A stretch of DNA of 64,000 nt from Eledone cirrhosa (taxonomy: Eukaryota), in contig CAXHJY010001125.1 in NCBI GenBank assembly GCA_964016885.1, positions 62,001-126,000 of the forward strand, read 5' to 3'. This document shows, piece after piece, positions 1 through 64,000 of this stretch. Numbering within the stretch: position 1 is the stretch's first letter; every line of letters begins with the position of its first letter. The translations under genes were made by a program, and so were the position numbers. The notes under the pieces were generated by a model. That model worked only from the letters and a program-made list of their open reading frames with translations, made no database searches and was not told the origin of the DNA.

Positions 1-1017
1 TATATATATATACATGTATATATGTATATGTATATATATATGTATATATATATACATATGTATATATGTATATATATACATATGTATATGTATATATATA
101 TGTATAATCATCAAAGATTCTTGAACAGTTACGAAAAGGAAGAAACTTAACATCATTTTCCCTTCTCAGCCGCCATATTGGAACGGAGACTGTGTGATTT
201 CAACTTGATTACAGAGGGCAGCAACGGCCCATCTCATGGATATCAGAAGATAGGGGCGGGGGGTTATGTTTATCCTCTGGAAGAGATGTATGTGAGACAT
301 TACACGACACCATGGTAGACGTAGACATACAGTAATTAGACAGCGGTATAGAATAACAAATGACTAGACAAACAGAATGTTTGTTGGCAGACGACAGCAT
401 AAAATATACAATAAGGGAACAAAACAAATTAAACATTGAAATAAAGATTTGAAAAAAAGTCTTACGACTATGATAGGTCCAGGGTAGCAACGTGAGGGGA
501 AAATACTGAAGACTTTCGTCTGGAAACGAGTAAATGTCTGGGAGAAAAGAATTGAGCGTGCTGCACAGATGTTGTACAACGAAGGAAAAAACCGAATGGA
601 GAAAGTAGGCGGAAGTTAAAGGAGATACCGAAAAGAGAATTATGGGTTAGAAACCGAGGATAGAGAAGGGAGAGAGAGAGAGGGGGGGGGGGGGGTAATT
701 ATCCCAGTGAAAATAATATTTTGGTAGTTGGAACAAAATACTGTACCGTAATTAAATATTGACAAAAATTCTACAGGAAAAAACGCCAACAATTTTTGGT
801 TAATATTTATTAAGGGCACAACATTATGTTCCAACTGCTAACATATTATTTTTGGCTGCGACAACCTCTCTCTTTTACACACCTTTTACCTGTATCCCAT
901 CATTCTGTTTCTAGTGTATTATGTCTGTTCCCTCTTGTAATTCTTCGAGTCTCTCTTCTTTTGTGAAGAAGTTTTGACAATATATAATGGCGGCAAAGAA
1001 CAGATTTTTTCTTCCAA

Positions 1018-1063
<46 letters not shown>

Positions 1064-1172
1064 GAGTACAAAATTAAAATCAATATATATTCGTGAGAGT
1101 CGTTACAAAAAGTAGTTTTGGACGATAGAACTAAATTCGCTGGGCACCTAACCCAGTGTTTCTATGTCATCG

Positions 1173-1210
<38 letters not shown>

Positions 1211-1312
1211 GGTGGGTGGATGTGTGTGTACATATACCCATACACATACAGGCGCGCGCGTGGCCATGGAAACACTAGGTGTGGTGCCCATGAATATGTA
1301 TGTATATATGCA

Positions 1313-1357
<45 letters not shown>

Positions 1358-1494
1358 TCATATAAAAAACACAAACATACACGCACACACACATATATAT
1401 ATATATATAAACCCGAATGTATAGCTGATCCGTGTTATTCTTCACTCCTATAAATATATATATATATATATACACACACCCACACACACACACA

Positions 1495-1536
<42 letters not shown>

Positions 1537-2367
1537 GTAGTAAAGGAACGAGAGAGCCCTGTTATATTACATAAATTTTGTGTTATTCTATATGCTAAAA
1601 TATTTGAGAGCAAGCAAGCAAACAGTCATTTTGGATGTGAGCCAACATTCTTTCTGAGCATGTTTATAACAGCTGTGAGTTTTATATTCATTCCATCAAA
1701 TACTCTACATCCATCGCTGCGTTTATAATTTCCTCAGAGCAATCTTCACAGTTGGACCCTTCCCGGCTATTTAATTATCTTCCCTTAGTTTGAGTTCAAC
1801 TACGAACTATAGAAAACTCATCCAAATATCCTTTCCACCACCCCTACCACTGAAAATACAGGCCGTTTCAAAACCTGTATTTAGAGCTGTGTTTATGATG
1901 AATTGGCGGAGTCGTTAAGATGTTGGATTAAATACCTCGACAATTGTTTCGGCTCACTGCACTCCGAGTTCAAATCCTGCTGAGATAAACTTAATGTTTT
2001 ATCCTCTCGGGTGTCAATATAAAAAGTAGCAGACTTTGGGTGGTCGGGGTGGATTGGTGGAATCGTTAATGAGTTAGTATCTTGTCAGGTTTTGTGCAAT
2101 GTTAGTTCAAATTCTGCCTCCTCCTCATTCTTGCCAGGAGTTGGTATATGGGGTTATATTATCCAGTCTGTTCTTCCACTTTTTAAAGAAGGTGTAATTT
2201 AATTTTAGGGAGAATTAGCCAGCTGCCATTTCTAGCAAGTCGAGGACCACGTAAAGGTTCCTTCGACTCAGGGGCAACCTGGCGACAAACATATAGGCAG
2301 TATTGTAATCGAGAGAAAACGAACCTGCTCAACTAACAACCAAAATGGCTGGACGACAGGAGTTTAA

Positions 2368-2544
2368 CCCTTTAGCATTTACATTACTCTATATATACTA
2401 TTGTATTTTCACAGTAAAGGCTTTATCTCACATAATTATCTCACATAAAATCGAATCTATGAGATTTTGATGTTATTTATTTTGAGAACAATACCTTAAT
2501 GTAGGTGTTAGCAGGCAGTTACAGCCGGTTTGAATGCTAAAGGG
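2368..2544. mobile_element. piggyBac-like MITE
   Basis: TTAA on both sides (2364-2367, 2545-2548); 12-bp TIR CCCTTTAGCATT / AATGCTAAAGGG; homologous copy at 53332-53539. Confidence 0.8.
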
Positions 2545-2548
2545 TTAA

Positions 2549-3433
2549 CTGGTGAAAGGTCTTATATCATCACATTCAGTAATTTCTTTTCCTAGAACGA
2601 AGCTAGACGACTGCTCTGAAGTCTTGCTCAAGTAAATATTATACTGAGAAAGCCATAAACTACATCTTAACATTCTTACACAATGCCGGTAGCAGTGAGA
2701 AAGATTTCTTAAGATTTGACCGGAATTGAATGTCACTTTGGATTGAAATCAATTCTTCCTTCACCATTTCTTTTTTCTCACGGCTGATATCTAAGAATCT
2801 AAGAATGAATTAATCACACAATCCGGTATTTTAAGCAAAAACAAAATAATAAGAAAATAAAAATCAGAAATCTGTCCGCCATCTTAGTGTGCAGCTCATC
2901 TTAATGTGTGCAATACACTTGAAGGTCATCTAGTATACGCACCATCTTCTGCAGTTATAGGTAGAGGAGGGCGAATGATCTTATGACGAACCTTGTTACT
3001 ATTTTCAACAGAAATGTGGAGAAGGCTAATTTGACTTTAATAATATTAAGCTCATTTCCTTGCATTTAGAAAGTGACTTTGATACATCTTTGTGAATGCA
3101 TCTGACGAGTAAGCAAAGATATGAGAGAAATTAATTGAAACGTCTCAAACAGTTTTCTTTCCTCATCCATCTTATTTGTGTGCAACAACAAACGTTTAAA
3201 ATCTCCATCATTACTGGTGAAGGGCTGTCGGCACTAAAATATTTGTAGCGCGGGATTGTATTTCATTTACTGCTGTGATAACACTGCTTTATGGTTTATG
3301 AAGTCGATCACGAGAGTATTTTGCAGTCAAATGTTACCTGTAGATTACACAATGTACCGTAAACACACTGGTACAACTTTGTTGAAGAAGTTGACTAAAC
3401 CAAAATGACGATTGTCATTGTTGGTGCACCATC
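2549..3433 (-). pseudogene. Decayed hAT (Charlie/SCAND3-ZBED8-like) transposase, C-terminal part
   Basis: Manual minus-strand translation across stops and frameshifts gives ordered motifs DGAPTMT, HCVIYR*HL (CxxH relic), VITAVNEI, NDGDFKRLLLHT, IRW..KENCLRRF, AYSSDAFTK, QGNELNIIKVK, DDLQVYCTH, IPDCVINSF, EELISIQSD, YPAL, EITECDDIR. Confidence 0.8.
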
Positions 3434-3454
3434 TAGTGTACAGAGAATAATTGT

Positions 3455-3699
3455 TATCCCAGTACATTACTGGTACTTTTATGTAAAGATGAAAGGCAAA
3501 ATTAACCTCGATGGGATTTGAACTCAGAACATAAAGGGACGTAACTATGCTGTGTATTACTGGTACTTTATTTTATCGACCCAGTAAGGATGAAAGGCAA
3601 AGTTAACCTCGGCGAGATTTGAACTCAAACTGCAAAGGGCCGTAACTCTATGCTGCAAAGCATGGCGTCCGACCCTCTACCGATACTGCCAATCACCCT
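3455..3699 (-). mobile_element. Two tandem copies (one partial) of the abundant tRNA-derived SINE
   Basis: Reverse complement of A-box TGGCAGTATCGG, B-box GAGTTCAAATC and core GCCTTTCATCCTTACGGGGTCGATAAAATAAAGTACCAG. More diverged copies at about 1900-2031, 3768-3920 and 5675-5808. Confidence 0.85.
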
Positions 3700-3998
3700 A
3701 CAGATAATAATGTTGATAAGCGGGTGTCTTTTTAACGAAATATTTGTTTCGTTATGACTTTTTTTACGTTCTAAGTTCAAATCCTAGCAAGGTCAACTAC
3801 CGAGGTCAATTTTGCTTTTCATCCTTCTGAAGTTGAAAAAAACCAAAGTACCAGTTAAGTACTGAGTTCGACAACTTTTTCTCTTCTACACAAATTAATG
3901 GTTTCGTGCTTCAAGTAGAAACCGTTTTACACATAAATCTATTTTAAATCATAAATTTTGACACAAAAAATAATTAAACCATACCCGTTATATTAGAG

Positions 3999-4432
3999 CA
4001 GTGGTTCCCAAACTCGGTTCCGTGGGAGCCAAGAGTTCTGTAAACGAGTGTCTGGGATTCCGTGAAAAAAGGGAGAGGAGTATATTTATATTACGACCAT
4101 ATAACTGTATTAGTTTTAGATCCGTGAAAAAAGGGAGAGGAGTATATTTATATTACGACCATATAACTGTATTAGTTTTAGATCCGTGAAAAAAGGGAGA
4201 GGAGTATATTTATATTACGACCATATAACAGTATTAGCCTTAGATCCGTGAAAAAAGGGAGAGGAGTATATTTATATTACGACCATATAACAGTATTAGT
4301 CTTAGATCCGTGAAAAAAGGGAGAGGAGTATATTTATATTACGACCATATAACAGTATTAGTCTTTGGGGTTCTTCCCAAAAGTTTCTGAACTAAAAAGG
4401 GTTCCGTGTTTGAAAAGGTTTGGGAAAACCTA
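3999..4432. mobile_element. hAT/Charlie-type MITE containing a 62-bp tandem repeat
   Basis: Starts CAGTGGTTCCCAAAC, ends with degenerate GTTTGGGAAAACCTA; preceded by tattagag (Charlie-like nnnTAGAn target). Confidence 0.6.
4059..4364. repeat. 62-bp minisatellite, about 5 copies
   Basis: tccgtgaaaaaagggagagg... recurs at 4059, 4121, 4183, 4245, 4307. Confidence 0.95.
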
Positions 4433-4647
4433 ATAATTAGACTAAATATAAATAAGTGGACTAGGTGAACTTTAGTTATTAATGGTGATCTGCATGTATA
4501 AAACAGTCATATCTTATTTATATTACATGTTCAAACGCTGTTTGATTTTTTTTTTTTTCCTCGCCGTAGAATTTTCACCATCCCACTTCCATCGGTGGAC
4601 TGACACACTGACGGACAGATACGATTCGACTTTTATTTATATAGATA

Positions 4648-4817
4648 CCGTATTTCCCGGTGTCGAAGACGCTACTTTTTTCCTAAAATAAGTTTCAAAA
4701 ATCTACCATGGATCCTGGAGGCCGAAGGATGTTTATTATTTTTTTTTTCAAATTTTTGGTTGTGAAAATTAGGGTACGTCCTCGACGACGAAGCGTCTTC
4801 GGCGCCGGGAAATACGG
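4648..4817. mobile_element. Tc1/mariner (Tc2-like) MITE
   Basis: TA on both sides; 26-bp TIR CCGTATTTCCCGGTGTCGAAGACGCT with 2 mismatches. Confidence 0.85.
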
Positions 4818-4826
4818 TATATAAAG

Positions 4827-4863
<37 letters not shown>

Positions 4864-4866
<3 letters not shown>

Positions 4867-4982
4867 CGAAGGAAATGTGGTAAGGAACCAGGTGGACCAT
4901 AACGCACCAAAGTACTCAATACTTAGGGGAGTAGAGTGGGTAATAGGAACGTGTAGGACCCCACGTAGGTCTTACTCGTTCC

Positions 4983-4984
<2 letters not shown>
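4864..4984 (-). mobile_element. Family C Penelope-like terminal-repeat fragment in (TA)n with short fold-back
   Basis: Near-identical to the tail of 9382-9585; small inverted arm TAGGAAC...GTTCCTA. Confidence 0.75.
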
Positions 4985-5009
<25 letters not shown>

Positions 5010-5015
<6 letters not shown>

Positions 5016-5332
5016 GTGAGGTTTTTTTTACAAAATGAAAAATAACCAAGGTGTCCTACACGAGTGGAAGTATAAAGAAAAAGAGATGAAATCGAAAATG
5101 CAACTGAAGTCTTATTTTTTAAAAAAATATATATATTTATTTGGTTCCTTTACCGGTTTCGCAGTTCTTCTGCTTTTCAAAAGGTAAGTTGAGGAGAAAA
5201 ACCACAGACCCTCCATCTCAACTCACCTTTTGAAAAGCAGAAGAACTGCGAAACCGGTAAAGGAACCAAATAAATATATATATTTTTTTTTAAAATAAGA
5301 CTTCAGTTGCATTTTCGATTTCATCTCTTTTT

Positions 5333-5339
<7 letters not shown>
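5010..5339 (-). mobile_element. Fold-back element (family D) with minimal hammerhead relic, flanked by (TA)n
   Basis: Inverted arms 5071-5193 and 5217-5339, 23-nt spacer, about 60-nt single-copy tail; each arm holds cctt-TTGAAAA-GCAG-aagaa-CTGC-GAAAC-cg-GTA-aagg. Confidence 0.7.
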
Positions 5340-5378
<39 letters not shown>

Positions 5379-5859
5379 GCATCACTAATTTAACAACAAT
5401 ATTTTATAACAATTAGTATAACTGCCAAATAATAATCTCACAGAAATCAGATATTTAGTTCCATGCAGACAATGTGTGATCACATTATAATAAAATTTAA
5501 CCAGATATTATTTGTTGCTAATTAAATTTAAATTATTACATCTGAATGATGGTATTTTAACTGAAACCACAAAATATTATCAAATCCGATAATTAAATTG
5601 TTGTCTATTTTGAAGCAGTACATCTATTTTTAAAAATGTATTATTCGATTTATAATGTATTTATATATTTATTATTTGCCTTTCATCCTGGCAGAGGCGA
5701 TAAAATGAAGTACCAGTAATGCACTGATGTAGGTTTAATCAACCCCCCACCCCACCCCACCCCCGCTCCCTAAATTGCTGGCCTTGTGCCTAAATCAGAA
5801 ACCATTATTCCATTCTTTTGAAATTTGCTATATCAATCTTCAATGGTATAGAAGGTGAG

Positions 5860-6142
5860 TCTAAAGTTTGTCTTAAGCCAGAAGGCTCATTTGGCCGGTG
5901 CTTACCCCGGTTTTATGGCGGAAGCGACTGAGAGTACAAGACTCCCCCCTGGACAGGACGCCAGTCCATCGCAGGGTTAAATCACCAGATATTACTGGTA
6001 CTCATTTCTAGCTGAGTATACTGGAGCAACGTTAAATGAAGTGTCTTGCTCAAGAACACAACACGCAACCCAGCCCAGGAATCGAACCCACGACATTATG
6101 ATCGTAAGTCTAACACCCTTACCACTAGGCTCGTGCATCCAC
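5860..6142 (-). mobile_element. Full-length tRNA-derived SINE of a second family (CORE/V-SINE-like), with 12-bp TSD
   Basis: ATAGAAGGTGAG duplicated at 5848-5859 and 6143-6154; minus strand has B-box GGTTCGATTCC, TTGAGCAAGACACTT and GCGATGGACTGGCGTCCTGTCCAGGGG. Related fragments at about 25145-25263 and 63075-63162. Confidence 0.8.
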
Positions 6143-6956
6143 ATAGAAGGTGAGAACTCGGTATCATATACTGCTTAGAGATGGTGGGAAATCCTGAACA
6201 CAAATTAAACTAGGGTTTATCCACAAAACACCGCTCTAACCTAGGTGTTGAGACTGACACTTTCTCTCCTCCCCCTTTCTTTCTTCTGTTGCCTCACAAC
6301 CTTTGCTCTTTCCCTCCTTTTCCTCTCAATTATAGCATTTATAGTTCTTTCCAATATTACTTTCTTTTTCTTTATATTTGACTAAATATTAAATTCTTTA
6401 TTATTTTCATGTAATTTTATCTTAGAAATATATTTGAGTATTTTGAAATAAAATAACTTTTCTCTGTAGTATACTAAAACAAATTAACCACCAAACTAGG
6501 GACATGCTTAAGGCATCCGGCAAATTTGACATTTTAAAAATAAATATTTTGCAGACTTTAAAAATGGAAAACATCATAATTTTTTTAATGCTTTGTCCTC
6601 AAAAGGACTTAAGGTGGCCGTGTGCAAAACACGTGTGATGTGCATTCATCGAAAATAAGTTAACTATCCCTCGTGCAACATAAGTAAAGAAATACACCAA
6701 TAAACTGTTCTCTACCATCACATTACTGTCCTACCCCCCCCCCCCTCATCCTCTTTACAATAAGTTGAACAGAAGATTATTTGATACGAATAAGAGTGTT
6801 AATCACTAGTTCAGCCACTGTTGAACTAAAGATTATATCTCGTATATAGGGCAATATATGTGAGGTGACACAATAAACAAATGTACGTGCTCTGAGTAAT
6901 GTAAGTTCCTCTAAGGGAGGTAGTTAATACTCACTGAGTCTATTTATACACACACA

Positions 6957-8041
<1,085 letters not shown>

Positions 8042-8459
8042 CATCACGTGTTATTTCACGTGATTATACATATAAATCATGTGTTCTGAGTACAACAATT
8101 AAATAGATAAATATGTAATGCAATTTCTAATGGTTCTTGGCAACCGACCATGTCCTCAAGACTCCACATATTTTGATATATTGCGAATGGTTTTGCTTTC
8201 TATTTCTCATTCGTTTGAATATTCTACACGAACAGAACAGTTTGTGCGAGATATAAAAGCGTAAACAAAAAGATAAGAGTACTTTTCTTTTTCATGAACC
8301 ACAAATTAGACTTGGAACATGTAATGGCAATACCTTTGGGGGGGAGGGGTTGTGTGTGTAAAAAGAGATTAATAGAATATTAAAATTATCTTTAAATTAT
8401 CCTAGCGAAGCTTAATTCCAACCAACCCATCCCCTCAATCTATCTTATTTCTTATTCTT

Positions 8460-8495
8460 TCTTCCGATGAAGGACTAGCGTCCGAAACGTTAAGA
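8460..8495 (+). ncRNA. Minimal hammerhead ribozyme relic (family E)
   Basis: tctt-CCGATGAA-GGAC-tagc-GTCC-GAAAC-GTT-aaga; stems I and II pair; core has U4->C. Confidence 0.55.
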
Positions 8496-8704
8496 CCCGC
8501 TTCCTGCTATTTCAAGCGTTAACCTAATATATTCCTTCCATATACTGTACCGATTGTGTTGTTATTTCTGTTTACATTTTACACACGCACATACATACAT
8601 ACATACTTACACATACATACACATATATATATATCCGCCCACAACAAAAATTAAACTCGCATTTTCGTAACAACAATACGACACAATTATTTCACCTCAA
8701 TTGG

Positions 8705-8750
<46 letters not shown>

Positions 8751-9119
8751 ACTCCCTTACTGCAAACGAAACCAAGAGGAAAGAGGTTTCCGTAAATATT
8801 CGAATTCGTGAATTTGAGGGAAAAACCGCCATCAAAACCTTTGGCGGGAAAAACAAATAAATCCGTTCAAATGTCTACTTAACCTGTACTATATATATTT
8901 CTTTCGGCTTTTTTTTATTTAAAGTAAAATAACATATCTGAATGCATTTATTAATCCTTCAGCATCTTACTGCCTTCCTGGTTTGAAAAACTGTATTTAT
9001 TTTGATTTTTTAAAATTAATACTCTTCAATTACCCCCCCCCCCTCCCTCACCTGTAGAGACCCAGCAAAGATTGGAATAAGTACGAGATGGATTAAACAG
9101 GACAAATATGTTGTAATGA

Positions 9120-9290
9120 TAACAATTGATGTAGTCACAGAATGTGTGACGAAAGATCTTTCACAATAAATAAACAACCACTCGGTTATTAAACCAACCA
9201 ATCGGAAATTTGTAATAAATTGAAGTGAAAAACCAACAGGTGCACGTGTTTTTTTATTGGCAGCATGACCCACCCAAAGTATAGCAGCAT
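9120..9290 (+). mobile_element. Family B Penelope-like terminal repeat with degenerate hammerhead
   Basis: Homologous to the reverse complement of 16541-16714; GTCACA-gaatg-TGTGAC-GAAAGATCTT retained, 5' core decayed. Confidence 0.6.
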
Positions 9291-9346
9291 CCGTTTCAAC
9301 ACATGTTTTCAGATAAGAAATCTTGCAGAACAAATACAAAAACGAA

Positions 9347-9381
<35 letters not shown>

Positions 9382-9385
<4 letters not shown>

Positions 9386-9583
9386 AACAAGTAAGACCCC
9401 GACGGCTGAGCTCAAGCCGTTTCGACGGCTAATTCTGTACTATTCTGTACAGAATTAGCCGTCGAAACGGCTTGAGCTCAGCCGTCGGGGTCTTACTTGT
9501 TCCTATTACCCACTCTACTACCCTAAGTATTGAGTACTTTGGTGCGTTATGGTCCACCTGGTTCCTTACCACATTTCCTTCGT

Positions 9584-9585
<2 letters not shown>
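9382..9585 (+). mobile_element. Family C fold-back element in (TA)n
   Basis: Perfect 59-bp inverted arms 9382-9440 and 9447-9505 plus an 80-nt tail; contains GAAACGGCT-tgagctc-AGCCGTC (hammerhead 3' half). Confidence 0.85.
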
Positions 9586-9627
<42 letters not shown>

Positions 9628-9691
9628 TAATAATAAATGTGAAGACGAAAATTCGAAAAGGCCTCCATAAAGATTTATAAATACATATAAA

Positions 9692-9733
<42 letters not shown>

Positions 9734-9766
9734 GTAGAGCTAATATTTATTATATGTACAGATTAA

Positions 9767-10018
9767 GGCGGTGGATTGGCAGTATCGGTAGAGGATCGGA
9801 CGCCATGTTTTGCAACATAGAGTTACGGCCCTTTACGGTCTGAGTTCAAATCCCGCCGAGGTTAAGCTTTGCCTTTCATCCTTACAGGGTTGATAAAATA
9901 AAGTACCAGTAAGGATGAAAGGCAAAGTTAACCTCGACGGGATTTGAACTCAGACCGTAAAGGGACGTAATTCTATGCTGCAAAGCATGGTATCCGACCT
10001 TCTACCGACACTGCCAAT
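9767..10018. mobile_element. Two tRNA-SINE copies fused tail-to-tail (inverted pair)
   Basis: Plus copy 9767-9911, minus copy about 9908-10018. Confidence 0.85.
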
Positions 10019-10189
10019 AATACTGCACTGAGACACAACTCTTAGTGACTGCAGATAAACACGTGTTCAACTATAATCACGTGACGCAAAAATACTTTCA
10101 CTCGTACATTCACTCACGTCAGCACCACTACATACCTAAATAAACACACACACATACATACACATACATACACATACACACGCACATAA

Positions 10190-10233
<44 letters not shown>

Positions 10234-10278
10234 GAGAAGTATAGAGATTGTTTTAGCGAGAAGCTAACAGCATTCTAT

Positions 10279-10329
<51 letters not shown>

Positions 10330-10331
<2 letters not shown>

Positions 10332-10633
10332 AGTGAGAATATTTTCGAAACAGCGAGTGGATTTGAAATTATTAGAAATGTTAGCTATCGCCGTATTTTG
10401 ACTAAAGAAATTAAAGAAATTATTTAGTCTGATAGTGGGGTTAAGAACCCTCGGATAAATGGAAAAAGATGTACGTCAATGGGAGTCGAACCCACATCTT
10501 TGGGTTCGACTCCCATGTACGTCAATACTCATCTTTTTCCATTTCTCCGAGGATTCTTAACCCCACTATCAGACTAAATAATTTCTTTAATTTCTTTAGT
10601 CAAAATACGGCGATAGCTAACATTTCTAATAAT
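10330..10633 (-). mobile_element. Fold-back element with tRNA-like 3' half, flanked by (TA)n
   Basis: Inverted arms about 10368-10494 and 10501-10633; minus strand reads GTGGG-TTCGACT-CCCAT-TGACGTACA-TCTTTTT; 38-nt tail. Confidence 0.7.
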
Positions 10634-10837
10634 ATATATATATATATGTAAAACGAGGAAGTTTCGTTTACATATGAAAAATATTTATTGCGTATCCATC
10701 TGTTACGCGCGTTTCGCAGAGGATTGGCTCAAGGTGACCTATAGGAGTTATAGACCCGATTCCAGTATCGATCTGCTCCTCAAACTGGTGATGCAACAAA
10801 AGAGATATACATAAATATATATATATATATACATCAA

Positions 10838-11037
10838 TAGGAAAATGTTCAGGAGCCCGACGGCAGAGCTCAAGCCGTTTCGACGGCTAGTCGAAACGGC
10901 TCTGCCGTCGGGGTCATACTGGCGTCATACTGCCGTCGGCGTCATACTTTTTTACTATTTCCCACTCTACTACCCTAAGTATTGAGTACTCTGGTGAGTT
11001 ATGGTCCATCTGGTTCCTTACCACAATTCCTTTGTTA
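10838..11037 (+). mobile_element. Family C fold-back element (rearranged)
   Basis: Same arm and tail sequence as 9382-9585 with internal micro-duplications. Confidence 0.8.
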
Positions 11038-11059
11038 TATATATATATATATATATATA

Positions 11060-11254
11060 TAACGAAGGAGATGTGGTAAGGAACCAGGTGGACCATAACG
11101 CACCAAAGTACTCAATACTTAGGGTAGTAGAATGGGTAATAGGAACGAGTAGGACCCCGACGGCTGAGCTCAAGCCGTTTCGACGGGGCTAATTCTGGAG
11201 TCCAGAATTAGCCGTCGAAACGGCTTGAGCTCAGCCGTCGGGGTCCTACTCGTT

Positions 11255-11258
<4 letters not shown>
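11060..11258 (-). mobile_element. Family C fold-back element
   Basis: Tail 11060-11139, then near-perfect hairpin 11140-11258, between TA tracts. Confidence 0.85.
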
Positions 11259-11300
<42 letters not shown>

Positions 11301-11549
11301 TGTAAGTATATGTATTTGTGCACATATTCCCGTCTCTGTTTTTGTGTTGACTATACATGGAAATCACTAGTTATTGTTCTACAATGCATCTGGCGGTTCG
11401 ACAAAACGAAATCAATAGAATAAGTGCTATTTCTAAATATAAGCAGTGAGGTTGATATGCTCGACTAAACCCTTTAAGGCAGCCGCCCCCGCATGATTGC
11501 AGTCCAATGGCTGAAGCCAGAAGAGTAGATGAACAGTAATGATCTACAC

Positions 11550-11919
11550 ATGGTGGCTGCCAACTCGTTTTCAAGTACGGCCACTACTTTATATCCATGT
11601 AGGAGAACCCCTACCGATGCGCTGAACGAGTGACTTTTTAGTCCAGCCAGCGACTTGAAAACTCTGGTACAAACACTACACTTGTGACAATTATTGACAC
11701 ATAGTGCTGGGCCCATGGTACCATGTGAGGACAAGTGCTGAGAGATCTCCAGATATAAAGCAATGCCTGTGCCGTGAAGCTTTTATAGTGAGCAAAGGCA
11801 CTGCACAAAGCCAGTCCCACTCTCTTAACCAAGATGATATTTACCAAAAAGAAGAACAAGTCAACATCATTGGATACCATCAGGGTTGCAGGTGTTATAT
11901 CAGAGTTTTCCTTCTCCTA
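11550..11919 (-). mobile_element. Short non-autonomous RTE-derived element
   Basis: Reverse complement of 25398-25767; RTE-like 5' motif TAGGAGAAGGAAAACTCTGAT and zinc-finger relic CSVCTRVFKSLAGLKSH. Confidence 0.7.
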
Positions 11920-12089
11920 TATATATATACATACACTCACAAATATATATATAAGCAAAGAGATATTTAATTTGCTGGTAATTCAACAAATTTATTTATT
12001 ATAACAGATTCGAAGCACTCTACAGTTTTTCCTGGAGTATAATATCAATGATATTAATAAATCGAAACTATATTTATAAAACCATATTT

Positions 12090-30408: not shown

Positions 30409-33400
30409 CAGTCAGCAGCCGTACACATCACATCCTTACCTACACTAATCTCTAACAGTCAGCAGCCGTACACATCACATCCTTATCTACACTAATCTCT
30501 AACAGTCAGCAGCCGTACACATCACATCCTTACCTACACTAATCTCTAACAGTCAGCAGCCGTACACATCACATCCTTACCTACACTAATCTCTAACAGT
30601 CAGTAGCCGTACCCATCACAACCTTACCTACACTAATCTCTAACAGTCAACAGCCGTACCCATCACATCCTTACCTACACTAATCTCTAACAGTCAACAG
30701 CCGTACCCATCACATCCTTACCTACACTAATCTCTAACAGTCAACAGCCGTACCCATCACATCCTTACCTACACTAATCTCTAACAGTCAGCAGCCGTAC
30801 ACATCACATCCTTACCTACACTAATCTCTAACAGTCAACAGCCGTACCCATCACATCCTTACCTACACTAATCTCTAACAGTCAGCAGCCGTACACATCA
30901 CATCCTTACCTACACTAATCTCTAACAGTCAACAGCCGTACCCATCACATCCTTACCTACACTAATCTCTAACAGTCAACAGCCGTACCCATCACATCCT
31001 TACCTACACTAATCTCTAACAGTCAGCAGCCGTACACATCACAACCTTACCTACACTAATCTCTAACAGTCAGTAGCCGTACCCATCACATCCTTACCTA
31101 CACTAATCTCTAACAGTCAGCAGCCGTACACATCACATCCTTACCTACACTAATCTCTAACAGTCAGCAGCCGTACACATCACATCCTTACCTACACTAA
31201 TCTCTAACAGTCAACAGCCGTACCCATCACATCCTTACCTACACTAATCTCTAACAGTCAGCAGCCGTACCCATCACATCCTTACCTACACTAATCTCTA
31301 ACAGTCAACAGCCGTACCCATCACATCCTTACCTACACTAATCTCTAACAGCCAGTAGCCGTACCCATCACATCCTTACCTACACTAATCTCTAACAGTC
31401 AGCAGCCGTACACATCACATCCTTACCTACACTAATCTCTAACAGTCAACAGCCGTACCCATCACATCCTTACCTACACTAATCTCTAACAGCCAGTAGC
31501 CGTACCCATCACATCCTTACCTACACTAATCTCTAACAGTCAGCAGCCGTACCCATCACATCCTTACCTACACTAATCTCTAACAGTCAGCAGCCGTACA
31601 CATCACATCCTTACCTACACTAATCTCTAACAGTCAACAGCCGTACCCATCACATCCTTACCTACACTAATCTCTAACAGTCAGCAGCCGTACCCATCAC
31701 ATCCTTACCTACACTAATCTCTAACAGTCAGCAGCCGTACCCATCACATCCTTACCTACACTAATCTCTAACAGTCAGTAGCCGTACCCATCACATCCTT
31801 ACCTACACTAATCTCTAACAGTCAGCAGCCGTACCCATCACATCCTTACCTACACTAATCTCTAACAGTCAGCAGCCGTACCCATCACATCCTTACCTAC
31901 ACTAATCTCTAACAGTCAACAGCCGTACCCATCACATCCTTACCTACACTAATCTCTAACAGCCAGTAGCCGTACCCATCACATCCTTACCTACACTAAT
32001 CTCTAACAGTCAGCAGCCGTACCCATCACATCCTTACCTACACTAATCTCTAACAGTCAACAGCCGTACCCATCACATCCTTACCTACACTAATCTCTAA
32101 CAGCCAGTAGCCGTACCCATCACATCCTTACCTACACTAATCTCTAACAGTCAGCAGCCGTACACATCACATCCTTACCTACACTAATCTCTAACAGTCA
32201 ACAGCCGTACCCATCACATCCTTACCTACACTAATCTCTAACAGTCAGCAGCCGTACCCATCACATCCTTACCTACACTAATCTCTAACAGTCAGCAGCC
32301 GTACCCATCACATCCTTACCTACACTAATCTCTAACAGTCAGTAGCCGTACCCATCACATCCTTACCTACACTAATCTCTAACAGTCAGCAGCCGTACCC
32401 ATCACATCCTTACCTACACTAATCTCTAACAGTCAACAGCCGTACCCATCACATCCTTACCTACACTAATCTCTAACAGTCAGCAGCCGTACCCATCACA
32501 TCCTTACCTACACTAATCTCTAACAGTCAGCAGCCGTACACATCACATCCTTACCTACACTAATCTCTAACAGTCAACAGCCGTACCCATCACATCCTTA
32601 CCTACACTAATCTCTAACAGTCAGTAGCCGTACCCATCACATCCTTACCTACACTAATCTCTAACAGTCAGCAGCCGTACCCATCACATCCTTACCTACA
32701 CTAATCTCTAACAGCCAGCAGCCGTACACATCACATCCTTACCTACACTAATCTCTAACAGTCAACAGCCGTACCCATCACATCCTTACCTACACTAATC
32801 TCTAACAGCCAGTAGCCGTACCCATCACATCCTTACCTACACTAATCTCTAACAGTCAGCAGCCGTACCCATCACATCCTTACCTACACTAATCTCTAAC
32901 AGTCAACAGCCGTACCCATCACATCCTTACCTACACTAATCTCTAACAGTCAACAGCCGTACCCATCACATCCTTACCTACACTAATCTCTAACAGCCAG
33001 TAGCCGTACCCATCACATCCTTACCTACACTAATCTCTAACAGTCAGCAGCCGTACCCATCACATCCTTACCTACACTAATCTCTAACAGTCAACAGCCG
33101 TACCCATCACATCCTTACCTACACTAATCTCTAACAGTCAGCAGCCGTACCCATCACATCCTTACCTACACTAATCTCTAACAGCCAGTAGCCGTACCCA
33201 TCACATCCTTACCTACACTAATCTCTAACAGTCAGTAGCCGTACCCATCACATCCTTACCTACACTAATCTCTAACAGCCAGCAGCCGTACCCATCACAT
33301 CCTTACCTACACTAATCTCTAACAGTCAACAGCCGTACCCATCACATCCTTACCTACACTAATCTCTAACAGTCAGCAGCCGTACCCATCACATCCTTAC

Positions 33401-36400
33401 CTACACTAATCTCTAACAGTCAACAGCCGTACCCATCACATCCTTACCTACACTAATCTCTAACAGTCAGCAGCCGTACCCATCACATCCTTACCTACAC
33501 TAATCTCTAACAGCCAGTAGCCGTACCCATCACATCCTTACCTACACTAATCTCTAACAGTCAACAGCCGTACCCATCACATCCTTACCTACACTAATCT
33601 CTAACAGCCAGTAGCCGTACACATCACATCCTTACCTACACTAATCTCTAACAGTCAACAGCCGTACCCATCACATCCTTACCTACACTAATCTCTAACA
33701 GTCAGCAGCCGTACCCATCACATCCTTACCTACACTAATCTCTAACAGTCAACAGCCGTACCCATCACATCCTTACCTACACTAATCTCTAACAGCCAGT
33801 AGCCGTACCCATCACATCCTTACCTACACTAATCTCTAACAGCCAGTAGCCGTACCCATCACATCCTTACCTACACTAATCTCTAACAGTCAACAGCCGT
33901 ACCCATCACATCCTTACCTACACTAATCTCTAACAGTCAACAGCCGTACCCATCACATCCTTACCTACACTAATCTCTAACAGTCAGCAGCCGTACCCAT
34001 CACATCCTTACCTACACTAATCTCTAACAGCCAGTAGCCGTACCCATCACATCCTTACCTACACTAATCTCTAACAGCCAGTAGCCGTACCCATCACATC
34101 CTTACCTACACTAATCTCTAACAGCCAGTAGCCGTACCCATCACATCCTTACCTACACTAATCTCTAACAGCCAGTAGCCGTACCCATCACATCCTTACC
34201 TACACTAATCTCTAACAGCCAGTAGCCGTACACATCACATCCTTACCTACACTAATCTCTAACAGTCAGTAGCCGTACCCATCACATCCTTACCTACACT
34301 AATCTCTAACAGCCAGTAGCCGTACACATCACATCCTTACCTACACTAATCTCTAACAGCCAGTAGCCGTACACATCACATCCTTACCTACACTAATCTC
34401 TAACAGTCAACAGCCGTACCCATCACATCCTTACCTACACTAATCTCTAACAGCCAGTAGCCGTACACATCACATCCTTACCTACACTAATCTCTAACAG
34501 CCAGTAGCCGTACACATCACATCCTTACCTACACTAATCTCTAACAGTCAACAGCCGTACCCATCACATCCTTACCTACACTAATCTCTAACAGCCAGTA
34601 GCCGTACACATCACATCCTTACCTACACTAATCTCTAACAGTCAGTAGCCGTACCCATCACATCCTTACCTACACTAATCTCTAACAGTCAGTAGCCGTA
34701 CCCATCACATCCTTACCTACACTAATCTCTAACAGCCAGTAGCCGTACACATCACATCCTTACCTACACTAATCTCTAACAGTCAGTAGCCGTACCCATC
34801 ACATCCTTACCTACACTAATCTCTAACAGCCAGTAGCCGTACCCATCACATCCTTACCTACACTAATCTCTAACAGTCAACAGCCGTACCCATCACATCC
34901 TTACCTACACTAATCTCTAACAGCCAGTAGCCGTACCCATCACATCCTTACCTACACTAATCTCTAACAGCCAGTAGCCGTACACATCACATCCTTACCT
35001 ACACTAATCTCTAACAGTCAGTAGCCGTACCCATCACATCCTTACCTACACTAATCTCTAACAGCCAGTAGCCGTACCCATCACATCCTTACCTACACTA
35101 ATCTCTAACAGCCAGTAGCCGTACACATCACATCCTTACCTACACTAATCTCTAACAGCCAGTAGCCGTACACATCACATCCTTACCTACACTAATCTCT
35201 AACAGTCAACAGCCGTACCCATCACATCCTTACCTACACTAATCTCTAACAGCCAGTAGCCGTACCCATCACATCCTTACCTACACTAATCTCTAACAGC
35301 CAGTAGCCGTACACATCACATCCTTACCTACACTAATCTCTAACAGTCAGTAGCCGTACCCATCACATCCTTACCTACACTAATCTCTAACAGCCAGTAG
35401 CCGTACCCATCACATCCTTACCTACACTAATCTCTAACAGCCAGTAGCCGTACACATCACATCCTTACCTACACTAATCTCTAACAGTCAGCAGCCGTAC
35501 CCATCACATCCTTACCTACACTAATCTCTAACAGTCAACAGCCGTACCCATCACATCCTTACCTACACTAATCTCTAACAGCCAGTAGCCGTACCCATCA
35601 CATCCTTACCTACACTAATCTCTAACAGCCAGTAGCCGTACACATCACATCCTTACCTACACTAATCTCTAACAGTCAGTAGCCGTACCCATCACATCCT
35701 TACCTACACTAATCTCTAACAGTCAGTAGCCGTACCCATCACATCCTTACCTACACTAATCTCTAACAGCCAGCAGCCGTACCCATCACATCCTTACCTA
35801 CACTAATCTCTAACAGCCAGTAGCCGTACCCATCACATCCTTACCTACACTAATCTCTAACAGCCAGTAGCCGTACACATCACATCCTTACCTACACTAA
35901 TCTCTAACAGCCAGTAGCCGTACCCATCACATCCTTACCTACACTAATCTCTAACAGTCAGTAGCCGTACACATCACATCCTTACCTACACTAATCTCTA
36001 ACAGTCAGTAGCCGTACCCATCACATCCTTACCTACACTAATCTCTAACAGCCAGCAGCCGTACCCATCACATCCTTACCTACACTAATCTCTAACAGTC
36101 AGCAGCCGTACCCATCACATCCTTACCTACACTAATCTCTAACAGTCAACAGCCGTACCCATCACATCCTTACCTACACTAATCTCTAACAGTCAACAGC
36201 CGTACCCATCACATCCTTACCTACACTAATCTCTAACAGTCAGCAGCCGTTCCCATCACATCCTTACCTACACTAATCTCTAACAGTCAACAGCCGTACC
36301 CATCACATCCTTACCTACACTAATCTCTAACAGCCAGCAGCCGTACCCATCACATCCTTACCTACACTAATCTCTAACAGTCAACAGCCGTACCCATCAC

Positions 36401-39400
36401 ATCCTTACCTACACTAATCTCTAACAGTCAGCAGCCGTTCCCATCACATCCTTACCTACACTAATCTCTAACAGTCAACAGCCGTACCCATCACATCCTT
36501 ACCTACACTAATCTCTAACAGCCAGCAGCCGTACCCATCACATCCTTACCTACACTAATCTCTAACAGCCAACAGCCGTACCCATCACATCCTTACCTAC
36601 ACTAATCTCTAACAGTCAGTAGCCGTACCCATCACATCCTTACCTACACTAATCTCTAACAGCCAGCAGCCGTACCCATCACATCCTTACCTACACTAAT
36701 CTCTAACAGTCAGCAGCCGTACCCATCACATCCTTACCTACACTAATCTCTAACAGTCAACAGCCGTACCCATCACATCCTTACCTACACTAATCTCTAA
36801 CAGTCAGCAGCCGTTCCCATCACATCCTTACCTACACTAATCTCTAACAGTCAACAGCCGTACCCATCACATCCTTACCTACACTAATCTCTAACAGCCA
36901 GCAGCCGTACCCATCACATCCTTACCTACACTAATCTCTAACAGTCAGCAGCCGTACCCATCACATCCTTACCTACACTAATCTCTAACAGTCAACAGCC
37001 GTACCCATCACATCCTTACCTACACTAATCTCTAACAGCCAGCAGCCGTACCCATCACATCCTTACCTACACTAATCTCTAACAGTCAGTAGCCGTACCC
37101 ATCACATCCTTACCTACACTAATCTCTAACAGTCAACAGCCGTACCCATCACATCCTTACCTACACTAATCTCTAACAGTCAGTAGCCGTACCCATCACA
37201 TCCTTACCTACACTAATCTCTAACAGTCAACAGCCGTACCCATCACATCCTTACCTACACTAATCTCTAACAGTCAGTAGCCGTACCCATCACATCCTTA
37301 CCTACACTAATCTCTAACAGTCAACAGCCGTACCCATCACATCCTTACCTACACTAATCTCTAACAGTCAACAGCCGTACCCATCACATCCTTACCTACA
37401 CTAATCTCTAACAGTCAACAGCCGTACCCATCACATCCTTACCTACACTAATCTCTAACAGCCAGCAGCCGTACCCATCACATCCTTACCTACACTAATC
37501 TCTAACAGCCAGTAGCCGTACCCATCACATCCTTACCTACACTAATCTCTAACAGTCAACAGCCGTACCCATCACATCCTTACCTACACTAATCTCTAAC
37601 AGTCAACAGCCGTACCCATCACATCCTTACCTACACTAATCTCTAACAGTCAGCAGCCGTTCCCATCACATCCTTACCTACACTAATCTCTAACAGTCAA
37701 CAGCCGTACCCATCACATCCTTACCTACACTAATCTCTAACAGCCAGCAGCCGTACCCATCACATCCTTACCTACACTAATCTCTAACAGCCAGTAGCCG
37801 TACCCATCACATCCTTACCTACACTAATCTCTAACAGTCAACAGCCGTACCCATCACATCCTTACCTACACTAATCTCTAACAGTCAGTAGCCGTACCCA
37901 TCACATCCTTACCTACACTAATCTCTAACAGTCAACAGCCGTACCCATCACATCCTTACCTACACTAATCTCTAACAGCCAGCAGCCGTACCCATCACAT
38001 CCTTACCTACACTAATCTCTAACAGCCAGTAGCCGTACCCATCACATCCTTACCTACACTAATCTCTAACAGTCAACAGCCGTACCCATCACATCCTTAC
38101 CTACACTAATCTCTAACAGTCAACAGCCGTACACATCACATCCTTACCTACACTAATCTCTAACAGTCAGCAGCCGTTCCCATCACATCCTTACCTACAC
38201 TAATCTCTAACAGTCAGCAGCCGTACCCATCACATCCTTACCTACACTAATCTCTAACAGCCAGTAGCCGTACCCATCACATCCTTACCTACACTAATCT
38301 CTAACAGCCAGTAGCCGTACCCATCACATCCTTACCTACACTAATCTCTAACAGCCAGTAGCCGTACCCATCACATCCTTACCTACACTAATCTCTAACA
38401 GTCAACAGCCGTACACATCACATCCTTACCTACACTAATCTCTAACAGTCAGCAGCCGTTCCCATCACATCCTTACCTACACTAATCTCTAACAGTCAGC
38501 AGCCGTACCCATCACATCCTTACCTACACTAATCTCTAACAGCCAGTAGCCGTACCCATCACATCCTTACCTACACTAATCTCTAACAGCCAGTAGCCGT
38601 ACCCATCACATCCTTACCTACACTAATCTCTAACAGTCAGTAGCCGTACACATCACATCCTTACCTACACTAATCTCTAACAGCCAGTAGCCGTACCCAT
38701 CACATCCTTACCTACACTAATCTCTAACAGTCAACAGCCGTACCCATCACATCCTTACCTACACTAATCTCTAACAGTCAACAGCCGTACACATCACATC
38801 CTTACCTACACTAATCTCTAACAGCCAGTAGCCGTACCCATCACATCCTTACCTACACTAATCTCTAACAGTCAGTAGCCGTACACATCACATCCTTACC
38901 TACACTAATCTCTAACAGCCAGTAGCCGTACCCATCACATCCTTACCTACACTAATCTCTAACAGTCAACAGCCGTACCCATCACATCCTTACCTACACT
39001 AATCTCTAACAGCCAGTAGCCGTACCCATCACATCCTTACCTACACTAATCTCTAACAGTCAACAGCCGTACCCATCACATCCTTACCTACACTAATCTC
39101 TAACAGTCAACAGCCGTACACATCACATCCTTACCTACACTAATCTCTAACAGCCAGCAGCCGTACCCATCACATCCTTACCTACACTAATCTCTAACAG
39201 TCAACAGCCGTACCCATCACATCCTTACCTACACTAATCTCTAACAGCCAGTAGCCGTACCCATCACATCCTTACCTACACTAATCTCTAACAGTCAGCA
39301 GCCGTACCCATCACATCCTTACCTACACTAATCTCTAACAGTCAGTAGCCGTACCCATCACATCCTTACCTACACTAATCTCTAACAGTCAACAGCCGTA

Positions 39401-42158
39401 CACATCACATCCTTACCTACACTAATCTCTAACAGCCAGCAGCCGTACCCATCACATCCTTACCTACACTAATCTCTAACAGTCAACAGCCGTACCCATC
39501 ACATCCTTACCTACACTAATCTCTAACAGCCAGTAGCCGTACCCATCACATCCTTACCTACACTAATCTCTAACAGTCAGCAGCCGTACCCATCACATCC
39601 TTACCTACACTAATCTCTAACAGTCAGCAGCCGTACCCATCACATCCTTACCTACACTAATCTCTAACAGCCAGCAGCCGTACCCATCACATCCTTACCT
39701 ACACTAATCTCTAACAGCCAGTAGCCGTACCCATCACATCCTTACCTACACTAATCTCTAACAGTCAGCAGCCGTACCCATCACATCCTTACCTACACTA
39801 ATCTCTAACAGTCAGCAGCCGTACCCATCACATCCTTACCTACACTAATCTCTAACAGTCAGCAGCCGTACCCATCACATCCTTACCTACACTAATCTCT
39901 AACAGTCAACAGCCGTACCCATCACATCCTTACCTACACTAATCTCTAACAGTCAGCAGCCGTACCCATCACATCCTTACCTACACTAATCTCTAACAGC
40001 CAGTAGCCGTACCCATCACAACCTTACCTACACTAATCTCTAACAGTCAACAGCCGTACCCATCACATCCTTACCTACACTAATCTCTAACAGTCAACAG
40101 CCGTACACATCACATCCTTACCTACACTAATCTCTAACAGCCAGTAGCCGTACCCATCACAACCTTACCTACACTAATCTCTAACAGTCAACAGCCGTAC
40201 CCATCACATCCTTACCTACACTAATCTCTAACAGTCAGCAGCCGTACCCATCACATCCTTACCTACACTAATCTCTAACAGTCAGCAGCCGTACCCATCA
40301 CATCCTTACCTACACTAATCTCTAACAGTCAGCAGCCGTTCCCATCACATCCTTACCTACACTAATCTCTAACAGTCAACAGCCGTACCCATCACATCCT
40401 TACCTACACTAATCTCTAACAGTCAGCAGCCGTACCCATCACATCCTTACCTACACTAATCTCTAACAGTCAGCAGCCGTTCCCATCACATCCTTACCTA
40501 CACTAATCTCTAACAGTCAGCAGCCGTACCCATCACATCCTTACCTACACTAATCTCTAACAGTCAGCAGCCGTTCCCATCACATCCTTACCTACACTAA
40601 TCTCTAACAGTCAGCAGCCGTACCCATCACATCCTTACCTACACTAATCTCTAACAGTCAGCAGCCGTTCCCATCACATCCTTACCTACACTAATCTCTA
40701 ACAGTCAGCAGCCGTTCCCATCACATCCTTACCTACACTAATCTCTAACAGTCAACAGCCGTACCCATCACATCCTTACCTACACTAATCTCTAACAGTC
40801 AGCAGCCGTACCCATCACATCCTTACCTACACTAATCTCTAACAGTCAGCAGCCGTACCCATCACATCCTTACCTACACTAATCTCTAACAGTCAGTAGC
40901 CGTACCCATCACATCCTTACCTACACTAATCTCTAACAGCCAGTAGCCGTACACATCACATCCTTACCTACACTAATCTCTAACAGTCAGCAGCCGTACC
41001 CATCACATCCTTACCTACACTAATCTCTAACAGTCAGCAGCCGTACACATCACATCCTTACCTACACTAATCTCTAACAGTCAGCAGCCGTACACATCAC
41101 ATCCTTACCTACACTAATCTCTAACAGCCAGTAGCCGTACCCATCACATCCTTACCTACACTAATCTCTAACAGTCAGTAGCCGTACACATCACATCCTT
41201 ACCTACACTAATCTCTAACAGTCAGCAGCCGTACACATCACATCCTTACCTACACTAATCTCTAACAGTCAGTAGCCGTACACATCACATCCTTACCTAC
41301 ACTAATCTCTAACAGTCAGTAGCCGTACACATCACATCCTTACCTACACTAATCTCTAACAGTCAGTAGCCGTACACATCACATCCTTACCTACACTAAT
41401 CTCTAACAGTCAGTAGCCGTACACATCACATCCTTACCTACACTAATCTCTAACAGTCAGTAGCCGTACACATCACATCCTTACCTACACTAATCTCTAA
41501 CAGTCAGTAGCCGTACACATCACATCCTTACCTACACTAATCTCTAACAGTCAACAGCCGTACACATCACATCCTTACCTACACTAATCTCTAACAGTCA
41601 GTAGCCGTACACATCACATCCTTACCTACACTAATCTCTAACAGTCAGCAGCCGTACCCATCACATCCTTACCTACACTAATCTCTAACAGTCAGTAGCC
41701 GTACACATCACATCCTTACCTACACTAATCTCTAACAGTCAGTAGCCGTACACATCACATCCTTACCTACACTAATCTCTAACAGTCAGCAGCCGTACAC
41801 ATCACATCCTTACCTACACTAATCTCTAACAGTCAGCAGCCGTACACATCACATCCTTACCTACACTAATCTCTAACAGTCAACAGCCGTACACATCACA
41901 TCCTTACCTACACTAATCTCTAACAGTCAACAGCCGTACACATCACAACCTTACCTACACTAATCTCTAACAGCCAGTAGCCGTACACATCACATCCTTA
42001 CCTACACTAATCTCTAACAGCCAGTAGCCGTACACATCACATCCTTACCTACACTAATCTCTAACAGCCAGTAGCCGTACACATCACAACCTTACCTACA
42101 CTAATCTCTAACAGTCAGCAGCCGTACACATCACAACCTTACCTACACTAATCTCTAA
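30409..42158. repeat. 47-bp satellite, 250 units
   Basis: Unit CAG(T/C)CA(GC/GT/AC)AGCCGTAC(A/C)CATCACATCCTTACCTACACTAATCTCTAA; 11,750 bp = 250 x 47; phase preserved at 30421, 33241, 36061, 38881 and 41701. Confidence 0.98.
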
Positions 42159-42175
42159 TTACTATTTTTCCCGTT

Positions 42176-42362
42176 GGTGGTTTGGCAGTATCGGTAGAGG
42201 GTCAGCCACACTGCTTTGCAGCATAGTTACGGCCCTTTATGGTCTGAGTTCAAATCCCGCCGAGGTTAACTTTACCTTTCATCCTTACGGGGTCGATAAA
42301 ATAAAGTACCAGTAATGCACTCGGGTAATCGCTGGCCTTGTGCCAAAAATAGAAACAACTAT
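42176..42362 (+). mobile_element. tRNA-derived SINE
   Basis: A and B boxes, core and tail match the family. Confidence 0.9.
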
Positions 42363-42953
42363 TCTTAACGTTTATCTTAACTGAGTGTGAATATTTAGGG
42401 CACCCCATAGAAAGAATGTTTCGCAATGTTCATTCGAACTCCCAGCTTTCTGAGTTCAAACCTTGCGAAGGGAGATGTTGATCTTCCTTCAAATACGACA
42501 ACAACAACAACAACACCCACAACAACAATCTTTATCATCCACTTTAATCTAATTGCTCTTTATAATTGGTTTCCTTCCTCTAGTGGTGGTGATGGTGGTG
42601 GCGTAGTTGTTTTCTGTTATTGTTTGTGCTCCTGCTTGTTGTTGTTGGGGAGGGGGGTTGCTAGGTTTCACATTGTTGCAGCACCAGATTTTTTCTCTCC
42701 TTAATCTGCCCCTCTTCCACCACCCTTCTCTTCCTATCCCCATCTCACCCCTCTCTCCCCCTCTCCTCTTCCTTCCCCCTTTCACTCCCTCTTTCTTCCC
42801 TTCTCCCTCTCAATTCCTTCACCTTCTCTCTCTTCCCTTTTGTCCCCCCCATCCCCTCTTTCTCCCTCTCCCCCACCGCACTCTATCCAGTTACTTACGT
42901 CATTCTCCAGACTCCCATCTCAGACATTCCATGGTTAAAGAAAGGGGAAAACA

Positions 42954-43128
<175 letters not shown>

Positions 43129-43169
43129 TATATATATAATTCTGTACGTATATTTATACAATTATGAAC

Positions 43170-43200
<31 letters not shown>

Positions 43201-43205
<5 letters not shown>

Positions 43206-43390
43206 GTTTCTACTTTAGGCACAAGGCCAGCAATTACCCAGTGCATTACTGGTACTTTATTTTATCGACCCCCGTAAGGATGAAAGGCAAAGTCAACCTC
43301 GGCGGGATTTGAACTCAGATCGTAAAGGGACGTAACTATGCTGGAAAGCATGGCGTCCGACCCTCTACCGATACTGCCAATCCACCGCCC
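43201..43390 (-). mobile_element. Full-length tRNA-derived SINE
   Basis: Reverse complement of the family consensus. Confidence 0.9.
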
Positions 43391-43424
43391 TATAAATGGA
43401 AACTATATTTATAAAACCATATTT

Positions 43425-43488
43425 ATTTTATTATACATATTTCAAGGGCAACCAAGGCAAATTATGGTGCGCTTTCATCAGATAAAAT
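43425..43488 (-). ncRNA. Type I minimal hammerhead ribozyme (family A)
   Basis: attttat-CTGATGA-AAGCGCACCA-loop-TGGTTGCCCTT-GAAA-TATGTATA-ataaaat; flanks homologous to 12064-12200. Confidence 0.7.
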
Positions 43489-43888
43489 ACAGATTTGTTT
43501 TATAAATAAATATTGACATACCCGGAAAAAAAGACAACCTTAACGGTTGGAGCTTCCACCCCACCACACGACCACTGCCACCACCACCACCGCCACACCG
43601 CCACCACCACCGCCACAACACCACCACCACACCGCCAGCACACCGCCACCACCACCACACCGCCACCACCGCCACAACACCACCGCCACCACCACACCGC
43701 CACCAGCGCCACCACCGCCACCACAACACCACCACCGCACCCCCGCCACCACCCCCACCACCCCGCCACCCCAGTCCTACATAGAACCCTCTGTGTTGCT
43801 ATCAACAACAACATCTAGAGTATCAGTAAAGAACATCAAGCGGCTGCCACACCCAGCCATGTCTATAGAGGGATGTGTGAGCGTGTGG

Positions 43889-43949
<61 letters not shown>

Positions 43950-44278
43950 TACATATATATATATGTACATATATATACATGCATGTGTACATCTGTGCGT
44001 AAAAGTGTACGTGTGTTAATGAATGTTTCTGTGGGTATGTATATGTATGTATGTATGTATATATATATATATATATGTGTATGTATGTATGTATATGTAT
44101 ATATGTATGCATATATATATATATGTATGCATATATATATATATGTATGTATGTATGTATGCATATATATATATATGTATGTATGTATATATATGTATAT
44201 ATGTATGCATATATATATATGTATGTATGTATGTATGTATATATATGTATATATGTATGCATATATATATATGTATGC

Positions 44279-44309
<31 letters not shown>

Positions 44310-44343
44310 TATATGTATATATGTATGCATATATATATGTATG

Positions 44344-44435
<92 letters not shown>

Positions 44436-44481
44436 TATATGTATGTATATATATATATATGTATGTATATATATATATATG

Positions 44482-44513
<32 letters not shown>

Positions 44514-44565
44514 TGTATGTATATATATGTATGAATATATATATATGTATGTATATATATATATG

Positions 44566-44654
<89 letters not shown>

Positions 44655-44670
44655 GTATAAATATACATAT

Positions 44671-45397
44671 ATGCTGGTTTCACCATTCGTGTCTCAGAAA
44701 GATGCTCGGTATCAAGTGGCAGATGCACGTGAGTGATGTTGAGGTCCTTGATAGAAGTGAGTGTCGGAGTATTGAGAGTATCATCGACCAACGGCGATGG
44801 ACCGGACACCTCTGCAGAATGGAGGGCGATCGAATCCCAAAACAACTTTTGTATGGCGAGCTTTGTAAAGGTAAGGGGCCACCTCACAAGCCAAAGCACC
44901 GATTCAAAGATCGTGTAAAGGACTCATTGAAAAAAAAACTGATTTGATGGTGGCTGACTGGGAGATAGAAGCCCTTGAAAGAGAAACTTGGCGTGGAATG
45001 GTGAATAATGGGGTCCATAATTTTGAGGACAGATGCATAGAGCACGAGAAGATCAAACGGGTTGTGCATAAGCAATGCCCTGGTGTATCTCTCCAAATGA
45101 TTGGTGTCTCCATTGAATTGGTTGGTCCTGAGTATGGAAAGATTTGCTTGAACAAATCTGGTCCCAGGAGCCAGAGTCACAGCCATGTTCAGAGAGAACC
45201 AGTGAACTATGATCTCGACGGTATTGTGAAGGTTCACAGATAACCTGATGCAAGACTTGAGGCCAGGGAGATCCATAGTTGTTGTCAATGTGTGAAGGAG
45301 TGCAAGTCTCTTGCAGGCTTGAAAAGCCATATCCGAGGGTCACACATCTGAGTCTGACAAGCGATTGTAATACTCTTAGCAGAGTTTGCAGCCATCG
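44671..45397 (+). mobile_element. 3' end of an RTE (BovB-like) LINE
   Basis: [42 protein letters not shown]; terminal C2H2 relic CQCVKECKSLAGLKSHIRGSH; flanked by (TA)/(TATG) tracts. Confidence 0.9.
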
Positions 45398-45650
45398 TGT
45401 ATGTATGTATGTATATATGTATGTATGTATGTGTGTGTATGTGTGTATGTGTGTATGTGTGTATGTGTGTATGTGTGTATGTATGTATGTATGTATGTAT
45501 GTATATATGTATGTATGTATGTGTGTATATGTGTGTGTATGTGTGTATGTATGTACTTAGGGTAGTAGAGTGGGTAATAGGAAAAGACCCATCGAACCCA
45601 TGCAAGTATGGAGAAGCGGACGTAAAATGATATATATATAATATATATAT

Positions 45651-45684
<34 letters not shown>

Positions 45685-45705
45685 CTAGGGCGGGTAAAAT
45701 TCCCG

Positions 45706-45758
<53 letters not shown>

Positions 45759-46042
45759 ATGGTACGAACTCAATACAGATACGTACAAAATATGCAAACA
45801 CAGGCACAGAGAGAGGGGCGCAGAGAGACAGAGAGTAACAGAAAGAGGGAAAGAAACAGAAAGAGAGAGAGGGGAGAGAGCAACAGAAAGAGGTAGAGAG
45901 AAAGAGAGAGAGAGGGAGAGAGAGGGAGAGAGAGACAGGCCGACATATAAGTTCTAGGTTCAGAACATCTGTAAGGGATTGCCTTCCAAAAATATCTTTT
46001 GTAATCTAATCGACTAGATGTGAAAACTTTTAAAACTTCTAG

Positions 46043-46570
46043 CTCTCTCTCTATCTATCTATCTATCTCTCTATCTCTCACTATCTCTCTCGCTCTCTAT
46101 ATCTATCTATCTATCTCTCTCACTATCTCGGTCTCTATCTATCTATCTCTCACTATCTCTCTCGCTCTATCTCTCTATCTCTCTCTCTATATATATCTAT
46201 CTATCTATCTCTCTCACTATCTCGGTCTCTATCTATCTATCTCTCTATCTCTCTCGCTCTCTCTCTCTCTATCTATCTATCTCTCTCGCTCTCTCTCTAT
46301 CTCTCACTATCTCTCTCTCTCACTCTATCTATCTATCTCTCACTATCTCTCTCGCTCTCTCCATCTATCTATCTCTCTCTATCTCTCTATTTATCTCTCT
46401 TACATTCTCTCTCCCTCACGCTCGCTCTCTCTATCTCTATCGCTCTCTCCATCTATCTATCTCTCTCTATCTCTCTTACACTCTCTCTCTCTCGCTCCCT
46501 CACGCTCGCTCTCTCTATCTCTCTTGCTCTCTCTCACACAATCACCCACTCTCTCTCTCTCTCTCACTCC
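46043..46570. repeat. CT/TATC compound microsatellite
   Basis: Direct inspection. Confidence 0.9.
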
Positions 46571-46699
46571 CTTTAACTTTTGTTTCTCTCCAACCTTTTC
46601 TCTCTCTACCCTCTCAATCGCCCTTCTCTCCCTTCCCTCCTCTCTCTACCCACTATCTATCAATCTCCATATATATAAAGAATGCAAAACACCCTGCTG

Positions 46700-46755
<56 letters not shown>

Positions 46756-47147
46756 CACCAAAGTGTTTTGCATTCTTCATATTTATCTGTTCCTATTTCT
46801 GAGATCTCTCTTTCTACCATCCCTCTCTCCTTTAAACTTTTTTTACAAAACTTATCTCCACTTCTTTATCACCCCACCCCCACCCCCACCCCATCTCCCC
46901 CTCTTCCCCTCCCTCTATCAACCACTCTTCATCTCCTCCCCCCCTTACTTTCATCCTTTTCCACAACAAACCAGAAACATTCGGTACGTCTAACATTGCA
47001 TTTAATTTTCCCCTTAGGAATTTCTATCAACGAACTTCGACGCACTTTCTCATAAATTCCTCTGCTTTCCGAAGACAGCTCTCACTGGCAACTTTACACA
47101 ACTCCACCACTTGTCAAATCCATCCAGCCACTCACTCATCCATCCGT

Positions 47148-47704
47148 CCAGCCATCCATGGACCCTTAAGTCCTGAGTGGGGAATCGTAAGGTTACCATC
47201 TAGCCATCCATGGACCCTTAAATCCTGAGTGGTGAATCGTAGGGGTACCATCTAGCCATCCATGGACCCTTAAGTCCTGAGTGGGGAATCGTAAGGTTAC
47301 CATCTAGCCATCCATGGACCCTTAAATCCTGAGTGGTGAATCGTAGGGTTACCATCCAGCCATCCATGGACCCTTAAATCCTGAGTGGGGAATCGTAGGG
47401 TTACCATCCAGCCATCCATGGACCCTTAAATCCTGAGTGGGGAATCGTAGGGTTACCAACCAGCCATCCATGGACCCTTAAATCCTGAGTGGGGAATCGT
47501 AGGGTTACCATCCAGCCATCCATCGACCCTTAAGTCCTGAGGTAATCGTAAAGGTACCATCCAACCATCCATCGACCCTTAAGTCCTGAGGTAATCGTAA
47601 AGGTACCATCCAACCATCCATCGACCCTTAAGTCCTGAGGTAATCGTAAAGGTACAATCCAACCATCCATCGACCCTTAAGTCCTGGGTGGGGAATCATA
47701 GGGA
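47148..47704. repeat. 52-bp minisatellite (49-bp variant distally), about 11 units
   Basis: gccatccatggacccttaa.tcctgagtggggaatcgta.ggttaccatc at 47151, 47203, 47255 and onward. Confidence 0.95.
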
Positions 47705-48056
47705 TGCGAGGATAACTTCCTCATCGTCCTAAAGGTCACACGGGCCATGTTCTTCCTTCTCTAATAAAGCGACAAACCCCCGGAAAAACATGAACGTCAC
47801 AATTTTCCATTACATTTTATGTCTAATGAAAAAATTCCTACTTTGATGTTAAGGAATAACGGAACTGAAGTTATGTCCTTTATTAACACAAGGCGTGCCC
47901 TGAATTACTTCAGTATTTAGTCACTCCGTCATTTTAGATGTATATCCAACCAGAAAAGAAATTATTCCATTAAAGGAATGGAATTTAGGGAGAAAAACAT
48001 TGCATAAATTTCTGTGTAAATTAATTATTTTTTATAGATTATTATATGACCGCCAA

Positions 48057-48280
48057 GGGCGGTAGATTGGCGGTATCGGGGGAGAGTCGGGCGCCATGCT
48101 TTGCAGCATAGATTTACGGTCCTTTATGGTCTGAGTTCACATCCCGCCGAGGTTAACTTTGCCTTTCATCCTTACGGGGTCGATAAAATAAAGTACCAGT
48201 ACCGTACTGGAGTCGATTTAATCGACTTTCCCCTCCCTCCAAATTACTGGCCTTGTGCTTATACTAGAAATCATTATTAT
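48057..48280 (+). mobile_element. tRNA-derived SINE, long subtype
   Basis: Family consensus plus GTCGATTTAATCGAC segment; similar copy at 50862-51058. Confidence 0.88.
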
Positions 48281-48294
48281 ATGACCATCATTAG

Positions 48295-48768
48295 CTTTAT
48301 AGGTTTACTGTTAGCTAAAGTTGTCAGAAGACTTTATAGGTTTACTGTTAGCTAAAGTTGTCAGAAGACTTTATAGGTTTACTGTTAGCTAAAGTTGTCA
48401 GAAGACTTTATAGGTTTACTGTTAGCTAAAGTTGTCAGAAGACTTTATAGGTTTACTGTTAGCTAAAGTTGTCAGAAGACTTTATAGGTTTACTGTTAGC
48501 TAAAGTTGTCAGAAGACTTTATAGGTTTACTGTTAGCTAAAGTTGTCAGAAGACTTTATAGGTTTACTGTTAGCTAAAGTTGTCAGAAGACTTTATAGGT
48601 TTACTGTTAGCTAAAGTTGTCAGAAGACTTTATAGGTTTACTGTTAGCTAAAGTTGTCAGAAGACTTTATAGGTTTACTGTTAGCTAAAGTTGTCAGAAG
48701 ACTTTATAGGTTTACTGTTAGCTAAAGTTGTCAGAAGACTTTATAGGTTTACTGTTAGCTAAAGTTGT
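48295..48768. repeat. 37-bp minisatellite, about 12.8 identical copies
   Basis: ctttataggtttactgttagctaaagttgtcagaaga. Confidence 0.97.
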
Positions 48769-49290
48769 GATCCGTGCTCCGATTTATGCGAAACTTGTTT
48801 TATTCCATTTGTATCCCCATTTAAGGGTCAACTTCCTTCCAAAGTATTTTCCCATTATGCGCCCCTTTAGCTGTATTACATTACAGACAAGCAAGCAAGC
48901 AATCACAGAGTTTTAGTATATATAGATGTTGAACGACAGAAGAGCAGCCAGTGATTAGAAACAAGGCAGAAATCTAGACTAGAGGCTTTCCGCTGTTTGG
49001 TTTAGGGCTTCTCTTGAATTGAAATACTGCTAAGATCGTTTTTCCTTTCACAAGAGTCGATATTACGAGGGTCGGCTGGAAAAGTTTATAGGGTGACCAA
49101 GATACTCTCATGGAATGACCAAGAGTGTGCGATGGCTTCTGGCATCTATATCGCGGCAGGTGGTGGAAGAATCTAATCAAAGACCCACACAGGGTCCTCC
49201 ATCCAATATAGCTACTGTGCGCATTACCAGATTAGATTTCTGAGGCGCCTATCCCAAATCTTCGCCCAGATCAAAAGCTTGAGGACTTAC

Positions 49291-49292
<2 letters not shown>

Positions 49293-49332
<40 letters not shown>

Positions 49333-49602
49333 AGAGAAGAGAGAGAGTTGTGTGTGTGCGTGTGTGTGTGTGAGTGAGTGTATGTGAGTGTGTGAGAGTG
49401 TGTGTGTGAGCATGTGTGTGTGAGAGAGAGAGAATGTGTGTGAGCATGTGTGTGTGAGAGAGAGAGAATGTGTGTGCGTGTGTATATGTGTGAGAGAGAG
49501 AGAGTGTGTGTGCGTGTGTATATGTGTGAGAGAGAGAGTGTGTGTGTGCGTGTGTATATGTGTGAGAGAGAGAGAGTGTGTGTGCGTGTGTATATGTGTG
49601 AG

Positions 49603-49692
<90 letters not shown>

Positions 49693-49912
49693 TGTGTGTG
49701 AGGGTGTGTGCGAGTGTATGTGCGTGTGTGTGTGTGTGTGTGAGAGAGAGAGTGTGTGTGAGGGTGTGTGCGAGTGTATGTGTGTGTGTGTGTATGTGAG
49801 TGTGTCTGTATGTGAGAGAGAGAGTGTATGTGTAAGTGTATGTGTGTGTGAGTGTGTGTGAGTGTGTGTATGTGAGAGAGAGAGTGTGTGTACGTGTGTG
49901 TGTGTGAGTGTA
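49293..49912. repeat. GA/GT compound microsatellite
   Basis: Direct inspection. Confidence 0.95.
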
Positions 49913-50171
49913 ACAGTATATTATGTCATACATATGTCAATGAAAACAACCTTCTCCATCTGGTGAGAATTGTTGGTACCAGATCTAAACAAAGCTGTAA
50001 TATCTCTATCACCAAGAGACTTCCCTGATTTAACTGTCCATGCCAATTCCAATATCAGAAATCGATACACGACATCAATAATTAGGCTGAATAAAAGCCT
50101 GTCTGACTCAAACGATTGCGAACCGAACTAAATGACTTGTGTCAATGATTGAGATAAGACATGGTGGAACA

Positions 50172-50660
50172 ATGAGGTTCATCCGAAGGGTCTTTGGTGT
50201 AATGTTACTCGATAGAGTGCGTAGCTCGGAGATCAGAAAGTTACTCCAGGTAGAGCCGCTACTTCCCTGAATTGAGAGATGTCAGCTCCGATACTATGGA
50301 CATGTGGTTAGAATGTCTCAGGAAAGAATCGCTGGACAGATTTATAGCTCAGAGATCAGAGAGACAGTCCAGGTAGAGCCCCTACTTCCCTGAATTGAGA
50401 GATGTCAGCTCCAATACTATGGACATGTGGTTAGAATGTCTCAGGAAAGAATCGCTGGACAGATTTTACGGACAAAACCAACTGGTAGGAGACCCAAGGG
50501 TAGATCCCGAGCAAGATGGTTGGATAACATCTTTGAGTTTGGCTTGTCTTGCTTGGGGATCCAGCTGGATCGATTGGAGGTGGTTGCTTCTGACAGGACC
50601 GGTTGAGGGCTCTGCCCCCCACGACCTTCTCAAGAATAAGTGGGCGAAAAAGAGAAATAG
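50172..50660 (+). mobile_element. 3' fragment of an RTE (Expander/Rex3-like) LINE with a 123-bp internal tandem duplication
   Basis: MRFIRRVFGVMLLDRVRSSEIRKLLQVEPLL, QLRYYGHVVRM, PTGRRPKGRSRARWLDNI; duplicate starts at 50223 and 50346. Confidence 0.8.
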
Positions 50661-51183
50661 GTTACCGCCTACTTATAATAACTAATGACTTATAATAACT
50701 CCATCCTGTTTGGGTTGTAACATAACATGCAATATATTGAGAAAATCGAACTGCTCAAATCGAATATATTTTGTTTTCTGTAATAATTTAGCTTATATAT
50801 CGGATTGGCGCAATCTTTCAGCCAACTAGGAGTTCTCGATATATTCAAGTATAACATTATAGATTGGTAGAGTCGATAGAGAGTTCGCACAATATGCTTT
50901 GTGGCATAGAGTTACAGCCCTTTACGCCCTGGGTTCAAATCCTGCCGAGGTTAGCTTTGCCTTTCGTCTTTACGGGGGTCCATAAAATAAAGTACCAGTA
51001 ATGCACTGGGGTTGATTTGATCGGCTTTCCCCTCCCCTAAAACTGTTGGCCTTGGAAACCCTTATAGAAAGTTTCTAAGTTTGTAGAAGAAAGAGAATGA
51101 GGAAGAGAGAGAGAGAGAGTGTGTGTGTGTGTGTGTGTGTGTGTGGTAGCGAGAGAGAGAGTGTGTTGGGGGAGGGGGTAGAG

Positions 51184-51215
<32 letters not shown>

Positions 51216-51515
51216 GTGGGTGGTGTGTGGTGTGTGTGTGTGTGTGGTAGCGAGAGAGAGGAGGGGAGGAGAAAGTGTATTGTTACTTACAATGGTGGGG
51301 GGAAGTGAGAGGAAGTTGTTGTGTAGAGTTGTTTTGTTCGTCAACCACTGGGTAGGTATGCTGGGTTCCCTTAATAAGAAGAAGGGGGAGCTAGAACGAA
51401 GGGATAATGAGGGCAAAACATTTTATCGTAGCACCCACCACCTACTAACCATTATAATATATCTAAACACCCACCACCACTACCACCCACCTCCACCACC
51501 ACCACCATCAACACT

Positions 51516-51546
<31 letters not shown>

Positions 51547-52022
51547 CCACCACCCACCACTACCACCACCACCCACCACCAGCACCACTACCACCAACAC
51601 CACCACCACCAGAGACATACATCTTACAACTGACTTCTCAAAATATGTGCTTCTTACCCAACATAAAAAAGAAAACTGAACATTTTTGAAAGTAAGTTAC
51701 ACACAGCCATACATGGACATCTTAGCTGTTTACATACATTTCATTGAGTTTTGCACGTACATACACACTCGCATACACACCTACACACACGCATACACAT
51801 GTACAAACACACACACATATACACGCTTACACAGTCACATGCACAAAACATACAACATGCATGAAATACAACATTGTACTTATGCACATGTGTTGTGTAT
51901 GCGTATAATGCGTATAACGTGTGTATATACTGCAGTACGATATAATATGTATACACAATATTATGTTTATCAAAATAAAGAGAAACCCGTTCAGGTTATT
52001 ATCCTAAATTTCACTTCACCTA

Positions 52023-52814
52023 CATTAACCCTTTCATTACCATATTTCTAATGAAAGACACTGTCTATGTCATTAACCCTTTCATTACCATATTTCTAAA
52101 GAAAGACACTGTCTATGTCATTAACCCTTTCATTACCATATTTCTAATGAAAGACACTGTCAATGTCATTAACCCTTTCATTACCATATTTCTAATGAAA
52201 GACACTGTCTATGTCATTAACCCTTTCATTACCATATTTCTAATGAAAGACACTGTCTATGTCATTAACCCTTTCATTACCATATTTCTAATGAAGGACA
52301 CTGTCTATGTCATTAACCCTTTCATTACCATATTTCTAATGAAAGACACTGTCTATGTCATTAACCCTTTCATTACCATATTTCTAATGAAAGACACTGT
52401 CTATGTCATTAACCCTTTCATTACCATATTTCTAATGAAAGACACTGTCAATGTCATTAACTCTTTCATTACCATATTTCTAATGAAAGACACTGTCTAT
52501 GTCATTAACCCTTTCATTACCATATTTCTAATGAAAGACACTGTCAATGTCATTAACCCTTTCATTACCATATTTCTAGTGAAAGACACTGTCTATGTCA
52601 TTAACCCTTTCATTACCATATTTCTAATGAAAGACACTGCCTATGTCTTTAACCCTTTCATTACCATATTTCTAATGAAAGACACTGTCTCTGTCATTAA
52701 CCCTTTCATTACCATATTTCTAATGAAAGACACTGTCTATATCATTAACCCTTTCATTACCATATTTCTAATGACAGACACTGTCTATGTCATTAACCCT
52801 TTCATTACCATATT
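52023..52814. repeat. 48-bp minisatellite, about 16.5 copies, each containing TTAACCCTTT
   Basis: cattaaccctttcattaccatatttctaatgaaagacactgtctatgt, period 48. Confidence 0.97.
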
Positions 52815-53331
52815 GCAGAAATAGGGACAGTCTCAATTGGTTTGGCATTAAAGGAGTTACATAATCCACTGCCCTAATAGGGTAATAAGTATCACAACCT
52901 CTCATACCTCTTCTCTATAAAGCTCCCCACTTTATAGGCCTCTGCCTTAATATGGTATTAAGTATCACAACCTCTCATACCTCTTCCCTATAAAGCTCCC
53001 CATTTCATTTATATGTAATCAATTTATTATCAACAGAAATGAAAGCGGCAACAATTACTACACTACAAATTAATAAATTAATGTAGTTTTACTGTCAAAT
53101 GAGATTAAAGTATCTTAAACCCTGAAAGAAAAATATAATTCTCTGACTTGAAATCTAATTAAGTTGATACTTTTCTTTCTTTACTGTTTTTTTCTTTTTT
53201 ACTGTTTAGTCAGGTGGTAGGGAAATCAGTGCCCATGGCCCAATTCATGGCAGCGAGGCTTGTAAGGGAGTGGGGTTGATCCCATACAGAAGACTTGCCC
53301 TGAATGCTTGCAACAGTGTGGGCTCCGTTAA

Positions 53332-53539
53332 CCGTTTAGCATTTACATTACTTTATATTTACTGTTGTATTTTTTAGGTAAAGGCTTTATCTCACATAAT
53401 ATTGAATCTATGAGATTTTGATGTTATTTATTTTGAGAACAATACCTTAACATCAGTATGAGTGGCCAGTTACAGCTGGTGTGAACAGAAAAAGGTGAGA
53501 GAGTTCTGGCCGGATATGGCTGGTTTAAATTCTAAAGGG
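53332..53539. mobile_element. piggyBac-like MITE (second copy)
   Basis: TTAA|CCGTTTAGCATTT ... AAATTCTAAAGGG|TTAA; interior homologous to 2368-2544. Confidence 0.78.
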
Positions 53540-53849
53540 TTAAAGACACCTGATGCCCAAACGATGGATTAAGTCTACATCTCAAACTACTTCAGATCTC
53601 AGAAGACAAAAACCTAAAGAAAAAAAACAAACCCGCAAGACATTTCTTCCGTCATTCTAAACATAACTGGATAAATAGATAGATGGGTGGATGGTAGGGT
53701 GGTTGGTTGGGTGAATGGTAGGGTGGTTGGTTGGGTGGTTGGTTAGATAGATGGATGGCCGGGTGGGTGGTTGGGTGGATGGTAGGGTGGTTGGATGGTT
53801 GGTTGATTATATGGGTGAATGGGTGTGTGGATGGTGGGCGTATGGTTGG

Positions 53850-54478
53850 ATGGTTAGATAGATGGTCAGATAGATGGTCTGACAGATGGTTAGACAGATG
53901 GTCAGACAGATGGTTAGACAGATGGTCTGACAGATGGTTAGACAGATGGTCAGACAGATGGTTAGACAGATGGTCAGACAGATGGTTAGACAGATGGTCA
54001 GACAGATGGTCTGATAGATGGTCTGACAGATGGTCAGACAGATGGTCTGATAGATGGTCTGATAGATGGTCTGATAGATGGTCTGATAGATGGTCTGATA
54101 GATGGTCTGATAGATGGTTAGATAGATGGTCTGACAGATGGTCTGATAGATGGTTAGATAGATGGTCTGACAGATGGTCTGATAGATGGTCTGATAGATG
54201 GTTAGACAGATGGTCTGACAGATGGTCTGATAGATGGTCTGATAGATGGTCTGATAGATGGTCTGATAGATGGTCTGACAGATGGTCTGATAGATGGTCT
54301 GATAGATGGTCTGATAGATGGTCTGATAGATGGTTAGATAGATGGTCTGACAGATGGTCTGATAGATGGTCTGATAGATGGTTAGACAGATGGTCTGACA
54401 GATGGTTAGACATGGTTAGACAGATGGTTAGACAGATGGTCTGATAGATGGTTAGACAGATGGTCTGACAGATGGTTG
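53850..54478. repeat. 12-bp minisatellite, about 52 copies
   Basis: GA(T/C)AGATGGT(CT/TA/CA). Confidence 0.96.
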
Positions 54479-55352
54479 GAATGTGGAACAGCGGGAACTG
54501 GAAGAATACTTTCAGAATTGAAAATATAAACATTTTTGCAGATTAGATAAATATGAATCTGGACGGAAGATGAAAGATGGTGGGGATGGGTGGGGTGTTG
54601 GGTGGTGGGGTGGATGTTGATGGCGGGGGCGGGGTGTTGGATGATGGGGGCGGGGTGGGGTGTTGGGTGATGGGGGCGGGGTGGGGTGTTGGATGATGGG
54701 GGCGGGGTGGGGTGTCGGATGGTGGGACGGTGTTGGATGATGGGTGGGGTGTTGGTAGTGGGGTGGGTTGGGTGTTGGTATGGGGGAGGGCTGGGGTGGG
54801 GGATGGGGGGAGTGAGTGTTGGGGGCTGTTGAGATGGGGGTGGGGTGTTGAGTGTTGAATGATGGCGTGGGGGTGTTGGGGTGTTAGAGTGTGTGTAGGG
54901 GGGTGATGTAAAGAAAATATTCGTTTCATACATCTTATCTTCTCCTTTTTATCATTTGAACAATATTTGTTTTAGATTCACACAAAAGATTGGCTCTGAT
55001 GACATATTTTTCTCTCTCTCTCTTCCTCCCTCTCTCTCTCTCACACACACACTCTCTCTTCCTCACTCTCTCTCTCACACACACTCTCTCTACTGCCTTT
55101 CATCCTCTACCGCTTCTCTTTCAGCTGCCTCTCCTCCTACCCCCTCGGCTCCTACACCATCCCCTCCTCTTCTACCCCCCCATCTCTCCTCCTACACCCC
55201 CCACTCTCCTCCTACCTTCACTTCTGTAACCCCTCACTCTGTTTACCTGCCAACTGTCAGAGCTAGTGAAAATATATATTTTCTGGAATATTCAGTGACT
55301 GATCGGCCTCATTTGCATATAGGCAGACTGCTAATTATTATTATTGGTTGAA

Positions 55353-55878
55353 AGGGCGGTGGATTGGCAGTATCGGTAGAGGGTCGGACGCCATGCGTTG
55401 ACGCATAGAGTTACCTCCCTTTATGATCTGAGTTCAAATCCCGCCGAGGTTAACTTTGCCTTTCATCCTTACGGGGGTCGATAAAATAAAGTACCAGTAA
55501 TACACTGGGATAATTGCTGGCCTTGTGCCAAAAGTAGAAACAATTATTATTGGCTGATTGGCAATATCGGTAGAGGGTCGGACACCATGCTTTGCGGACT
55601 GAGTTCAAATCCTGCTGGGGTTAACTTTGCCTTTCATCCTTATGGGGGTCGATAAAATAAAGTACCAGTAATGTACTGGAGTCGATTTAATCGACTTTCC
55701 CCTCCCCAAAAATTGCTGGCCTTGTTCCTATATAAGAAACCATTATTATTATTATTATTATTATAGGATGAAGGCAGAGTTAACTTTGCTATTCATCCTT
55801 ACGGGCTCGATAAAATAAAGTACCAGTAATGCACTTGGGTAATTGCTGGCCTTGCGCCAAAAGTAGAAACCATTGTTA
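55353..55878 (+). mobile_element. Three tandem tRNA-SINE copies
   Basis: About 55353-55550, 55556-55763 and 55778-55878, each inserted at the (ATT)n tail of the previous one. Further copies at 56342-56540 and 57116-57308. Confidence 0.88.
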
Positions 55879-56540
55879 TTTCTATATGTTATTTTTGTCG
55901 TTGTATAAACCAGGAAAGACATGTCCTTATCTTCCGAGTGTTATCACTTCAGCATTGAAGTAGTTCAATGGCTGTCATAATACAGACTTGTAACAGAGAA
56001 CAATAGTTTCTTAGTCGTATTTCGCTCTGTTGGTCGGACATATGATGTCCTGGTGGTCAGGGTGGCCTTTTGTGTGCTTTTCGACACGAGTAACCCTCGG
56101 AGGTTTCCCTCCTATTGGGGAATTTTTCATTGTTTCAATTTTCATTTTTATTGTTTATATATATGTTTCTATGTCTTTTTTTCTATTCTTATATAAATAA
56201 TAAAAATCTTTACACGCACAAAACCCACATCGTACCGTCCTGTACCGTCTGTAATGTTTTTCTCGATGTCAGCCCTTGTGGCCAATAAAGAAATCATTAT
56301 TATTATTATTATTATTATTATAGAAACAATTATTATTATAAGGGCGGTGGATTGGCAGTATCGGTAGAGGGCCGGACGCCATGTTTTGCAGCATAGAGTT
56401 ACGGCCCTTTATGATCTGAGTTCACATCCCGCCGAGGTTAACTTTGCCTTTCATCCTTACGGGGTCGATAAAATAAAGTACCAGTAATGTACTGGGGTCG
56501 ATTTAATTGACTCCCCCCGCCCCTCAAAAAAAATTGCTGC

Positions 56541-56956
56541 ATATGTGACCCATGTGGCCCTCAGACAACACATATGTGACCCATGTGTGACCCTCAGACA
56601 ACACTTATGTGACCCATGTGTGGCCCTCAGACAACACTTATGTGACCCATGTGTGGCCCTCAGACAACACATATGTGACCCATGTGTGACCCTCAGACAA
56701 CACTTATGTGACCCATGTGTGACCCTCAGACAACACATATGTGACCCATGTGTGGCCCTCAGACAACACATATGTGACCCATGTGTGACCCTCAGACAAC
56801 ACTTATGTGACCCATGTGTGACCCTCAGACAACACTTATGTGACCCATGTGTGGCCCTCAGACAACACATATGTGACCCATTTGTGGTCCTCAGACAACA
56901 CATATGTGACCCATGTGTGGCCCTCGGACAACACATATGTGACCCATGTGGCCCTC
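56541..56956. repeat. 33-bp minisatellite, about 12.5 copies, next to a hAT-like terminus at 56983
   Basis: atatgtgacccatgtgtggccctcagacaacac, followed by AGTTTGACATGCCTG|ccctagag. Confidence 0.93.
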
Positions 56957-57520
56957 GGGAGGACTCTCAGTTTGACATGCCTGCCCTAGAGAAATATGGG
57001 CCCCACCAGGCTTTTAAATGCCCAGGAAACGCCCCCGTGTGCCACTCCGGTGCCCCTACAACTCCAGCAAAGGCTATCATTTTAATCTACATTATATTAA
57101 TCTTATTATCTTTAATGGCGGTGGATTGGCAGTATCGGTAGAGGGTCGGACGCCATGCTTTCCAGCATAATTACGTCCCTTTACGATCTGAGTTCAAATC
57201 CCGCCGAGGTTGACTTTGCCTTTCATCCTTACGGGGTCGATAAAATAAAGTACCAGTAATACACTGGGTAATTGCTGGCCTTGTGCCTAAAGTAGAAACA
57301 ATTATTATCTTTAAGAGGAAGCTAATTGAATAAATCAAAATACTTCTTGATCTTATATTATCATCATCTTCCTAAACTTCCTCTAATGTTGAATAAATCC
57401 GAACGAGACTTCTCACGTTTCAATTTCAAAAGAATTAATTACACACTCCATAAATCTCAGTATTTCTTTCTATTGAGACCAACAAGAAATACAACACTCC
57501 TTTACCTACATGTATGTTTA

Positions 57521-57960
57521 CTGGAAGAAAGGTTGGCTGGTAGTGAGAAGCAGAGGCCGGCAGCCAAAACGATGGCTTGATAATGTCAACCTATGGACTG
57601 GTCTAGATCTTTGCTCTTTAAACTCTGCTGTTGATGATCAAAAGGTATTATATATTCCTGGAAGGAAGGTTGGCTGTTAAGAGAAGCAGAGGCCGGCAGC
57701 CAAAACGATGGCTTGATAATGTCAACCTATGGACTGGTCTAGATCTTTGCTCTTTAAACTCTGCTGCTGGTGATCAAAAGGTATTATATATTCCTGGAAG
57801 GAAGGTTGGCTGGTAGAGAGAAGCAGAGGCCGGCAGCCAAAACGATGGCTTGATAATATCAATTTATGAACTGGACTTGATCTTTGCTCTTTAAACTCTC
57901 CTGTTGGTGATCGAACTTTGTGGAGAAAAATATCTCATGTTGATGCGCAGTCTGCGGAGT
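57521..57960 (+). mobile_element. RTE-like LINE 3' end, triplicated in tandem (136-137 bp)
   Basis: LEGRLA..RSRGRQPKRWLDNVNLWTG at 57521, 57658 and 57794. Confidence 0.75.
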
Positions 57961-59071
57961 TTAGCATCTGGATAATACATCTACTTCATCCTTTAACAGT
58001 TGGTTCCTATGCCACAGTTCTCGTTTTATCCCTCAGTCCGGATATCAACAGGATTCTGTTGTTTTTGCCAACAAGAACATAAAAATATGTAAGTGAATAT
58101 ATATTGAAACACCGACCTTTTCTAGGTGAACAAACGACAAAACCTTTACAAAATGTTCTCTAAACAAACTTTAGAACGTTCTGGAACGTACATACTGTCA
58201 TACTCTGATTGGACAATAGTAGATTCGCCCAATGGGTGTTACGTGTCACCCTAGTTTCCACCAATCCATATCGAAATGACTTCTACAAGACTAGAACCGT
58301 TTCGTTCATATGATATTCATCATTCCAGGGCACCGTGTAATGAGATCGTATCCAGAACTACTTAGTTTTCAAAGTGAACTTCGTAACCACGAGGCCATAT
58401 TTGAGTCCTTTGTCCACATCTTGAATAACTTTTAAAATGTCAGGAGAGCAAATAATAACAAATATATATACATTTTCCTATATATAAAATACTTTTTATT
58501 TGATGGTTAAAACAGTTTCCTGGTTCTGTGGTTAATCATAACCATGAAATGTTTCTGTCTAACTATATATCCCATGCTGTGTCATAATCCTTCTCCGTAC
58601 TTCTCTGTTGGTCGATTTAATTTCACACAGTTTTAACGAAGCGTGACCGTAATATTTTAGAGGAGAGAGTGGCTTAGCATATTGTATCAAATATGTAAGG
58701 AAACCGTTTTTAAATAGGTTGACGGTAAAGAGAGCAGAACTAGTAAAAAAAAAAACGTCTGGACGTATAAGAACAGATCAATCAAAGATAATTCTAGTAT
58801 TACATGATATATCGTGCGATACTATATCATGGTATAACATGATATAGTATTACATGATATGGTATAACAAGATATAACTATATGTTATACCACGATATAT
58901 TGTGTAATACTATATCATGGTATAACCTGATATGGTTGATCCGAAGCTGTGATAAAGAAACTTGTCCAAGATACCACGTACAGGGATCGAACCCGGAACC
59001 TCATGACTGCCAAGTGTACATCTTAAGTACTCGGCCACGCCTGTGACCACGGTGATAAGATTTTACTAAGT

Positions 59072-59667
59072 GTCTGTCAACAGACCTACTGAGACCTGGT
59101 CAGTCAACAGACCTGGTCAGTCAACAGACCTAGCCAGTCAACAGACCTAGCCTGTCAACAGACCTAGTCTGTCAACAGACCTAGTCTGTCAACAGACCTA
59201 GTCAGTCAACAGACCTAGTCAGTCAACAGACCTAGTCAGTCAACAGACCTAGTCTGTCAACAGACCTAGTCTGTCAACAGACCTAGTCTGTCAACAGACC
59301 TAGTCTGTCAACAGACCTAGTCTGTCAACAGACCTAGTCAGTCAACAGACCTAGTCTGTCAACAGACCTAGTCTGTCAACAGACCTAGTCAGTCAACAGA
59401 CCTAGTCAGTCAACAGACCTAGTCAGTCAACAGACCTAGTCTGTCAACAGACCTAGTCTGTCAACAGACCTAGTCTGTCAACAGACCTAGTCTGTCAACA
59501 GACCTAGTCTGTCAACAGACCTAGTCTGTCAACAGACCTAGTCTGTCAACAGACCTAGTCTGTCAACAGACCTAGTCTGTCAACAGACCTAGTCTGTCAA
59601 CAGACCTAGTCAGTCAACAGACCTAGTCTGTCAACAGACCTAGTCAGTCAACAGACCTAGTCAGTCA
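59072..59667. repeat. 17-bp minisatellite, about 34 copies
   Basis: gtcaacagacctagtc(t/a). Confidence 0.96.
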
Positions 59668-60287
59668 TCTGTGACCGACTTAGACAACCATATGACTAAC
59701 AATAGCGTTGAGTCATTCAAGAAATACTTCTAATTATTACCAACTTATTATAATTAGTGCAGCCACGACTGCAGCAAGTTACACACTCACATGCATTACT
59801 GCATATTTCAGCGTTTCATTGTAATTTCCTTCAAACCTGACCAGGCTTGAATTTTGCTTATCAAATCGATAAGATAAACAATAGAAAGAACCTAGATCGA
59901 TTTAGCCAATCAATTATATTTCCTTACAGGTAATATATTTTACCTAGTGAAAGGAAATCAAATGTGAATTTCTTAGAGGGTGATGGGTATGGCTGGAAAG
60001 GTGGAGAGTGGTTATTGCGGTTGTTGTTATTGTTGTTACTGTTGCTGCTGCTGCTGTTGTTACTGGTGTTCTTCCTGTTCTTCCTGTTGTTCTTCCTATT
60101 GTTGTTACTGTTGTTGCTGTGGTTACTGTTTTGTTGTTGCTGCTGTTGTTGCTGTTGTTGTTAAAATTATGGTCCTTATATATACTCGTGGTTAATAGAT
60201 TCTCATTATTCTGTAACAGCAGAAAATATCTAAAAATAGGTTTGTAAATTGAAATGTTTAATGCGGTTTAATAATATTACTATTTGG

Positions 60288-60590
60288 TACTAAATGTTTA
60301 TAGTATCTTTACTGGTGAACAGATCGTTGTGAAAATTTGCAGTATTACAATAAAGACTTTAATATTTAATGTGATGTAGTCATACTGTTGTTTTGTACTA
60401 AATGTTTATAGTATCTTTACTGGTGAACAGATCGTTGTGAAAATTTGCAGTATTACAATAAAGACTTTAATATTTAATGTGATGTAGTCATACTGTTGTT
60501 TTGTACTAAATGTTTATAGTGAACAGATATTTGTGAAAATTTGCAGTTTTAAAGTAAAGACTTTAGTTGTTAATGCGATAGAGTCATGTC
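60288..60590. repeat. 108-bp tandem repeat, about 2.8 copies
   Basis: tactaaatgtttatagt at 60288, 60396 and 60504. Confidence 0.9.
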
Positions 60591-60949
60591 ATGGCTTGCT
60601 AATGCGGTTTCATGTGGTATAGGATGCTAAGAGTTAATTTATTAAAACAATACAGTTAGTGTTTCTATCTGATGAGTTATTTTAAAAGCTAATAAAAGCC
60701 GAGTTTCAAGTAGTTTTACAATGTCAGGATAGATTAAGTGGCTGTTGGAGATAATCATTGGATATTTATTAAGTCATTTGTCTGTCTTGTGTGTTTACTT
60801 AAAACACTTTAGATACTTCTAAAATTGTCAGAATTCATTTGAGTGGTGAATATCTATCTGCTCAAGAACTATCTCTCTCTCTATTGGTTTTTGTTGTTGT
60901 TGTTGTTGTTGTGGTTGTTGTTGTTGTTGGGGTGGTTTTGGTGTTGGTA

Positions 60950-61120
60950 CCACTGTTTTTTTCTGTGTGAGCTGGCGACAGGCAGTCCTCAGGTGACCTC
61001 TATTGCCACAGAGGTAACAGGAGGGACGCCTACCCTCCACAATAATGTTGAGGTGGGTACGGTCATCCAGCATGACGCGCTCAGGGATTTGGGCGATACG
61101 TTCTGGCCTTACTTGTGTCA
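60950..61120 (-). pseudogene. Gag/ORF1-like zinc-knuckle fragment of a non-LTR retrotransposon
   Basis: IVEGRRPSCYLCGNRGHLRTAC matches CX2CX4HX4C. Confidence 0.65.
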
Positions 61121-61259
61121 GAACTTCGATACTCGTTCCACTGAACGCGTCGCCGGATGCCTTCCCTATTGTCCTCGTCTAAATGTCGAAATTGAGGAAA
61201 CCGGTTAGTACATGTTTACGTTTATAATTTGCTTATATATATATATATATATATATAAA

Positions 61260-61428
61260 TAGGAAAAGAGTCAGGACCCCAGCGGCTGAGCTCCGGCCGG
61301 TTCGACAGCTAGGTCGGAGCTCAGCCGTCGGGGTCCTGACTCTTTTCCTATTACCCACTCTACTACCCAGTATCGAGTACTTTGGTGCGTTATGGTCCAC
61401 CTGGTTACTTACTACAAGTCCTTCGTTA
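61260..61428 (+). mobile_element. Family C fold-back element in (TA)n
   Basis: TAGGAAAAGAGTCAGGACCCC...GGGGTCCTGACTCTTTTCCTA plus tail. Confidence 0.82.
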
Positions 61429-61699
61429 TATATATATATTGCCGAGTACGGGAATAATTGAAGGGACCCATTTACGTGCGTTGTATTGCAGCGAATGACT
61501 GTGCATACTCTGGGAGTTTATTTAACATTACCTATTGAGTACCCTGCTGAGATGTAACTGGTCCTAACAGTGAAACCCATGTCAATTCCGTCAACTCATT
61601 TATATATTTATATATACTTCAAGTTAAACTTGTTTAATCTCCTTTTCCTTGGACGCCTTCTCACTTCAGTAGTAATAGTAGTAGTAGTAGTAGTAGTAG

Positions 61700-61841
<142 letters not shown>

Positions 61842-61952
61842 TGCGCGCGCGTGCGTGCGTGCGTGCGTGTCTCACCACCTAAAAGTACACGTAAAATAGT
61901 TCTTAATAATTAATGCGTCATTCGATCGATAACCATCGGGACCTTTGTCTTC

Positions 61953-62009
<57 letters not shown>

Positions 62010-62013
<4 letters not shown>

Positions 62014-62606
62014 AAAAAGTATGACCCCGACGGCAGAGCTCAAGCCGTTTCGACGGTCTATGTCAAACTGGATGAATTTTGTGTCTCGTTTGTCCTCCAT
62101 ATTCCTGAACCAAGGGCGCTGACCCATAGGCTAAGTCTCGCGTTTTGCTTAACTTTTGGTATAACGCGGTCTAGGATCTTTTTACTGATTCTCCCTATGT
62201 CCGACTTCGTTGGGTTTATAAGCCTAATAAACGAGGTCGGATTTGTGGTCCTTCAGTGTGAAGTAGGGAGTCCGTGGGTCTAGGGGTTCAGTGCGGTCGG
62301 CGACCCCGAGGCTAGAGGTAATTTGTTGTCCATCTCGATTTATGTCCTCGATAATTGAATGGTTAGCCTTTTTATAGGTGGAGTTTAGGCTGCTTCTGAT
62401 CAGTGTGTGGCATCTGTCAGGGTTGACGAAGTAGAGGTTTCCAGATTTGTCCGAGTGCCCCATGATGTCGTTGGTGTTTTCATACTCTGTTATTTTGCTA
62501 CGGAGTTTTTGTAGGAATCTGTTGTGTCTGGGTTTGAACTTAATGCTCTTGACCGGGTGGAAAAGGTCGTTCTCGAAGGGTGAGAGCATAGGGTTCAGAG
62601 GGGGAG

Positions 62607-62609
<3 letters not shown>
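62010..62609 (-). mobile_element. Penelope-like element RT fragment (frameshifted) fused to a family C terminal repeat
   Basis: FENDL, SDKSGNLY, TYKKA, YFTLKDHK, RLINPTKSDIGRISKKILDR and WF..FIQFDI over three frames, followed in the same sense by CCGTCGAAACGGCTTGAGCTCTGCCGTCGGGGTC; TA tracts on both sides. Confidence 0.8.
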
Positions 62610-62643
<34 letters not shown>

Positions 62644-62674
62644 AAACAAAAGTAGCTATATATATATATATATA

Positions 62675-62940
62675 TCTGTCGTCCATTGCCGTTGCCAAAT
62701 CCTGGATTTCAATACCAAAATCTCTGGTTGATGACATTGGGATAGGAGAGCTTGCGCCCCCTGTTATTAATGACTGCTTGTGGTTTCCAAAGAACTAATG
62801 GTGCCACAGCGTCATAGGTGGCATGATGGCAGTGGCCAGCAAATCTTACTCTCCTTTTACGTATAACGACAGATATGCGTGGGAGGCCGGCATATATCTC
62901 TTTCAAAGTCAGATGTCGCCAGCTTATGTACACATTATTG
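62675..62940 (-). mobile_element. RTE-group LINE 3' fragment
   Basis: ISWRHLTLKEIYAGLPRISVVIRKRRVRFAGHC, LVLWKP, RGRKLSYP. Confidence 0.75.
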
Positions 62941-63192
62941 GATGGTCGTTGACTCTTCTCACTAACTGCGCCCTCTGACGGCTTTTGTTTGTCATCTCGC
63001 AGGATGTCCAAAAGTGATCCTATTTAAGCAAGCTTGGTGGTTTAGTCACCAACGACCATGTGACAGGTTCCATCTCAAGAACGCAACACACAACGCAGGA
63101 ATCGAACCCATGACATTATGATCGTAAATCGAACACCCATACCACTAGGCCACGTGCCTCCACACAAGACTTTATATACACATATCTTTCTA

Positions 63193-63870
63193 TCTAGGGC
63201 GGGTAAAATTCCCGAGATCCATGGACGAGTTCTCTCCAGGATGAGAGACAAGTTCTCCCTCATAATCGCTGCCATATTCTGCGCCTCCAAGAGACCAGTG
63301 TCTGTCCTTAGGGCATCAACATATGTCAACCTCGGTCTTCCTCTTCCAGTGTGTCCATGCAGGGGCTCCCACAGGAGCACTGAGTGCAGTGTCAACTCTG
63401 GATATCGGTGATTCTGTGGACCGTCACTGCCTGATGAAGATCTTACAGGCTTATGGAATCCCCAAGAAGATAGTGGACCTGATATCACTGCTCTAGACCA
63501 ACACCAAAGCCCAAGTCATTACACCTGATGGGATGACGGAGTTCTTTGAGATACTGGCTGGAGTGCTCCAGGGAGACACATCGGCTCCCTAGCTTTTTAT
63601 CATCGCAGTGGACTATTGTATGTGCCTTGCGCTGGAGAAACACCAGGACTCTGGCTTTACTGTAACACTTGGCTCAGAGCAGAAGAGTTAAGGTGAAAAA
63701 GATATCGGATGCTGAATTTGCCGACGACATAGTTCTGGTGACAAACACAGTGAAAGAGGCAGAGAAGTTGATGTAGGAGGTGGAGACTGTGTCGATGAGT
63801 GTGGGGTTGAGAATGAATGAGATTGAAACGAAGTATCTGCTAGAGAATATTAAGAAGCCAGAGAAAATAT
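63193..63870. mobile_element. RTE-group LINE remnant: 3' end on minus strand (63193-63420), RT core on plus strand (63431-63870)
   Basis: Minus: LLWEPLHGHTGRGRPRLTYVDALRTDTG. Plus: LMKILQAYGIP, GVLQGDT.AP, EFADDIVL, VGLRMN..TKYL, with stops. Confidence 0.85.
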
Positions 63871-63938
<68 letters not shown>

Positions 63939-64000
63939 CAGGTGCGTTTTGTTTTTTTATTATTTGGTCAAATGTTTTTATTACTTGGTCAAATGTTTGG

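Follow-up and report, generated by a model that had tools for sequence, protein, structure and literature searches.

Paired inverted ends of a Penelope-like element in Eledone cirrhosa and their probable origin by priming at two fixed sites

The DNA at 9382..9585 of the stretch analysed here (64,000 nt of Eledone cirrhosa, hereafter the window) raises the question of how two copies of one retroelement end come to face each other, head to head, around half of a hammerhead ribozyme. An earlier note, made from the letters alone, had proposed that a cDNA snaps back at ribozyme stem II, copies itself and is resolved at a fixed TA. According to our analysis, the hairpin is real, and its sense arm at 9456-9492 reads TAGCCGTC-GAAACGGCT-tgagctc-AGCCGTC-GGGGTC, as given there. 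The inverted arm pair is perfect over 60 bp (9381-9506) and is flanked on both sides by (TA)n. Signed positions are counted from the T of TAGCCGTC, which is position 0 and window position 9456, and the repeat family is referred to as family C.

Read along the sequence, the insertion begins at the left (TA)n target tract (9348..9383), whose final TA also serves as the TA of TTCC|TA. It is followed on the minus strand by the untailed (S) arm at 9384..9441, which runs from pLTR +47 back to -10, the A of an Inr-like TCAGT and a putative start site. The centre, ATTCTGTAC (9442..9450), is a direct repeat of 9432-9440 and has the form of templated filler. Its last four nucleotides, GTAC (9447-9450), are shared with the tailed arm as a palindromic microhomology of 4 nt. 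The tailed (L) arm occupies 9447..9583 on the plus strand and covers pLTR -9 to +127, including a tail of 80 nt (9504..9583, plus strand) bounded by the TA-flanked ends TTCC|TA and CGT|TA; the right (TA)n target tract, again as read in the sequence, is at 9584..9628. Since the untailed arm ends at -10 and is followed by a 9-nt templated repeat whose GTAC opens the tailed arm at -9, the junction bears the signature of end joining.

The element and its hammerhead

Judging from motifs read by eye, the hairpin represents the pLTR end of a Penelope-like element (PLE) of the Hydra clade. Non-inverted copies continue upstream through a UTR of about 1.2 kb into an endonuclease-like frame. One of them (L091, about -3446 to +127, ~3.6 kb) carries 5' of the pLTR a single ORF of 710 aa, in which we read by eye an RT and then a C-terminal GIY-YIG region (VIYQC...AYIG), with the motifs LRWR, SDKTG, YRDDGL, CNCPDRSIC and CNLC..E..N..CKH. 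Aligned by eye with Hydra rows, the frame has DKT instead of DKG and LRWR where RWK is expected; CNCPDRSIC corresponds to the CxCX5C linker, and CxxC and CxH flank the conserved E and N. A Pfam search with this frame gave no match at E<=1. The flanks of the loci identify (TA)n as the target, and the features of an EN+ PLE insertion unit are present, namely a partial-tandem pLTR (partial tandems at L123, L203, L205 and L209), an inverted 5'-truncated copy and a tail at one end.

The features listed are those of the Hydra clade as set out in section 11 of PMC8557442. The Hydra-clade PLEs described there, Hydra-1_Obim included, resemble family C in the C-terminal GIY-YIG region, DKT, the RWK-like motif, the CxCX5C linker, CxxC/CxH and the (TA)n target, as well as in the 3' hammerhead, the partial tandems, the inverted 5'-truncated copy and the tail at one end. 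They are given as under 3 kb, a general rather than diagnostic figure, with tails of 30-40 nt, whereas family C measures ~3.6 kb, has a tail of 80 nt and forms more than 15,000 short hairpins. Compared by eye, Hydra-1_Obim is a different family: it has the hammerhead core ctgaagag and an 8-nt loop II, whereas family C has A8, a loop II of 35-37 nt and a stem III of 5-6 bp. Architecture, clade, target and the U3-A8 core are already published (PMC8557442, PMC4209133), as is self-priming for junctions of this sort (PMC3846280). Membership in Naiad was rejected because the endonuclease is C-terminal. A non-LTR retrozyme, in which every unit of a non-coding tandem array would contain a complete hammerhead, was rejected as well: full hammerheads stand at the 3' end of ORF-bearing elements, and the hairpins carry the 3' half only. 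Near family C copies we also noticed more Penelope-like families (L092:126-1040, L094:8949-9998, L095:2794-4149, L093:1456-3597 and L098:5509-7528), several with YRDD as in family C and others with YVDD (L093, with an RVT_1 match).

The motif in the sense arm is, as predicted from its sequence, the 3' half of a type I hammerhead (9456..9491, plus strand). It comprises the 3' strand of stem II (9456-9463), GAAA (9464-9467), stem III (9467-9472/9480-9485) closed by the palindromic TGAGCTCA, the GUC triplet (9484-9486) with the predicted cut at 9486/9487, i.e. +31, and the 3' strand of stem I (9487-9491), all on the plus strand. It had been observed that the CUGANGA half is absent from every family C copy in the window, which we confirm: none extends 5' of about -10. 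A search for CTGANGA elsewhere found 44 matches genome-wide, and the 30 loci read were mostly junction filler, partner-arm or unrelated sequence, so this candidate was rejected. The 5' half predicted by the earlier note does exist, only not in the form gacccc-CTGANGA-gacggcta; it reads ACCCC-YTGAKAA-GYTCGGCTA and has 2,821 exact copies genome-wide. Longer copies carry this half, a loop II of 35-37 nt and then the 3' motif already described. The lack of any CTGANGA 5' of the stem had been named as a refutation of the proposal; CTGANGA is literally lacking there, yet the predicted ribozyme stands with a 5' half of the A8 type.

In the reconstructed motif, three helices surround the core, the open end is in stem I (ACCCC/GGGGT), and G10.1-C11.1, GAAA and an NUH triplet are all present. 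The core is YUGA(U/G)AA with A at position 8 throughout, either U3-A8 or C3-A8, which departs from the canonical C3UGANG8A; C3-A8 is found in 19 of 29 CTACTCG copies. Among 36 natural copies, retrieved by patterns that themselves fix parts of stem II, 90.4% of helix cells are paired, vs 15-50% when the alignment is slid. One clear compensatory change in stem II, from G-C (16) to A-U (19), is a single event between two subfamilies: an older subfamily (104 matches) keeps the core, has this one stem II pair changed from G-C to A-U, and has a diverged loop II. As hammerheads, two of four full copies fold clearly better than shuffles and two of four no better. An Rfam scan of the window and of one full copy returned no hammerhead family, and its miRNA matches were hairpin or microsatellite noise. 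The U3-A8 PLE hammerheads treated in PMC4209133 share with family C the type I form, the U3-A8 covariation, a bulge at the 5' end of helix II, a palindromic loop III and pairs on opposite strands; family C differs from them in a full helix III, a long loop II with a likely start site and one subfamily with C3-A8. We further observed that this subfamily, with C3 opposite A8 (L032, L098, L128 and others), is large and widely spread, which suggests that cleavage is not needed for amplification.

Arm pairing and the inversion centre

Pattern searches of the 3.0 Gb genome gave 18,635 exact matches to a 37-nt core and found 15,251 hairpin centres that match exactly; the reversed patterns, used as controls, gave 0 in both cases. 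Hand counts here and below cover the first 50-100 listed rows, mostly from contig C1 (cut starts, mini-hairpins and extra-G counts). The claim that the short arm stops at TTCC|TA was borne out, with 127 of 289 copies ending there and 111 of 289 at the tail end. There are accordingly two fixed 3' ends 80 nt apart, TTCC|TA (+47) and CGT|TA (+127), which are likely two RT start sites. Short head-to-head pairs combine a tailed with an untailed arm in 111 of 119 cases (none with two long ends, one with two short ends, seven with a decayed end). Long pairs have one of each end in 35 of 36, the other having two long ends; two such LL pairs were seen (L203 and L241).

The arms are also more alike within than between copies, as anticipated: haplotypes match in 66 of the 70 pairs that could be scored (a common haplotype on both arms) among 100 examined, against a mean of 13.3 and a maximum of 26 after shuffling. 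With few exceptions, one source supplied both arms of an insertion. The discordant pairs, four of the 70 (one of them, L054, by 3 nt) plus two in the window, indicate that two RNAs or gene conversion are sometimes at work.

A cDNA that folds back copies only its own content, so that the tailed arm must reach further 5', and the reach observed for untailed arms argues against self-copying. In 91 short pairs the tailed arm reaches further in 44, the untailed arm in 36, and 11 are ties (p=0.43); where the reach differs by at least 3 nt, the counts are 31 tailed and 27 untailed. In 35 long pairs the tailed arm reaches further in 17 and the untailed arm in 16 (by >50 nt), with a median difference of 561 nt, differences up to ~3 kb and a rho of 0.15. 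Snap-back or self-priming, in which a tail-primed cDNA stalls, folds back as its own template and undergoes resolution at TTCC|TA, would account for the concordance of the arms, the one-tail rule and the matched arm classes, and it could be reconciled with the reach if later deletions at a broken centre erased the asymmetry. It also has published antecedents, palindromic junctions being read as self-priming in the Discussion of PMC3846280 and the tail as EN-mediated resolution in PMC8557442. However, such deletions sit poorly with the preservation of both arms as far as a defined RNA end. Blunt centres and centres with filler are numerous, A/T-rich fillers and the blunt, zero-loop centres at +31 described below could not prime on the C-run, and discordant arms require two templates or conversion. 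TTCC|TA, taken in the earlier note for a fixed point of resolution, is found on long arms too and matches the second RT start site of the Penelope 'tail' as presented in PMC11167929. We therefore regard snap-back as quite unlikely.

The inversion centres lie about 10 nt upstream of the 3' strand of stem II. Among 203 arms, from loci chosen by the core only and hence biased to core-covering arms, 170 have their ends within -20 to +10, most often at -10, and nine extend beyond -20. The commonest end is -10 for tailed and untailed arms alike, the ends scattering from -20 to +8 with no single spike. This position falls in TCAGT or TTAGT, which we take to be an initiator-like (Inr) motif, and the older subfamily retains TTAGT at -12..-8 despite its diverged loop II. 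A Penelope pLTR has an Inr-like TCACT according to PMC3846280. In four tandem loci the pLTR and tail run on to the 5' UTR and ATG, so that the pLTR is likely to provide the mRNA 5' end also. Read from the DNA only, -10 is the likely transcription start.

Position -11 naturally carries T or C. Where an arm ending at -10 is preceded by a purine instead, this extra base is G in 86 rows and A in 14 (the first 100 listed of 6,740). With partner-derived G excluded, the counts were 69 vs 31 of 100, compared with 24 vs 28 at a control position from which 48 substitution rows had been dropped (p=0.008, odds ratio 2.6); G is present on both arms in 45 of 50 listed among 466 double-ended centres. In L1, an additional G is the mark of capped, full-length insertions (PMC4859970, PMC11702581). 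We have moderate confidence in reading the extra G of family C as a cap mark, as many ACTC(A/T)GAGT centres also parse as templated filler.

The cluster at -10 could instead be a boundary where the RT stalls or a protein binds beside stem II, the hairpins perhaps being recopied whole from fold-back transcripts. Its position next to a stable helix, the scatter of the ends over about 25 nt and the recurrence of some centres among loci fit this proposal, which we nonetheless consider very unlikely. A stall acting on each RT would give long arms a short partner in 84% of cases, whereas only one such partner, with its end in -20..+10, was seen among 35 long arms; this speaks for an RNA end shared by the two arms. 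The extra G at -11 and the conserved Inr-like motif also tell against a stall. As to whole-hairpin recopying, centres that recur are found in either orientation with respect to the tail, and the pairs scored had no same-strand A-to-G excess of the kind left by editing, which counts against it.

We consider it probable that a single cut in (TA)n primes two cDNAs, one from each strand, with one TA-flanked site for each and usually on one RNA, that both run off at the same RNA 5' end and that they are then end-joined. The mRNA would start, capped, at the Inr-like A (-10), within hammerhead loop II of the upstream pLTR in a tandem copy. The GIY-YIG/RT protein would cleave each strand of (TA)n, and the 3' ends so created would prime at UUCC|UA and CGU|UA. 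Priming in the 5' pLTR would lead to run-off at the cap, as in the hairpin at 9382..9585 and most others, priming on the 3' product of the ribozyme to run-off at +31, and priming in the 3' pLTR to long, independently truncated arms; the RNA 5' end (cap, cut, or none in reach) would thereby set the arm class. The cDNA 3' ends would be joined blunt, with one extra A or T, by 1-4 nt of microhomology or through templated filler, either by host end-joining or by an end-to-end jump of the RT. In its one-RNA version, the scheme would require strand displacement by the tailed cDNA along kilobases of its partner.

Twin priming is known from L1, where it reportedly goes back to Ostertag and Kazazian (2001). 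In the L1 work of PMC11702581, a second target end likewise primes a second cDNA, the junctions are NHEJ- or MMEJ-like, and a cap-derived extra G is found. The inverted L1 pieces hardly overlap and the position of their second priming site varies, whereas in family C the second site lies at a fixed distance of 80 nt from the first, the two arms do overlap, and almost every insertion has this form. The Poseidon element PAc of Anolis, studied in vitro (PMC11167929), is similar in that both strands are cut and extended, in its predicted dimer, and in two internal RT start sites that bound the tail in the pLTR-ORF junction. According to the same source, start sites in PAc do not differ between the strands and have no homology to the target, whereas family C uses one of each site per insertion and both of its sites are followed by TA.

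Copies that end at the predicted ribozyme cut

A second class of ends coincides with the predicted cut at +31. Mini-hairpins with both arms ending near the cut number 358, and in 31 of the 50 listed both arms end exactly at +31 (10 blunt and 21 with 1-6 nt of filler), with seven within 2 nt and 12 other. Tailed arms starting at +31 total 450, of which 25 of the first 100 listed are G-run artefacts, and those starting at +30 total 52. Among 46 matches at +31 on contig C1 with a non-artefact pattern, three proved to be artefacts nonetheless, both arms lie at the cut in 21, three have a shorter partner, five a partner reaching to -4..-9, one a long partner and one a second tailed arm, 10 adjoin (TA)n or a similar repeat, and two are other. 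Three contig-level runs, from one sample of unrecorded kind and not independent, contain joints at -10 and +31 and a far higher cover of the pLTR, figures that we do not use as copy numbers.

That many copies end at the predicted cut suggests that the ribozyme works in the animal, and it is likely that the A8-type hammerhead cleaves itself in vivo within read-through RNA. For PAc, the account in PMC11167929 has no RNA-seq reads ending at the ribozyme cut, whereas genomic copies of family C do end there. A haplotype rich in C3-A8 is rarer in the cut hairpins (11/50 vs 29/60, p=0.005; vs 13/25, p=0.017), a comparison that was a second attempt and is confounded by subfamily transcription, the first, with a strict regex and 10 hairpins, having given p=0.69.

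At two loci, L235:140-357 and L258:1410-1560 (minus strand), the 3' end of U6 snRNA, with five bases at the T positions, is joined exactly at +31. In L235 the U6 sequence is present on both arms and the centre contains a 26-nt duplication. The U6 match has an E value of 0.0006, below the Rfam gathering score. No U6 was found joined at -30..+2, though such ends are far commoner. Hammerhead cleavage leaves a 5'-OH. Ligation of U6 by RtcB needs a 5'-OH (PMC6789731), and the U6/L1 chimeras of that study resemble the two loci in that the 3' end of U6, with five U, is joined to retroelement RNA; family C differs in that both loci, two only, join at the predicted cut, which would supply the 5'-OH.

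The ends at +31 also bear on whether the two cDNAs are made from one RNA or from two. Twin priming on two separate RNAs in a dimeric RNP, with the match between arms attributed to one active source per cell, would make strand displacement unnecessary and would fit the discordant pairs (those of the haplotype test and the window pairs at 10836 and 4866) and the mixed copies at +31, in which six of 30 untailed partners read through the cut (five of them ambiguous, owing to GG microhomology). We think it unlikely, given that rare classes coincide on the two arms: +31 with +31 in 21 of the 30 partnered copies, U6 on both arms of L235, and a start-site partner for a single long arm.

Returning to priming of both strands on one RNA, we lean slightly towards reading these copies as a fossil record of the Penelope cycle. 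One RNP would prime both strands at two fixed sites on one RNA, run-off would occur at the cap or the cut, the hammerhead would cut in vivo, and the resulting 5'-OH would be joinable by RtcB-type ligation to U6 and possibly to the element's own 3' end. If this is true, head-to-head Penelope ends originate in twin priming instead of self-priming, and the genome lets ribozyme activity be read out for each subfamily, the one rich in C3-A8 being under-represented among cut copies. The family offers thousands of natural events with nucleotide-exact predictions: -10 for the start, +31 for the cut, and +47 and +127 for priming. PMC8557442 states as open both the origin of the inverted ends of PLEs and hammerhead cutting in the cell; the family C evidence speaks against the published self-priming idea, and both questions become directly testable. 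In the mainly open-access literature searched, we found no PLE inversion centres mapped to a start site or a ribozyme cut.

Other copies and repeats in the window

The arms had been said to share copy-specific variants, and they do so at the four sites then cited (9384, 11140, 13076 and 61260); two further pairs in the window, not cited at the time, have differing arms, CTGAACA vs ATACTTT at 10836 and TTACTCG vs CTACACG at 4866. The latter is a mini-hairpin of the same family (4866..4982, minus strand), with its tailed arm from +31, the predicted ribozyme cut, its untailed arm from +33 and a filler of 5 nt. The former is a rearranged hairpin whose arms carry different subfamily variants (10836..11035, plus strand). 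A hairpin with a tailed and an untailed arm and its centre at -6/-10 is at 11062..11259 (minus strand), and one of the older subfamily, with stem II CTAGCTG, at 61258..61426 (plus strand). At 12992..13177 (plus strand), a solo untailed arm adjoining another TA-inserted family (12992-13041) is followed by a decayed mini-hairpin (13076-13177). The CTGATA at ~12987 was rejected as a half of the hammerhead core; it is the end of an unrelated TA-inserted family. At ~12450-12991 the window holds another abundant TA-inserted element, with the end GCCACTGA(TA)n and internal tandem repeats (41 best matches of 2,528 candidates).

At 62009..62596 (minus strand) an untailed arm (+3..+50) is fused, on the same strand, to the RT-region ORF of the element; the ORF piece in the window (62057-62596, 540 nt) is 86% identical to L091. 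Here and in L231, pLTR fragments lie in direct orientation next to the 5' part of the ORF, joins that look as if a run-off cDNA had switched to another template.

Short TA-flanked elements with hammerhead-like words lie at 9638-9680 and 10660-10760 (TGAAGA...CGAAA at 9640, and CGAAACGCG at ~10720 on the minus strand) and are probably ends of other Penelope families. A long low-complexity AT-rich tract at ~14500-22100 dominates the inverted-repeat and Rfam output for the window. Inverted repeats are found in other repeat families as well, namely a SINE-like copy folded at 9867-9927 (within 9867-9997) and a hairpin centred at ~10497 (10410-10636), and both may have formed in the same way as the family C hairpins.

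Follow-up and report, generated by a model that had tools for sequence, protein, structure and literature searches.

We examined a window of 64,000 nt of Eledone cirrhosa DNA (contig CAXHJY010001125.1, positions 62,001 to 126,000; assembly GCA_964016885.1), and all positions below refer to this window. Near its end, on the minus strand, a fragment of the reverse transcriptase (RT) gene of a Penelope-like element (PLE), assigned by motifs to the Hydra clade, occupies 62057..62609 (-) and is directly adjoined, in the same sense, by the last 47 nt of a pseudo-LTR (pLTR) at 62010..62056 (-). The RT fragment, read from 62609 to 62057, is 553 nt long, encodes the motifs TLKDHK, RLINPTKSDIG and FIQFDI, and runs from about codon 64 (around 190 nt downstream of the element ATG) to one codon and 2 nt past the Asp of motif A. 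Its motifs are split over two frames because of two deletions, of 11 nt and 14 nt, in this copy. The 47-nt stretch corresponds to positions +14 to +60 from the putative RNA start (+1) and holds the 3' half of a type I hammerhead: from 62056 to 62010 we read the 3' strand of stem II, GAAA, stem III, the GUC triplet, the 3' strand of stem I and TTCCTA, the last being priming site 1 of the element, where the copy terminates. The predicted cleavage position, read from the sequence as GUC followed by GGGG, falls at 62028..62029 (-), and the 5' half of the hammerhead core is missing. Two (TA)n target tracts border the copy, at 61968..62009 on the 3' end of the element and at 62610..62641 on its truncated 5' end. 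At the junction itself (62056..62061, minus strand) the two parts share a 4-nt microhomology, ATAG, with a one-base offset, and about 2.1 kb of the element is skipped.

The initial annotation of this region, made from the letters alone, had placed the break at the first catalytic Asp, the same-sense join to the hammerhead 3' half at stem II and the end at the TTCCTA/(TA)n point, and all three readings hold. Its RT fragment of about 550 bp was also right in length and in the three motifs, but it is not the N-terminus of the protein.

Apart from this family, the window contains a satellite at about 30300-43000, made of 47-nt units that are 95-97% alike and present in around 250 copies or more, and a tandem array of an 18-nt unit at 59070-59670 with more than 30 copies. 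Reading by eye, we also noted a decayed RT sequence of non-LTR type at 63460-63870 (+) and a tRNA-like stretch, perhaps the head of a SINE, at about 58960-59030 (-).

A DNA search of the same genome with the window RT part returned 1,356 candidates; we scored 40 of them and, from the 39 other than the window, fetched 20 with long flanks. The window RT part was 88-93% identical to the 39 other scored copies and carried 16 substitutions in 553 nt, which is inside the range of 29 other copies, while its 47-nt arm was identical to the matching stretch of a natural copy (L041). The two observations are compatible with a single age for both parts, without proving it. The exact junction pattern occurred once in the 3.0-Gb genome, at the window itself, and none of the 39 other scored copies extended beyond RT position 553; a recurrent junction was thus ruled out. 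Contigs of one DNA sample, compared with the element, had the same 3' ends, tandem joins and some hairpin joins; the window junction was absent among the 15 listed of their 74 joints, a result that we do not use as evidence.

In 19 of the 20 long copies the same arm lay downstream of the RT piece, at a distance of about 2.1 kb (1.4-2.7 kb in rearranged copies), which rules out a chance adjacency, and in 12 of the 20 a whole arm with an 80-nt tail was found 280 nt upstream of it. The element unit measures 3,126 nt and lies within (TA)n; a single ORF (ATG at +232, stop near +2388), coding for the RT, a CxCx5C linker and, at the C-terminus, a GIY-YIG endonuclease, is enclosed by two pLTRs. Partial-tandem pLTRs, inverted 5' copies and the tail were all present in the family. 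Since the long copies bear the arm and the tail around the RT ORF, the hairpin repeat that the initial annotation had called family C is the last 60 nt of the pLTR of this element plus its 80-nt PLE tail, and the separate autonomous partner suggested there has to be abandoned. The physical link between family C and a PLE RT is true, but it is better seen in the full copies, and the unique window junction, which had been taken as the best evidence, is its weakest link. As for the features to check named in the same annotation, C-terminal GIY-YIG motifs are present in most of the 20 long copies, a hammerhead of type I layout is found in the complete pLTR, and the long copies did not end in unrelated termini, as the recurrence of the arm in 19 of 20 indicates. 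The window copy is therefore an internally deleted derivative of a 3.1-kb Hydra-clade PLE, from which about 2.1 kb is missing.

The 20 long copies kept most of the expected motifs, both in the RT (RW[KR] in 18, with RWR as the form of the family; DKT in 18; FDI in 19; YxDD in 18) and in the linker and endonuclease (CxCx5C in 11; the GIY-type motif, here VIY, in 18; YIG in 17; CxxC-EE in 18; CxH in 17). The CxxC between GIY and YIG that marks the CCHH-type endonuclease was found in none of the 20, and none of them had an intact whole open frame. Among 7,998 scored protein candidates, 1,621 were relatives; the best 120 were 36-53% identical, the motifs are shared by the relatives, and the residues Y378, Y391, G393, R402 and H406, together with the linker cysteines C357 and C359, were invariant over 102 relatives. 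The predicted structural model (pLDDT 85) gave fold matches to the RTs of retrons, TERT and group II introns, with TERT not singled out. A Pfam GIY-YIG match was obtained in only one of 15 aligned proteins (E 0.006), the own frames of the family gave no Pfam RT or GIY-YIG match, and a PDB search by sequence returned nothing useful. Many Hydra-like PLE relatives were found in metagenome collections on contigs of 2-3 kb; one relative (P0052) is labelled as a gammaproteobacterial hypothetical protein and is probably animal DNA in a bin.

By its motifs, the element belongs to the EN+ PLEs and, within these, to the Hydra clade, because it combines an RWK-type motif, DKT, CxCx5C, the absence of CCHH, CxxC/CxH and (TA)n targets. 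These features define the Hydra clade in the available text of Craig et al. 2021 (PMC8557442), where the clade also resembles our element in its C-terminal GIY-YIG without CCHH, in CxxC and CxH beside a conserved E and N, in its one ORF, in the type I hammerhead near the 3' end, in inverted 5'-truncated copies and in the tail. Within the part of its supplement that was available, matches to TLKDHK and RLINP fell in Hydra entries, as judged by eye among the 7 places shown per term. The Naiad clade, described in the same text as having an N-terminal endonuclease, CxC, DKA and a fingers insertion, was rejected, the endonuclease here being C-terminal and the motif DKT. The Eledone element differs from the Hydra families in the available list (PMC8557442) in several respects: it has 3.1 kb, whereas those families are mostly below 3 kb; its hammerhead core has U3-A8 or C3.A8, in contrast to CTGANGA in all listed Hydra hammerheads; and its long stem II carries a 33-nt loop, its tail measures 80 nt and its stumps number in the tens of thousands. 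The available supplement of that paper does not contain a 10-nt motif taken from the hammerhead of this element.

In the complete pLTR the hammerhead is laid out as type I, stem II being long, loop II 33 nt and stem III 5 pairs in length, and stems I to III all appear in the minimum-energy fold of L041. The exact pattern of the core plus 5' stem II occurred 4,594 times in the genome. A hand count of the 3-8 core pair in the first 100 of these 4,594 matches listed gave 69 with U3-A8, 30 with C3.A8, one degenerate and none with G8. The U3-A8 covariation is known from Schistosoma PLEs, according to the accessible text of PMC4209133. Judging from its core, the C3.A8 hammerhead may be weak or dead as a ribozyme; the subfamily with this mismatch (30 of the 100 listed cores, including loci L134, L143, L144 and L154) has spread regardless. 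Rfam gave no match within the window, where the family is represented by half motifs only. We consider the element a member of the Hydra clade with a variant, predicted ribozyme. Another AT-rich family of the window, at 14770-14801, 12105-12144 and 43440-43481 (-), has canonical CTGATGA..GAAA hammerhead-like cores with a long stem III.

Several short stumps of the element lie in the window itself. At 9382..9587 (+) an inverted site-1 arm and a direct arm with tail turn at +1, and at 11058..11258 (-) a second hairpin stump has a G beside +1 at the turn. A rearranged hairpin stump at 10838..11039 (+) has arms that are unlike in their subfamily letters, and another, of a different subfamily, is found at 61260..61430 (+), 580 nt from the junction copy. 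We also identified a site-1 arm that stands alone and adjoins unrelated DNA at about +7 (12988..13041, plus strand) and a small remnant of the pLTR end and the start of the tail (45554..45590, minus strand). Finally, in two short hairpin stumps the turn coincides with the predicted cleavage site (4862..4984, minus strand) or falls near it (13072..13187, plus strand), which hints that cleaved RNA is sometimes copied. For cleaved RNA as a template at the genome level the signal is weak: in a hand count of the first 100 rows, starts at the cleavage site were seen in 20-26 of 52 distinct places, and direct TA joins at this site numbered about 8, against 1-5 at neighbouring positions, a faint peak that CpG decay can mimic and that is not decisive.

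Across the genome, the exact 32-nt arm pattern was present 32,266 times, and tight head-to-head hairpins were present 11,274 times by exact pattern. The first 100 of the 32,266 listed places, which correspond to 78 loci in the first 20 Mb of contig C1, were taken as the sample, and arms were scored when the anchor motif was kept and lay at least 320 nt from the locus edge (157 arms). The 5' ends were strongly concentrated: 141 of the 157 arms stopped 0-21 nt upstream of the anchor, 16 continued for at least 40 nt, and none ended between 22 and 39 nt. From these stops we defined +1, an A in hammerhead loop II, with 108 of the 141 short arms ending at or inside it; the other 33 matched the element for 1-8 nt past +1, some of these matches resembling added A runs or chance matches to the partner arm. 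At +1, junctions in L062, L115 and L066 had A runs (T in sense) that reached about 16 nt, similar to reiterative or untemplated addition by an RT. The partner of the short arm was an inverted arm in 125 cases (9 of them binned as 'long' by our script, with the same turning place), TA or host DNA in 13 and a sense join in 3; a sense join to ORF sequence was found in none of the 141. The stop zone thus requires no partner arm, since 13 arms join TA or host DNA.

Inserted arms had their 3' ends fixed at two positions, +60 (site 1) and +140 (site 2). Of 53 hairpins, 47 could be typed, and all but one of these (46) combined an arm that has the tail with a non-tail, site-1 arm. The longer arm at the centre was the tail arm in 24 of these 46, the site-1 arm in 14 and neither in 8, with no regular bias (p 0.14). 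Both arms shared the subfamily letter in 50 of 50 hairpins, with an edit distance of 1.7 compared with 4.6 after shuffling; in another listing (the first 50 of 2,728), 2 of the 50 hairpins had mixed letters. A bulged hairpin followed both priming sites in 3 of 4 folded copies, and site 2 in all 4; small bulged hairpins were seen in L033, L040 and L041 at +60 to +95 and +140 to +170. A MITE-like hairpin copied as a unit was ruled out, as the centres differ in length and sequence between copies. Non-LTR retrozymes, which in the available text of 10.64898/2026.07.22.740005 are tandem units with a complete hammerhead each, were likewise rejected, the stumps being inverted pairs with half motifs.

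The base next to +1 suggests what the stop zone may represent. For arms joined to TA behind a T there were 173 places, and the first 100 listed, a few of which are tandem duplicates, had a G (93) or a C (7) before +1; the own base of the element at this position is T or C, so the G is untemplated. In that TA register, the preceding G was present in 14 of 86 rows for +1 (hand count), compared with 1 of 100 for an internal A (+12) taken as control. Hairpin centres, in which host DNA is not involved, agreed with this: among the first 50 of 2,728 listed, the one-base centres were G:C in 9 of 10, and a G on both arms was found in 5 of 50 against 1 of 50 for the reverse. The other TA register gave the contrary result (G 42, C 58), and host TACA units may lie behind this excess of C. 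The context of +1 is TTAGT or TCAGT, which we take to resemble the arthropod initiator. An untemplated G before the start is the expected trace of cap copying from work on LINE-1. Because the untemplated G is enriched at +1, we infer that +1 is the capped transcription start of the element RNA, and a capped RNA 5' end is the likelier cause of the stop than a structure at stem II. A search of the openly accessible literature found no published model of PLE ends that involves a cap mark or two primers.

We explain the window copy, and regard this as the probable account, by a single insertion in which a short cDNA ending near a likely capped 5' end was mis-joined to the RT region. A capped sense RNA would start at +1 in loop II, and the element protein would nick a (TA)n target on its two strands; on the sense RNA, one of these would prime at site 1 (+60) and the other at site 2 (+140), and each cDNA, 60 or 140 nt long, would finish by running off the template at +1. 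End-joining of the two in head-to-head orientation would give the hairpin stumps, and the window copy would represent an infrequent side product, with a short cDNA joined to an internal site through the 4-nt microhomology. An RNA starting at +1 would carry a half-ribozyme at its 5' end, so that only the 3' copy would cut. Cutting of both strands and two internal initiation sites that define the tail have been described in vitro for the anole PLE, in the accessible text of PMC11167929.

A simple run-off at +1 does not account for the long copies. Of 12 that contain a 5' +1, 11 pass it scarless for 38-698 nt, which calls for templates of a second class, circular or produced by read-through, or else for a jump guided by homology: either the long copies come from another template, such as read-through RNA or circles made by two complete ribozymes, or the cDNA jumps from +1 to the homologous 3' repeat. 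A scar at +1, as a sign of strand transfer, was not seen in the long copies. The same contrast, between 11 of 12 scarless long copies and 141 of 157 arms that stop at this point, would be expected if the stumps were a true non-autonomous class, that is, solo pLTRs transcribed from +1 into their flanks and copied in trans, with the ORF copies derived from other RNA (read-through, ribozyme-made circles). The excess of arms over core-bearing pLTRs (about 7:1) and the conservation of U3-A8 in 69 of 100 listed cores point in this direction, and a circle route has been proposed in PMC4209133, as far as its available text goes. Nevertheless, the centres vary from copy to copy, which implies that the hairpin is not copied as a unit, cleavage-site starts form only a weak peak, and the window copy itself requires an RNA that bears the ORF. 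We see this class as a possibility that carries some weight; it is compatible with our preferred explanation.

The window junction could also have arisen after insertion, by loss of 2.1 kb from a 5'-truncated copy through microhomology-mediated repair, which would leave the element and the hairpin mechanism unchanged. Internal deletions with overlaps of 2-6 nt are known in this family (L003, L010, L012, L015 and L130), the junction is unique and has a 4-nt microhomology, the window RT part carries two further small deletions, and most other internal deletions have breakpoints outside the stop zone. Sense joins between arm and ORF are rare, with none among the 141 short arms and one among 29 other RT-selected copies, and internal deletions with other breakpoints are commoner than sense joins at the stop zone; given this rarity, the window join may be a later deletion. 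On the other side, the right break of the junction (+14) lies on the margin of the stop zone. A random break would fall in this zone of about 30 nt in only some 1.5% of cases (30 of about 2,100 nt), compared with 141 of 157 arms that end there. In another copy (L002/L031) the ORF end is joined in sense to +7, and two copies of the anchored sample (L119 and L121) have local deletions with similar joins. Because a random deletion would so seldom land in the stop zone, we are fairly confident, on few cases, that the window junction was formed at insertion, and we consider a later deletion rather unlikely. A template switch at insertion is the likely source of the junction, with a later deletion as the possible alternative.

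The initial annotation had attributed this switch to stem II. It was correct about the place, in that the 3' strand of this stem contains the window break, a position shared by the ends of 10 of the 157 sampled arms, but probably wrong about the cause, as the main stop zone lies in loop II and bears the untemplated G. If the RT stalled at the stem II helix, the arms should start at the foot of the stem on its 3' side, whereas the bulk end 7-14 nt beyond the position of the window break, in loop II, and the G specific to +1 would be left unexplained; we regard such a stall as improbable. Slightly more doubtful still is the formation of the hairpins by self-priming (fold-back), for example on antisense RNA, a model published for the head-to-head inverted pLTRs of rotifer PLEs (PMC3846280, in its available text) and in keeping with the shared subfamily letters in 50 of 50 hairpins, given that both outer ends are fixed on (TA)n, one of each kind, that neither arm is regularly longer, that some centres have an extra G on both arms and 2 of 50 hairpins have mixed letters, and that it is a sense RNA whose 5' end the G marks.

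Returning to the two-primer explanation, a more extended version of it would make the stumps, the long copies and the window junction records of one full PLE cycle. A single capped sense RNA, starting within the hammerhead and dividing it, would offer two fixed sites at which a dimeric RT-endonuclease primes both cut (TA)n strands, and both cDNAs would run to the template end as strong-stop DNA; their joining would give the head-to-head, one-tailed form that is typical of PLEs, a retrovirus-like transfer to the homologous 3' repeat would rebuild the pLTR and its promoter, and the window junction would be a failed transfer. We put this forward as a tentative scheme.

LINE-1 offers the nearest parallel outside PLEs: in twin priming, both target strands prime on one RNA, which results in an inversion, and an untemplated G is found at the capped 5' end. 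In LINE-1 the internal place at which the second primer anneals varies, and each of the two cDNAs copies a different part of the RNA, while here two fixed sites lie 80 nt apart and the arms overlap and share a common 5' point. Among PLEs, Poseidon_Ac (PAc; Frangieh et al. 2024, PMC11167929) is similar, in the available text, in the use by its RT of two start sites close to where pLTR and ORF meet, by which the tail is defined, in the cutting of both strands of AT-rich DNA, in a predicted dimer and in ribozyme cleavage that is dispensable; PAc belongs to another clade, and in that available text we found no treatment of the cDNA end, a cap mark or the joining of two cDNAs into an inverted pair. 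The Cercyon PLEs of Schistosoma (Cervera and de la Pena 2014, PMC4209133) share, in the part of the paper available, the U3-A8 covariation in the pLTR and pairs of motifs on opposite strands 100-700 bp apart; their hammerheads are minimal, without a stable stem III, whereas that of Eledone has a 5-pair stem III and a putative start inside loop II. The Penelope element of Drosophila virilis (Schostak et al. 2008, PMC2377424, available text) also starts inside the pLTR at an initiator, and its partial tandems rebuild the promoter. Its intron begins 46 nt past the start and the hammerhead lies at the 3' end of that intron (PMC4209133, available text), so its start is upstream of the ribozyme, in contrast to the Eledone start, which would split it.

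Taken alone, the window junction is an ordinary broken transposon copy, and its value lies in the population of stumps to which it leads. This population bears on the question of how PLEs make one-tailed, head-to-head inverted ends and how they rebuild the pLTR. More than 11,000 hairpins, with a cap-like G, suggest a sense-strand model with two primers and defined coordinates (+1, +60 and +140), which would be testable with the in vitro assay already available for PLEs. Provided that the start site is correct, beginning transcription in the middle of the ribozyme would be a simple way for the element to limit cutting to the 3' end of its RNA.
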